Below, piece after piece: positions 1 to 64,000 of a stretch of 64,000 bases of DNA. Below the pieces are notes generated by a model, which saw nothing but the letters and a program-made list of their open reading frames with translations, was not told the DNA's origin and searched no databases. Position 1 is the first letter of the stretch. Each line of letters begins with the position of its first letter. The DNA is from an uncultured Planctomycetota bacterium (GTDB lineage Bacteria; Planctomycetota; Phycisphaerae; Tepidisphaerales; Tepidisphaeraceae): assembly GCA_963841915.1 (NCBI GenBank), contig CAWJEN010000006.1, positions 768,001-832,000 of the forward strand. Direction: 5' to 3'. The translations under genes and the position numbers were made by a program.

Positions 1-712
1 GCCGCCAATCGGCGTTGCGGTCGAACCCGCCGACGACAATGGTGCGGACCCGTCGACCCTCCTGGCGGAGCAGCGACGTCGCATCGAGCAACGGCACGAT
101 GCCCTTGTGCGGATAGAGAATCCCGAAGAACAAAAGGGCCGTCTCGTCAGGTGCGATGCCGAGCTCCAGTCGCCAGTCCCGACGTAATTCAGGCGTAACG
201 GGCACCTGGGCGATGTTGGATGCGATCGGGATCGTCACCGGCGACACCGGCCGAATGGGTCTGACCAGTCGCGACCACCGGCGGACGTGCAAGGCGTCGG
301 CTTCATCAACCACGACCGCTGCGTCAAGACCCATCAGCAGCGTTGATGCCCTCAACCGCCATCGCGTACGCATCGATTGCATCTCGTGAAGCGTGACGAC
401 AGACTTCTGCTTGCCGATGGCAGCCGGTAGTCGATTGAGCAGCATGCCACGGCCGCAGGCGACACCGGGATACTGGACGTGAACCAGGTCGTACTGCCGG
501 CACACGTCGACTGCCGCGGCGATGCTTTGCCGTGACCAATCCTCGATGATGCGGTGGGTTGTAAACGCATAGTCGTCGCTGACGTCGAGCTTGCGCGTGA
601 GGACGCCGACCGTGTCACCGGCTGCAGCAAGCGCTTCGGCGAGGTGGCGCGTGTAGTCACCCACGCCGTTGTGATCGGGTGGAAAGTCGCTGGTGACAAG
701 CAGCACACGCAT
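1..712 (-). CDS. Glycosyltransferase family 4, partial (runs off the left edge)
   Basis: Manual translation from ATG at 712: MRVLLVTSDFPPDHNGVGDYTRHLAEAL ... LLFFGILYPHKG, typical GT4 N- and C-domain motifs. Absent from the ORF track because no stop lies in the window. Confidence 0.85.
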   Translation of the reverse strand, partial: MRVLLVTSDFPPDHNGVGDYTRHLAEALAAAGDTVGVLTRKLDVSDDYAFTTHRIIEDWSRQSIAAAVDVCRQYDLVHVQYPGVACGRGMLLNRLPAAIGKQKSVVTLHEMQSMRTRWRLRASTLLMGLDAAVVVDEADALHVRRWSRLVRPIRPVSPVTIPIASNIAQVPVTPELRRDWRLELGIAPDETALLFFGILYPHKGIVPLLDATSLLRQEGRRVRTIVVGGFDRNADWR

Positions 713-714
713 CG

Positions 715-2034
715 TCAAACGACCTCCCGCTGCGGCAGACGAATGGCGGCGAAAGAGCAGACGGCGAAGAGGACGAATGTGCAGAACTGCGCGTGCGTGA
801 ACGCTGACTCGGCCACGCCGTGCACAAGGGCGGCGGCGCAGATTGAGATGGCGAACGCGGCGTCGGCCGACCAGAGGCCGCTCGATTCACGGCCGCGTGA
901 CAGCCACGCCAACGCCGAGGCGATGATCGTCAGCGGCCAGGCGATGAGGCCGACGAGTCCGAGGTTCAGCCACGCCTCGAGATACGCGTTGTGACCTTCG
1001 CTGATCGTAAAGCCGACGCGACGACTTACCGCACCGGCTCGATCGGCCGTCCAGAACGTGTCGTGGCCGTGCCCGACGACCATGCGTGCCGGGTCGACGG
1101 AAGCCGTCTCGATGGAATAGGCCCAGATGTCGGTGCGGCCGGTGAGCGTGGTGACATCACTCTCAGTGCGGCCCATGAGCGCGGCCTCCCAGATCGGCCC
1201 GAGAAGTCCGCTGTTGAACAGGAAGATGACGGCACTGACACCAATCCCGCCGACGACTGCGACGGCAACGGCACGACCAGGCTTCGTCACGAGCGTCGCC
1301 TGCAACGCCAGCGCCATGAGCGTAATGGCCAGTGCGGTTCGGCTGCGCGTGAACCACAGAATCAACATTGCGATGCCGAGCAGTGCGATGCGCCAGGGGC
1401 GACCGCGTGACGACGAGCTCAGGCCGTGCACCATCGCCATCGCCAGCAGCGTCGCCGTAAGGCCGCTGTGGTTGGGGCTCATGGAGCCCGAGAAACGCCA
1501 CGCGAGCGGGGCCGAGAGCAAATCGCGATATTGCCACTCGGAGACGATGCCCGCCGATAAACTCAAGACGCCGTAGACGACGACGATCGTGATGAGGTCG
1601 CGCATGACGAAGTGCTTCACCGTCGCCGCAGTGGCAGTGACGAGCGCGGTGAAGACAACGAGCCGCTTCAGCGTCAGCTCGCGGTTGTCGGACCACAGCG
1701 GCGACATGAACGCCCACACGACGATCGCCAGCAGCGGGTATAGAACGAGCCAGTTGACGCTGACTGGTTCGTCGCGATGCGATGGCACGACAAGCAGCAC
1801 GATCGAGACGGCAGCCAGACCAAGAAACGCGAGCTGCCGGGCGGCATTTCCGGAGGCGACCTTTTGTACCAGTCCGGCCACGTCAGCATCGCCGGTGTCC
1901 TGCCAAAGTAAAGGCGATTCCATGTTCTGCGTTGCGGCGAAGAAGCACGCGAGCACGAACAGCGACCACAACCAAATCGCCCACCCACGGGGCGGCGGTG
2001 CGGTGTCGAGCATTGGCTGGGCGACGAACGTCAC
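715..2034 (-). CDS. wzy: O-antigen ligase/Wzy polysaccharide polymerase family membrane protein
   Basis: Many TM segments; motifs T.SRT, TLTGRTDIW, GHG and HNAYLE; located in an EPS operon. Confidence 0.85.
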   Translation of the reverse strand: MTFVAQPMLDTAPPPRGWAIWLWSLFVLACFFAATQNMESPLLWQDTGDADVAGLVQKVASGNAARQLAFLGLAAVSIVLLVVPSHRDEPVSVNWLVLYPLLAIVVWAFMSPLWSDNRELTLKRLVVFTALVTATAATVKHFVMRDLITIVVVYGVLSLSAGIVSEWQYRDLLSAPLAWRFSGSMSPNHSGLTATLLAMAMVHGLSSSSRGRPWRIALLGIAMLILWFTRSRTALAITLMALALQATLVTKPGRAVAVAVVGGIGVSAVIFLFNSGLLGPIWEAALMGRTESDVTTLTGRTDIWAYSIETASVDPARMVVGHGHDTFWTADRAGAVSRRVGFTISEGHNAYLEAWLNLGLVGLIAWPLTIIASALAWLSRGRESSGLWSADAAFAISICAAALVHGVAESAFTHAQFCTFVLFAVCSFAAIRLPQREVV

Positions 2035-3305
2035 GTGCGGACCTCGCCTTCACCAAGCTGCATGAACGCAATGACGCGGTACAGATTGCTTGTGACGAGG
2101 CTGAAGACCATCGCCGCCGCTGCGCCGGCGACGCCGCGCTCACTGATGAGCCAGGCACCCGGTCCGAGCATAATGACCAGCGCCAGCACGTTGGCGTAGA
2201 AGTCGTGCCTCGCCCGGCCGATCGCAAACAGCCCGCGACTGGCGGCGAAGCCAAAGGCGTGCGCCAGCGTCGCTAGGCTCAGCATGCCGACGATGTGGCC
2301 GAAGCCGGCATATTTCTCCTTGTAAATCGTCAGAAACCACTCACCACCGAAGGTCGCGACGGCAACGTAAGGGATCATCGCGACGGCAAACACCATCGAC
2401 GCGTATCCGATGAAGCGCCGTAGCGCTGGCATGTCGTCCTCCGCCGCCTTATTCGCCACGGCGGGGCCGACGAGATTTTGCACGCCCATGAGAATCGGGT
2501 TGGCCAGTGCCGCGATGCCGAAACAGGCGGTCCACGTGCCGACTTCTTCGTCAGTTCGTAAGCCGCTCAACAGCCATGGGTAGCCGTGCGTGCCGAGCGT
2601 CCAGACGATGCCGCTGAGAAAGACCCAGCGGCTCAGCGGCCAAGTCGCTTTGAGGTCGGCGGCTGCTTGCGAGAGGTTCGGGCGAAACGATGTCCGCTTG
2701 GCGAGCAGCACCGCCACGAGTGCGACCAGGTTACCGCCACCGATGGCTACGAATGCCGTCGTCGCCGAGAGCATCTCGTAGTGCCAGAACGCCAGCAATC
2801 CACCGATCTGCAGCATCGCTGCTGTGGCGTCGAGTGCAAAGGCGTGGCCGGGCTTCCCCGTTGTATAGCAGAAGATTCGGGCAAAATGCCTCGCCAGCAC
2901 CGCCCACAGCACTGCCGCCAAGGCAAGTATCGTGGCACTGCCGATGACCAGTCCGACGATCGCGGCAATGACACCGGCGACGAGGCCGAAGCTCAGCGAG
3001 TGGACGAGCGCGCTGCCGTTGAAGCTCGCCCGCTCGAGCGGTCCGCGACGGGCCAGCAGCACCTGGTGCGGTGTCGTAACAAGGGCGTGATGCGCCTCTG
3101 TTGCCAACAGCAGGCCCGCGAGTGCGATGCCGTATCGGCCCAGCTCGCCTTGCGAGACGAAGTTGCCGAGGATGACCGTGGTGCCGAAGTTGGCAGCGCT
3201 GACAAGTGCCTGATCGCCCAGCGACAAGCCGAGCCGCAGGCCACGTCTTGCCGTATTGGCAAGGCGTGTGGCAGGGATGAAGTTGACCGGGGTCGCTGCT
3301 GTCAT
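2031..3305 (-). CDS. wzx: Wzx-type polysaccharide flippase
   Basis: Polytopic membrane protein with N-terminal DQALVSAANF, typical of the flippase family; 4-nt overlap with wzy. Confidence 0.8.
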   Translation of the reverse strand: MTAATPVNFIPATRLANTARRGLRLGLSLGDQALVSAANFGTTVILGNFVSQGELGRYGIALAGLLLATEAHHALVTTPHQVLLARRGPLERASFNGSALVHSLSFGLVAGVIAAIVGLVIGSATILALAAVLWAVLARHFARIFCYTTGKPGHAFALDATAAMLQIGGLLAFWHYEMLSATTAFVAIGGGNLVALVAVLLAKRTSFRPNLSQAAADLKATWPLSRWVFLSGIVWTLGTHGYPWLLSGLRTDEEVGTWTACFGIAALANPILMGVQNLVGPAVANKAAEDDMPALRRFIGYASMVFAVAMIPYVAVATFGGEWFLTIYKEKYAGFGHIVGMLSLATLAHAFGFAASRGLFAIGRARHDFYANVLALVIMLGPGAWLISERGVAGAAAAMVFSLVTSNLYRVIAFMQLGEGEVRT

Positions 3306-3390
3306 GAGACTCGGTGCCGTTCCAAAGCGTGCGGGTTCAGCCGCCGCGGTCTTGTAATCCGCGGCAGAAAGAGTGCGTCCCCACGCGTCG

Positions 3391-6120
3391 TCAAATTCGG
3401 CGATAGAGCCACGAAGGCACCGGGTACCGACGCTTGTTCAGCACGACGACGTCAATGGTCGCACCGGCCCGCGTCACACGGTCGATCGCACGGGCGGCCG
3501 CCTCGCGACGCAACCGATCGGCGTGCATGACGAGCACGCTCGTCTCACACAATGCCGCCAAGCGTGGACCGGCCTCTTCAACTGCCGACGAGGCGAACGT
3601 GCGGCCTTCACCGTCAAACTGCCCGTACACCGGTGGCACGTCGACGACGACGTGGCGGTAATGGCGACGCGCGATGGCGATCGCATTGCGAACGTCAGCA
3701 GTCCGCAGCGACGGAATGGTCGTGCGATCAAGACCGGCCGCCGGCGTGCGGGACACGTTCGGCAAGCACTCATCCCCCTTTGCGTCGACAAAGGTCGGCT
3801 CGGCGTTGTCGGTGGAATCGAGCAGCTGCATGAGCAGTGCCGGCTTCTTGTCGGCCACGTCACCGTCACGCCGTTCCCCGTCTTCGAGCACGCGTTCTGC
3901 CAGAACACCAGCAAGGTGAGCGGCAACGGTGGTCGTACCGCTGTTGGGTCGGGCGGCGACAACGCACACAGTGGGAGGCACGCGGCCGCCGCGCCCGCTT
4001 CGCTCTGCGGCGAGGATCAGCTGCTCCACGAGCCCACGGGCGTTGCGCCACACGGCTGCCGACGCGGCGGTTCGGTTGTGTCGACCCGACAGCTGCAGGT
4101 TGGGCATCTCGTCGCGATGCCACCACGCCTTGGCGTCGCGAACCACAGCCCAGACGACCAGCCGCACCGAGCGCCCGACGCGGCGGGGCGGAGCGGCAAG
4201 CGGTTCGTCCTCGATGCGTGCATCGGGGTCCTCGTCTTGCAGTTCGATGTCGTTAAGACCAAGGGCCGGGTCGTCGTCCAGGCCGATCGATCCATCGCTG
4301 CCTGCACCTGCGAAGCTGATGGCAGGCGTTGCTGCGACGGTGCGGGTGATCGGCGCGGGCTTGCGGTTGAAGGGCATCGTCACGACGTTGACCACGCCGT
4401 TGCCGAGCCAGACAAGCGCACGCGGCACACCGGTGACGACTTCTCGAATGACGGACCAGCTGATGTAGCGGGCGGCGGCAAAGAAGCCACGGGCCTGCCT
4501 GCGCGTACCGGCGGCGACATCGGTTCCGCGACGCCCGGCCGTACCGAAGACGGTGCCGATCGAGTGGACGAGGTCATCGAAGTAGTCGGCTGCACCTTTG
4601 GCGACGGCCTGGCCGCTTCGCAGACGCGGAATGCTCACGCACGCCTCGGCCGCCGCCGCAGACTTGCCGCTGAGGCGAAGCAGGTCATCGGGACGAGCGA
4701 CCGTGTGGTCGAGAGCGTCGGCCGCGAAAGCAGCTCCACCACCGGCCAGCGTCGCCATGAATAAGCCCGCGGCAAAGAGGAGCAGCCGGTTGGGCCCGCT
4801 CGGCTTCACCGGCAGGTTGGCCGGCTCCGTCACGCGAATGTTGCTGATGTTCGCCTGGTCGAGCTCCGTGTTGATGCGGGCGTCGTCGTACGCCTCGGCG
4901 TACGTGATGACGTTCTTCTCGAGAATGGCCGCTTCACGTTCGAGGTCGCCGATCGTGACCTCGGCCTTGTTGAGTCGGGCGAGCCCGCTGCGGGCGGCGT
5001 CAAGATCCGTCGTCAGACGCTCAAGCCGTGCCGCTTGTGCGTCGGCCGTCGCCCGCTCAGTCTCGATGCGAATGCTGAGCTGCTCGCGCACCGGGTTGAC
5101 GCTTGTCGTCGTCTCGGCGGCGACTTCGGCCTCGGCCAGCAGCCGCTCGGCCTCTGTAATCTGCGCTCGCGCGTTTCGGACCACCGGACTCGTCTCGACG
5201 TACCGCGTCGACAGATCCTGTTCTTCGAGACGCAGCTCGCTGAGCCGTGTGCGAAGCGTTTCGATGGAGCTGTTCGGGGCACCAGTCGTGCTGGCAGAAA
5301 TGACCTGCCGGGGCATGTTCTCGATGCGAGCTTCCAGACGCTCTGCTGTCGCCAGCGCACCGGCACGTTCAGCGTGGGCGGCGTCGGAGGCGGCTTCGAG
5401 TTCGCCGATGCGGCCGAGCAGGTTGGTCCGCTGCACGCTGACGTCGGAGACGCCTGCAGAGTCCTTGAAGGTGCGAAGCGTCGCCCGCACCGCGGCGAGT
5501 TCTGCCTCGGCAGTCGTCTGCTGGTCGGCGAAGAAGCCGGTGCCGCTCGTGTTGCGGTAGACGTCGCGGCGGATGCGGCGGAAGTTGTCGACGTACGCGT
5601 CGACCACGTCTTGTGCAAGCTGCGGCGTCTTGGCGGAATAGGCGACGGTCAGGTTGTTCGAGTCGGTCTTCACGCTCGTCGCGACGTCTTTCTGCAGTTC
5701 GTCAGCGGCCTCGGCGACGGCGCGAACGTCGTCGGCAGTGCCTCGGCCGATGATGCGGTCAGGTCCGACCTGGCGTGCGACGGCTTCTGCGACGCCGCGA
5801 CTGCCGAGCAGATTGACTTCGCTGTTGAGTTCGCTGTCGCGGTTCTGCATCGGGCGAGCGAACTCGCCGATGGTGGCCGTTGGATCAATTGCGCCTGACT
5901 CGCGGCCGAGGGTGACGAGCATCTCGGCCGAGCTCTGGTACTTGTCCGGCAGCAGCGTTGCCGCGGCTGACGTGAGGGCGAAGACACCGGCGAATGCGAG
6001 TAGTGCCTTTCGCTTGTGGCGGAACAGCACGTACAGCACGTCGCGCGGCGAGAAGGCGCTACGGGTGCGCTGATCAAGCTCGGCAGCGGCGACGGGTTGA
6101 GTCTGGTTGGTGTGCTTCAT
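3391..6120 (-). CDS. wzc: Wzc/GumC-like polysaccharide co-polymerase with degenerate C-terminal BY-kinase-like domain
   Basis: Wzz-type N-terminus (RDVLYVLFRHK, TM, YQSSA), long coiled coil, P.KPSGPNR plus TM2, then a P-loop-like domain (ARPNSGTTT, VVVDVPP). Confidence 0.85.
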   Translation of the reverse strand: MKHTNQTQPVAAAELDQRTRSAFSPRDVLYVLFRHKRKALLAFAGVFALTSAAATLLPDKYQSSAEMLVTLGRESGAIDPTATIGEFARPMQNRDSELNSEVNLLGSRGVAEAVARQVGPDRIIGRGTADDVRAVAEAADELQKDVATSVKTDSNNLTVAYSAKTPQLAQDVVDAYVDNFRRIRRDVYRNTSGTGFFADQQTTAEAELAAVRATLRTFKDSAGVSDVSVQRTNLLGRIGELEAASDAAHAERAGALATAERLEARIENMPRQVISASTTGAPNSSIETLRTRLSELRLEEQDLSTRYVETSPVVRNARAQITEAERLLAEAEVAAETTTSVNPVREQLSIRIETERATADAQAARLERLTTDLDAARSGLARLNKAEVTIGDLEREAAILEKNVITYAEAYDDARINTELDQANISNIRVTEPANLPVKPSGPNRLLLFAAGLFMATLAGGGAAFAADALDHTVARPDDLLRLSGKSAAAAEACVSIPRLRSGQAVAKGAADYFDDLVHSIGTVFGTAGRRGTDVAAGTRRQARGFFAAARYISWSVIREVVTGVPRALVWLGNGVVNVVTMPFNRKPAPITRTVAATPAISFAGAGSDGSIGLDDDPALGLNDIELQDEDPDARIEDEPLAAPPRRVGRSVRLVVWAVVRDAKAWWHRDEMPNLQLSGRHNRTAASAAVWRNARGLVEQLILAAERSGRGGRVPPTVCVVAARPNSGTTTVAAHLAGVLAERVLEDGERRDGDVADKKPALLMQLLDSTDNAEPTFVDAKGDECLPNVSRTPAAGLDRTTIPSLRTADVRNAIAIARRHYRHVVVDVPPVYGQFDGEGRTFASSAVEEAGPRLAALCETSVLVMHADRLRREAAARAIDRVTRAGATIDVVVLNKRRYPVPSWLYRRI

Positions 6121-6866
6121 CAGTCCAGGGTCGAGTCGATGCCGTAGGTCGTGTTGCCGAGCGTGCGGGTTGCCTGAATGCCATTGGGAATCACGCCACC
6201 GACGTACTGCTCGACAAACGTGTTGACGTTGGCGATAGCGGCACGTGGGACGTACACGTGATCACCGGGGGCCAAGGCGAACGGCTCAGTCGCCTCGCCG
6301 CGAAGGACGGGGCGAAGGTCCACGCGGTAGCCGACCCGTTGACCCTCGACCATTCGCATCACGATCACGTGACCCATCGCACTGGTGACGGGCAGGTGCC
6401 CACCGGCGAGCGTGATGGCTTGGAAAACATCGAGGCCGGCCGGCAGGCCGATGGCTCCGGGCTGGCGAACTTCACCGCCGATAAAGACGCGACGCTCGAG
6501 CGACTGACGAAGGATGACGGTGATTGTCGGGTCCTTGAGGTGCGCGGAGTAGCGGCTTTCAAGTTCCTCCTGGAGCTCACCGGGCTGACGACCGGCGGCG
6601 ACGACTTCGCCGACAAGCTGCAGCGAAATGACGCCGTCAGGGCGAATCGTCTGCTGATCGTCCAGCTCCGGGGCGGAGTAGAACTTGAACTCGATGACGT
6701 CACCGGCCGACAGAACCGTCGGGCGCGTGGTGACAGCCCGAGGGGCGGCTTCACGCGGCAGGGCTTGCACCTTTGTGCAGCCGGCGAGCGTCCCGGCGGC
6801 CGATGCGGCGGTGAGCAGGGTGAGCGTCAGATGGGTCGGGAGCTTTCTCATACGGCGGGCCTTCAT
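6120..6866 (-). CDS. wza: Polysaccharide export lipoprotein (Wza/Poly_export + SLBB)
   Basis: Lipobox LAGC; motifs LSAGDVI, IRPDGVISLQLVGEV, GGEVRQPG, LAPGDHVYVP. Start may be 6851. Confidence 0.9.
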   Translation of the reverse strand: MKARRMRKLPTHLTLTLLTAASAAGTLAGCTKVQALPREAAPRAVTTRPTVLSAGDVIEFKFYSAPELDDQQTIRPDGVISLQLVGEVVAAGRQPGELQEELESRYSAHLKDPTITVILRQSLERRVFIGGEVRQPGAIGLPAGLDVFQAITLAGGHLPVTSAMGHVIVMRMVEGQRVGYRVDLRPVLRGEATEPFALAPGDHVYVPRAAIANVNTFVEQYVGGVIPNGIQATRTLGNTTYGIDSTLD

Positions 6867-6920
6867 CCCGCTCGTCGCCCATCGGGCGGTGCAACTTAAG
6901 GTCCGCAGCAGGGAAGTGCG

Positions 6921-8117
6921 TCAAAAGCCACGCTTGAGGAAGACGGCCGGCAGGGTCTTGGCCAGCAGCGTGAAGTCGTGCACGACGCCGAACGACGTGG
7001 ACGTTTGGCGGACGTAGCGAAGGTCCATTCGCATCCAGTCGTCGAAGAGGACGCGACTGCGGCCATGAACTTGCCAGATGCAGGTAAGGCCGGGCGTGAC
7101 GTCGAGGCGTCGACGTTGCCACGGCTGGCAGGCGTCGCTTTCGACGACGGGCAGCGGGCGTGGGCCGACGAGGGTCATGTCGCCGCGGAGGATGTTCCAA
7201 AGCTGGGGCAATTCGTCGAGGCTCGTCTGACGAAGCAGGCGGCCGAACCGCGTGACGCGTGGGTCATGGCGGAGCTTGAAGGCAGGGCCGTCCTGTTCGC
7301 TGCCAGCCCGAAGGTTCAGTTCCGCCATGACGCGTTCGGCGTCGGTGACCATCGTGCGGAACTTGGCAATGTAGAAGGTGCGACCGCCGAGCCCGGTGCG
7401 GGCCTGCCAGAAGAGGGCCGGGCCGGAGCTATCGATGCGGACGAGCAGCCCGACGAGGAGCATGAGCGGGGCGAGCAACAGCATGCCGACGCTTGCCACC
7501 GCAAGGTCGATGCAACGCTTCCAAAGAGGCAGGCCTCGGGCAAAGCGGTGGGTGGTGTCGCAGGACGGTGCGTCGTGGCGACGCAGGGCCGCGGCCTCGT
7601 CGTCGGCGGTGCGGCTTGTGTCGCCAGTCGCATCGTGCGGGTAGGAAGCGACGACAAACTTGGGACGGACCGGCATGCGACTGGCGACGGCCTCGGCAAA
7701 TCGGGCGGCACCGTCGCGGCTGGTTTCGGGGAGCAGGACAACGAAGCAGTGCCGGACCGCACAGCCGAGCGACTCGCATAGCTGACGCGGCGCCGGTCCC
7801 AGCTCGTCGGTTTCACGCTTGCGGACATGAACGATCGTCGACAAATCTGCAGCGGCTTTGTAGGAACTGACGCCGAAGACCACGGTGGCGAACGAGCGAC
7901 CGGTCCGGTCGGCCAGCAGCCGGTCGCGGTGCATGCGACGACGCACGTCACGACGGGTCGGCAGGTCGAGCTTGACTGAGGTTCGCAGCCAGACACGACG
8001 AATTCGTCGGAGCAGACTGCGGGCACCATCCCTGGTGCTTGTGGGGGGTGATTCTTCAGTAGAATCGAAATTCTTAAGCAGCATCTTCTCGTATCTCCCT
8101 TGGCGTTTCCTCCTCAT
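6921..8117 (-). CDS. Priming sugar-phosphate transferase (Bac_transf) with extra N-terminal GGDEF-like region
   Basis: KRCIDL, KFRTM, DPRVTRFGRLLRQTSLDELPQLWNILRGDMTLVGPRP, PGLTCIWQV. Start uncertain. Confidence 0.9.
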   Translation of the reverse strand: MRRKRQGRYEKMLLKNFDSTEESPPTSTRDGARSLLRRIRRVWLRTSVKLDLPTRRDVRRRMHRDRLLADRTGRSFATVVFGVSSYKAAADLSTIVHVRKRETDELGPAPRQLCESLGCAVRHCFVVLLPETSRDGAARFAEAVASRMPVRPKFVVASYPHDATGDTSRTADDEAAALRRHDAPSCDTTHRFARGLPLWKRCIDLAVASVGMLLLAPLMLLVGLLVRIDSSGPALFWQARTGLGGRTFYIAKFRTMVTDAERVMAELNLRAGSEQDGPAFKLRHDPRVTRFGRLLRQTSLDELPQLWNILRGDMTLVGPRPLPVVESDACQPWQRRRLDVTPGLTCIWQVHGRSRVLFDDWMRMDLRYVRQTSTSFGVVHDFTLLAKTLPAVFLKRGF

Positions 8118-8423
8118 TCCGCAAGCCGATCCTGCGACGTTGTCCCCCCGGACGAGGCCGCATAATCATCCAGTACAGTCTCGCGGTCTGCCCCCGCTCA
8201 CACCGCTTTGTGACTTATTGGGCCACGTCACGATGCTGCTCTAAGTTACGTCAGGCCTGCCTTACGGATGCCACAGGATGAGCAAGAGTAGGTAGTTTTT
8301 AAGAGAGTCGTAACGCTCTATACGGCGCGGACCGTCTGTAGCGGCCGTGCTGAAAGTGCTGGCAATCATTAAGCGTGACGGCGGATCGGTCGATGCCAGG
8401 CGGACACCGCAGACCCGTCCGCC
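8118..8423. promoter_or_regulatory. Divergent intergenic control region of the EPS locus
   Basis: Less GC-rich gap of about 300 bp between two divergent operons; no specific site confidently identified. Confidence 0.45.
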
Positions 8424-9674
8424 ATGTCCACCAGTGCCCCCAGCTTCGCCAACTTCCCATGTCGCCTCTGTGGTGCGGCGGTACGTCGCAGCTTTGCCGA
8501 CCTCGGCGCTCATCCGTTCTGCCAGCGACACGTCACGCCCGACCGGTACTACGCCGCGGAGCCGAATTATCCGTTGCACGCCTTCGCCTGCGACGCGTGC
8601 CGCTTGGTGCAACTACCCGACGGCCCTGACCCTGCCGAGATCTTTGCGGACTACGCGTTCTTCAGCGGGTTCAGCGACACGTGGAAGCAGCACGTCAGTG
8701 CTTACGCCGACGAGATGGGCAAGCGGCTGGACCTAGACGGCAAGAGCCTTGCCGTCGAAGTCGCTAGCAACGACGGCACGCTGCTCAAGGCGTTTCAGGA
8801 TCGCGGCGTTCCCGTCCGTGGCATCGAGCCGGCCGAGAATGTCGCCGACGCCGCCAATGAAGCGGGTGTGCCGACGGAAGCGTTCTTTCTCGGCCAAGCG
8901 ACCGCTGAAGAGTTCGTGCTCCGCAATGGCCCGGCCGACGTCGTCGCGGCCAACAACGTGCTGGCCCACGTGCCGAACCTCAACGACTTCGTCGCCGGTC
9001 TGGTGACGCTGCTGAAGCCTGAAGGCGTGCTGACCGTCGAGTTCCCACACGTCCGCCGCCAGCTCGATGAGAATCAATTCGACACGATCTACCACGAGCA
9101 CTGGAGCTACTTCTGGTTCTCGACGGCCAAGCTCGCCTTCGAGCGACACGGACTTCGCGTCTTCGACGTCAAGCTCACCGAAACGCACGGCGGCAGCGCC
9201 CGCTGCTATTGCTGTCGGGCTGATGCTTCGCACGTGGAAGCGCCTGCCGTCGCCGAGCAGCTTCGCCTCGACGCCGACGCCGGTCGCGAGTGCGACGAGA
9301 CCTACGACCGCTTTGCTGAACGCGTCCGCGAGACGAAGCGCGAGCTGCTCAGCTTCCTCATCGCCGCCAAGCGCGACGGAAAGCGGATCTGCGCGTACGG
9401 CGCGCCCGGTAAGGGCAACACGATGCTCAACTACTGCGGCATCGGCACCGACATGATCGACTTCACCGTCGATCGCAACCCCAAGAAGCAAGGCAACTAC
9501 CTGCCCGGAAGCCGTATTCCGATCAAGTCGCCCGACGACCTGCTCGCGGCCAGGCCCGACTACGTGCTGATTCTGCCTTGGAACCTCAAGGACGAGATCG
9601 CACAGCAGATGAACGAGATCCGCCAATGGGGCGGCCAGTTCGTCGTGCCGATCCCGACCGTCACCGTCTTCTAA
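8424..9674 (+). CDS. NDP-sugar C-methyltransferase family (Zn-binding N-terminus, class I SAM)
   Basis: CRLC...CDAC zinc site; EVASNDG, NNVLAHVP, FDTIYHEH, YGAPGKGNT, ILPWN. Confidence 0.9.
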   Translation: MSTSAPSFANFPCRLCGAAVRRSFADLGAHPFCQRHVTPDRYYAAEPNYPLHAFACDACRLVQLPDGPDPAEIFADYAFFSGFSDTWKQHVSAYADEMGKRLDLDGKSLAVEVASNDGTLLKAFQDRGVPVRGIEPAENVADAANEAGVPTEAFFLGQATAEEFVLRNGPADVVAANNVLAHVPNLNDFVAGLVTLLKPEGVLTVEFPHVRRQLDENQFDTIYHEHWSYFWFSTAKLAFERHGLRVFDVKLTETHGGSARCYCCRADASHVEAPAVAEQLRLDADAGRECDETYDRFAERVRETKRELLSFLIAAKRDGKRICAYGAPGKGNTMLNYCGIGTDMIDFTVDRNPKKQGNYLPGSRIPIKSPDDLLAARPDYVLILPWNLKDEIAQQMNEIRQWGGQFVVPIPTVTVF

Positions 9675-9691
9675 TCCAAACAACGAACCTC

Positions 9692-10822
9692 ATGCTTCTC
9701 GAAGAACCCAAGACGATGACCGCCGCCGATGTGGTCGCTACCGACCGCGCGTACATGCTCGATCGGCTGCGCAGCGAGTTCGCCCAGATGGCCGGCGGCA
9801 AGTTGCTCATCACGGGCGGTGCCGGTTTCCTCGGCTACTACCTCACGCACGCCGTTGCCGCCTGGAATGAAGAGGCGAGCAAGAACGACCGCATCGCCGT
9901 CACAGTCAGCGACAACTTCATGCGCGGCAAGCCGACGTGGCTTGAAGAGATGGAAGACGCCGACGGCGTCGAGCTCATCAAGTGGGACGTTCGCGACGAG
10001 ATTCCGGCGCGGCTTCGCGACGACGGCCTCGACTGGGTCATTCACGCAGCCAGCATCGCTTCGCCGACGTTCTACCGGGCCAAGCCGGTCGAGACGATCG
10101 ACGCCAACATCGGTGGCCTGCGGCAGATTCTCGACCTCGCCAACAAGCAGGGCAAGAAGCCCGGCGGCATCCTGTTTTACAGCTCCAGCGAGGTCTACGG
10201 CGATCCGGCCGTCATTCCCACGCCCGAAGACTACCGCGGCAATGTCAGCTGCACCGGCCCCCGCGCCTGCTACGACGAGGCCAAGCGGTTCGGCGAGACG
10301 CTCTGCGTCGTCTTCGCCAAGCACCACGATCTTGCCGTCAAGATCGCCCGTCCGTTCAACAACTACGGCCCGGGCCTCAAGCTCGATGACCGCCGCGTCG
10401 TCAGCGACTTCGCCCGCAACGTTCTCGACGGCGAGGACATTGTGATGCTGTCCGATGGCACCGCGACCCGCACGTTCTGCTACGTCGCCGACGCGGTCGT
10501 CGGGTACTACAAAGTGCTGGTCAACGGCCAGCCGGGCGAAGCGTTCAACATCGGCATCGAAGATCCGGAAGTGAGCGTTGCCGACTTCGCCCGTGCGATG
10601 GCCGACGCAGGTCGTGATGTCTGCGGCTACGAAGGCAGCGTCGTCACCGCTCCGCCGCCGGATGCCGATTACCTCGCCGACAACCCGAATCGCCGCTGCC
10701 CGGTGATGACGAAGGCGCGCTTGGAGATCGGCTTCGACCCGCAAGTGGGCCTTGAAGACGGCCTCCGCAAGCTGCTCGCCTGGTACGCCGACCACCCGGC
10801 AACGGACGAAGAAACGGTTTAG
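9692..10822 (+). CDS. NAD-dependent nucleotide-sugar epimerase/dehydratase (UDP-glucuronate decarboxylase-like SDR)
   Basis: GGAGFLG, HAASIASP, SSSEVYG, YDEAK (YxxxK), RPFNNYGP, TRTFCYV. Confidence 0.9.
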   Translation: MLLEEPKTMTAADVVATDRAYMLDRLRSEFAQMAGGKLLITGGAGFLGYYLTHAVAAWNEEASKNDRIAVTVSDNFMRGKPTWLEEMEDADGVELIKWDVRDEIPARLRDDGLDWVIHAASIASPTFYRAKPVETIDANIGGLRQILDLANKQGKKPGGILFYSSSEVYGDPAVIPTPEDYRGNVSCTGPRACYDEAKRFGETLCVVFAKHHDLAVKIARPFNNYGPGLKLDDRRVVSDFARNVLDGEDIVMLSDGTATRTFCYVADAVVGYYKVLVNGQPGEAFNIGIEDPEVSVADFARAMADAGRDVCGYEGSVVTAPPPDADYLADNPNRRCPVMTKARLEIGFDPQVGLEDGLRKLLAWYADHPATDEETV

Positions 10823-10831
10823 CACGCTCCA

Positions 10832-10953
10832 GAGGAACGCGAAGCTACGAAGGGGCGAAGGGCCGCGAAGTTCAGAAGGAGGAGTAGAGGCTGCCTCTAA
10901 ATCCCAGCTTCTGCCTTCGCGGTCCTTCGCCCCTTCGCTCCTTCGCGTTCCTC
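10832..10953. repeat. Long imperfect palindrome (REP/MITE-like) built from CGAAG/CTTCG sub-repeats
   Basis: Arms of about 39 nt at 10832-10870 and 10915-10953 are near-perfect reverse complements, with a nested hairpin TAGAGG-CTG-CCTCTA. Confidence 0.8.
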
Positions 10954-10967
10954 CGATCACGACACGA

Positions 10968-12323
10968 ATGACACTTAAGATTTCCATCATCGGCACCGGT
11001 TACGTCGGGCTCGTCTCTGCGGCCTGTTACGCAGAGCACGGGCATGACGTCACGTGCGTCGATATCGATTCGGCCAAGATCGACAGCGTCAATCGTGGCG
11101 AGTCGTTCCTGCACGAGCCGGGACTTCAAGACCTGCTCAAGCACAATGTCCCCGGCCGGCTGCGGGCGACGGATGACCTGGCGGCGGCGGTGCGGGCGAG
11201 CGACCTGACGATGGTCGCCGTACCGACGCCGTTCGATGCAAGGAGCGGGCTGATCGATCTGTCCAGCGTGCTCAACGCCGCAGAGGCGGTCGGTCGGGCG
11301 CTGGCTGACAAGGAAGGGTTTCACAGCGTCGTGCTCAAAAGCACGTGCGTGCCGGGGACTGCTGTCGGAGCGTTTTGCGACGCCATCACGCGAGGCGGCG
11401 GGAAGAACTTCGCTGTCGGCTCGTGCCCGGAGTTCCTCAGCGAAGGCACAGCCGTCGATGACTTCCTGAACCCCGATCGCATTGTCATCGGCGGCGACGA
11501 TCCGCGCGTGCTGGCCATGCTCCGCGAGCTTCACGCGGGCTTTGCCGACGTGACCGTGCTCGAGACGACGCCTTCGACGGCAGAGGCAATCAAGTACGCC
11601 AGCAACGCGTTACTGGCGACGTGCGTCAGCTTTGCGAACGAAATTGCCAACGCCTGCGAAGTGGCGGGCGACGTCGACGCGCTGGACGTCATGCGTGGCG
11701 TGAGCCTGTCGCGCTACCTGACGACCGACGGCCACACCGCGCCGCTGGCAGCGTTCCTCATCCCCGGCTGCGGATATGGCGGCTCGTGCCTGCCCAAGGA
11801 CGTGGCGGCGTTGGCGGGCTTCATGCGGACACGCGGCGTCGAGCCGACGATGCTCGACGCCGTCGCCAAAACCAACGACGGCCGTGGGGCGACGCTCGTG
11901 GCGCGACTGGCCGAGCGGTTGGGCTCGCTGAAGGGTCGCAAGATCGTGGTCCTCGGCACTGCCTTCAAGCCCGGTACGGGCGACCTGCGGACGAGTCCGG
12001 CAGAGCCGGTGATCGACGCGCTGGTCGCAGCCGGCGCAACCGTTCAGGCGCACGACCCGGCGGCAGCAGAGGCGACACGCGAGCGGTTTGGTGAACGCAT
12101 CACGATGGTGAACGACGCCCGCGATGCCTGCCGCTCGGCAGATGGCATCATCATCTGCACAGCTTGGCCAGAGTACCAGCAACTACCCCAGTGGCTTGCA
12201 GGTTTGACCAAGCAGCCCTTGGTCGCCGACGGAAGACGAGCCATTTTACCGGAAGCTGTACAGAACTACATCGGCGTGGGCTTAAGTACGGCCGCGCCAG
12301 ACCCGATGAGGCAGGCAGCATGA
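10968..12323 (+). CDS. ugd: UDP-glucose/GDP-mannose dehydrogenase family
   Basis: IIGTGYVG, VPTP, KST, PEFLSEG, KYASN, catalytic GYGGSCLPKD. Confidence 0.9.
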   Translation: MTLKISIIGTGYVGLVSAACYAEHGHDVTCVDIDSAKIDSVNRGESFLHEPGLQDLLKHNVPGRLRATDDLAAAVRASDLTMVAVPTPFDARSGLIDLSSVLNAAEAVGRALADKEGFHSVVLKSTCVPGTAVGAFCDAITRGGGKNFAVGSCPEFLSEGTAVDDFLNPDRIVIGGDDPRVLAMLRELHAGFADVTVLETTPSTAEAIKYASNALLATCVSFANEIANACEVAGDVDALDVMRGVSLSRYLTTDGHTAPLAAFLIPGCGYGGSCLPKDVAALAGFMRTRGVEPTMLDAVAKTNDGRGATLVARLAERLGSLKGRKIVVLGTAFKPGTGDLRTSPAEPVIDALVAAGATVQAHDPAAAEATRERFGERITMVNDARDACRSADGIIICTAWPEYQQLPQWLAGLTKQPLVADGRRAILPEAVQNYIGVGLSTAAPDPMRQAA

Positions 12324-13270
12324 GTGCGACCCAGCAACAACCCGAGCGGCCCACACGCGGCATGAAGGTCGTGCTCTTCTGCGGCGGCCAGGGACTTCGC
12401 ATTCGCGACTACGACCACCAGGTGCCCAAGCCCATGGTGCCCGTCGGCTACAGGCCGATCCTCTGGCACATCATGCGGTGGTACGCCCACCACGGCCATC
12501 GCGACTTCATCCTGTGCCTCGGCCACGGGGCCGACGCGATCAAGCGGTACTTCCTCGAGTACGACGAGAGCGTGACGAACGACTTCGTCCTCTCGCCGCG
12601 GAGTGGTAGCAGGTCGGGCCGACGCAGCGTCGACGCCTCGCGTCAGCACGATGTCGACCTTGTCACCGACGACACGAGCGACTGGTCCATCGGCTTTGTC
12701 GACACGGGCAAGAACGCCAACATCGGCGAACGGCTCACGGCAGTTCGGCCCTACCTCGGGGACGACGAGTGGTTTCTGGCCAACTACGCCGACGGCCTGA
12801 GCGACGTGCCGATGCCGGAGATGATCGAGCACGTGCAAGAGGCGCACGCCAGGAACGGCACGCTGGCGACCTTTGCCCGTGTACGGCCGAGCCAGACGTT
12901 CCACTGCGTCAACAGCGACGACGACGGCACGGTCCGCTCGATCGCCGAAGTGGGCGGCCGCGACCTTTGGATCAACGGCGGTTTCTTCTGCCTGCACCGT
13001 GATTTTTTCAACCACCTCGACGAGGGCGAAGATCTTGTAGGCGATGCACTGCCGAAGCTCATTCCGTTCGGTCGCCTGACGAGCTGGCGGCACGAAGGGT
13101 TCTTTGCGGCGATGGACACGTTCAAGGAGCAGCAGCAGCTCGCGAACATGCACGCCGAAGGCATCGCGCCTTGGGAAGTGTGGCGGCATGAGAAGCGTCG
13201 ACAGCGTGACGCGGCGGTGATGCGTCGATTCCAGCAGTCCGATTCGAACAAGCTTCGCACCGTCGCCTGA
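12320..13270 (+). CDS. rfbF: Glucose-1-phosphate cytidylyltransferase (RfbF-like)
   Basis: MKVVLFCGGQGLR, PKPMV, ANYADGLSD, WINGGFF, MDTFKE, APWEVW. Alternative start 12362. Confidence 0.85.
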   Translation: MSATQQQPERPTRGMKVVLFCGGQGLRIRDYDHQVPKPMVPVGYRPILWHIMRWYAHHGHRDFILCLGHGADAIKRYFLEYDESVTNDFVLSPRSGSRSGRRSVDASRQHDVDLVTDDTSDWSIGFVDTGKNANIGERLTAVRPYLGDDEWFLANYADGLSDVPMPEMIEHVQEAHARNGTLATFARVRPSQTFHCVNSDDDGTVRSIAEVGGRDLWINGGFFCLHRDFFNHLDEGEDLVGDALPKLIPFGRLTSWRHEGFFAAMDTFKEQQQLANMHAEGIAPWEVWRHEKRRQRDAAVMRRFQQSDSNKLRTVA

Positions 13271-13935
13271 TGTCAAGGGCAGTGACAGGGCCATTTATGC
13301 TGAACCTCACGGACATCTCGAAGCTCGAGCGTGTGCTGTGCATCGGTGCCCACAGCGACGACATCGAGATCGGCTGCGGTGCGACGATGTTTCGATTGAT
13401 GCGTGACTTGCCGACGCTCGAGGTGACGTGGTGCGTTTTGTGTGGTGACGGCGTGCGGGGTGACGAAGCGCGCGAAGCAGCACACAAGGTGCTGGGTGAT
13501 CGGGCGAGTTGCCGAGTCATCGTGCACACGTTTCGCGACGCACACCTTCCCGGAGACTGGTTGAACGTGAAGCAGGCCGTCGGAGATCTGCGGGCGAGCG
13601 AGCCAGACCTTGTCTTTGCCCACCGTCACGGCGACAACCATCAGGACCACCGACTCGTCGCCGAGCTGGTCGATCAGTCGTTTCGCAATCACGTGGTCTA
13701 CGGCTACGAGATTCCGAAATATGACGGAGACCTTGGGCGGCCGAACGTTTTTGCATCGGCAACACGCGATGACCTGCAGGCCAAGTGTCGCCTGCTCGAC
13801 ACGTTCACGAGTCAGGGCGACAAGCACTGGTTCGACGACGAGGCGTTTACGGGGCTGGCCCGTATTCGCGGGCTCGAGTGTGCGTCACCGACTGGTTACG
13901 CCGAAGGGTTTTACTGCAGAAAGGCGATGTTTTGA
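13270..13935 (+). CDS. PIG-L/LmbE family deacetylase
   Basis: GAHSDDIEIGCG, HQDH, YEIPKYDGDLG. Confidence 0.88.
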   Translation: MSRAVTGPFMLNLTDISKLERVLCIGAHSDDIEIGCGATMFRLMRDLPTLEVTWCVLCGDGVRGDEAREAAHKVLGDRASCRVIVHTFRDAHLPGDWLNVKQAVGDLRASEPDLVFAHRHGDNHQDHRLVAELVDQSFRNHVVYGYEIPKYDGDLGRPNVFASATRDDLQAKCRLLDTFTSQGDKHWFDDEAFTGLARIRGLECASPTGYAEGFYCRKAMF

Positions 13936-15314
13936 GTGAAGCGCACCAGAACGTCTTGCTGATCGCTTATGGCTGCGAGCCGGGGCGTGGCAGTGAAGCT
14001 GGCATTGGTTGGTCCCACGCGGTGGAGACGGCCAAGGCGCGGCCGACGTGGATCATCTGTCACCCGTCCCACCGCGTCGAGCTCGACAAGGGCATTGCCG
14101 ACTGGAACCGAAGCGGCCAAGGTTGTCCGATGCACGCCGTTTACATCGACGCTTCCCCTTTGATGCAGACGCTGGAGGGTGCGGGCTACTTCGGCTTCAA
14201 CGTCTACTACTACGCGTGGATCCGTGCCGCGGCGAAGGTGGCGGTGCGGCTGCACCAAGAGGTCGGATTCGCCGTCGCACAACACGTGTCGCTGACGCGT
14301 TGGTGGATGCCTTCGCCGGCGACGGCTGTGGCCGAACGGGGCGTGCCGTTGTTGTTCGGGCCTGTGGGCGCTGGCGAATGCATGCCGTGGTCGTTCCGCC
14401 GCGGCATCGGGATGCGCGGGTTTTTAACAGAGATCAGCCGCACACTGGCGCGTCGACTTTTTCAGTGCGACCCGATGCTCAAGCGGAACGCGCAGCTAGC
14501 GACCGGCGTTGTCGAGACGGACGAAACCGAGCGACGACTGCGGTCGCTGGGGTGCAAGCGCGTGCTCCGCGCGGCGTCGCTGCCGTGCGACCCGGAGCAG
14601 ATGCAGCAGATCGAGCCGATGCCGAAGAAGCCGGGCACGTTCCGCATCGTCAGTGGCGGCGGGCTCGTCTACTGGAAGTCGTTTCACCTGAGCGTCCGCG
14701 CGTTTGCCGAAGCGTTTGGTGACGAGCCGAATGTCGAGTACGTCCACGTGTGCGGCGGCGAGCAGATGGAGCGGATTCGTCGCGAGGCCGAGCAGCTTGG
14801 CGTGGCAGATCGTGTGCACCTGACGGGCGACACGCCGCACCTGGACAACCTGCGCTGGGTGAAGTCGGCCGATGTCTATGCGCTGCCGACGATGCGCGAC
14901 ACGACGGCCCACTTGTTCGAGGCGCTGAGCGTCGGCGTGCCCTGTGTGGTCGCCGATCATCTGTCGCCGCGGTCGATGATCGACGAGACGTGCGGCATCC
15001 GCGTGCCTTTGGATGATGGACCCAAAGCGTTTGTAGCAGCGATGGCACGTGCCTTCCGCGTGCTGTACGACGACACTCAGAAGTACAGCAGTTTGTCCGA
15101 CGGCGCACGGACCCGATCGGGACAATTGTCGCGCGAAACCTTCGGCCGCACGATCCGCCAGGCGCAGGGTGAGCTCATCAGCGCGTCGGCAAAGTCGCCT
15201 AAGCTGCCGACTTGCAGGACCTGCAAACTGTCTACGGCGTCGACTTCTCCGGTGCCGCCAAAGCAGGCAAAACAGCATGGGTGGCGACAACGGTCATCGA
15301 CGGCGACCGCCTGA
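13932..15314 (+). CDS. Glycosyltransferase family 4
   Basis: LLIAYGCEPGRGSEAGIGW N-terminus; GLVYWK; EALSVGVPCV. TTG start overlaps the upstream TGA. Confidence 0.85.
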   Translation: MSEAHQNVLLIAYGCEPGRGSEAGIGWSHAVETAKARPTWIICHPSHRVELDKGIADWNRSGQGCPMHAVYIDASPLMQTLEGAGYFGFNVYYYAWIRAAAKVAVRLHQEVGFAVAQHVSLTRWWMPSPATAVAERGVPLLFGPVGAGECMPWSFRRGIGMRGFLTEISRTLARRLFQCDPMLKRNAQLATGVVETDETERRLRSLGCKRVLRAASLPCDPEQMQQIEPMPKKPGTFRIVSGGGLVYWKSFHLSVRAFAEAFGDEPNVEYVHVCGGEQMERIRREAEQLGVADRVHLTGDTPHLDNLRWVKSADVYALPTMRDTTAHLFEALSVGVPCVVADHLSPRSMIDETCGIRVPLDDGPKAFVAAMARAFRVLYDDTQKYSSLSDGARTRSGQLSRETFGRTIRQAQGELISASAKSPKLPTCRTCKLSTASTSPVPPKQAKQHGWRQRSSTATA

Positions 15315-16048
15315 GGCTCACATCTGTCCAGCGTCTCGATCACTTCAGCGGTTCACCCAACCGAGCCGAGGCCCTGGCAGGACTGGTGCGGGCGGTCAAG
15401 GCTTCGCGCAACGCATTGTGGGCTATCGACTTTCCGTTCGGCTTACCGATCGAGTTGCGTTTCGGTGACTGGTCACGTCAGCTCGAGCTCGTCCGCAAAT
15501 GGGAAGGTGATGCCAATTCGTTCGGGCATCACTGCTTAGCCACCTCGAAGCGGCTTAACAATGGCGTAGGGCACGTCAGACGTCTGACGGACGTGGAGAC
15601 GAAGACGCCTTTCGACTGCTACCACTATCGCATCATCTACCAGACGTTTCACGGCATGCGGGACGTGCTGGCTCCTCTGGAGCACGAGCCGAAGACGAAA
15701 ATCTTGCCCTATCAAGAGAAAGTTGATGATTCCGACGAGCGAATTGTCGTCGAGGCGTGCCCGAGCAGCACGTTGAAGCGGCTGGGCCTGCCTCACCAGA
15801 AGTACAAGCAGCCCAGCGGGAAACCACCCGACGATGTTCGGCGGGCAACGAAGCGGATAATTCTTAAGGGAATCTGCGACTTCATCACGATCGGCGACTC
15901 GCCACGTCGGCGGATGATGGACGACTCCGGCGGTGACGCCCTCGACGCAGCCCTGGCAGCCGTCGGCGGGTGGCACGGCTACCACACGCTTGGCAACGGA
16001 ACCAGTGGCTCTGACCGGTACATGCGCGAGGGTCGCATCTATGCCTGA
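15212..16048 (+). CDS. DUF429-like protein (RNase H-like fold)
   Basis: YGVDFSGA, AIDFPFGLP, RRLTD, VEACP, DALDA. Confidence 0.75.
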   Translation: MQDLQTVYGVDFSGAAKAGKTAWVATTVIDGDRLRLTSVQRLDHFSGSPNRAEALAGLVRAVKASRNALWAIDFPFGLPIELRFGDWSRQLELVRKWEGDANSFGHHCLATSKRLNNGVGHVRRLTDVETKTPFDCYHYRIIYQTFHGMRDVLAPLEHEPKTKILPYQEKVDDSDERIVVEACPSSTLKRLGLPHQKYKQPSGKPPDDVRRATKRIILKGICDFITIGDSPRRRMMDDSGGDALDAALAAVGGWHGYHTLGNGTSGSDRYMREGRIYA

Positions 16049-16070
16049 ACGGGCTATCGTGCACCTCTCC

Positions 16071-16550
16071 ATGAGCGACTCCACGACCGCCGACGCGCTT
16101 GTCAGCCAGACCGTCCGTACCGCCCCTGTTGTCGAAGGCTTTCAGCCGACAAAGGGTCGCACGCTCTCGGTAAAGGGTGGCGTCGTCATCTTCCAGCCTC
16201 GCGGCACGACCTACGAACTTCACCTGGCAGAGCCAGAGGGTGGTTGGCCTGGCGTTGTTGGGAAGCCGACGAGCGGCGTACTCCGCGTCAAGGCCCGCAA
16301 GGTCTACAGCGTGCCCAGCGGTGGGTCCTTTGTCGTGCCGATCATGGGGACGCCTCGCATCGTGCAGGGGCGTGTGACTGACGTGCTGGAGGGCGGGGTC
16401 AACCGTCGCATTGTTCTGCAGGCAGGGGCGACGGTGGTGGTCGACCTCCCGGCCGACGACCATGCGATCGATCTCGGCGAAGGCGAGATCGGCCAAGGCA
16501 GCTTGGTGAACGTAGTTTGTGAGCCCGACGCTTGGATTGAGAGCGTCTAG
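16071..16550 (+). CDS. Hypothetical protein (beta-rich)
   Basis: Protein-like composition and co-oriented with neighbours; alternative start 16041. Confidence 0.6.
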   Translation: MSDSTTADALVSQTVRTAPVVEGFQPTKGRTLSVKGGVVIFQPRGTTYELHLAEPEGGWPGVVGKPTSGVLRVKARKVYSVPSGGSFVVPIMGTPRIVQGRVTDVLEGGVNRRIVLQAGATVVVDLPADDHAIDLGEGEIGQGSLVNVVCEPDAWIESV

Positions 16551-16578
16551 AGCACCTTACCCTCCTGGGTGCTCCATC

Positions 16579-16664
16579 GTCATCCCGCGGGAGCGAAGCG
16601 AGTCGGGGGACCTCGCAGGTCGTGCGTCACCCTAGCGAGGTCCCGCGACTATGTTCGGGATGAC
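16579..16664. repeat. REP-like palindromic element GTCATCCCG...CGGGATGAC
   Basis: Terminal 9-nt inverted repeats, internal GAGCGAAGCGAG, and inner stem GGGACCTCGC/GCGAGGTCCC, between convergent genes. Confidence 0.75.
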
Positions 16665-16706
16665 TGATGAGCTGCAAGCCGCTTTGTAGCGTTGATGCTT
16701 CGACAT

Positions 16707-16736
16707 AATCAAGAAGCCGCGGGCAGTGCCCGCGGC
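16707..16736 (-). terminator. Probable intrinsic terminator of the ECF sigma operon
   Basis: GCCGCGGGC...GCCCGCGGC stem (16716-16736) followed on the minus strand by TTCTTGATT. Confidence 0.6.
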
Positions 16737-16762
16737 ATTCATCGTTCGCTTACGGAAGCTGA

Positions 16763-17353
16763 CTACTTGGTCGCTCCATCGATCGACGGGGCGATCTCGC
16801 CCTGCTCGACGGCGGCGACGAGACGACGCGGCGGGGCAGCCTTGTCATGCTCGTATACCATCGGATTGTCGGAGAACGGGGAATTAACACCGGCCAAAGA
16901 GGTCTCGGCGGGCAGATCAACGCCTTCGAATGCAACGATGCCGACACCGTTGAAGTCACGGGGCGCGGCGGCAAAAGGGAGCTGCACAGAGACGGCCGGG
17001 GCACCTGCCTCGGGCGACACCAGATCGACCGGACCGACGACGGCCATCTCGGGGGAGACGGCGACCGTCGTGGCAAAGCCGCCCGCTGTGAAGCTGGCAA
17101 CGCCTGCCAGGCCGAGCGTGACACCGGCCGACAACGCAGCAGCGGCGACGAGGCCGATCTGCCAGCCGCCACGCTTGGACGCAGCAGTGGGCATCTTGAC
17201 CGGGCTGTCAGCACCGGCGGCTTCGGCACGGATGGTGAACATGACGCCCTCGGTGACCAAAGCCGACAGCTTGTCTAGCTCGGCATCGGTCGGCGTCGCC
17301 GTCAATAGACGGTCGAGGTCGGCGTCAGGAAGTTGGGTGGAGGCGTTGAACAC
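16763..17353 (-). CDS. Putative single-pass membrane anti-sigma factor
   Basis: Immediately downstream of an ECF sigma; short N-terminus and one TM (WQIGLVAAAALSAGVTLGLAGV). GTG start at 17353 is an estimate. Confidence 0.5.
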   Translation of the reverse strand: MFNASTQLPDADLDRLLTATPTDAELDKLSALVTEGVMFTIRAEAAGADSPVKMPTAASKRGGWQIGLVAAAALSAGVTLGLAGVASFTAGGFATTVAVSPEMAVVGPVDLVSPEAGAPAVSVQLPFAAAPRDFNGVGIVAFEGVDLPAETSLAGVNSPFSDNPMVYEHDKAAPPRRLVAAVEQGEIAPSIDGATK

Positions 17354-17436
17354 GAAACTGGCGGGGAAAAAAGATCGCGAAGGCGGTGCGAGAGCTGAAG
17401 CGGCCGAGGGTGCTGGGAGTGGTAAAGGTGTGGTGA

Positions 17437-18243
17437 CTAGACGTCGTGGTCGAGCAATTCTCGGAGCTTTTTGCGGGCTTGGAAAACGTGCCATTTGACG
17501 GCTTCCACGCTGCACTCCAGCCGCTCGGCGACCTCGCGTTGCGGTAGCTCTTCGATCGTGAAGAGCAGCAGGGCGTTCCGCTGCTTGTCGGGGAGCTTTT
17601 GAAGTGCCTCCCCGAGTGCGGTTCCAAGCTCTCTGCCCTGGGCCGCCCGTTCGGGGCAGTCCATGCGAGCAAAGTCTTCGCCGCCGTGACCGGGCATGGG
17701 GCGGTCTGCCACCCGTCCGTCACGTGCTTCGCCGAAGCTGTTGTCGATCATGCCAGCGACCCGCAAGCTGCGACCACGCCGATAGTTGAGCGACAGGTTC
17801 GTCACGATCCTCAGGAACCACCCACCAAAAGCTGCCGGCCGCTCGAGCGTGTCGAGCGAGCGATAGGCCTTGATGAAGGCATCCTGCGTGACGTCCCGGG
17901 CATCATCCTGATTACCCAGGAGCCGGAAGCTCACGATGATCGCCCGGCGGTTGTACCGCTCGACCAACGCCTCGAAGGCTTCTGTGTCACCCGACAGGCA
18001 CCGCTCGACACAGCTGGCATCTTCAGCAGCGGCAGACTCGCGTTGCAAGTCGACCTCAGCTTCGAGCTCCTGCGTCGTTGGTGTGCTCGTCGGGATCGGC
18101 GTTGCGATCTGCAAATTCTCACCCTCTCCCGCACCTTCCGAACTGGAACGACCCGCGGCCACATGACCGGGGGTGACGGGTCGTCGCCTTTCGGTAACGA
18201 CCGCCGTGGTGCTCACGCCTGTATTGACACGGGCTGGGTTCAA
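17437..18243 (-). CDS. ECF (group 4) RNA polymerase sigma factor
   Basis: AFEALVERY, DARDVTQDAFIKAY, FGGWFLRI; region 4 LPDKQR...EVAERLECSVEAVKWHVFQARKKL. True start may be downstream. Confidence 0.9.
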   Translation of the reverse strand: MNPARVNTGVSTTAVVTERRRPVTPGHVAAGRSSSEGAGEGENLQIATPIPTSTPTTQELEAEVDLQRESAAAEDASCVERCLSGDTEAFEALVERYNRRAIIVSFRLLGNQDDARDVTQDAFIKAYRSLDTLERPAAFGGWFLRIVTNLSLNYRRGRSLRVAGMIDNSFGEARDGRVADRPMPGHGGEDFARMDCPERAAQGRELGTALGEALQKLPDKQRNALLLFTIEELPQREVAERLECSVEAVKWHVFQARKKLRELLDHDV

Positions 18244-18343
18244 ACGTTGGAGGCTCGTTGGTGGAAAAACTTCAATCGTGTACGAACCCCGATAAGAGCC
18301 GCCCGCACCGGCTGGAAACGCTCCTGATGGTGCGAGGCTGTCG

Positions 18344-19141
18344 CTATGCCGCCGGATTATCGCCCCTGATCAGCCGTCGTGCAAGCTCGCCGCACGCCTT
18401 TGCCGCCCCTTCGGCACCCGCCTCGGCGGCAGTGCGGACAAAGGCGGTGCCGACGATAGCACCGTCCGCAACCCCTTGCAGGGCTTGGAGATGCTCATGC
18501 CGGCTTACGCCGAACCCGACGCAGATTGGCAGGTCCGTGTGCGTCCGCATATCACGCACGCCGTCCGCGAGTTCCATCGGCAGACGATCACGTTCGCCGG
18601 TCGTACCGGCGGTGCTGAGGTAGTAGATGAAGCCCCCACCGATCCGCCCGATCGTCTCACGCCGCGTCGCCGGCGTAGATGGCGCGACCAGCAGAATCGG
18701 ATCTATACCTGCCGCCTTGGCCTCCTCGCAGAATGGAGCAGCCTCGGGTGGTGGCAGGTCCGGGCACAAGACGCCCGCGTAGCCGTGACCCGCCAGCAAT
18801 TTGATGAACGATGCCGTTCCGACACGCCTGACGATGCTGTAGCTCACCATGGTCAGTCGCGGCACGGCGGCTTCGTTGGGCCTGCAGGCTTCGAGAGCCG
18901 CTTCGACCGTAACGCCGGCCTGCAGTGCCTCGTGATATGCGGCTTGAATCGCAGGCCCGTCGGCGATGGGGTCACTATACGGAATGCCAACCTCCAAAGC
19001 CGTCGCGCCGGCCTTTGCCAAAGCCGCCAGCGTTTCCGCAGAAGCGCCCAACGTCGGATGCCCTCCGGGGAGAAATGGCAACAGGTGCACGGGTCCCGGC
19101 GAGGGGCGTCGCAAGGCATCGACAAGGTCCGGAGGCGTCAC
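18344..19141 (-). CDS. trpA: Tryptophan synthase alpha chain
   Basis: LEVGIPYSDPIADGPAIQ, PDLPP, LVAPST, YYLSTAGTTG, GFGVS, ADGAIVGTA. Confidence 0.95.
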   Translation of the reverse strand: MTPPDLVDALRRPSPGPVHLLPFLPGGHPTLGASAETLAALAKAGATALEVGIPYSDPIADGPAIQAAYHEALQAGVTVEAALEACRPNEAAVPRLTMVSYSIVRRVGTASFIKLLAGHGYAGVLCPDLPPPEAAPFCEEAKAAGIDPILLVAPSTPATRRETIGRIGGGFIYYLSTAGTTGERDRLPMELADGVRDMRTHTDLPICVGFGVSRHEHLQALQGVADGAIVGTAFVRTAAEAGAEGAAKACGELARRLIRGDNPAA

Positions 19142-19176
19142 GCGACACGGTATCGCAGCTTTCACAATCAAGCCGA

Positions 19177-21582
19177 CTACGGCGACTCGAGCAGGAGGAA
19201 CAGCACGTTGTCCGTGAACTCGGGTGACCGCGTGATGCCGATATGGTCCTGGAACAGGAACATGACGCCTGTGAAGTCAATCGGCGACTGCACTGGGAGC
19301 ATCGGTCGCTGCGACGGCAGCAACGCCAGCCGCTCGTCCATTAATGCGCTGCTGCGAAGCACGGTGCCGTCACCGGCGGCCCTTGAGACAGTCTCGACTC
19401 GCTCACGGCCGTCGGGTTGAAGCCGCAGTCGACTGGCCGTCTCCACGGCATCACCAGCAAAAATGTGGATATTCAAGCCCTCTGGCCGCGCTGCGCGGAC
19501 GTCGAGAGCCCGGTGGAACTGTTCGGCCTTGAAGAGGCTTTTTCGCAAGTGGTCCACGGCGATCTCACGCCGCCTGGCGACCGCCACGTCGTCGCCGATG
19601 ATCCAGCCGAGGGTTTTGTCCTGCTTCGGGTCGGCCAGGCCGATCTCGTTGTCGATCCAGTACTGCGGGTCGTAGAGCGGAATGGTACGGTTCTTGGCGT
19701 CGATGATGCCGTGGTGCCGGTCGCGTGGGAGCAATTGGTAGATGCTCGGCATCGAGCCCAGGACTGCGGCGGGTACCTTCGGGAGCCAGAAGGCTGGGCT
19801 GCCGTCATTGAAGTCCTTGCCATCGACGAGCTGGCGGAACGAGTCGACGCTGCCGGCGTTGGGGGTGCCGACCATGATGAGGCGGTCGACCATTTCGGCA
19901 CCTTTCCACGTCAGCTCCGGCAACGATCCGTCGGCCGGCAGCGGGGCGTCGCCATAACGGAGCATGTACCGTGCGACCAATCCGCCCATGGAGTGGGCGA
20001 CGATGTCGAACTTGATGTCGTTGATCGTAAGGCCGGTTTCCTCGCCCTCTTCTTCGACAATCCGGTCAAAGACGTACAGCCGATACGACTGCAGCTCGCG
20101 GTAGAGCAACGCGGCTGATTCTGCATTGTCGCGACGCCAGTCGTAGTCGAACTGGAAGCAGGTGAAGTGCTCGTCGCCGTAGTCGATGAGGTTGTCATCG
20201 TGAATGTCGGCGTCGCGGTACCCGACGACGCCGAGGATGCGCATGATGTCGGCATACGCGCTGAGCCGGATCGGGAGGCCGAAGATCTTGAGTTCGACCT
20301 CGTCCAGCGCGCCGTCGATGGCAACGTTGTCGCTGAGCTCGCTCAGCTCGACGCCTTCCTCCATCGGCATGGCGACGAGCCTGGCCCCGCTTTCTCGGCC
20401 GGGATTAGCGAAGTCGCCTGAGAATGCACCCCAGACAACGGTTTGCGTCTCCGGCTCAATGAGCCGCGTGCCGAGGATGCCGGGGATGACGACGACGGGC
20501 CGAAGGCGGTGGACGTCGCTTCGTGCCTCGTCCTGGTACAGGGCCGCCAGCATCGGCTTGGGTGGGGCGCTGGAACACCCGGTGACGGCAAGCAGGGCGA
20601 CAAAACCGACCGCTAATTTTTTGCCGTCTACGTGCCAGAGGTGGGCGAACGCCTGGCGTGGCTTGCTGGGAATGATGAGGCGGGTAACGCCTCGCATGAT
20701 CGGCCGACCGACGACGAGTCCGAGCGTCCAGCCGACAAAGAACCCGCCGATCACCACCGCGGCGGCGACCCAGATGACCTCCCAGACGGGCTCTTGCCAG
20801 TTACCGGCCGTGGCCATGAAAACGAACCATCCGAAGGCGGCACTGGAGACGAGCAAGACAGGGATCAGCTTGGCCGGCCAACGCAGGTGCCACATGATGC
20901 CCGCTTGGATGACGCCGAAGACGAAGGCACCCAAGGCGGTAAAGCCTCCGATGGCCGCGCCGGTCCGCCACGTCGGGTAGCGGTACGGGTAGTAGGTGTA
21001 AGGGTCGTAAGCCTTGCTGCTCGAGTTGGCGTCGTCTGCATCCGAGGGCCTCTGTGCCTTCCAGGTCGGAATCTGACGCTCGTCGTAATATCGCTGATTA
21101 TCTTCAGCATCAACCAGAGTCGAGTCTGTGGGCGGTGGCACTGGCTCGCCGGTGTCGGCAAACGTGTAGGTAAAGCGTCGGTAGCCCGACCCGTCGTCGT
21201 TCCTGATGTATTCCGATTGCTGATGCACCTGCCTGCCCGTGTTCGAGTCGTACATGCCCTCGGTGGTATATTCGTTGTAGAAGCCGAAGCTGAGGCCCAT
21301 CGTCGTTGCTGTCAGGGCAAAGCCGACGCCGAGCAGCACGAAAATCCAGAGCGTCAGCAGCAGCGTGGCCAGCCGTCTGAGCCAGACACGCGTTGATGAA
21401 GAGCCGTGTCCAGCTGGGTGCCACCGGCCGCACTCGGTGCAACGCACAACGGTGAAGCCGAGTCGTTCATCTTGCTCGACCCGCTGGCCGTGCAGGTTGT
21501 ACCCGCAGTCACAGAAGTGGTCCGTCTCCAGGACGCCATACTGCGCCGTCTCGGACATCGGCGGCAACGCTTCGTCGTGCAT
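19177..21582 (-). CDS. Zn-ribbon polytopic membrane protein fused in frame to a lipoprotein-type alpha/beta hydrolase (LCAT/lipase-like)
   Basis: N-terminal CDCGYNL...CTECG and several TMs; internal KKLAVGFVALLAVTGC; C-terminal PVVVIPGILGT, YDWR, AHSMGGL, GTPNAGS, GDGTV. Confidence 0.7.
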   Translation of the reverse strand: MHDEALPPMSETAQYGVLETDHFCDCGYNLHGQRVEQDERLGFTVVRCTECGRWHPAGHGSSSTRVWLRRLATLLLTLWIFVLLGVGFALTATTMGLSFGFYNEYTTEGMYDSNTGRQVHQQSEYIRNDDGSGYRRFTYTFADTGEPVPPPTDSTLVDAEDNQRYYDERQIPTWKAQRPSDADDANSSSKAYDPYTYYPYRYPTWRTGAAIGGFTALGAFVFGVIQAGIMWHLRWPAKLIPVLLVSSAAFGWFVFMATAGNWQEPVWEVIWVAAAVVIGGFFVGWTLGLVVGRPIMRGVTRLIIPSKPRQAFAHLWHVDGKKLAVGFVALLAVTGCSSAPPKPMLAALYQDEARSDVHRLRPVVVIPGILGTRLIEPETQTVVWGAFSGDFANPGRESGARLVAMPMEEGVELSELSDNVAIDGALDEVELKIFGLPIRLSAYADIMRILGVVGYRDADIHDDNLIDYGDEHFTCFQFDYDWRRDNAESAALLYRELQSYRLYVFDRIVEEEGEETGLTINDIKFDIVAHSMGGLVARYMLRYGDAPLPADGSLPELTWKGAEMVDRLIMVGTPNAGSVDSFRQLVDGKDFNDGSPAFWLPKVPAAVLGSMPSIYQLLPRDRHHGIIDAKNRTIPLYDPQYWIDNEIGLADPKQDKTLGWIIGDDVAVARRREIAVDHLRKSLFKAEQFHRALDVRAARPEGLNIHIFAGDAVETASRLRLQPDGRERVETVSRAAGDGTVLRSSALMDERLALLPSQRPMLPVQSPIDFTGVMFLFQDHIGITRSPEFTDNVLFLLLESP

Positions 21583-21640
21583 GGCTCCATCATCGCGACC
21601 CAGGCACCTGCCGCAAGCATCAACGGCACTAAGCTTCTGC

Positions 21641-22069
21641 GTGTCCAAAGCCAAAGACGAACCCAAACGTCGCCTGGCCCTGCGCATCATGACGATGCCT
21701 AAGGACACTAATCCGTACGGCACCGTCTTCGGTGGCGTCATTCTCTCGCACATCGACCAGGCCGGTTTCGTCGAGGCTCGCAACCACGGGGCCCACCGCT
21801 GGGTCACCGCCGCCATGGAGAGCGTCAAGTTCGACGCACCTGTCCTGCTCGGCGACATCGTCACGTTCTGGGCCACCACCGTCCGCAAGGGGACGACGAG
21901 CGTGACCGTCGAGGTGCGTGTCGAGGCCGAGCGCTACAACAACGACGACACCGTCGGCGTGACGACGGCGACACTGACGATGGTCTCCGTCGATCCCTCC
22001 GGAAGGCCGATCCCGTACACGACACCGGCCACCGTGACCTACACCGCGGCACCGGGTGTTCCTTACTGA
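21641..22069 (+). CDS. Acyl-CoA thioesterase (hotdog fold, YciA-like)
   Basis: MPKDTNPYGTVFGGVILSHIDQAG, FDAPVLLGD, GTTSVTVEV. Confidence 0.9.
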   Translation: MSKAKDEPKRRLALRIMTMPKDTNPYGTVFGGVILSHIDQAGFVEARNHGAHRWVTAAMESVKFDAPVLLGDIVTFWATTVRKGTTSVTVEVRVEAERYNNDDTVGVTTATLTMVSVDPSGRPIPYTTPATVTYTAAPGVPY

Positions 22070-22458
22070 CTCCGAACAAAATCAGGCGGCTCCGGATCGT
22101 CAGGTTCGCCGCAATAGTTGATCGTGATCTCGCAGTCTGCCTGAATGTCGCGGTGTGCGATGATCTCGAGCAGATCTGGTGCCACCGTCCGCCACGCCGC
22201 GTTGGCGGGCCAATCATGGTTGTAGAGCGACCCGAAACCGAGTGCGATTCCGACCACGTCGTCGCCTGCGGTCTCTCGCCAGTCGAAGACATAGCGACGA
22301 AGCGTCGGCGACGTGTCGAGCACTTCATCGGCAGGCATGAGCAGCACCGGCGCCCGCTCGAGAACGGTGCCGAACCGGATCTTCGTGGTCGTGAAGACGC
22401 CGCGCCCGCGGTCGGGTGTGTTGCGAACCTCCAGGCACGGCAATCGGAATGGGCTCAC
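22063..22458 (-). CDS. SET domain protein (putative protein-lysine methyltransferase)
   Basis: GRGVF (GxG), SLYNH..ANA, AHRDI...EITINY SET motifs. Confidence 0.88.
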   Translation of the reverse strand: MSPFRLPCLEVRNTPDRGRGVFTTTKIRFGTVLERAPVLLMPADEVLDTSPTLRRYVFDWRETAGDDVVGIALGFGSLYNHDWPANAAWRTVAPDLLEIIAHRDIQADCEITINYCGEPDDPEPPDFVRSQ

Positions 22459-23087
22459 ACGACCCCATGCTTCTTCGTGAGGAGAAAGCGGTGGCCGAAC
22501 GTTTCGCGATACGTTGCACCGTGCTGCCGCCCAAGCGTCTTAGCTTGGTCCGGTGCCCAGGCTTGGCGGACGCTGAGGCGTGCATCGTGGCGAACCATCG
22601 GGCCCGCGGTCAGCGTGAACAAGCCGATCCACAAGCTGGCCCGCCGGCGTCGCAGCAGGTCGGCAGCAATCCAGCCGATCGTCGTTACGCGACTCATTTC
22701 TGCCAGCAAAGCAGAGGCAGCCTTGGTTTCGAAATGGTGCAAAGCCATTTGGCAGACGGCGACATCGAAGGCTCCATCGGCGATCGGAAGCGACATCGCA
22801 TTACCGCGGACAAGGGTCGACGGCTTGGCTAAGCCAAGCGTTCGCTGGTGGACGTCGAGGCCGACATAGTCGTCGCACCAGGCGGCAAAGTCACCGCTGC
22901 CGCAACAGACGTCGAGCACACGAATCGGCCGGTCGCCCGCCAAGCGACGTATTGCTTTGGCGGTGGCCCGGTTGTAACCGAGCATCTTGTTGATTCGGCG
23001 AATGTAGCGAAGCGAACGCTCCAGCGACGCCGCGTCGGCGTCGGGTGCGTCCATCCACTCCGGCTCGAGACTCGCCCGCTCGCTCAT
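22455..23087 (-). CDS. Class I SAM-dependent methyltransferase
   Basis: EWMD, INKMLG, VLDVCCGSGD, FDVAVCQMALHHF, ADLLR, HDARLSVRQA. Confidence 0.88.
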   Translation of the reverse strand: MSERASLEPEWMDAPDADAASLERSLRYIRRINKMLGYNRATAKAIRRLAGDRPIRVLDVCCGSGDFAAWCDDYVGLDVHQRTLGLAKPSTLVRGNAMSLPIADGAFDVAVCQMALHHFETKAASALLAEMSRVTTIGWIAADLLRRRRASLWIGLFTLTAGPMVRHDARLSVRQAWAPDQAKTLGRQHGATYRETFGHRFLLTKKHGVV

Positions 23088-23096
23088 ACCAGGACG

Positions 23097-25928
23097 CTAC
23101 GAGCCCGACCCACGGCTGGCGTTGGTGTTGAACGTCGGAATGGCCGAGATCTGCTGCTGCTGGAACTGCAGCTTGCTGAGCGCCAGTTCCATGTCGAGAA
23201 ATTCCTTGCGCAGCCGTTGCTCCTTGGTGACGATCGTCTCTTCGATGTTGGCGATCCGCTGCTCGAAAGCGGCGGTCTGCTCGTCAAGCTGATCGGAGGT
23301 CAGCGTGACGATGCCGTCGACCGGGTCCGTCAGCTTGGTGATTACGTCCTGCAGGCGGTGGCCGAATCCGACGCCTGCACCATCGACGCTCGCGGTGAAC
23401 ATCTCCTTGACGGCATCGTCGTCGTCGGCCCAAGCAGCGCGGAACTTGTCCTCGTCGAACTCCAGCTTCGCCCCTTCGCCGATGCGGATGCCGATGTCGG
23501 AAAGGATGCGATACGATGGGTTGCCGGTGTTGTAGACCGTATCGACCAGGCGGTAAACGTCGCGCTCGACCCGCTGCACCGTCTGCTCGCCGAGCAGGGC
23601 ACCGCGGCGACCGGTCTCAGCGTTGTAGCTTGTTCGATCATCGAGTGATTCCCGCAGCGAATTGAAAGCCGCAATCATCGTCTCGACGTCGGTCTGGCTC
23701 TTCTCCTGATCGCTCGACACCGTGATCTCGACCGGTGTACCGGCTGTGGTGCCGAACAGGTCGATCGACAGGCCTGGCAACGCATCCTCGATCGTGTTCG
23801 TCGAAGAGGTGATCCGCAGCGGATCCTGGCCCGGAGCACCAAGCAGTACGACGGCATCGCGGGCACCGGCGATGGTGCGGGCACCGAGGCCCGTTTCGCC
23901 GGCGTCAATTGTGAATGCACCAGCCGTACCGCCGTTGCGGGCGGTCATGCTCAGCCGCCACGGTGCGTCGGGTGAGCCATCGTTGATGACTTCTGCACGG
24001 ATGCCGAAGCCGAGGCTGTTGATCTTGTTGCGGACGTCGGTGAGTGTCTCACCGGCCTCGACTTCGATACTGACCTCGAACGAGCCGTCGGCAACGCCGT
24101 CCTCAAACTCGCCACCGATACGAAGTGCTTCGGCGGCGGAGCCGTCAATGTCGCTGATGTTGAGCGTTCCGGTGCCGCCTGCGGTGTCTTCGATGAGCAG
24201 GCCGTCGCCGTTGTCGTTGACGCGTGCGCTGACGCCGATGCCGAGGCCGTTGATGCCGTTGATGACGTCGCCGAGAGTGTCGAAGCTGCCGATGGAGAGA
24301 TCCAGTTCGGCCTTTCCGCCACCGGAGTCGGTGAATTCGATGACGCCTTCGCCGATGGGTTTGCCGATGTCGTAGGTTTTCAGTGACGAGTCGACGCCGA
24401 TGAACGCCCGCTGCAGGTTGCCGCTGTCGACGGTGTCACCGTCGGCCGCGGCGTAGGTGCCGGCTATGTTGAGGTCGCTGGCCGCGGTGCCACTGTCGTC
24501 GGTGATAATCAGGTCGCCCGCACCGCCGGTCGTGTCCTGGAACACGATGCCGTTACCGGCGTCGTTGAGTCGAGCCGTCACACCGATGCCGCTGGTGTTG
24601 ACGCGGAGCAGCACATCGTCGAGGTAGGGCGTGTTGGCGTCGATGGACGCCGAGTTGCCGCTGCGATCGGTGATGGTGAAGGTTCCGGTGCTGATACCGG
24701 CCCCTCCGCGAAGCTCTTGCGACAAGATGCCACCCGGGCGGTCAGGCGTTCCCGCGGCAGCAGCCTTGGCCGCGTACAGCTCGCCACGGAGCTGGTTGGC
24801 GTCGAAGGCAGGTGACGTGGACTCAACCGACTCGTCACTGACGTCCGCCTTGATGTCGATGCCGAGTAGCTCTGCGATACCGAGCGAATTGCGGCTTTGA
24901 ATCTCCAGCTCGTCGCCGAGCGGCGTGGTGTTGTCGGTGATGATGAAGTTGCCGGTGTCGGTGTCGAGCGACAAAATAGCGGCAGAGTTCGTCTCGTCGT
25001 TGAACCGGTCGATCAGGTCACCGATCGTTGTCAGGCCGTCTGTGTTGATGTCGTGACGATTGAAATCCCGGGTGCGGACCCGCAACTCGTTCCCACCCGC
25101 GCTCGGCCATGGGTCGCCGCCGTTAAGCGTCGATAGATTGATGTCACGGGCAGCGGCAAGCATCTCGGCGTCGCTGACGGAGATGTCGGCAGGTCCCGCG
25201 CCACGAATTGTCGACGATGTCGACGAGGCACGAGTCGACTCGGCGATTCCGAGTTCCGCCGCCGCGGTGCCGTCTCCGAGATCTCGCACCCGGAGTGTGC
25301 CGGAGCCACCAGTCCGATCTTCGAGCACCAGCGCCCCTTGTTCGACACCTGCGGTGACGTCCACGTCGAGGTTGAAGTTGATGGCCGAGACCAGCTCGTC
25401 GAGCGTCGTGTAGTCACCGGTATCGAAGATGGCTGCGTTGCCGGTCCGGTCCGTGAGACGGAACTTTCCGTTGGAGATGCCCTCACCAAGATTCATCTCG
25501 CTCAGCGGCGTCTCGCGAAGCAGAGAGTTGTCCCCGACCTCGATCGTGAACGTCCCTTCAGGCACAACGGCTTCCTTGTCAGAAAAGCCACCAGTCGTTG
25601 CCTGCTGTGACTGGACGAGGGACTGGACGCGTAGCTCGTACCGACCCGTCGGAGCACCGACGCTGGCCTCGACTGTGGCCACCTGCTCGTTGCCGCTTCT
25701 GGCGGTGACGGCCTCGAAGGTGCTCGGCTTCCGCAGCGACGTGCCCGAACCCTTGAGCGCGTTGAGCCGTGTCGACAGCTCGGCGTAAGCGACCTGTGTC
25801 GAGGCTGTTTCGGCGATGCGGCTTTCGAGCTGCTGAATCGGGCGACGCTCGATCTGGATGAGTTGCTCAATGATGTTGCCGGTGTCGATGCCACTGGCAA
25901 GGCCGATGCCGCTGGTAATGGTTCCCAT
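23097..25928 (-). CDS. fliD: Flagellar filament cap protein FliD with expanded internal repeats
   Basis: GIGLASGIDT N-terminus; FliD_C region (LSDIGI..GAKLEFDEDKF, QRLRKEFLDME); GGAGA RBS upstream. Confidence 0.92.
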   Translation of the reverse strand: MGTITSGIGLASGIDTGNIIEQLIQIERRPIQQLESRIAETASTQVAYAELSTRLNALKGSGTSLRKPSTFEAVTARSGNEQVATVEASVGAPTGRYELRVQSLVQSQQATTGGFSDKEAVVPEGTFTIEVGDNSLLRETPLSEMNLGEGISNGKFRLTDRTGNAAIFDTGDYTTLDELVSAINFNLDVDVTAGVEQGALVLEDRTGGSGTLRVRDLGDGTAAAELGIAESTRASSTSSTIRGAGPADISVSDAEMLAAARDINLSTLNGGDPWPSAGGNELRVRTRDFNRHDINTDGLTTIGDLIDRFNDETNSAAILSLDTDTGNFIITDNTTPLGDELEIQSRNSLGIAELLGIDIKADVSDESVESTSPAFDANQLRGELYAAKAAAAGTPDRPGGILSQELRGGAGISTGTFTITDRSGNSASIDANTPYLDDVLLRVNTSGIGVTARLNDAGNGIVFQDTTGGAGDLIITDDSGTAASDLNIAGTYAAADGDTVDSGNLQRAFIGVDSSLKTYDIGKPIGEGVIEFTDSGGGKAELDLSIGSFDTLGDVINGINGLGIGVSARVNDNGDGLLIEDTAGGTGTLNISDIDGSAAEALRIGGEFEDGVADGSFEVSIEVEAGETLTDVRNKINSLGFGIRAEVINDGSPDAPWRLSMTARNGGTAGAFTIDAGETGLGARTIAGARDAVVLLGAPGQDPLRITSSTNTIEDALPGLSIDLFGTTAGTPVEITVSSDQEKSQTDVETMIAAFNSLRESLDDRTSYNAETGRRGALLGEQTVQRVERDVYRLVDTVYNTGNPSYRILSDIGIRIGEGAKLEFDEDKFRAAWADDDDAVKEMFTASVDGAGVGFGHRLQDVITKLTDPVDGIVTLTSDQLDEQTAAFEQRIANIEETIVTKEQRLRKEFLDMELALSKLQFQQQQISAIPTFNTNASRGSGS

Positions 25929-26087
25929 GGTGTTCTCCGTCAGAGTCGACCGATCACGGAGGATCGGCCAACCCTTACGTCGGCCGCCTCAGGGGTCGAC
26001 GTGATGCGTTATCGCGCCCAGAGCATTACCGGACGTACATCACAACCAATCCGGGGTGGGCCGCACCTCAAGGCCCAAAGACGGGGA

Positions 26088-27254
26088 TTAAAAGGACAAG
26101 GCCGTCTCGCTGACAAAGTACGTCTTGCGGAGCATCGCCAGAAGGTCTTGCAGTCCCTCTGCCAGCGCTGACGGCAGCAACGGGTCCTCCGCGGCGTCGG
26201 CGGCTTCGTGGAGGAGTCGCTCCGTCGCCTGGAGCGATTCGCTGACACCCCCGAGCGCGATCAAAAGCGATCGAAGCCGCACTCCCGCCTTGATGCGATC
26301 GTCCTCAGGCACCGTTGGGGTCGACGCCTGCTGCAGGTCGGCTTCAAGCTCACCGCGACCGACCCCGCTGGCAGCCGCGAAGGCTCGAATGAGCGGTAAC
26401 GTCCGCTTGCCCTCCAGAAGATCGCACCCGATGCGGGGTTCGGCAGCAAGGTCCAGCAAATCGTTTTTCACTTGGTAGGCCTGGCCCAATGCGACGGCAT
26501 ATCGCGTGACAACTGCGCACGCGTCGGCCGGCAGATCGGCCATAATCGCACCTGTAAGCAGCGGGCCCTCGAACGTGTAGGCGGCCGTTTTGGCGTGATA
26601 GGCATCGAGGACCTGACCTTCTGTCACAGCCGACAGCGGTGCATGCCCGATCGCAATGTCAGCCGCTTGTCCAACACCCGTCCGCATTGCCACCCGGCTG
26701 GTGAGACTTAATACGCGTCTGGCGGTCTCAGCAGGCGTTTGCGGGTCGTCGGCTGCCGTGTGCCACAATCGCATGGCAGCCGCAAACAGCAGATCACCGG
26801 CCACGATGCCAAGGTTCACACCGAACGTCAGCGAATTGCTGTCGATCGTTGCCAGCCGGCGGTGGAGGCTTGGTCGACTCCGGCGACTCGTCGCAGCGTC
26901 GATGATGTCATCGTGAACGAGCAGGAACGCGTGGAACAGCTCCCATCCACATGCAGCGTCATAAGCCACATCGCTTGATGCGTCACCGCCGCACAGATCG
27001 AGGGCCCACAGGACCAGTTGCGGCCGGATGCGCTTACCACTGCTGTCGAGGGCGAAATCACGAACCATGTCGCCAAAGACGCCGGTGGTCCGGTCGGCCT
27101 CGCCGTCACTAGCGAGAAGTTCGGCGGTTCGGCGGCTCAGGTGCGCCTGGAGCCGGTCACGTTGCTGGTCAGAAAGCAGATGCACGTCGCGAGTCGGCCG
27201 AGTATCGAGGCGGCCGCCGACACCGTAGCACGGCCAGCGCTGGTCCCGTTTCAC
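26088..27254 (-). CDS. Polyprenyl diphosphate synthase (GGPP synthase family)
   Basis: GKRIRP, LVHDDIID...RR, GDLL, GQAAD, KTAAYTF, AYQVKNDLLD, DLLEGKRT. Start uncertain. Confidence 0.88.
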   Translation of the reverse strand: MKRDQRWPCYGVGGRLDTRPTRDVHLLSDQQRDRLQAHLSRRTAELLASDGEADRTTGVFGDMVRDFALDSSGKRIRPQLVLWALDLCGGDASSDVAYDAACGWELFHAFLLVHDDIIDAATSRRSRPSLHRRLATIDSNSLTFGVNLGIVAGDLLFAAAMRLWHTAADDPQTPAETARRVLSLTSRVAMRTGVGQAADIAIGHAPLSAVTEGQVLDAYHAKTAAYTFEGPLLTGAIMADLPADACAVVTRYAVALGQAYQVKNDLLDLAAEPRIGCDLLEGKRTLPLIRAFAAASGVGRGELEADLQQASTPTVPEDDRIKAGVRLRSLLIALGGVSESLQATERLLHEAADAAEDPLLPSALAEGLQDLLAMLRKTYFVSETALSF

Positions 27255-27262
27255 TTGCTGCG

Positions 27263-27760
27263 CTACACGTCAAGGTCGCTCAGGAAGTTGTCCGCCGCGG
27301 CGAGAACGGCACGAGCGTTGTCAAAGGTCAACTTCTCCAATGCCGCCTCTCGGCTGAGCCAGATGTAGCCGACGTGCTCCTCGCTCAGCGACACCTCACC
27401 CACCACATCACGGTCGGCCCTGCCGACGAAGAAGATCACTTCCTTCCGAACCAAGCCCTTTCGGCTGCTCTGAAAGTGGTAAAGAATCTCTTTGCCGAAG
27501 CCGTCAATGAGGTCAACGCCTTTGCTCAGGCCGGTTTCTTCGCGCAGCTCGCGTAAGGCGGCGGTGCGATCGTCTTCGCCTGCTTCGAGGTGCCCCTTGG
27601 GGTAATCCCAGTGGCGGCCGTAGTCGAGCAGGAGAAATTCGCGTCCTGCGTCTGTGTCCCGAAACACAAGCACGCCCGCGGAACGTTCGCGGACGGCTTT
27701 GGGCTTGCCGCTCTTGCCCCGCTGAGTCGGGTCGCGGCTCGGCTCAGGGCTTGAGGGCAT
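27263..27760 (-). CDS. Nudix hydrolase (asymmetric Ap4A hydrolase-like)
   Basis: Nudix box GHLEAGEDDRTAALRELREETG; HWDYPKG; LSEEH..W. Confidence 0.88.
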   Translation of the reverse strand: MPSSPEPSRDPTQRGKSGKPKAVRERSAGVLVFRDTDAGREFLLLDYGRHWDYPKGHLEAGEDDRTAALRELREETGLSKGVDLIDGFGKEILYHFQSSRKGLVRKEVIFFVGRADRDVVGEVSLSEEHVGYIWLSREAALEKLTFDNARAVLAAADNFLSDLDV

Positions 27761-27786
27761 GGGTTAGGGTAGGGCGATAGGCCTGA

Positions 27787-27957
27787 TCAACCGTTCAAGA
27801 GGCCGACGAGCAGCGAGATGACGAAGATGACGATGCCGACGATGAGGATCAGCTTGCCGACGCCTGCGGTCATGCCCGCCGTGCCCTTGGCCCCGAGGGC
27901 GTAGAGGACGATCGAGATGATGAGGACGGCGATACCGATGTAGATGAGGTTGCCCAA
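27787..27957 (-). CDS. Small membrane protein, DUF1328 (YtjA)-like
   Basis: 56 aa, two TMs around LGAKGTAG; TTG start at 27957. Confidence 0.7.
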   Translation of the reverse strand: MGNLIYIGIAVLIISIVLYALGAKGTAGMTAGVGKLILIVGIVIFVISLLVGLLNG

Positions 27958-28038
27958 GTTGTGTCTTTCGTGAGAGGAGCTGTTGTCACCGAATGGCGAC
28001 GATGCTCGCACCTTTGCAAAGGACATGCCGTCACACGT

Positions 28039-29061
28039 TTAGATCAGAAACAGCAGCCCGGCAATAAGCAGCGTTGACGCTCCGATCGCCACGCCGACAG
28101 CCGTCCGCGTCGAATGGCCGGATTGCTTGAGCGCCAGCCAGTCGACCGGTCCTGCCAGGAATAGTCCGACGAGCGCGAGGCTGATTGGCCAGTCGGAGCT
28201 GCCTTCGGTCGCACCTGCCGTGTCCGCGGCCGCCACGACGACGCGGGGCGGGGCGTCAAGCCTCACAGGTGCCGTCTCGAAGAATCTCAGGCTGCCTTGT
28301 TCTACCTCGCGATGCCAGGGTGCATCGCTTTCGGGTTGCCCTTCGATGATCCATCTGCCGCCACCTTCATCATCGACGGCACGGCGAAGCGGCCCCAGCC
28401 CGGCATCGTTCATCAGCGACGCCAGCGGCGACTCGATGGCCGAGGGCACGGGATCACCCGAAAGCCAAAGGGTCAATTGCCCGCCGCCTCGCACCCGTTC
28501 GGCAATGGCGGCCTGCACATCGACTGGTAGCCGCGTCAGATTGATGTCAGCCAGGATCAACTCGTCCAGAGCGGCGTAGGCCTCTGCCTCACGCGGCAAC
28601 AGGTCCGGTGGCATCCGCGTGGTGGTCGCCCCCTGAACCGTCGGCAGCTCGCCTCCCACCACGACGGCAAGCGGATCGACATCCAGCAGCAAGTTGACCG
28701 AAAACACGTTCGGCCGCACCGGCTCGGCAGGCCACCGAACCAGCGTCTTATCAGTCTCTGCGTCGGCGATCCGCAGATTTGTAGCCCACGCGTCGACGTC
28801 CAAAGGCAACGTCATAAGAAACGTCTGCCGGCCAGGATTGACAACCGCCTGCTCTCGGAGAACGAGGGATGGCTCGTTTGGCTGCGGAACGACCCACTCC
28901 AGCTTGACCGCACGTCGCTCCGTCGACTTGATCGTCACCGCAGCCGGATGGGCAAGGCCGGGGCGAATGAGGTCGTTCCAGCCGAGATCGACAGCGACGG
29001 TGATTCCACCGGCAGCGGGAGCGGCGAGGAGAAGAAGCACGATCCACGCAAGCCGACGCAC
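28039..29061 (-). CDS. Hypothetical exported/membrane-anchored protein
   Basis: Signal peptide MRRLAWIVLLLLAAPAAG from GTG 29061; two C-terminal TMs. Confidence 0.65.
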   Translation of the reverse strand: MRRLAWIVLLLLAAPAAGGITVAVDLGWNDLIRPGLAHPAAVTIKSTERRAVKLEWVVPQPNEPSLVLREQAVVNPGRQTFLMTLPLDVDAWATNLRIADAETDKTLVRWPAEPVRPNVFSVNLLLDVDPLAVVVGGELPTVQGATTTRMPPDLLPREAEAYAALDELILADINLTRLPVDVQAAIAERVRGGGQLTLWLSGDPVPSAIESPLASLMNDAGLGPLRRAVDDEGGGRWIIEGQPESDAPWHREVEQGSLRFFETAPVRLDAPPRVVVAAADTAGATEGSSDWPISLALVGLFLAGPVDWLALKQSGHSTRTAVGVAIGASTLLIAGLLFLI

Positions 29062-29142
29062 GACAGGAGCATAACGCGGACGCACTTGATTCGCTTCCCG
29101 GCGTCTCGAACACTTGCGGTGCCCTTGAAGCACTCGGTTCCC

Positions 29143-29448
29143 ATGCTCCCGCGGACGCTCGTCTTCGCTGCCGTCGTTTTGACGGTCTGTTGCGTCGATG
29201 GTGGCGTGCTTCGGCAGGGTGTGGTCCTGCGGGCGGCGCAGGTGTCGGCTGAGCAACAACGTCCGCGTGCGGAGGTCCGCCGCTACGCCCGCCCGACGCG
29301 GCAGGCGGTTCGCCCGACCGCGATTGCGTGGGCGGATCAACGGCCGTGTGTCGCAAGCTCGGTCGAGGTCGACGCTGTTGCGCCTGAGACTTTGGTCGGT
29401 GCAGCCTTATCGTTTGCGGAATTGCGGATGCCGCCGCCGATGGCGTGA
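29143..29448 (+). CDS. Candidate secA leader / translation-arrest peptide (SecM analogue)
   Basis: 101 aa; hydrophobic N-terminus MLPRTLVFAAVVLTVCC; C-terminus AELRMPPPMA; ends 99 nt upstream of secA on the same strand. Confidence 0.55.
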   Translation: MLPRTLVFAAVVLTVCCVDGGVLRQGVVLRAAQVSAEQQRPRAEVRRYARPTRQAVRPTAIAWADQRPCVASSVEVDAVAPETLVGAALSFAELRMPPPMA

Positions 29449-29547
29449 TGTGGCGTCTGTCTCCTCTTGTCTCCATATCACGCTCCGCAGCGGCCGCCTT
29501 CGGGTGGACGCTGTCGTCCGCACCGCACATCGCTTTCCGCACCTCCC

Positions 29548-33441
<3,894 letters not shown>

Positions 33442-33453
33442 GCAAAGCGTGCG

Positions 33454-34920
33454 ATGGCAGCGGCGGTACGCCGTGGCCGACTCCATGAGCATGCGACAAA
33501 CGACGATGCTTCGACTGGAGCTTGTTCTATGGGAAGCCTCCATTCTGCCACCGTCAACGATGTCCACTCTCGGCTGAACAAGACGTGCGTTGCCGGGATC
33601 TTCCGGCCCGCGTCGTTAGACGAACTGATCGACCGCGTCCGGCAGCACTGGCAAAACGGACGGTCGTTATGCATCAGCGGCGGCCGGCACGCGATGGGTG
33701 GGCAGCAGTTTGCCTCTGATCACCTGTTGCTCGACACGCGGGATCTCGATCGGCTCGACTTCCTGGACCCGACAGAGGGCACAGCCACCTTTGAAGCCGG
33801 AGCGCAGTGGCCCGGGGTAATACGACAGCTTCATGCCGCCCAGCCGGAGGAGATTCGCTGGAGTATTCGCCAGAAGCAAACAGGTGCTGATGACCTCACC
33901 CTCGGCGGCGCAGTCTCAGCCAACGTGCACGGGCGAGGCCTGCTCATGGCTCCGATTGTCGAAGATGTCGAGTCGCTCGACGTGCTGTGCACGGACGGCG
34001 AGGTGCGAACCTGCAGCCGCAACGACAACGCGACGCTGTTTTCACTCATCGTCGGCGGCTACGGCCTGTTCGGTGTCATCCTCAAGGTGACGCTCCGTCT
34101 AGCTGCTCGGCAGTTGTTGACAAGGCGGGTCGACGTTCTTGATGTCGACGATGCACTGTCTGCTGTGCGACGTCGCGCTGACGAAGGGTGTATCTACGGC
34201 GACTTCCAATATGCCATTGCTCCCAATGATCGCGACTTCCTTCGCCGCGGTGTCTGCGCCTGCTACGCGCCTGCCGAGACCGGCGACGCGACTGAACAGC
34301 GGTCACTGACAGGCGATGATTGGGCGAGCTTGATGTCACTGGCGGCGACGGACAAGCCCAAAGCCTTCGCTGCCTACGCACAACATTACCTCGCGACACA
34401 CGGACAGACCTACTGGTCCGACGAGATGCAGCTCAGCGCGTACCTGCCGAGCTACGACCAATTCTTACGTAGGAACAACGAGGGTCCGGAAGCAACGTTG
34501 ATGATCGGCGAGCAGTACGTGCCGCCGGAGACACTGCTCGACTTCCTTGAAGATGCTCGCTCCGTACTGCGGAAGACGCAGGCCGAGGACTTCTACGGAA
34601 CAATCCGCACGATTCAGCCTGACACGGAGACGGTGCTGCCGTGGGCCCGAGAGCACTTTGCATGCATTATCTTCAACCTTCACACGACTCACGATAACGC
34701 TGGAGTTGATCGGTCGGCGGCAGCGTTTCGTGCCCTCAACGATGCCTCTCTTGCGTGGGGCGGCAGCTTCTTTTTGACCTACCACCGATGGTCGACGCGA
34801 GAGCAAATCGAGGCCGCATATCCGCGGTTCGGCGAGTTCTTACAGCACAAGCTCGCACACGATCCGTCCGGTCTCATCACGAGTGACTGGCACCGACATC
34901 ATGTCGAGCTGTTCGCTTGA
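33454..34920 (+). CDS. FAD-binding oxidoreductase (FAD_binding_4/VAO family)
   Basis: ISGGRHAMGGQ, TLGGAVSANVHG, GGYGLFGVI, KLAHDP. Start may be 33529. Confidence 0.85.
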   Translation: MAAAVRRGRLHEHATNDDASTGACSMGSLHSATVNDVHSRLNKTCVAGIFRPASLDELIDRVRQHWQNGRSLCISGGRHAMGGQQFASDHLLLDTRDLDRLDFLDPTEGTATFEAGAQWPGVIRQLHAAQPEEIRWSIRQKQTGADDLTLGGAVSANVHGRGLLMAPIVEDVESLDVLCTDGEVRTCSRNDNATLFSLIVGGYGLFGVILKVTLRLAARQLLTRRVDVLDVDDALSAVRRRADEGCIYGDFQYAIAPNDRDFLRRGVCACYAPAETGDATEQRSLTGDDWASLMSLAATDKPKAFAAYAQHYLATHGQTYWSDEMQLSAYLPSYDQFLRRNNEGPEATLMIGEQYVPPETLLDFLEDARSVLRKTQAEDFYGTIRTIQPDTETVLPWAREHFACIIFNLHTTHDNAGVDRSAAAFRALNDASLAWGGSFFLTYHRWSTREQIEAAYPRFGEFLQHKLAHDPSGLITSDWHRHHVELFA

Positions 34921-34923
34921 GCA

Positions 34924-36516
34924 TCATTCAAGACCATAATGAAGCCATCGACGATTAATGAGTTGCTCGGTCACCTTATCAAACGTCAGCTCGTCAGGCC
35001 AATGGCGGACAACGCTGTCGCCGGCTTCTTCGGGAAGCTTTCGCGTCGCGTCGAAGCCCATCTTGCTACCGACGCCGAGGCCGGGTGAAGCGTGGTCGAG
35101 AATGTCCACGGGGCCGGTGACGGTCTCCGCGTCTCGCTTGGGATCGCAATTGGCGAACAGGTGAAACAGCACCGCCTGCTCGTCGTGTACGTCGACGTCT
35201 TCATCGACGACGACGATGAACTTCGTGAACGACATCTGCCCCGCGCCCCAGATGGCGTGCATGACCCGCCGGGCCTGAAACGCGTACTCCTTCTTGATCT
35301 GTACGTAGACGCAGTTGTGGAAGCAGCCGGCCATCGGCAGCGAGTAGTCGATGATGTCCGGCACGATCGTCTTGAGCAGGGGCAAAAAGACCCGCTCGGT
35401 CGCCTTGCCCATGAAGTAATCCTCCATGGGCGGCTTGCCAACGATCGTCGTCGGGTAGATCGCGTCGCTCCTTTGTGTCACTGCCGTCACGTCCAGCCGC
35501 GGGTATCGATCGGCGAGCGAGTAGAAGCCGGTGTGGTCACCGAATGGACCTTCGAGCAGCGTCTCCGTCGGGTGGACGAATGCTTCGATGACGAGCTCCG
35601 CCTCGGCCGGGACTTGCAGGTCGACCGTCTTGCACTGGACCATCTCGATCCGCTTGCGGTTCATGAAGGAGGCGAAGGCAATCTCCGGGATGCCGGGCGG
35701 CAGCGGGGCGGTCGCGGCGTATGGCATCACGCTGGGCCCGCCTAGCACGACGGCGACCGGCATCGGCTCACCGCGCTTCTGCCAGGCGCGGAAATGGCGG
35801 GCGCCGTCGTGGTGCAAATGCCAGTGCATGGCACAGGTCTTCTTGTCGAAGAGCTGCACGCGGTACATGCCGATGTTTTTGTCGCCGGTTTCGGGGTGCG
35901 TGGTGTAGATCCCGCCGAGCGTGATGTACCGGCCGGTGCGAGGCCGCTGCTTGGCCTGCGGAATCTCGGCCGTGCGATGACCGAAGACCTGCCCGCTGTC
36001 GAGATCGCCGTCGCTGGGCCAGCACTGCAGGATTGGCAATTGCATCAAGTCGATCTGCTCACCCGTTCGCACGACCTCCTGACAAGCGGCGTCTTTGACC
36101 CGCTTTGGCAGCAAAGCCGACAGGTCACCGACCATCTCCTTGCCAAGCTTGAACTTTTCGAACAGCGTCGCCGGCAACTGCGGCTTGACGAACTTCTCGA
36201 CTCGGTCGGCCAGATCCTCGAGCGTTGGCGTTCCCAGCGCCCAACAGATGCGGGCGTAGCTGCCCATCGTGTTGATCGCGACTGGCATGTCGCTGCCGAC
36301 CGGTTGATCGAATAGAAGTGCTCGACCACCCTTGTCGGCGTGGACGTGCTTGTCCCGCTCGCGGTGCGGCGTCGGGGCCGGCGACTTCATCACGCGATCC
36401 GATACGGCTGCAATCTCCAGCACCGGATCGACGGGGACCTTGACCCGCCGAAGTTCGTCCCGCTCGCCCAGGAAGCTGATAAACGACCGCAGATTTGGGA
36501 AGGGGCCGTCGCTCAT
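34924..36516 (-). CDS. ubiD: UbiD family prFMN-dependent decarboxylase (menaquinone-pathway type)
   Basis: VDPVLEI, NIGMYRVQ, MHWHLHHDG, EGPFGDHTGFY, DILDHAS, KMGFDAT. Confidence 0.9.
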   Translation of the reverse strand: MSDGPFPNLRSFISFLGERDELRRVKVPVDPVLEIAAVSDRVMKSPAPTPHRERDKHVHADKGGRALLFDQPVGSDMPVAINTMGSYARICWALGTPTLEDLADRVEKFVKPQLPATLFEKFKLGKEMVGDLSALLPKRVKDAACQEVVRTGEQIDLMQLPILQCWPSDGDLDSGQVFGHRTAEIPQAKQRPRTGRYITLGGIYTTHPETGDKNIGMYRVQLFDKKTCAMHWHLHHDGARHFRAWQKRGEPMPVAVVLGGPSVMPYAATAPLPPGIPEIAFASFMNRKRIEMVQCKTVDLQVPAEAELVIEAFVHPTETLLEGPFGDHTGFYSLADRYPRLDVTAVTQRSDAIYPTTIVGKPPMEDYFMGKATERVFLPLLKTIVPDIIDYSLPMAGCFHNCVYVQIKKEYAFQARRVMHAIWGAGQMSFTKFIVVVDEDVDVHDEQAVLFHLFANCDPKRDAETVTGPVDILDHASPGLGVGSKMGFDATRKLPEEAGDSVVRHWPDELTFDKVTEQLINRRWLHYGLE

Positions 36517-36544
36517 GCGGCGAGTTTAGGAGGCGGGCCAACGG

Positions 36545-36931
36545 CTACTTTCGTTTCGCTGCAGCCTTTTGCAGGAGGGCGAAGTTGCGACGATTTGACT
36601 TAAAAGCGAGGTCGCCCAGATCGCCCAGCAGCGGGATCAGCCCGACGAGCAGGTCGAGGCCGATGTTGCCGAGCATGCGGACGATGATCCACGCGCCGAG
36701 TCTGTGGCGCCCGGCGAGGTACACGGGATAGAGCGACAGAGTCGCCGTGGCGACGTCTCCGACGACGGGGACGAGTCCGATGATCGAGTCGAAGCCGAAC
36801 TTGATGCCGCCGAGGCTGTACTTGCTGTCGAGCCACGTGCCGAGCTTGTCGGCGATGGCTAGATCGCGTTCAAAGTCTGAGCGTGGGCCGGAGGCTGGGC
36901 GAACATCAACGCGAGTGGTCGGGGCAGACAT
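36545..36931 (-). CDS. DUF4112 family protein
   Basis: LDSKY..GGIKFGFDSIIGLVPVVGD, MLGNIGLDLLVGLIPLLGDLGDLAFKSNRRN. Confidence 0.85.
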   Translation of the reverse strand: MSAPTTRVDVRPASGPRSDFERDLAIADKLGTWLDSKYSLGGIKFGFDSIIGLVPVVGDVATATLSLYPVYLAGRHRLGAWIIVRMLGNIGLDLLVGLIPLLGDLGDLAFKSNRRNFALLQKAAAKRK

Positions 36932-36990
36932 GAGACGATGGCACCGTACCGCGTTGTTAGCCGACGGTGGAACCCCGATGCCGTGAGTCG

Positions 36991-37767
36991 CTACTGCGGA
37001 AGCTTGAGTTCCATGCCGACCTGCAGCGTGCCCGGATCGTCGCCGATGGCCTCGCGGTTGAGGTCGTAGATCTCTTGCCACAGCGCACTACGGCCGAGAC
37101 GTTCGGCGGCAATGTCGCTGAGCGTTTGGCCGCCGCGGACGGTGTGCGTGCGGGCGTCTGCGTTGACCTTGGGCAGGCCAACGGGGTCACCGGCCGCATC
37201 GAGGGCCGGCACGATGACGGTGTCACCGATAGACAGACGGCGGGGGTCGAGCTTCGGATTGGCGCGGGTGATGATGTCGAAGAGGTCGCCGTTGTCGTAG
37301 TACCGCTTGGCAATAGTGACGAAGTTGTCGCCGCTGGCGACGGTGTGCGTTTGGGCAGCGACGTCGAATACGCGATCAGGCGAGGCGTCAGCAGACGGAG
37401 CGTTTCCGGCGGCAATGTCTGCGGCGACGTCGCCGATGGGGCGCGTGTCGCGGCCGGTGGCGTAGTCGGCATTACGCCATGTCGGTTCGGCAGCGGGAAT
37501 CTGAAGCTCGTCTGGCCACGCTTCTTCGCCTAGCACGTCCTGCTCGCTCACGGGCGACACGACCTCCGCCGTCGGCTCTGTCACGCGAGGCGACCAGGCA
37601 GCCAGAGGGTCAGCATTGTCCATCGGCTCGGCGGCGGCAATGTCTGTGGTTTCAGGTTCGCCCTCACCGCCGGAGAAGGCGAGCACGCCCACATAGGCGA
37701 AGCCGGCGACGGCCAAAGCGGCAACCGCCCAAGCGGCTAGACGAACGTCTTTACGAAGTAAGGCCAT
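36991..37767 (-). CDS. Membrane-anchored protein with two LysM domains
   Basis: N-terminal TM; HTVASGDNFVTIAKRYY and HTVRGGQTLSDIAAERLG LysM repeats. Confidence 0.88.
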   Translation of the reverse strand: MALLRKDVRLAAWAVAALAVAGFAYVGVLAFSGGEGEPETTDIAAAEPMDNADPLAAWSPRVTEPTAEVVSPVSEQDVLGEEAWPDELQIPAAEPTWRNADYATGRDTRPIGDVAADIAAGNAPSADASPDRVFDVAAQTHTVASGDNFVTIAKRYYDNGDLFDIITRANPKLDPRRLSIGDTVIVPALDAAGDPVGLPKVNADARTHTVRGGQTLSDIAAERLGRSALWQEIYDLNREAIGDDPGTLQVGMELKLPQ

Positions 37768-37900
37768 GATCTAGGGCTTCCTTTCCCTCGGGAACTCGAA
37801 CGTGATGGCGGCGTCCTGCCACCTGATAGACCGACAGTTTATCGACACGTCGCCGCGCCACAAGGGGCGAAGCCGGCAGAAATCGCCGCGGGCCCAACCC

Positions 37901-40900
37901 TCACGCCGTTGCCACGGACGAGGTCGCCGGTGCAGGCGACTCTTCCTCGTCGTTCCTAGGCCCGACAAGCAGCAGCGGGCTTGCGATGGCGATCGAGCTG
38001 TACGTACCTGTGATGATGCCCACGAGCATGGCAAAGGTAAACCCGTGGATACCCGGGCCGCCGAATGCATACATGACGAAGATCGTCACGAGCGTCGTAC
38101 CACCGGTGAGCAGGGTTCTGCTCAGCGTCTGGTTGATCGAGTCGTTGATCACCTTGTGCGTCAGCGTTCCGTACTTGCCGCGATTCTCGCGGATGCGGTC
38201 AAAGACGACCACGGTGTCGTTCATGCTGAAGCCCATCACCGTCAGGATGGCTGCGACCATAGTGAGGTTCAGCCTGAACGGATCGAGCAGGAAGGCATCA
38301 CCGATGAAGGTTTCGGCCAGCAGGTGGGCGTAGCCGATGCCGGCGAGGACGAACAGCGTGTCGTGGGCGAGGGCGACGACGGTGGCCGTTGAGTACTTGA
38401 GGTCGCCGAAGCGGAGCCAGATGTAGCCCATGATCGCAAGCACGCTCAGGATGACGGCCAAGGCGGCATCTCGCTTAAATTCACCGGCAACTTGTGCGCC
38501 GATCTTCGTCACGCGTTCGAGTTCTTCGGGCTCGGCAACGGCATCGACGACCATCTGCCACGCCGGGGCAGCAAGCTCTGTGTTGAACGCCCGCTCGAGA
38601 TCGGGGTCTTCGTCGTAGCCATACCGCTCGTTGGCGACGAAAACAACGGCTGCGTCTTCACCGGCGAATGTCTCGACGTCGATATTGACGCCGCCTCGCA
38701 AGCCTTGGGCGTTGTACTGGCCCTTAAGCCGCTGGCCGACGATGCGGTCGCGCAACTCGGTCTGGCTCGGCATCGGCTCGAGATTCCGCAGCACGATCGC
38801 GATGCCGCCCTCGTTGGCAGCGATAAGTCGCTCTTCAACGGGTAGGCCGATGGCGACATCCGCGTTGTCGTCGACAGGCACAGCCGCTGTGCCGGCCACT
38901 GACTCGTAGGGCTGGTCGTAGCCGTTGAAGGTGCTCGGTTGTCGCGAATCAATTCGTTCGCCCAGGCGAGCAAGAATGGCCGCTGTGACTTCGGCGTCAT
39001 CCGTATTGTTCGTGACGATTTCGTACTTCGTGTTGTCCGCAGTGCCTGCGCTGGGCTCGATGCTCACGACCTGCAGGCCGGTCAACGCATCGGTCGCCTC
39101 GCTACGGCCGAGAGCTTCGCGCACGTCGGCCGTCGACATCGGGTCCTTCAGGTTGAAGACCGCCGTCGTGCCACCGGCAAACTCCGTGTCGAGCACGCGA
39201 CCCTTGGCAAAGTAGACGCCGAAGAGGATGCAGCCGATCAGAATGATGATGCCGGATACGCCGCCGAACAGCCACGCCCGCTTCATCCAGTCGATGTCGG
39301 GCGTGAGGAATTTGTTCCACTTCGGGAAGGTCCGCGGCAGGCTTGACAGGTCCTTGAGGTCGAGCTTGTCGACGAGCAGGCCGAAGATCGTCTTCGTGAC
39401 GAACAGGGCCGTAAAGAGCGAGGCAAAGATGCCGATCAGCAGCGTCAGGCCGAAGCCCTTGACCTCTTCGGAGCCGAACACGTAGAGGATCAACGCCGTG
39501 ATGCCGGTCGTAATGTTCGAGTCGAGAATGGCCGACAACGCGCGGTCGTAGCCGTTCCGCAGGGCCATCCGCAGGCTCAGGCCACGGGCCTGCTCTTCAC
39601 GAAGCCGTTCAAAGATGAGGACGTTTGCATCGACGCTCATGCCGAGCGACAGAATGATGCCAGCCACACTCGGCAGCGTGAACGTCGCCTGCAACGCAGC
39701 CATGCTCGCCAGGATGATGAGCATGTTCATCAGCACCGCCCCGAAGGCGACCGTGCCGGCGAGGTAGTAGTAACCGATGAGGAACACACCGACGATGACC
39801 AGGCCGGCGATGCTGGCGCTGAAGCCGGCCCGCAGGTTGTCCTTGCCAAGCTGCGGCCCGATCGTCCGTTCGCTGATCGGCTCGTCGCTCAGGCGTGCAG
39901 GCAGGGCACCGGCATTAAGCGTGTTGACGAGATAGGCCTGCTCGTCAGCGGCAAATCCGCCGCGGCCACCGGTGATCTGGCCCTGGCTGGAGATGCGGCC
40001 CTGCAACGTCGGCGCACTGATCACGCGGTCGTCGAGCACGATGGCCAGAGGTCGACCGATGTTTGAGCCGCTGAGGTCGCCGAACAGGGCGGCTCCTGCT
40101 GCGTCGAGCGTGAAGCCGATGGCGTTGCCGCCGCGTTCGTCTTGGCTGCGGCGGGCCTGCTCCAGACCCCACTCACCGTCGCGTTGGTCAAGCGTCTTGG
40201 GTTCCGTGTTCCACGCAAGCACGTAGGTCTTGCCGTCGGGCCCGACGCGTGTCATGTTCGGGCTGAGCGTGGCACCGTCTTCGGCCTCGATCCAGCGAAA
40301 ATCGTCACCAGCGGCAGGGCGTGCACCGACGCGGGCGAGCTCGGCAGCTTTCTGCTCGAATATCTCAGGCGTCAGGCCGTCGTCGAAGCCGGAGGCACCG
40401 CTGTCGCTCACGACGAACGGCAGGATGTTGAACTGCAACACGCCACTGCCTTGCAGCAGACGCTTGAGCGTGGCAGTGTCGGCGATCTTGTCGCGAAGAG
40501 ACGCGTATTGCTCGGCTGCGGCGAGGTAGTCCTCAATGGCTTTGGCACGCTTGGCATCGTCGCCGTTCAGCGCCATGATCGCGTCGAGCCGCTCTTGGCG
40601 AACATCTGGCTCGAGCGTTGAAACTGTCTCGACCTGCTCCACCGTGATGTTCGTGTCACGCAGATCCTGCTTGGCCTGCTCGTACGCAGCCTCTGCGTCT
40701 GCGATACGAATGACCACACCTGACGAGCGGGCGGCCTCCAGTGCGTCGAAAGCTTGCGCAGCCTGCTCGTAAGTAGCCAGTCGCGTCTGGCTGCCTGCCA
40801 ATTCGGACAAGCGTTCAGTGCGATCGGCATCTTCGTACTGCTCGATGACGCCGACGACCTGGTCGGGCCGTACGACGAGATCCGTCAGCGACTGCTGGGC

Positions 40901-41290
40901 GGCCTGATAGGCGCTGCGTGCTTCGTCCGCTTGAGCCGAATCACCGGAGAGAGGCAATTGAATTTCGAGCCGTTCGTCGCCTTGTGGCCGCCAAACGAGG
41001 TTCAGGACGCCTTGCGGGTCGACGCGACGCTTGAGGGCGCTGGCGACCTGCTGCGAGAGCGATTCACCACCCGCGCCACGAGGCGGGGCGTCGGCAGGGC
41101 GTTCGATCTCGTAGACGAGGCTTGTCCCGCCGACCATGTCGATGCCGGGACGAAGGTTGACCTCCATACTGACCGGCTCGTCGATGGCGAGCTGAAAGAC
41201 GCTGAACGCCGCCTTGGGGTAGACGCAGCACAACGCGCCGTAAAGGACGGCGAGGATGAGCAGGACGCGGCCGGTGTAGGCGTTGGGCAT
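37901..41290 (-). CDS. secDF: Fused protein translocase subunit SecDF
   Basis: GIDMVGGT, TLPSVAGIILSLGMSVDANVLIFER, EFAGG, GFSMNDTVVVFDRIRE, GTYSSIAIA. Confidence 0.96.
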   Translation of the reverse strand: MPNAYTGRVLLILAVLYGALCCVYPKAAFSVFQLAIDEPVSMEVNLRPGIDMVGGTSLVYEIERPADAPPRGAGGESLSQQVASALKRRVDPQGVLNLVWRPQGDERLEIQLPLSGDSAQADEARSAYQAAQQSLTDLVVRPDQVVGVIEQYEDADRTERLSELAGSQTRLATYEQAAQAFDALEAARSSGVVIRIADAEAAYEQAKQDLRDTNITVEQVETVSTLEPDVRQERLDAIMALNGDDAKRAKAIEDYLAAAEQYASLRDKIADTATLKRLLQGSGVLQFNILPFVVSDSGASGFDDGLTPEIFEQKAAELARVGARPAAGDDFRWIEAEDGATLSPNMTRVGPDGKTYVLAWNTEPKTLDQRDGEWGLEQARRSQDERGGNAIGFTLDAAGAALFGDLSGSNIGRPLAIVLDDRVISAPTLQGRISSQGQITGGRGGFAADEQAYLVNTLNAGALPARLSDEPISERTIGPQLGKDNLRAGFSASIAGLVIVGVFLIGYYYLAGTVAFGAVLMNMLIILASMAALQATFTLPSVAGIILSLGMSVDANVLIFERLREEQARGLSLRMALRNGYDRALSAILDSNITTGITALILYVFGSEEVKGFGLTLLIGIFASLFTALFVTKTIFGLLVDKLDLKDLSSLPRTFPKWNKFLTPDIDWMKRAWLFGGVSGIIILIGCILFGVYFAKGRVLDTEFAGGTTAVFNLKDPMSTADVREALGRSEATDALTGLQVVSIEPSAGTADNTKYEIVTNNTDDAEVTAAILARLGERIDSRQPSTFNGYDQPYESVAGTAAVPVDDNADVAIGLPVEERLIAANEGGIAIVLRNLEPMPSQTELRDRIVGQRLKGQYNAQGLRGGVNIDVETFAGEDAAVVFVANERYGYDEDPDLERAFNTELAAPAWQMVVDAVAEPEELERVTKIGAQVAGEFKRDAALAVILSVLAIMGYIWLRFGDLKYSTATVVALAHDTLFVLAGIGYAHLLAETFIGDAFLLDPFRLNLTMVAAILTVMGFSMNDTVVVFDRIRENRGKYGTLTHKVINDSINQTLSRTLLTGGTTLVTIFVMYAFGGPGIHGFTFAMLVGIITGTYSSIAIASPLLLVGPRNDEEESPAPATSSVATA

Positions 41291-41509
41291 GGCAGACGGT
41301 CTAAGCGCAACCCATGGCCGGGCCACGGGACGGGCAGCTTAGGGCACAGAACCCGGCGGTGCCGTATGACGCTGATGATGGGCACAACCGTCTTGCTGAC
41401 GCAGGTGCATTAAACTCGGTTCTAAAGTGCAACCGGTCACTCCACAATCTCGGCCAAGCCACTTCAGTGGCTTGGCCCGACGAACAATTTCGAACGTCCC
41501 AACTCTCTA

Positions 41510-41851
41510 CTAATCCGCCGCAAGCGAGCTCTTTGGCTCGATCGTGGCCAGGGCCGACTTCTGAAAGCGGAGCTTCGTGTTCGTCGATTCGTCGACCTTC
41601 ACCGTGACCGCATCGTCGCTGACGTTCGTCACCGTGCCGAGGATGCCGCCGATCGTGACAACCTTGTCGCCCTTGGCTACAGCGTTGATCATTCGCTGCT
41701 GCTCCTTCTGCTTCTTTCGCTGCGGGGCGATGAGGATCAGGTAGAACAGCACGCCGATGAACAGCAGCGGGGCGTATCTGTCGATCGTCGCATACCACGA
41801 CGGGGCAGGCTGCGGGGCGGCCTGGGCAAGAACTATGAGAATCGTGTCCAT
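41510..41851 (-). CDS. yajC: Preprotein translocase subunit YajC
   Basis: TM then PQRKKQK, KGDKVVTIGGILGTV; lies between tgt and secDF. Confidence 0.95.
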   Translation of the reverse strand: MDTILIVLAQAAPQPAPSWYATIDRYAPLLFIGVLFYLILIAPQRKKQKEQQRMINAVAKGDKVVTIGGILGTVTNVSDDAVTVKVDESTNTKLRFQKSALATIEPKSSLAAD

Positions 41852-43008
41852 CAGGTGGGCAGGTGTCGGTGGGGCCGGTCGCCGGATGCGGCTGGAGCCA
41901 GCTGGCAACGCGGGTCGGTTCGACGGAATGCATCGAGTCGCCCATCGGCGATCGCGTCCCGCAAATCCGCCATCAGGCGGCCGAAGAAAGCCACGTTATG
42001 CAGGCTCGCCAGGATCGGCCCGAGCATCTCACCGGCCTGATAGAAGTGGCGAATGGCCCCGCGGCTGTACGTTCGGCAGGTATAGCAGTCGCACGCCGCG
42101 TCGATCGGTGACGGGTCGCGGGCGTGCTTGGCGTTCTTGAGGCGAAGCGTCTGGCCATCGGTCGTCCAGCAAACGAGGCCGCGGCCGTTGCGTGTCGGTA
42201 GCACGCAATCGAACATGTCCACGCCACACGCGACGGCTTCAACGATGTCCCGCGGATAGCCGACGCCCATCAGATACCGCGGCTTGTCTGTCGGCAGGAG
42301 CGAGGTCGTCGCCCCCAGCACGCGCTTCATCGCCTCGAATCCCTCGCCTACGGCCAGGCCACCCAGTGCATAACCCGGCAGGTCGTACGCCGCCAACTCG
42401 GCCGCACTTTGCGCCCGCAGCTCGAGATCGACGCCGCCTTGCACGATGCCGAACAGTGCCTGCTCGTCCGGCCGCTCGTGGGCGTTGACGCACCGCTCGA
42501 TCCAGCGGCTTGTTCGTTCCATCGCGTCCTGCTGCACCTTTCGCGACGCGTCGCCCGGCGGGCAGTGGTCGAAGGCCATGATGATGTCGGCCCCGAGCTT
42601 GTTCTGCACCTGCATCGACCGCTCCGGCGTCAGGCGGATCATCGAGCCGTCGAGGTGGCTCTTGAACGTGACGCCATCCTCGTCCATCGCGTTTGTGTCT
42701 GCCATGGAGAAGACCTGAAATCCGCCTGAATCGGTCAGCATCGGCCCGTTCCACCCGCCGAACCGCTGCAGCCCGCCAAGCGCCGCGACGGTCTCTTCCC
42801 CCGGCCGCAGCATGAGGTGGTACGTGTTGCCAAGCACGCACCCGGCCCGCGCGTCGCGAAGCTGGTCGGGGATCAAACCTTTGACGCACCCCTGCGTCCC
42901 GACCGGCATGTACGCCGGCGTCGGAAAGCTGCCGTGCGGTGTGTCGACGACGCCGGTCCTGGCGTGGCCGTCAGTGTGTTGAACATCAATGGTGACCGGC
43001 GGACTCAA
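41851..43008 (-). CDS. tgt: Queuine tRNA-ribosyltransferase
   Basis: TPAYMPVGT, NTYHL, TDSGGFQVFS, GIVQGG, YLMGVG, DMFDCVLPTR, CDCYTC. Confidence 0.97.
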   Translation of the reverse strand: MSPPVTIDVQHTDGHARTGVVDTPHGSFPTPAYMPVGTQGCVKGLIPDQLRDARAGCVLGNTYHLMLRPGEETVAALGGLQRFGGWNGPMLTDSGGFQVFSMADTNAMDEDGVTFKSHLDGSMIRLTPERSMQVQNKLGADIIMAFDHCPPGDASRKVQQDAMERTSRWIERCVNAHERPDEQALFGIVQGGVDLELRAQSAAELAAYDLPGYALGGLAVGEGFEAMKRVLGATTSLLPTDKPRYLMGVGYPRDIVEAVACGVDMFDCVLPTRNGRGLVCWTTDGQTLRLKNAKHARDPSPIDAACDCYTCRTYSRGAIRHFYQAGEMLGPILASLHNVAFFGRLMADLRDAIADGRLDAFRRTDPRCQLAPAASGDRPHRHLPT

Positions 43009-43111
43009 GCCTGAGAGTAGCTGGCAGTTGTTGCAGAAGGTGCGAGATGACCTGAGCCGAAGCTCGCTAACTGCGAGCTCTCATTGTCAGGGCATTCTAC
43101 TAGGTTCGCGG

Positions 43112-45370
43112 TCAATCCGTCGTGCGTTGGCGGAGCGGACGCGTCGCGGGTTGATCGATCGACTTGGTCTGCTCAATGACTGGCCGCGTTGACGCCGGCG
43201 TTGCATTCGAGGCAGTGTCTGCGTGGCTCGTCAGCCCCTTTGTGAGGATCGGGTCGCCTGGCGGACGTCGGATGACGTCGTTCAGAATCAGGCTGTTCCA
43301 CCGCCTCAGATTCTTAAAATATGTGGGTCTGAATAGGTACTCGATCGGAAGTTGAATCGCTCGTTTGTAAAGCGGCCTTGAGAGCCGGCTTCGCAACTCC
43401 TGGGCGATCTCGGCCGACGAAACTTCGTCGTTTGTCGAGTTACCCTTGCCATCTTGTTTCACCCGCGACGTTTCAAAGCCGGCACTGGCAAGTCGTTCGC
43501 GGCCCTTGCGGAACTCGATCCATCGCTCGAGCATCGAGTTCGAGCTCGGGTGATAAGCGAGCCAGTCGGCAACATCGCCCCAGCGGTGGTTGTCCAGCCG
43601 CACAGTGGTAGCGACTGGCCGAGTGCCGAGCTGGCCGCCTTCGAAAATCGGGATGTCAAAGGACAAATAGCCGACAACGATCGGTCGGTCGAACGTTTGG
43701 CGGAGCGAGATGCTGCGGGACGTACGATTGGTGACCGCGATGGATCCGCCGGGAAGCTCGCTACGCAGCGTCTCGAGCGCTGTATTGAAGCGTTGAAGCT
43801 CGTTTACGCGAGCCGACGCCTGCTTGGTTGTCGGCAGCGACGACCCGAATGCTTCGTCGAAATCGGCTTCAGCTTCGCGGACGGCCGCGACGGCCGCCGA
43901 GGATCGGCGGGAGTCTTGCACCGTGATGTTGACCTCGCCCACGTGGTAACTCGCGTACCGGTCGATTGCCGATGACGTAAGCGGCCTCATCGACTCGTGC
44001 GACGTCCAGAGCGAGACGCGATAGACGACACGGACGTAGCTGTACTGCTTCGACGCGTGTGAGGCTCGGCCGTCCCGGGCCTGTGACCGGCTCGTAAATT
44101 GATAAAGCAGGCTGCCCGAGGGTCCTGCCGGCGACGCCTTTGTTCCTGCCGAACGCTTCGATCACCCGCTTGGCGATGGTGTGTGTGACGGCTGGGGCGA
44201 AGCGGTCGACATCATTTGCCGGTGGCGCGTGGGCGAATTCACGAAGCTCACCGTTGCGAAGATCGTCGGTGATCCGCCCGAGTTTTGCCGCCGCGGGGAC
44301 GCCGATGAGCATGAACACGCCCAGAAGCATCAGCACCACGCCACCAACCGGTAGAAGAAACCCCGTGGCGATCAGTGCCAGGGCTCCAGGGTCTTGAGCG
44401 AGTCGGGCCACGTCGTCATCGAGTACCGGCAAGCTGCGACCGCCGTCGGCGGGAAACGCGCAACGTGTAGGCGTTGTCAGCGTCACCGAAATGCGATCTG
44501 TTGGACGATGGCATTGCCCGTTCGCACAGCAACAAGAGCCAGACCGAAGCCGACGACAATTCCCGGCACCGGTCCTGCCAGGGCAACGATTGCTCGCTTC
44601 CAGCCGCCCGGTGTGTTCGACCCGCTGACGGCCGCACCGAGCATGGCGAAACGGCATCTTCATATTGCGATAACCCAGCAGCTTCATGGGAGAAGGCCCG
44701 ACTCATGGAAGATCAAATGCAGACGAGATCAACAGCGTCTGCATGACGGGATGCTTGAACGTGGTCGCCTACACCCGGAATACCGACAGGAAAGGCGGAG
44801 CGAGGGACCTTCGCCCAGCCGGTCGCTTCACGGTGATCAGACGCCATCTCGACCTCTGCGAGCTGGCGCGACCACGGAAGCAAGCGTCGCCCGCTTCAGT
44901 CGCGGCCGGGTGGTAGGGCGGGGGGTTGCAGGTTTGCTTGCCAAAGCCAAGCGGGCCGGTCGCAAGGTGGTCAGGCCGACGCCGAAGGCTTCTTCGGGGT
45001 ACATACGTGCCGGACCAAGACGCGCCTGGCCGGGTGGAGGGCCATGGCATCGGGATCAGCGGCCGCGTCGGAGCCGGTGCGTCGGGGCCGCCAAGGTTGA
45101 TCCGCATGAGGTGGTGCCGTCAGCGGCAGATCTGACGTCGACCACAAGCTCTGCTCTTCTTCCGTCGCACATTCACGCAGCGAAACAGTCGCCCGGCCGC
45201 AGGTCTTCCGTGAGCGGATAGATCGGGATGACCTGATTAGCTCGGATGGTACGGTTCCACTCCGATCGGCCAACCGTGACCTAGGCTTGACCGTTAGCAT
45301 GCTGCTTGGAGCAGCCAACGAGCAGCAGAGCCGCCACAAGGCATGCGGTCCGCGACAAATCGAAATGCAC
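43112..45370 (-). pseudogene. Disrupted large hypothetical lipoprotein gene
   Basis: Lipobox LLVGC after GTG 45370; in-frame TAG at 45281-45283; protein-like continuation WNRTIRANQVIPIYPLTEDLRPGD, then frame switches; intact C-terminal ORF 43112-43990. Confidence 0.5.
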
Positions 45371-45624
45371 ACGTCCGCCAGATCCCGGACGGCAAGCCGC
45401 CGTCGCGGGTGACGAGCGAGAGGCAACATGAGGAACCCTTCGGAAAGCGTTGGGACAGGATCCGAGGCCACGTCCGTACAGCTCACGCCACCCCGCCAAA
45501 AAAACACCGTAGCGGAGCAGCAGCATTCTGCAATCATTTGTCGATCATTGACGTCTATATAGCCGTCCTGCCCTCGGCGCTTGGCGAGACGGCTGCTTGT
45601 CGCGACGATGTGTATGCTGCGGCC

Positions 45625-46617
45625 ATGAAGGTTCTCGTCGCCGGCGGTGCCGGTTATATCGGATCGCACACGGTCAAAGCCCTCCAGCAGGCGGGGCATG
45701 AACCGATTATCTACGACAACGGCGATCGCGGGCACAAGGTCGTCGCTGATCTCCTCAACGTCCCGCACGTCTGGGCAGATCTGGACGATGCCGAGACGCT
45801 GACAAAGACGCTTCGTGAGCACGACATCGAGCTCGTGATGCACTTTGCGGCCTACGCGTACGTCGGCGAGAGTGTGCACGAGCCGCTCATGTACTACCAC
45901 AACAACGTGGCCACGACGGTCAACGTGCTGAAGTGCATGCGCGAGGCGGGCGTCAAGAAGTTCGTGTTCTCCTCCACCTGCGCCACCTACGGCGACCCGG
46001 ACACGGTGCCGATCACCGAGAGCGAGCCGCAGACGCCCGTCAGCCCGTACGGCCACAGCAAGCTCATGGTCGAGCGCGTCTTGGAGGATTACGCAGCCAG
46101 CGACAAAGACTTTAAGTATGCGGCCTTACGCTATTTTAATGCGTGCGGCTGTGACCCCGAGGGCACGCTGGGCGAAGACCACGATCCCGAGACGCACCTC
46201 ATTCCCGTCATTTTCCAGGCGATCATGGGGCAGCGGGACAAGCTCACCGTCTTCGGGACCGACTATCCCACAGCCGACGGGACGTGCGTGCGGGATTACA
46301 TTCACGTGGCTGATCTGGCCGACGCCCACATCAAGGCGGCGGCGGCGCTCGACCAGCATCGCGAGATCAAGGCGAACCTCGGCACGGGTCGCGGATTCAG
46401 CGTCCGCGAGATCATCAAAGCCGCCGAGGCGGTGACGGGTAAGGACGTCCCCGTCGAGTATGGCGACCGTCGGGCCGGTGACGCGATAGCCCTGTACGCC
46501 GATCCCTCGCACGCCAAGAACACCTTCGGCTGGGAAGCCAAGTACAAGGATCCGACGGACATCATCAAAACAGCTTGGGCCTGGCACGAGAAGCACCCCA
46601 ACGGCTACGGCGACTGA
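45625..46617 (+). CDS. galE: UDP-glucose 4-epimerase
   Basis: GGAGYIGSH, HFAA, FSSTCATYG, YGHSK, LRYFNA, DGTCVRDYIHV. Confidence 0.96.
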   Translation: MKVLVAGGAGYIGSHTVKALQQAGHEPIIYDNGDRGHKVVADLLNVPHVWADLDDAETLTKTLREHDIELVMHFAAYAYVGESVHEPLMYYHNNVATTVNVLKCMREAGVKKFVFSSTCATYGDPDTVPITESEPQTPVSPYGHSKLMVERVLEDYAASDKDFKYAALRYFNACGCDPEGTLGEDHDPETHLIPVIFQAIMGQRDKLTVFGTDYPTADGTCVRDYIHVADLADAHIKAAAALDQHREIKANLGTGRGFSVREIIKAAEAVTGKDVPVEYGDRRAGDAIALYADPSHAKNTFGWEAKYKDPTDIIKTAWAWHEKHPNGYGD

Positions 46618-46655
46618 CACGTCCGTGACCGTGCCACCTAGCCTGCGTTTGTCCG

Positions 46656-48605
46656 ATGGATCGTTCGCCCAAATTGCCGCACGAACCACCGGCCATTACG
46701 CAGATTGCCGCGCGGTTGCGGATCATCGGTAACCGGCTGGCGGTTCGGCTGGGTATCGGTGACGGGGCGATGCTGTTGCCGCTGGCCGTGCTCGTCGGCG
46801 TGCTGACGGCGACGGCGGCGGTGGCGTTTCACGAGCTCATCCTGCTCATCCGCGACACGCTTTACCGCCGGGCTGGAGCGGAATTCCTCTACGGCCGCGG
46901 CATGTGGCTGCTCGTCGTCATCCCAACAGTCGGCGGGCTCGTCGTTGGCATCATCACACGCCTCGTCAGCGGCGAACGCGAAGGGCACGGCGTCGTCGAC
47001 GTCATGGAGAGCGTCGCCCGCACCCGCGGCTTCGTCAAAGCCCGCACGGCGATCGAAAAGATTTTCACCAGTGCCGTCACCATTGGCACCGGTGGTAGCG
47101 CGGGTGCCGAGGGCCCGATCGTGCAGATCGGCGCGGCTGTCAGTGGTGGCGTTGCACACGTCTTCAGACTTAGTCGGCACCAGATGCCGGTCCTCGTCGG
47201 ATGCGGATGTGCGGCCGGCATCAGCGCGATCTTCAACGCACCGCTCGGTGGTCTGCTGTTCACGCTGGAGGTCATTCTGCACGACTTCCGGGCCCGGGCA
47301 ATCACGCCGATCGTGGTCAGCGCCGTCATCGCCAACGTCACCATGCGCGGGATCGTCGAATGGCTTTACGAGCACGGCCACGGCAACGCGGCGTATATCA
47401 CCGTCTTTGCCGACCCTTCACTTGAGCTGGCGGGGCAAAGCCTGCTGAGTTGGCAGCAGGTGCCGGCCTACGCATTGCTCGGATTGGCGTGCGGGCTCAT
47501 CGGCGCGGGTCTGACGCGGTCGATGCAGGCGGGTGAAGGCTTGTTCCGCCGCGTCGTGACTGGGCCGCCTTGGGTCAAGGCGATGCGGCCGGCGGCGGGT
47601 GGATTCCTGCTGGGGCTTCTCGGATTGGCGGCGGTGCTGGCCGCGCCCGAATCGCTCGGCGGCAGGACCGGGCCCTTCGGTTTCAGCGAGTATCCGATGC
47701 CGGCGTTCTTCGGTGACGGGTACGGCGTTATCGAAACCCTGCTCCAGCCGACCGGCGAGTTCTACGACCGCTACAACGCCGGGGCACTGCTGGCGCTGCT
47801 CGTCGGGCTGGCCCTCATCAAGCTGCTGGCCACCGTGCTCACGCTCGGCAGTGGTGGGTCGGGTGGTGTCATTGCTCCGTCGCTGTTCCTCGGCGCTGTC
47901 GTCGGTGGGGCGACGGCAGTTGCCCTTCGTCAGCTCGGCTGGTTCGGCGAAGTCTCGCTGCCCGCTTACACCGTCGTCGGCATGGCTGCGTTATTGGCCG
48001 CAGTCGTGCACGCGCCACTCGCAAGCTTGCTCATCATCTTTGAAATCACGGGCGACACAGGCAGTAACAACGCCATTCTCCTGCCGGCCTTGCTCGCTGT
48101 CGTTGTGGCCATCGGCTCGAGCCGACTCATCACGCGAGATTCAATTTACGACTCGGCTTTGCGCCGCCGCGGCGTCCGCGTCGCCGCCGCCGATCCGCAG
48201 GTTTTGAGCCGACTGTCCGTCGAGCAGGTCAACCTCGACCCCGCAGCGACCATCCGCGAGAGCGAGCCCTTCGAGCGGGTGATCGAGCTCATGGATCGTT
48301 GGAGTTCCCGCAACTTTGCAGTTCTTGATGCGACGGGCAAATACGTCGGCTTCCTCGTCGAGGAGGACGTCAACCTCACGCTCCTGGGCCACGAGGCGAT
48401 GCCGCTCGTGGTCGTGGGCGAGCTGATGCGGACGGACGTGCCGCTCGTGTCGGCCGGTGACGATTTGCAGTCGGCATTCGATCTGTTCGCCCGGCTCGAC
48501 GTGTCGCACTTGCCCGTCGGTATCGGACGCGGCGATACCAGCCGCGTCATCGGGCTCATCAGTCGCGCCAGCCTCATGCGGCGTTACAACATAGAACTCG
48601 ACTGA
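46656..48605 (+). CDS. ClC chloride channel/antiporter with C-terminal CBS pair
   Basis: GHGV, GSAGAEGP, FNAPL, GSGGVIAPSLF, SIY, followed by two CBS-like repeats. Confidence 0.92.
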   Translation: MDRSPKLPHEPPAITQIAARLRIIGNRLAVRLGIGDGAMLLPLAVLVGVLTATAAVAFHELILLIRDTLYRRAGAEFLYGRGMWLLVVIPTVGGLVVGIITRLVSGEREGHGVVDVMESVARTRGFVKARTAIEKIFTSAVTIGTGGSAGAEGPIVQIGAAVSGGVAHVFRLSRHQMPVLVGCGCAAGISAIFNAPLGGLLFTLEVILHDFRARAITPIVVSAVIANVTMRGIVEWLYEHGHGNAAYITVFADPSLELAGQSLLSWQQVPAYALLGLACGLIGAGLTRSMQAGEGLFRRVVTGPPWVKAMRPAAGGFLLGLLGLAAVLAAPESLGGRTGPFGFSEYPMPAFFGDGYGVIETLLQPTGEFYDRYNAGALLALLVGLALIKLLATVLTLGSGGSGGVIAPSLFLGAVVGGATAVALRQLGWFGEVSLPAYTVVGMAALLAAVVHAPLASLLIIFEITGDTGSNNAILLPALLAVVVAIGSSRLITRDSIYDSALRRRGVRVAAADPQVLSRLSVEQVNLDPAATIRESEPFERVIELMDRWSSRNFAVLDATGKYVGFLVEEDVNLTLLGHEAMPLVVVGELMRTDVPLVSAGDDLQSAFDLFARLDVSHLPVGIGRGDTSRVIGLISRASLMRRYNIELD

Positions 48606-48611
48606 GCCGCC

Positions 48612-48893
48612 TCAGGCATCTTCGCCGAACTTGCTTTCGAACAAGGTTTCCATGGCCTCCGTCGCCGCCTCGGCATCGTCGCCGGTGGCATCGACGCGGA
48701 TCTCCGTGCCCTTTGTCGCGGCAAGCGTGATGACCTGCATCACGCTTTTTGCGTCGGCAGGACCCTCGGTGCCGTCAACGCGGTAGAGGTTGATCTCGCA
48801 CTCAAAAGCTGAGGCACACTCGACGACTTGCATCGCCGGCCTGGCATGCAAGCCGTTCTCATTCGAGACGGTGACAGTTCGACTGCTTTGCAA
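48612..48893 (-). CDS. ptsH: HPr family phosphocarrier protein
   Basis: NGLHARPA (His15) and DAKSVM (Ser46); has its own AGGAGA RBS and TTG start at 48893. Confidence 0.88.
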   Translation of the reverse strand: MQSSRTVTVSNENGLHARPAMQVVECASAFECEINLYRVDGTEGPADAKSVMQVITLAATKGTEIRVDATGDDAEAATEAMETLFESKFGEDA

Positions 48894-48904
48894 GCAAATC
48901 TCCT

Positions 48905-49376
48905 TTAAGCAGCACCGTCGACACGCTGAAATACGTCCATGACGGCAAGCGGACTCTGCGGCCTCCCGAAGGTCGCGACGAAGTAGATCCTGGTGAAGCA
49001 CTTTGAAGATAGTCTGCATCGCGTCGAGGTGCTCGCGGCTGCGATCGGGTGGGCTCAGCAGCAGCACGACAATGTGAACGGGCTTGCCGTCGACGCTCTT
49101 GAAGTCGATGCCGTTACTGCAGCGTCCGAACGCGGCCATCATGTCGCTGACGGCTGCGTGTTTAGCGTGCGGCACGGCAACGCCTTTGCCAAAGCCGGTG
49201 CTGCCTTGCCGCTCACGGTCGGCGAGCGTCGACAACACCTGTTGCTCCACATCGGCGGCGACTTTGCCGCTCGCGACGAGCTTCGAAAGCAACACGGCCG
49301 TCGCCTCGGCTGGCGTGGCGGCCTCGAGGTCCGTCACGACCGCATCGCGGTCGAATAGTTGAGACAATCGCATCAT
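48905..49376 (-). CDS. ptsN: PTS EIIA (fructose/nitrogen type), with an apparent frameshift near the 3' end
   Basis: RERQGSTGFGKGVAVPHAK, GIDFKSVDGKPV. A natural-looking tail AVMDVFQRVDGAA* lies in a shifted frame ending at TAA 48905-48907. Confidence 0.8.
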
Positions 49377-49394
49377 CGCTGCTTCAGGTAAACG

Positions 49395-49736
49395 TCACAC
49401 AGGCTGGTGCCGGATCGACGCCGCTGCGCCTTCGGGCGGGTGCTTGCGGTTGCGATGCTTTTCCTTGTGCTCGGTGAGCTGGCGCTCGAGCTTCTGGTAA
49501 CACTCGTCGACGCAGGCATCTACGGTGTCGCACCGGCTGTTGGCGACAAAGTTGTTGTTGTGGTCTGCGCTGACGAGCATCTCAACGTGGTAGCCGACCG
49601 GCTTGTTGTCTTCGATCACGACCTCGATCTCCTGGATGAGATTGTAAAACGTCACGAGCTTGTTGGCCTTGGCGTCGGCGTGAGCCTTCTGCTCGGGCGT
49701 GATATCAACGTGACGGGTGGTGATCAGGACGTGCAT
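49395..49736 (-). CDS. hpf: Ribosome hibernation promoting factor (HPF/RaiA)
   Basis: ITTRHVDITP, KANKL, KLERQLTEHKEK; sits upstream of ptsN; GGAG RBS. Confidence 0.9.
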   Translation of the reverse strand: MHVLITTRHVDITPEQKAHADAKANKLVTFYNLIQEIEVVIEDNKPVGYHVEMLVSADHNNNFVANSRCDTVDACVDECYQKLERQLTEHKEKHRNRKHPPEGAAASIRHQPV

Positions 49737-50598
49737 GTGAGGACTCCAAAGATGCTGATTCTGACGCCTCGTCGGATGAGTCCGACGAGGGCGCGGCGAG
49801 TGTAGGCGGAGCTGCGTCCGCCGCTGCGAGTGCTGCCTTGGCCTGCTTGCGGCTCATCGGCTTTTCCACCTGCCCGCTGCCCGGACCCGCCACGCCGCCA
49901 CTGACCAGCAGCTTCATCGCTTCCTCCACCGTCATCGGCATCTCGATGACCTCGCGACGCGGCACGATCACCACGTACCCGCTGAAGGCCGTCGGACTGC
50001 TCGGCATGAAGACCGTCACCGTCTCACCCTCCGTCACCTCGTCGAGCGGTGGCAAGCCTTTACCCGTCACGAGGCCGAGCGACCAGATTTCGTTGCTGTG
50101 TGGCCGAAACGCCACCACGCGGCTGCCGGCAAATTGACTCTCGCGATCGGCTAGAACAAAATCGGTGATCTGTTTAAACGTCGGATACACCGCCCGAACC
50201 ACCGGCACCCGCATCACGATTCGCTCGGCCGCTGCGTACAGGGCGCGGCCGAGAAAGTTACCCACAAGCAGGCCGACCATGTAGATCAGCACGAGCGCCA
50301 GCCCGACGCCCAGCAACTTCGTGTACCAGGCATCCTCGAAGTGAACACGAATCATCATCGCGTTCGTCGGGTCGGCGTAACCGGCCTGCTGGAGCGTGAA
50401 CCACGCCCGCTTGAGGAGTTCGATGAGGTACCAGCCGATGCTGGTCCACAAAAAGTCGAAGATCCACCAAAGTACGCCCACCGTCAGGATCGTCGGCAGC
50501 AGCGTGCCCAGGCCTCGCAGAAAGAAGCGGGCAAAGTCACTGCCGAACGACCGACGGGGACGCGGTGCCGGGGCCTGATGGGGTGCTTGGCCTTCGAT
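49705..50598 (-). CDS. DUF502 family membrane protein (start codon unclear)
   Basis: FFLRGLGTLLPTILT, RVPVVRAVY..KQI, VFMPSSPTAFSGY, MTVEEAMKLLVSGG. The domain begins upstream of the first canonical start (50481). Confidence 0.8.
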   Translation of the reverse strand: MEGQAPHQAPAPRPRRSFGSDFARFFLRGLGTLLPTILTVGVLWWIFDFLWTSIGWYLIELLKRAWFTLQQAGYADPTNAMMIRVHFEDAWYTKLLGVGLALVLIYMVGLLVGNFLGRALYAAAERIVMRVPVVRAVYPTFKQITDFVLADRESQFAGSRVVAFRPHSNEIWSLGLVTGKGLPPLDEVTEGETVTVFMPSSPTAFSGYVVIVPRREVIEMPMTVEEAMKLLVSGGVAGPGSGQVEKPMSRKQAKAALAAADAAPPTLAAPSSDSSDEASESASLESSHARPDHHPSR

Positions 50599-50619
50599 GG
50601 TCGCAGCGTAGCGAACCGT

Positions 50620-51534
50620 TCAGGCAACGACAGGTGCCTCGGCCCCGACTTTGATGACGATCATCCTTTTCTCGGTGTAGCCGCTGCCGATGTTGAGCCA
50701 GTCGATGCCCTTCGACTTGAACTTGCGGTGGACGTGCGAATGGCCGCAGACGACGTGGCGGACGTTGGCCCGTCGGCCCAGAATGCGACCGATGAGCGGG
50801 CTGCCGAGATACGCCCGCGCGAAGGCGTATTTGAGCGCCCGCTGCGGCAAGTCACCCGGCGGGATCGGCGGGAGCAGCATCTCGTGCGGACACACGTGGA
50901 CAGCCGCCACCACGTGCTCGACATTCGCGACGTGTTTCAGGTCTCGGCGAAGGTCATTGCACCGGTCACCGCAGAACAATTCGTCGTCGGTCAGACCGAC
51001 CGTAAATCGGCCGTCGTTCCAGCGGGCACGAAACGTGCGGCTGCCCTCGGGCACGTCGTTGGCTCCAGGCCCAAGGTCATCGCCATGCAACGCCGCTGCG
51101 GCTCCTGGGCTGAGCTTCGCCCGGTAGAACCGTCGCGGCAGGCCCAGACGCTTCAACGCAAAGCCGTAGTCGTACCAACCGAGGCTACCGACAACGGCCA
51201 TCTTCCCGCGGCGAAACGGGTTGCCGGGAAGCCAATGCCAGCCGCAGTCGCGCACGCGTCGCGGCAACTCGCGCTTGAGCAATTCGTGAACATCGGTCTT
51301 GTCGATGCGGCTCCACATCTCGTGATTGCCTGGAACAAACAGCCGCGGGCGGCCGTCATCGACGAAGAGGCTCAGCGCTTTCTCGAGGGCATGGCCGTCA
51401 CTCGTGGCCGCGTCGCCGACGAGCAGCAGCCCCTCAGCCTGCGTGTCGGGCCACGTCGCCGCCAACGCCTCGGCCGACGCCCGGCTCTTAGGCACGTCGT
51501 GGTGCAGATCGGCAGTGACGGCAAGACGGAACAC
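50620..51534 (-). CDS. Calcineurin-like metallophosphoesterase
   Basis: ADLH, VGD, PGNHE, H.CPH, CGHSH. Confidence 0.88.
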   Translation of the reverse strand: MFRLAVTADLHHDVPKSRASAEALAATWPDTQAEGLLLVGDAATSDGHALEKALSLFVDDGRPRLFVPGNHEMWSRIDKTDVHELLKRELPRRVRDCGWHWLPGNPFRRGKMAVVGSLGWYDYGFALKRLGLPRRFYRAKLSPGAAAALHGDDLGPGANDVPEGSRTFRARWNDGRFTVGLTDDELFCGDRCNDLRRDLKHVANVEHVVAAVHVCPHEMLLPPIPPGDLPQRALKYAFARAYLGSPLIGRILGRRANVRHVVCGHSHVHRKFKSKGIDWLNIGSGYTEKRMIVIKVGAEAPVVA

Positions 51535-51604
51535 GGTCGCCGCAAGGTAGCACGCCCGGAATGGCTAGTGACGCCGATGCGTGACCGCTACCGTGCTGGC
51601 CCGC

Positions 51605-52363
<759 letters not shown>

Positions 52364-52429
52364 GGCGGGCTGCAAGGCGAATGCATCGCGAGCTTGTGCT
52401 GCGGGTCTTATAGAAGATACGATGCCCGC

Positions 52430-54409
52430 ATGTTGACCCGCGACGCTGTCAGTTCTGATGCGATGTCTGACGATCCGTTGGCGTCGGCCTCACCGGCCGA
52501 GCGGATCCCGGTGAGCGTTCATCCCGACGCCGCTGCCGCCAGTCGAGCGGTCGCTGCGGAGATCGCGTCCATCATCCGCACCCGCAACGACGCCGGCAGC
52601 GCTGCCGTGCTCGGCCTGGCGACCGGCTCGACGCCGACCGGCGTCTACGACGAGCTCATCCGGTTGCACCAGGACGAAGGCTTGTCGTTCAAGAACGTCG
52701 TCACGTTCAACCTCGACGAGTACTGGCCGATGCAGCCGGGCGATCTGCAGAGCTACGTCCGCTTCATGAAGGAGCACCTGTTCGACCACATCGACATCGA
52801 CCCTGCCAACGTCCATGTGCCCGACGGCACACTCGCCATCGAGGGTGTGGCCGAGTTCTGCCGTGGATATGAGCAGAAGATCCGCGAGCACGGCGGTATC
52901 GACGTCCAGCTTCTCGGCATCGGCAGAACCGGGCACGTCGGCTTCAACGAGCCGGGCAGCCCGCGTGACAGCCGGACGCGACTGATCACGCTCGACAAGG
53001 TGACCCGCGCCGACGCCGCGGCCGACTTTTTTGGCGAAGAAAACGTGCCGCGCCGTGCCATAACGATGGGCGTAGCGAGCATCATGGACGCTCGCCGGGT
53101 CATTCTGCTGGCCTTCGGCGAGCACAAGGCGCCGGTCGTCTGGCGTGCGGTCGAGGGCGAAGTCGACGCGGCAGTAAGCGCGAGCTTTTTGCAGGGGCAC
53201 GAGCACGCGAAGTTCGTGCTCGACCCCGCCGCCGCCGGTGAGCTAACGCGATTGGCCAGGCCTTGGCTGCTCGGCCCGCTGGGCATGAGCGGGCTGGCGT
53301 GGGACGAGGCCATGACCCGCCGGGCAGTGATCTGGCTGGCCCGCAAGCTTGACAAGCCGTTGCTGAAACTCACGGACGCCGACTACAACGAGAACGGGTT
53401 GCAGGAGCTTGTCGCCTCGCGTGGCAGCGCGTACGAGATCAACATTGAGGTCTTCAAAGGCCGCACCCGCACGATCACGGGTTGGCCGGCGGGCAAAGAG
53501 CCGGGCAAGCCCGACTACAGCGGCGTCTACCGCGGCAGCGACGCGTTTCCTAAACGTGTCGTCGTCTTCAGCCCGCACCCCGACGACGACGTCATCTCGA
53601 TGGGTGGCACGTTCATTCGGCTGTGCGACCAGGGACACGACGTGCACGTTGCATACCAGACGAGCGGCAACATCGCTGTCTGGGATGACTCGGCACGGCG
53701 GCACGCCGACCTGCTCGCCGAGGCGGCGGGAGCTTTCGGCCTTGATGCCAAGCAGGCCCGAGACGTGGCAGACCGAATCGAGCGCGACATTGCCGGTAAA
53801 GGGCCCGGCGACGTCGACTCTGAGGAGCTCAAGTCGATGAAGGGGCTGATCCGCCGGACCGAGGCCCGGGCGGCGGCGAGGTACAGCGGCGTCAAAGACG
53901 ACCACATCCACTTCCTCGACATGCCGTTCTACGAAACCGGCCGCGTGCGGAAAAAACCGCTGACGAGCGACGACGTCGACATCATCGTCAAGCTGCTCCG
54001 CGACGTTCGGCCGCACCAGGTCTACGCGGCGGGTGACCTGTCCGACCCGCATGGCACGCACCGCACGTGCCTGGCTGCGGTGCTCAAGGCGCTGGCCGAG
54101 TGTGAGGGCGACGACTGGTACAAGCAGCTGGAGGTCTGGCTGTACCGCGGGGCGTGGCAGGAGTGGGAGCCACAGGACCTGGAGATGGCCGTGCCTTTGT
54201 CACCCGGGGAAGTCGCACGCAAGCGGGCGGCGATCTTCCGGCACGAGAGCCAGAAGGACCGGGCCCGCTTCCCGGGCCGCGACGCTCGTGAGTTCTGGCA
54301 GCGGGCAGAAGACCGCACCCGCGAGACGGCTGCCTGCTACGACGCGCTGGGCCTTGCCGAGTACGAGGCGATTGAGGGCTTCGTCCGGTGGAAGGGCGAG
54401 GCCATGTGA
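52430..54409 (+). CDS. nagB: Glucosamine-6-phosphate deaminase with C-terminal PIG-L-like domain
   Basis: LGLATGSTP, FNLDEY, LGIGRTGHVGFNEPGS; then FSPHPDDDVISMGGT and DPHGTH. Confidence 0.93.
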   Translation: MLTRDAVSSDAMSDDPLASASPAERIPVSVHPDAAAASRAVAAEIASIIRTRNDAGSAAVLGLATGSTPTGVYDELIRLHQDEGLSFKNVVTFNLDEYWPMQPGDLQSYVRFMKEHLFDHIDIDPANVHVPDGTLAIEGVAEFCRGYEQKIREHGGIDVQLLGIGRTGHVGFNEPGSPRDSRTRLITLDKVTRADAAADFFGEENVPRRAITMGVASIMDARRVILLAFGEHKAPVVWRAVEGEVDAAVSASFLQGHEHAKFVLDPAAAGELTRLARPWLLGPLGMSGLAWDEAMTRRAVIWLARKLDKPLLKLTDADYNENGLQELVASRGSAYEINIEVFKGRTRTITGWPAGKEPGKPDYSGVYRGSDAFPKRVVVFSPHPDDDVISMGGTFIRLCDQGHDVHVAYQTSGNIAVWDDSARRHADLLAEAAGAFGLDAKQARDVADRIERDIAGKGPGDVDSEELKSMKGLIRRTEARAAARYSGVKDDHIHFLDMPFYETGRVRKKPLTSDDVDIIVKLLRDVRPHQVYAAGDLSDPHGTHRTCLAAVLKALAECEGDDWYKQLEVWLYRGAWQEWEPQDLEMAVPLSPGEVARKRAAIFRHESQKDRARFPGRDAREFWQRAEDRTRETAACYDALGLAEYEAIEGFVRWKGEAM

Positions 54410-54423
54410 CCCTTTGCCGCGAT

Positions 54424-55053
54424 TCAGTTGTTGCGATACAGGTCGTTCTGCCTGATGTACCGGGCGACGCCATCGGAAACAAGCTCATCGATCGGCTCGC
54501 CTGCTGCCACGCGACGGCGGACGAGCGTCGAGCTGACATCGAGCGGCGTCACCTTGACCACATGATCGCGCAAATGTCGGACCTGCGCCGGTAGCGAGGC
54601 CCAGTCGATCACGTGACCCGGCCGGGCCATCACGACGAACTGCAAAATGGTGGGCGGCACTGCCAACAGGTCGGCAGCCCGGTGCCAACGCGGCAGGCCG
54701 GCGAGCAGGTCCGCGCCGATCAACCAAGGCGTCGGCTGACCCATTTTTGCAGAAATTTCAGCGGCGGTGTCGGCGGTGAAGCTCGGGCCGGCCCGCAACA
54801 CTTCGCGATTATCCACAATGAAGAACGGATCGCCTTCAACGGCGACGCGGCACATTGCCACACGGTCCTTGGCCGATGCACTGCCGCCCTCCTTGAACGG
54901 AGACTGACCAGCCACGACGAGACGAACGGCGTCGAAACCACCCGATTCCGCGGCATTTCGAGCAGTATTGAGATGGCCTAGATGAACGGGATCAAAACTG
55001 CCGCCGAAGCAAAGCTCGTTGGCAGCGGCAAGATGTGGGCTCTGCGGGGTCAC
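54424..55053 (-). CDS. nadD: Nicotinate-nucleotide adenylyltransferase
   Basis: FGGSFDPVHLGH, PSFTADT, LIGAD, WH, VSSTLVR. Confidence 0.95.
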   Translation of the reverse strand: MTPQSPHLAAANELCFGGSFDPVHLGHLNTARNAAESGGFDAVRLVVAGQSPFKEGGSASAKDRVAMCRVAVEGDPFFIVDNREVLRAGPSFTADTAAEISAKMGQPTPWLIGADLLAGLPRWHRAADLLAVPPTILQFVVMARPGHVIDWASLPAQVRHLRDHVVKVTPLDVSSTLVRRRVAAGEPIDELVSDGVARYIRQNDLYRNN

Positions 55054-55079
55054 CAGTTTGCAGTAGATTTAACTTCGTG

Positions 55080-55107
55080 TTGACACGACCATCGAAGGCT
55101 GTACCTT
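55080..55107 (+). promoter_or_regulatory. Possible sigma-70 promoter for the downstream sigma gene
   Basis: TTGACA (55080-55085), 16-nt spacer, TACCTT (55102-55107). Confidence 0.35.
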
Positions 55108-55463
55108 CCAGGCCCCGATGGCTGCTAGGCAGGTCAACACCGGCTGGCAACATGCGTGAGGCCTTTTGTGGCATCGCCCATGCTTGACAGGCGGCGGGTC
55201 GGTGCCACGACCCCGTTGCCCCTTTAGAGGCGAAGCGGCTTGCCAGGTGCGACCGCGGGCTGACTCGCGGGTACTACCTGTTGAGACGGCTTTACCGCCT
55301 CTATGCCGGAATGGTACGTGGCTTGGCGTCCGCTTTGCAGCGGACGCTGGACCGCCACCGGTAGAGGCGACGCCGGCGATGTTCAGATAACCGTCTGAAT
55401 CTGCCGACGGCCGCAGACGAACCTTCCGCCCCGCCGACTGGCGCCGGCGGGATGTAGGCCACG

Positions 55464-56750
55464 ATGCTAGGCGACCCGTCCGGTCACCAGCGACAACCAG
55501 ATCCTAAACCGCCTGACGCGAGTGCGAAGGGCTACCCCCAACTGATCGAGATGACGAAGACGACAAAGACGGCACCGGAAGCCAATGCCTCCACCGAGGC
55601 TCCGCGTAAGCCCGTGATCCATTCCCGGACGGTCGAGGCCCAGAAGGCCGCCCGCAACAGCGAGGGCGAGGTCGGTGCACCTCTGCGCCGCCGCGTCGAG
55701 GCGCTGTTGGCCGAGGAGTTTGACTTCATGGACTCCGAGCAGTTCCAACGCAAGGGCATCGAAAAAGAGCTCTTCGGCGAAGACATTCCCATGCTGCCGC
55801 TTGTCGACTGGTACCAGCCGACACGCGACGATGCGTTCGACAAGACCGAGAACGTCAGCGCTCCGACGCTCATGAAGCCGCCGGAAGAGCGGCTGATGTT
55901 CGCTCGCTTCAACTACGCCAAGCTCAAGATCGGCCGCGTCCAGCGTCGCATCAAGAAGAAGGGCCTCAAGAACCTCGAGCGTAAGGACGGCCAGGAACTG
56001 GTCGTCTGGAACGACCGCTTCGAGCACCTTCGCGAGTACCTGGTCCGCACGAACCTCGCCCTCGTCCTGGCCATGGCCAAGCGGACGCGGCTGGGCGACG
56101 TCGACTTCGCAGAAGTGGTTTCCGAGGGTAACATGGCCCTCATCCGCGCGGTTGATAAGTTCAACGTCGACAAGGGCTTCAAGTTCAGCACGTACGCTTG
56201 CCGGGCCATCCTGAAGGCGTTCAGCCGGACGGCCATGAAGCACTCGCGTCACCGCCAGCGGTTCCCCGTCGAGTTCGAGCCGGACCTCGAGAAGTCGAAC
56301 TGGCTCGAAACCAAGCGTGGCGATGTTCGTGACGATTGTGTCGTCGAACTCAAGACGATCGTCGACCGCAACATGGCCGATTTGACCGATGTCGAGCAGA
56401 CCGTGCTCAAGCGTCGCTTCAACTGGGAGCAGGACACGAACAACCCGCTCACCCTGGAGCAGGTCGGCAAGATCATCGGCGTCACGAAGGAGCGGGTGCG
56501 CCAGATCCAGAACAAGGCGCTGGCCAAGATCCGCAAGCTCATGGAAGAAGGCGTGCTTCGCAGCGAATCGCGTGAACGGCAGTTCGATGGCGACGCGCTC
56601 AAGCTTCGCGGCTTCGAAGTCGACCTCATGCGGATCGAGGCAGAAGCCCGTGGCGAGCGGTTCGACCTCTTCGCCGACGAGCCGCCGACGTTCAATCCCG
56701 ACGAATTCGAGCTTGATCCCGAGCCGAACCTCGCCGCGGTCAAGGACTGA
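55464..56750 (+). CDS. Sigma-70 family sigma factor (RpoD-like regions 2 and 4, atypical)
   Basis: NLALVLAMAKR, SEGNMALIRAVDKF, GFKFSTYA, TLEQVGKIIGVTKERVRQIQNKALAK. Start may be 55551. Confidence 0.9.
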   Translation: MLGDPSGHQRQPDPKPPDASAKGYPQLIEMTKTTKTAPEANASTEAPRKPVIHSRTVEAQKAARNSEGEVGAPLRRRVEALLAEEFDFMDSEQFQRKGIEKELFGEDIPMLPLVDWYQPTRDDAFDKTENVSAPTLMKPPEERLMFARFNYAKLKIGRVQRRIKKKGLKNLERKDGQELVVWNDRFEHLREYLVRTNLALVLAMAKRTRLGDVDFAEVVSEGNMALIRAVDKFNVDKGFKFSTYACRAILKAFSRTAMKHSRHRQRFPVEFEPDLEKSNWLETKRGDVRDDCVVELKTIVDRNMADLTDVEQTVLKRRFNWEQDTNNPLTLEQVGKIIGVTKERVRQIQNKALAKIRKLMEEGVLRSESRERQFDGDALKLRGFEVDLMRIEAEARGERFDLFADEPPTFNPDEFELDPEPNLAAVKD

Positions 56751-56770
56751 GGCAGGCGAGACCAATCACG

Positions 56771-56803
56771 AGCCCGGCAGCAAATGGCTGCCGGGCTTCT
56801 TTG
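56771..56803 (+). terminator. Intrinsic terminator after the sigma gene
   Basis: AGCCCGGCAGC-AAATG-GCTGCCGGGCT followed by TCTTT. Confidence 0.8.
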
Positions 56804-56824
56804 TGCGCGGTCCGTCGGGAACTA

Positions 56825-57757
56825 ATGTCGGGCATGCCCATCAGCGAGTTCCCGGCGACCGAGACTTGGCTGCCGACGATCAAGATTGCGATTCACGAAG
56901 ATCTTGCCGGTGGCGGCATTGAGGCCGATGTCACGGGCCGGCTTATCATTCCGCGAGGACTCGAAGGCGTGGCGACGCTCGTGCAGAAGGCGCGGGGCGT
57001 AACCTGTGGTCTGCCGGCGGTGGGGACGATCTGTCACCTGTTCGACGACGGCATCACGGTCGATCCCCCCATCGACCACGCCCGCGACGGAGACTATCTC
57101 GAAGCCTCGTCTGCCCAGCCGGTGCCGTTGCTGCGGCTTCGCGGGCCGGTTCGGTCGCTACTGGCGGCAGAGCGGACGATGCTCAACCTCGTCTGCCACC
57201 TCAGCGGCGTCGCGACGATGACACACCAGTTCGTCAAACAGTGCGAGGGCACGGCGGCCCAGATATTCGACACGCGAAAAACGATGCCGGGCCTGAGGTC
57301 GCTGCAGAAGTACGCCGTCACCTGCGGCGGGGGCGTCAACCACCGCATGGCGTTGCACGACATGGTTCTGGTGAAAGACAATCACCTCGCACTCGCAGGC
57401 GTGGCCGAGGGGCAGCCGCTGCACAAGGCGATCGAGGAGGTCGTTGCCCGCAGTCACAAAGAAGCGATCGAGCGGCCTATAGAGGTCGAGGTCGACACGA
57501 TGGAGCAGTTCCGCGAGGTGCTGTCCGTCGACGGTGTCGACGTCATTCTGCTGGACAACATGACGCCGCAGCAGCTGCAGCAGTGCGTCAGCCTGCGCGA
57601 CGCGACCGGCCACTCGACGCCTCTTCTCGAAGCCAGCGGTGGTGTTTCGCTCGACACCGTCGCTTCCATTGCTCGAAGCGGCGTCGAGCGGATCAGCGTC
57701 GGCGCGATCACGCACTCTGTGCCGTCGCTCGACCTGTCGCTCGACGTCACGGTCTGA
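56825..57757 (+). CDS. nadC: Nicotinate-nucleotide pyrophosphorylase (carboxylating)
   Basis: AERTMLN, DTRKTMPG, NHRMAL, VKDNH, EVEVD, LLDN, EASGG. Confidence 0.96.
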   Translation: MSGMPISEFPATETWLPTIKIAIHEDLAGGGIEADVTGRLIIPRGLEGVATLVQKARGVTCGLPAVGTICHLFDDGITVDPPIDHARDGDYLEASSAQPVPLLRLRGPVRSLLAAERTMLNLVCHLSGVATMTHQFVKQCEGTAAQIFDTRKTMPGLRSLQKYAVTCGGGVNHRMALHDMVLVKDNHLALAGVAEGQPLHKAIEEVVARSHKEAIERPIEVEVDTMEQFREVLSVDGVDVILLDNMTPQQLQQCVSLRDATGHSTPLLEASGGVSLDTVASIARSGVERISVGAITHSVPSLDLSLDVTV

Positions 57758-57771
57758 CATGTCGCGCACCG

Positions 57772-57807
57772 AAAAGCCTCTGAAGACGTCACCGTCTTCA
57801 GAGGCTT
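57772..57807 (-). terminator. Intrinsic (possibly bidirectional) terminator between convergent genes
   Basis: 15-bp perfect stem AAGCCTCTGAAGACG/CGTCTTCAGAGGCTT with a 4-nt loop; short T-run on the minus strand. Confidence 0.75.
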
Positions 57808-57834
57808 AGGGAGAGAGAGATCTGTTGCGACGGC

Positions 57835-58104
57835 TCAGTCGTTGACAAGGTCGTCAGCGGCGTCTTCGACATCCTCGGCGGTGTCTTCCATCGAATCCTT
57901 CATGTCATCGCCGGCCTCTTCCACGTTGTCGCCGAGATTGTCCATCCCGTCGCTCATGTCATCGCCCATGTCATTCATGTCGTCATTGACGGAATCGACG
58001 TCGTCATTGAGTTCGGGCTCGTCGCTGTCACAGCCGACGGTGACACCAGCGAAGAGGAAGGTGGCGGTCAGGGCGACGAGGAGCTTCAGGAGCTTGGTGT
58101 TCAT
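57835..58104 (-). CDS. Small, highly acidic lipoprotein
   Basis: Signal MNTKLLKLLVALTATFLFAGVTVGC, then D/E/M-rich quasi-repeats. Confidence 0.8.
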   Translation of the reverse strand: MNTKLLKLLVALTATFLFAGVTVGCDSDEPELNDDVDSVNDDMNDMGDDMSDGMDNLGDNVEEAGDDMKDSMEDTAEDVEDAADDLVND

Positions 58105-58189
58105 AGCGTTGGTTCTGCGGGGTCAGGCGGTCGGCCTGGCTGATTGGTGGCCCACCGGACATTCGGCGGGCATGTAGGTGAGTCTAATG

Positions 58190-58660
58190 CTAATCCCGTG
58201 CCACGCCAGTTGGAATGTCAGATCCGGACAGGGCTGACAGCTCGCCGTTGAGGTACGCCTGAAGAAAGCCGGCGGCGGCGACGGCGTCGAGACGCTTCTT
58301 CTTCCGCTTCCGCGTCAGGTTCTCGCCCCCGCGACGCCGACTCGCCAGCACCGCCTCTGCCGCCAAACTGCTTTGACGCTCGTCAACCAGGCACAGCGGC
58401 AACTTGACCGCATCTGCGACGCTGCGGGCCCAGGTCCGCACGTTCTTGGCCGATGGCCCCTCCGTACCGTCCATGTTGATCGGCAGGCCCACGACCAGCA
58501 CCTCGGCCCCTTCCCGCTCGACAACCGCCACAATTTCGGCCTGGGCGACAGCGTCCGTCGTAACCTCCAGCACCGCCAGCGGCGACACGAAGGTGCCACC
58601 GGCGTCGCTGAGTGCCAATCCGACGCGGCGTGTGCCGTAGTCGATGCCAAGGTGTCGCAT
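58190..58660 (-). CDS. ruvX: YqgF/RuvX family nuclease
   Basis: LGIDYGTRRVGLALSD, VVGLP.NMDG, VDERQSS, DAVAA. Confidence 0.93.
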   Translation of the reverse strand: MRHLGIDYGTRRVGLALSDAGGTFVSPLAVLEVTTDAVAQAEIVAVVEREGAEVLVVGLPINMDGTEGPSAKNVRTWARSVADAVKLPLCLVDERQSSLAAEAVLASRRRGGENLTRKRKKKRLDAVAAAGFLQAYLNGELSALSGSDIPTGVARD

Positions 58661-58671
58661 GCGCTGCCTCC

Positions 58672-59793
58672 TCAGATGTACCGGTCGCCGAACTTCTCCT
58701 TGAGCGGCCCTTCGACGAGCTGCTTCACCTTCTCAGCGTCGGCCTTGGGGCACACCAGCGTGCAGTCGGCTGTGTGCACGATCACCATATCGCTCACGCC
58801 GATGAGGGCGATGAGGTGGTCGGGCGTCTTCTCGTCGCGGCTGAGGATGATGTTGGCGTCCGACTCGAGCAACGCCGTCGCCGGGGCGTCGATCGCGTTG
58901 TCGGCGTCGTCGGTGTCGAGCGTCTCGGCCAGGGCGGGCCAACTGCCGACGTCGAGCCAGCTCACGGGCAGCTCCACGACTGCCACGCCCTCCGTTGCAC
59001 CACTGCGACGACTTGCCGGCTCTAGGACCGCGTAGTCGATGCTGATCTTCGGCAGCGACGGGTAGACGTCGCTGACGACCTGGGCCTGCTGATCCGTGCC
59101 CCACGCGTCGGCGATTTTTGACAGGCCGCGATGGCTTTCGGGCAGGAACTCCTTGAGCGCGTCGAGCACGGTGGCAGCCCGCCACACGAACATGCCACTG
59201 TTCCAGTAGTATCGGCCGCTTTCGACGTACCGGTCGGCGGTCGGCTTGTCGGGCTTTTCCTTGAATGCTTGGACTGAGTAGACGCCCGTCTGGCCGTCGA
59301 CGTCGTCAATCGCGCTGGAGCGTTGGACGTAGCCCAGGCCCGTATGGCCGTGCGTGGGGACGACGCCAAACGTCACGAGCAGGTCGTGGTGCTGCTCGAC
59401 GACGTCGAAGCCCGCATTAAGCCGATCGGCGAATGTTTCGACAGGCGTGATGACGTGATCTGCGGTGACGACTGCGAACGTCGCATCGGGATCGTTCTTG
59501 GCAAGCACAGCCGCCGGAAAGCCGACGGCGTTGGCGGTGTCGCGACCTTCGGGCTCGCCGAGCAGGTTGTTGTCGGGCAGCTCAGGCAAGTCCTTCAGGA
59601 CGGCTGCGCGGTGCTGCTCACCGGTGCAGACGTAGATCCGCTCGGCGGGCATCGAATGCAGCAGCCGTTCGAACGCGAGGCGGAGCAGACTCTTGCCTTT
59701 GGCGACGGGGAGCAGCTGCTTTGGGGTATTGCCCCGTGAAAGCGGCCAGAGCCGTTTGCCGCTGCCGCCGGCCATGATGACGCCGTATCGCAT
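58672..59793 (-). CDS. manC: Mannose-1-phosphate guanylyltransferase
   Basis: IMAGGSGKRLWPLSR, PKQLL, EPEGRDTA, ADH, FKEKP, WNSGMF, ISIDYAVLE, WLDVGSW. Confidence 0.94.
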   Translation of the reverse strand: MRYGVIMAGGSGKRLWPLSRGNTPKQLLPVAKGKSLLRLAFERLLHSMPAERIYVCTGEQHRAAVLKDLPELPDNNLLGEPEGRDTANAVGFPAAVLAKNDPDATFAVVTADHVITPVETFADRLNAGFDVVEQHHDLLVTFGVVPTHGHTGLGYVQRSSAIDDVDGQTGVYSVQAFKEKPDKPTADRYVESGRYYWNSGMFVWRAATVLDALKEFLPESHRGLSKIADAWGTDQQAQVVSDVYPSLPKISIDYAVLEPASRRSGATEGVAVVELPVSWLDVGSWPALAETLDTDDADNAIDAPATALLESDANIILSRDEKTPDHLIALIGVSDMVIVHTADCTLVCPKADAEKVKQLVEGPLKEKFGDRYI

Positions 59794-59894
59794 GAGGAAG
59801 TCGTGAGTCTTGCGTAGATCGAGAGGAGAAGGGTGCCGGCCGATTTCACGCGTTGTGTCGCGGCGGGCAGTCGGGCAAGAGTAGCGTCACGATC

Positions 59895-60125
59895 ATGGCA
59901 CACGTTTGCAACATCGATGCTAAAGGTCGACTTTTTCGCGGGCTGCTCGGCCTCGCCGCCTGCGTGGTCGCGCTGATCGTCCTGCTCGCCTGGGCGTTGC
60001 CGTCGGGCGCGGTGCTTGCGTGGGTACTCGTCGCCGTGGTGGCGGGCGTTGGCCTCTTCGGGCTGTACGAGTCGTACCACGGCTGGTGTGCCGCCCGGGC
60101 ACTGGGAATTAAAACACCGTTCTAG
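59895..60125 (+). CDS. Small membrane protein (DUF2892/YgaP-like)
   Basis: NID..GR..R, two TMs, GWC...ALGIKT. Confidence 0.7.
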   Translation: MAHVCNIDAKGRLFRGLLGLAACVVALIVLLAWALPSGAVLAWVLVAVVAGVGLFGLYESYHGWCAARALGIKTPF

Positions 60126-60130
60126 CCGAC

Positions 60131-61787
60131 ATGGCCACCACTGACCTGCCGACCGTCTGGCTGTTCGAGGATCAGCTCAATCCGCGGGTGACGGCGTTGG
60201 CCGAAGCGCCGAAGGACTCGCCGGTATTGCTCGTCGAGAGCGACGTGAACTTCCGCATGTTTCCGTTTCACAAGAAGCGGATCACGTTCCTCGTCAGCGC
60301 GATGCGGCACTTCGCGGCAGAGCTGGAGACGGCGGGGCACGATGTCCGCCACTACCCGCTCAAGCCTCGCGGCTACCGCGACGCGTTGTCCGCGTTGGTC
60401 CATCACCTCAAGAAGCGCAAGAACCGCGAGCTGTGGATCACCGAGCCCAGCGAATGGCACACGCGGCATTGGCTCGAGACTGTGCCAAGCCGCCTGGCTA
60501 GCGAGTTTGGTGTCGAAGGCGTGACGATCCGATGGCTGCCGAACCGTCTGTTCCTGACCGATCGCCAGCATTTTGCGACGTGGCTGGGCGGTCGCAAGAA
60601 GCCGGTCATGGAGCACTACTACCGCCAGATGCGGCGGCGAGCACGACCTGCTCATGGACGAAGGCAAGCCGGCCGGTGGCACTTGGAACTACGACAAGCT
60701 CAACCGCAAGTCGGCCCCGAAGGGTCACGTATTTCCGGAGTCGCCAAGCTATGAACCCGACGAAATCACGCTCGAGGTGATGAAGGAGGTCGAGCGACGC
60801 TTTGCCACGCACCCGGGCAGCACCGAAGGCTTTGATCTGCCTTGCGATCGCCAGACGGCCAAGGCGGCGTTCGATCGTTTCGTGAAGGAGCGGTTGCCGC
60901 TGTTCGGCGACTACGAGGACGCCATGGTGACGGGCGAGCGGACGCTGTACCACAGCATCGTGTCGCCGCTGTTCAACGCCGGGCTGGTCGAGCCTCTGGC
61001 GTTGTGCAAGCTGGTCGAAAAGGCGTGGCGGCAGGGCAAGGTGCCTCTGAACGCGGCCGAGGGGTTCATCCGCCAGATCATCGGCTGGCGAGAGTTCGTC
61101 TACGGCATCTACTGGTCCCTCATGCCCGAGTACCGCACGCGCAACCCGCGCGGCGACAGTCGGCCACTGCCCGGCTTCTTCTGGGACGCCGAGACCGACA
61201 TGAACTGCCTGAAGCAGTCGATCGGCCACGTGGTCGACGACGGCTTCAGCCACCACATCCAGCGGCTGATGGTCATCTGCAACTTCGCCACGCTCGCCGG
61301 CCTGTCGCCTCAGGCGGTCAACGACTGGTTCCTGGCCATGTACGTCGACAGCCACGACTGGGTCGTCACGCCCAACGTCATCGGCATGGCCATGAACAGC
61401 GACGACGGCGTCATCGCGACCAAGCCCTACGTCAGCAGTGCCAACTACATCAACAAGATGAGCGACTACTGCAGCGGTTGCCGATTCAATCCGAAAGAGC
61501 GGATCGGCCCGAAGGCGTGCCCGTTCAACTTCATGTACTGGTCGTTCATGGACGACCACCGCGAGCAACTCGGCCGCAACCCGCGTACAAGTCGGCAGCT
61601 CAAGATTCTCGACGGCTTCGGCGAACAGGTCATCAACGAGATGCGCCGCCTACGGGAGACGTTCTTGGAAGAAGTCGCCCCCCGAAAGGTGAAGGGCGGC
61701 GACGACTACGCCCAATGGAACCAGCCACGCGGCAGGGCGGAGGCCGAGGGCAAGACCGTGTATAACGGCCGCCATGACGCAGACTGA
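60131..61787 (+). CDS. Fe-S cryptochrome/(6-4) photolyase family protein (PhrB/CryB type), split by one frameshift near 60632-60640
   Basis: Frame 1 has DQL, HKKRI...SAMRHFA and MEHYYRQMR. Frame 2 continues with P.GGTWNYD..NR, EGFIRQIIGWRE, HHIQRLM, KPYVSSANYINKMSDYCSGC and ACPF. Confidence 0.9.
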
Positions 61788-62196
61788 TCCGGATGAACAG
61801 CCAATTGAGGCGGTTCTCTTCAACTACCCAGATCAAGAAGCCAGCGCAGATCTTGGGACGTTCGTCCGGAGGATTTTTGGCATTTGGTACGCCTTCTATT
61901 ACATCGGCTTGATCTTCGACTACTCCGTTGCGATCGCCGTTTCTAAAACGGGGACGAGCGACGTTTGGGACATGTACCTGCCGTGGATCGGTTCGAGCGT
62001 CGTTGGCGTCGGGATGTGTATCGGGATTGCCTCGTACACGCCAAAAAACAACAGCAGTCTCGGCTACGCCGGCGACATCTTCAACGCTGCTTGGTACGCA
62101 TATGTTGCTCCGGCCGGCAACATCAGCGTTGGAATCTTTGTGTTGGCAAAAGCACACCGGCTCGCCGCGTTCATCACGCGGCGAGCCGGTAGCTAA
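61774..62196 (+). CDS. Hypothetical membrane protein
   Basis: About three hydrophobic segments; lower GC than flanking genes; overlaps the photolyase stop. Confidence 0.55.
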   Translation: MTQTDPDEQPIEAVLFNYPDQEASADLGTFVRRIFGIWYAFYYIGLIFDYSVAIAVSKTGTSDVWDMYLPWIGSSVVGVGMCIGIASYTPKNNSSLGYAGDIFNAAWYAYVAPAGNISVGIFVLAKAHRLAAFITRRAGS

Positions 62197-62215
62197 CTGA
62201 AGCTGACAAGTAGTC

Positions 62216-62704
62216 TTAGTTGTCGCTGTTCTGCTCCGACGGGACGACCCGCAGGTCGTACCGTTGGCCGCGGTTGTTGTTGCTGGTGCCGGCGGCGTCG
62301 TTGCTGCCGTCGAGCGGGAGCAGGTACGTGATGTACGTCCGCGTCGGCGACAGCGTCTCGACCGTTTGCACCTCGTTGCCCGCCAGCGTCGCCCGGCCAC
62401 TTTGGCCGCTGACGAGCAGCGTCTGACCACGCTGGACGTGGTACTGGCCGACGACCGAGTTGTTGTTGAGGTCGTAGAGATAAACGATGCCGTCACCCGT
62501 GGCCTCGTAAGAGAGCGAACCCTTGCCGCGGGCCTTCTCCTGGGCCGAGGCCGGCACACCTGCACGCAGGTTCACCGGCGGTTCTTTGGGTTCCATAGCG
62601 GCCTGCTTCTCGGACTCGGACGGCCCGCTCGAAGCGCAGCCGGTAAGGCCGATCGCCGTAAAGGCAAGAATTGAAAGCACACACAGCGGGCGATTAAGAA
62701 GCAT
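62216..62704 (-). CDS. Hypothetical lipoprotein
   Basis: Lipobox LTGC; beta-rich mature domain. Confidence 0.7.
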   Translation of the reverse strand: MLLNRPLCVLSILAFTAIGLTGCASSGPSESEKQAAMEPKEPPVNLRAGVPASAQEKARGKGSLSYEATGDGIVYLYDLNNNSVVGQYHVQRGQTLLVSGQSGRATLAGNEVQTVETLSPTRTYITYLLPLDGSNDAAGTSNNNRGQRYDLRVVPSEQNSDN

Positions 62705-62796
62705 GGATCGATTATAGCAATCGACTGTCCCTTCCGTTAAGGCCTGTTCTCGCCACGCCAGGTAGACGGGCGCGCCCTTTGCTGTGAGGTAGGTCG

Positions 62797-63858
62797 ATGT
62801 TGCTGTACCGACTCGATCCCGTGGGCACCTCTGCCCATCCCGCCGCCGACCCGGCCTGTGCGGCCGAGCAGGCCGACCTGACCTACGTCACGCACGACCA
62901 GCCGGGTATCACCCGCCGCAAGTTCGGCCGCGGGTTTGCGTTCTACGGGCCGGACGGCGAAAAGATTTCCGATCAGGCAGAGATCGACCGCCTCAACGCC
63001 ATGGCCATTCCGCCTGCTTACGCAGAGGTCTGGATCTGTGCCGATCCTCGCGGCCACCTGCAAGCCGTCGGCATCGACGACCGCGGCAGAAAGCAGTACC
63101 GCTACCACGAGGAATGGGCCCGCGTCCGCGATCTGGCCAAGTTCCACAAGCTCTGCGCCTTCGGCCGCGCGTTGCCGAGCCTGCGCCGCCGCGTCGCCAA
63201 AGATCTCAAGCTGCCGGGCCTGCCCCGCGACAAGGTGTTGGCCGCGTGCGTCCGCCTGCTCGACGAAACCTTCATCCGCGTCGGCAACGCCGACTATGCC
63301 AAGAGCAACGGCTCGTTCGGCCTGACGACGCTCCAGGACAGCCACGCCGCCTTCAAGAAAGGCGTCGTCCGCTTCGAGTTCACCGCAAAGAGCGGGCTCG
63401 ATCGCGAACTTGAAGTCCGCGACAGCCGCCTCGCCAAGATCATCAAGTCCAGCCAGGACCTGCCGGGCGAGGAACTGCTCCAGTACCTCGATGACGCCGG
63501 AAACGTCCACGACATCGGCAGCGCCGACGTCAACGCCCATCTGCGAGATCTCATGGGCGACGGCTTCACCGCCAAGGATTTCCGCACCTGGCACGCCACC
63601 GTCCTCGCCGCCGGTGAACTACGCGGCGTCGAACTCGCCTCGAGCAAGACGGCCATCAACAAGCAGGTCGTCGCAGCCATCGACGCGGTCGCCGAGCAGC
63701 TCGGCAACACCCGCAGCGTCTGCCGCAAGTGCTACGTCGATCCACGCGTCATCGAAGCGTTCGAAGATGCCACGCTGGAGGACGCCTTTACCAACGCACC
63801 GGCGACGCGGGGCCTGCGCATCGACGAGCGGGCCGTGCTGCAACTGTTGGAGCGTTAG
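62797..63858 (+). CDS. DNA topoisomerase IB (bacterial, poxvirus-like)
   Basis: IPPAY..VWI, GRKQYRYH, IRVGN, GLTTL, AKDFRTW, LGNT..VCRKCY (catalytic Tyr). Confidence 0.94.
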   Translation: MLLYRLDPVGTSAHPAADPACAAEQADLTYVTHDQPGITRRKFGRGFAFYGPDGEKISDQAEIDRLNAMAIPPAYAEVWICADPRGHLQAVGIDDRGRKQYRYHEEWARVRDLAKFHKLCAFGRALPSLRRRVAKDLKLPGLPRDKVLAACVRLLDETFIRVGNADYAKSNGSFGLTTLQDSHAAFKKGVVRFEFTAKSGLDRELEVRDSRLAKIIKSSQDLPGEELLQYLDDAGNVHDIGSADVNAHLRDLMGDGFTAKDFRTWHATVLAAGELRGVELASSKTAINKQVVAAIDAVAEQLGNTRSVCRKCYVDPRVIEAFEDATLEDAFTNAPATRGLRIDERAVLQLLER

Positions 63859-63903
63859 ACCTCGCCGCTCTGAACACTTCGACGGATGCGGCACCCATCA
63901 TCC

Positions 63904-63931
63904 GCCCCTCGCCCCTCGCCCCTCGCTCCTC
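63904..63931. repeat. Heptamer tandem repeat (GCCCCTC)x3 plus one variant
   Basis: GCCCCTC GCCCCTC GCCCCTC GCTCCTC read directly from the sequence. Confidence 0.7.
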
Positions 63932-64000
63932 GTCCGTTCCAATCACGCCGGTGGCTGAACCACGTTCTGTGACACTTCAGCAGTCTCGACCGCCGCATCG

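Follow-up and report, generated by a model that had tools for sequence, protein, structure and literature searches.

The closest described relative of the locus analyzed here is uA_LPPP, a class of upstream open reading frames (uORFs) found before secA in Phycisphaerales, UBA1161, and WQYP01 (Fujiwara, Tsuji, Yoshida, Takada, and Chiba 2024, Nat Commun 15:2711, PMC10987492). In that paper the class is defined by a predicted signal and by LPPP or XPPP among the final 15 residues, and the set comprises 52 sequences, 45 of them with LPPP, of which 50 were kept. Order UBA1161 has been renamed Tepidisphaerales, according to PMC11131199. Arrest of a uA_LPPP homolog was measured with reporters carrying residues 33-115, without residues 1-32, that run into lacZ. 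The arrested fraction was 1 in the B. subtilis PURE system and the in vivo index 22.4; on E. coli ribosomes the stall was modest in vitro (0.51), with none in vivo (1.59), and the in vitro E. coli stall is suspected by the authors to be an artefact of the absence of EF-P. Toeprinting, on one 115-residue construct only, put the P-site at Pro112, the second proline of L110PPP; arrest is weakened by Leu and Pro substitutions in the motif. Induction of a downstream gene, by way of a hairpin, was shown for an RGPP peptide, not for uA_LPPP (all PMC10987492).

The window, a 64,000-nucleotide stretch of DNA analyzed as a whole, carries a secA gene directly preceded by a co-oriented uORF that, by translation, runs on the forward strand from ATG 29143 to TGA 29446-29448 and encodes 101 amino acids. 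The N-terminal end of the peptide reads MLPRTLVFAAVVLTVCC and its C-terminal end ELRMPPPMA, and a gap of 99 nt separates the stop codon from the secA ATG at 29548. The preliminary description had placed this 101-codon ORF 5' of secA inside a longer ORF call, which we find to span 28948-29448 (166 aa); the hydrophobic N-terminus and the ...LRMPPPMA* C-terminus that it reported are likewise present, the latter encoded by ATG CCG CCG CCG at 29428-29439. The spacer that it called low-complexity is not so in the formal sense, for although Ala, Val, and Arg make up 35 of its 71 residues, no 12-residue window reaches an entropy of 2.2. The features of the locus are as follows.

28039..29061, reverse strand: divergent gene of 340 aa, probably starting at GTG 29061; context only, outside the system
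29143..29448, forward strand: uORF of 101 aa, assigned by translation, conservation, and profile search as a putative uA_LPPP-class leader peptide, MPPP variant
29158..29196, forward strand: signal-like segment, hydrophobic over residues 6-18 (highest Kyte-Doolittle mean for 11 residues, 2.96; within modelled helix 4-20; in all 36 complete family members)
29197..29427, forward strand: unstructured spacer of variable sequence; hydrophobic window and predicted stall codon lie 81 residues apart here, 75-82 in the family
29415..29428, forward strand: UGCGGA, present twice in the tail of the uORF, with predicted pairing to the region of the secA start (p ~0.5-0.6 for 29415-29421, ~0.35 for 29423-29428)
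29428..29439, forward strand: motif M96-P97-P98-P99 (PPP invariant in 35/35 aligned sequences, each proline being encoded by any of the four Pro codons across the family)
29443..29483, forward strand: 11-bp stem predicted across the stop codon of the uORF (29443-29453 paired to 29473-29483), its loop rich in C/U
29449..29547, forward strand: 99-nt pyrimidine-rich spacer without a Shine-Dalgarno (SD) sequence, with a predicted UUCG hairpin at 29494-29507
29535..29541, forward strand: UUCCGCA, at -13 to -7 relative to the secA AUG, to which the tail of the uORF is predicted to pair
29548..33441, forward strand: secA, 1297 aa, the presumed regulated gene (above the cut-offs of TIGR00963 and NF009538)

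The assignment of the uORF start codon to ATG 29143 is uncertain on sequence grounds. In-frame GTG 29119 and TTG 29125 are other possible starts, and in three relatives of the same genus the uORF starts 5-6 codons earlier relative to the hydrophobic stretch; a database protein 67% identical to the window's peptide (P0034) has the same start Met and also ends in MPPP. Taking the 166-aa call itself as the gene was rejected, since the extension overlaps the divergent gene and the starts of relatives cluster 4-12 codons before the hydrophobic window. The possibility that the uORF is the shadow of an antisense ORF was rejected as well: a match to the divergent neighbor adjoins secA in only 5 of 37 family loci, its own locus included, while the uORF does so in all 37. 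An AlphaFold model of the peptide, built with 35 homologs, contains a helix at residues 4-20 and an unstructured remainder, with no folded domain predicted (pTM 0.23). By inspection, the hydrophobic segment has no canonical lipobox. Searches of the peptide against Pfam and NCBIfam returned no match, a look-up of sequencing runs listed none, the exact protein is absent from a 15-billion collection, and a family profile search found it to be single-copy in its own genome (next best E 0.085).

The SecA protein of this locus has a long insertion after about residue 880, outside the stretches best matched by the NCBIfam models; Phycisphaerae SecAs in the accessible part of the PMC10987492 table are comparably long. 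A second SecA-like frame of 733 aa lies at G000:C6:1679064-1679399 and is present also in most relatives. The divergent gene at 28039-29061 (reverse strand) has a signal-like N-terminus and a hydrophobic C-terminus, and no Pfam or NCBIfam match. Its start lies only ~80 nt from that of the uORF, so the two promoters have to lie very close together or extend into coding sequence; a sigma-70 promoter scan returned 0 sites, and no terminator-like site was found on the forward strand between uORF and secA. The genome encodes a full rho gene on contig C5, and a second, partial Rho-like match at G000:C6:1239446-1240417 (forward strand, E 5.6e-109) falls below the cut-off.

On its sequence features, the uORF is almost certainly a member of uA_LPPP. 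Like that class it lies directly before secA in class Phycisphaerae and carries an xPPP motif among its final 15 residues (MPPP, residues 96-99 of 101), preceded by a spacer of more than 30 residues (81 here) and by a putatively signal-like stretch. It is a small ORF (<300 aa) with no assigned function, its C-terminal motif is conserved among homologs in 37/37 genomes, and its N-terminal segment is a conserved, signal-like hydrophobic helix by Kyte-Doolittle analysis and the AlphaFold model. The host order also agrees: the family is Tepidisphaeraceae by NCBI label, the uORF of one member (G022) reading identically to a protein labeled Tepidisphaeraceae bacterium (P0005), and UBA1161 is Tepidisphaerales. 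The preliminary description mentioned LPPP-ending uORFs in surveys, and these are the published class (PMC10987492). Its reading of the uORF as an arrest-peptide leader stands on conservation and on the published homolog experiments; the class has already been published from the same lineage, and the uORF is for that reason not a discovery. In a literature search that covered work outside subscription papers, only the 2024 paper names uA_LPPP.

To examine conservation, secA was located in 61 genomes and upstream DNA was taken from 60 (all but G053), in which we sought a co-oriented frame ending no more than 450 nt from secA with xPPP in its last 15 residues. A uORF with a hydrophobic N-terminus and this motif precedes secA in 37/37 family genomes (33 LPPP, 3 MPPP, 1 IPPP), a count that includes the unpublished G006 (36/36 without it) and G013, whose N-terminus is cut by a contig end. 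Elsewhere in the class, outside this family, a hydrophobic xPPP uORF is present at 4 of 23 loci and two more end in LSPP or LAPP, with blanks among the 23 unreliable for G046, G055, and G057, where the secA start maps poorly. Named loci of the Phycisphaerales type pass in 23 of 25 cases (22 LPPP, 1 RPPP), the remaining 2 ending in LSPP, as against 2 of 55 named loci of other groups. As background, an upstream xPPP frame accompanies 47 of the 1,633 long ORFs of the window's genome, and 4 of 1,633, this locus among them, when the hydrophobic filter is applied. A conserved uORF with a hydrophobic N-terminus and C-terminal (L/M)PPP, for which the preliminary description proposed to test relatives, is found across the family, once as IPPP, and in most Phycisphaerales-type loci.

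Beneath this conserved layout, the peptides themselves are divergent. Identity to the window's peptide is 12-35% among the 35 aligned sequences, and at the position preceding the invariant PPP the family uses four Leu codons, as it uses every Pro codon at each proline; synonymous codons thus vary under an invariant motif, which places selection on the peptide. The distance from hydrophobic window to predicted stall codon is 75-82 residues in the 36 complete members (sd 1.7), and 75-98 residues in the 23 Phycisphaerales-type loci. One to five residues follow the PPP (two in 26/37), Arg stands at -1 of xPPP in 28/37 family members where Phycisphaerales members mostly have Asp or Asn, and the gap between uORF and secA ranges from 55 to 287 nt. 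In a SecA tree of 36 sequences (rows without 280 SecA residues were left out), the five genus members form one clade with support 0.98; the inner genus branches are unsupported (0.43-0.67), and no direction of change between L and M is therefore claimed. An MPPP uORF also occurs in another family of the class, at L038 (G049):611-961, so Met before PPP is not confined to the window's genus. Motif variants appear in signal-bearing secA uORFs (L074, L079, L039 (G040), L040 (G058), and L084), with LSPP at three loci, LAPP at one, and RPPP at one; LSPP is absent from the accessible part of the PMC10987492 secA table. The sequences of the LSPP and LAPP variants suggest that the first proline is not strictly required, and the natural M/I-PPP and LSPP variants mark substitutions that the stall may tolerate.

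By analogy with the studied homolog, we consider it likely that the window's uORF stalls the ribosome in its own host, and Pro98 (29434-29436) is the predicted P-site codon, after the toeprinted proline. Generic polyproline pausing is an inadequate explanation for such a stall. The ranking of polyproline contexts is reportedly based on Starosta-type data. Among E. coli contexts, LPPP falls with the weak and RPPP with the strong (PMC4176338). EF-P is encoded in the window's genome and LPPP is a weak context, yet the family keeps L, M, or I before PPP, which makes a specific contact between nascent chain and tunnel the more likely basis of arrest.

Folding predictions connect the arrest codons with the start of secA. 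The fold of 29400-29570 is better than that of shuffled sequences (z = -2.6), and the ensemble contains two alternative pairings, UGCGGAA at 29415-29421 with 29535-29541 (p ~0.5-0.6) or UGCGGA at 29423-29428 with 29536-29541 (p ~0.35). The 16S anti-SD is intact, yet the secA start has no SD sequence; SD-like words occur near the start in 18% of 1,254 long ORFs, versus 12% further upstream. A stall was mimicked by forcing a 30-nt footprint around Pro98 to be unpaired and computing the cost of opening secA positions -18 to +6. At this locus the cost drops from 6.5 to 4.0 kcal/mol, a gain of 2.5 kcal/mol; among 275 of 301 control gene pairs, whose ORF starts are crude first-ATG guesses, 9% gain at least as much. 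Gains in the five genus members are 1.0-3.6, and in each of the five the native tail outperforms every one of 7 swapped tails. Family-wide, in kin that are not independent of one another, the median gain is 0.45 kcal/mol with 11/37 above 1, and the native tail lies above the swap mean in 19/34 (Wilcoxon p 0.019; three long-spacer loci left out). With a two-ribosome footprint, the native tail exceeds the swap mean in 20/34 (p 0.01), and this locus ranks within the top 7% when set against 174 of the 301 controls. Of the five genus members, all but G001 still have a native tail that outdoes each of its 4 swaps. Pairing partners differ between genus members, the five genus spacers align poorly with no alignable shared structure, and no 6-mer occurs in more than 11 of the 37 spacers. 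The first 45 nt after the uORF stop have a pyrimidine fraction of 0.67 here and a family median of 0.62, compared to 0.51 in a control of 301 spacers from one genome, 2% of which reach 0.67. Taken as a model, the folding predictions, weak across the family, are suggestive of a possible RNA switch at the secA start.

On balance, we find it rather probable that the uORF is a leader of secA that likely stalls its own ribosome at xPPP and probably serves as a secretion monitor, raising SecA when export is slow. Conservation suggests that the uORF is translated and that its hydrophobic N-terminus would engage the Sec machinery. The ribosome would then stall with Pro98, the second proline, in the P-site, as the homolog does on B. 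subtilis ribosomes, through a sequence-specific contact needing a hydrophobic residue before PPP rather than through EF-P-sensitive polyproline pausing. Pulling by SecA/SecYEG would release the stall, as in SecM and VemP, and by this analogy we infer a force-sensing monitor that controls secA. Where the stall is long-lived, the folding prediction has the ribosome covering ~29419-29449, which would break the pairing of the uORF tail with the region just before the secA AUG and permit initiation on the SD-less secA. Counting against this reading are the absence of a stall by the homolog in E. coli cells, given that EF-P is encoded in the window's genome too, and the weak RNA coupling across the family.

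Other explanations place the function of the uORF elsewhere. Tethering of mRNA at the translocon is a role of SecM, and a peptide here that stalls and tethers its mRNA in the same manner, with SecA made beside SecYEG or at a steady basal level and with no switch at the start site, would suit the retention of the peptide anatomy in 37/37 genomes while predicted start opening is near zero in about half, as well as gaps to secA that vary from 55 to 287 nt. We regard this as unlikely, as the family-wide opening effect exceeds controls and a hairpin mediates induction of the gene downstream of a related arrest peptide (PMC10987492). The stall could instead govern access of Rho to the pyrimidine-rich spacer and so act on secA transcription. 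A stalled ribosome, however, would reach no further than the stop codon, so it is not evident that it would mask the tract; pairing with the G-rich tail of the uORF accounts for the C-richness just as well, and the pyrimidine control was drawn from one genome only. Despite the pyrimidine-rich 45 nt (0.67 here versus 0.51 in the control) and the presence of Rho, we consider transcriptional control of this kind quite improbable.

The invariance of just the three prolines would also be expected of a leader that senses EF-P activity or the supply of prolyl-tRNA by generic PPP pausing and not secretion, and the stalling of the homolog in E. coli only in vitro, without EF-P, fits this too (PMC10987492). 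Such a sensor would have no need for a signal segment at a fixed distance, its generic context would be weak for LPPP and strong for RPPP (PMC4176338), and the homolog stalls in B. subtilis cells (PMC10987492); for these reasons it too is judged quite improbable. That the uORF encodes a small exported protein with a separate function, and has no regulatory stall in the native host, is barely credible: no fold is predicted for the mature part, whose identity is 12-35%, only the signal and the final few residues are conserved, and the uORF stays tied to secA while other neighbors change. These points weigh against its signal-like N-terminus and the fact that arrest of the homolog was seen on foreign ribosomes only (PMC10987492).

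A leader that probably stalls at xPPP and monitors secretion is the reading we retain, and for the genus we add a narrower version of it as a tentative and somewhat doubtful proposal. In this genus a force-sensing SecA monitor may operate without an SD sequence, UGCGGA in the arrest codons pairing with the C-rich stretch before the AUG, and the 75-82-residue spacer serving as a ruler for Sec engagement. If true, this would be a new form of monitor coupling and a test case of an EF-P-resistant polyproline stall. At this locus the predicted RNA pairing is concrete enough for testing the induction of secA by uA_LPPP stalling.

Separate from this family, signal-bearing ORFs ending in FQRPPP stand before a secA gene in 5 of 39 Acidobacteria-labeled loci.

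L095:998-1387, L120:989-1363, L111:608-985, L127:564-833, L097:1127-1417, and L146: FQRPPP ORFs, Acidobacteria-labeled

The ORF in L097 is without an in-frame signal, and two loci have a small gene between the ORF and secA. The family is present as one copy in three genomes, as two nearby copies in one, and is absent from a fifth. Against Pfam the ORFs match nothing below E 0.09. The PMC10987492 secA table, in its accessible part, does not contain QRPPP, and a literature search on QRPPP found nothing. From their sequences, the FQRPPP ORFs are a candidate uncatalogued arrest peptide.

The leaders of the RQH/RAPP family, ApdA, ApdP, ApcA, VemP, and MifM are comparable to the window's uORF in lying before sec or yidC genes and in combining a localization signal with a C-terminal arrest motif, and differ from it in their motifs and lineages. 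None of RAPP, RGPP, HAPP, QAPP, or RAPG occurs in the window's uORF, whose C-terminus carries R-M-P-P-P; the R-L/M-P-P of its family is only superficially like RAPP, and PMC10987492 treats LPPP as unrelated. Within uA_LPPP, the window's peptide is distinguished by Met in place of Leu, as all 5 'MPPP' matches in the accessible part of the published secA table fall in SecA and none in a uORF. Its family also differs from the published class in the tail, which is mostly F-x-F-R-L-PPP, and in the end of the signal, which is mostly ALCADR. A single UBA1161 row, which by eye resembles the G008/G025/P0029 subgroup, stands among the 50 rows of that table (rows, not genomes screened), and the leader is found here in every Tepidisphaeraceae genome examined (37/37), far above that single row. 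SecM, the secA monitor of Enterobacterales, shares the position and the layout of signal, spacer, and proline-containing C-terminal stall. The window's peptide has xPPP and not RAGP, with no sequence relationship to SecM seen in Pfam or NCBIfam, and its secA start has no SD sequence; release by force is established for SecM, whereas for uA_LPPP it is drawn from SecM and VemP. By this analogy the window's uORF probably shares the logic of SecM in inducing secA. To the published class it adds the MPPP variant, a family-wide presence, a narrow spacer, and a predicted SD-less pairing.
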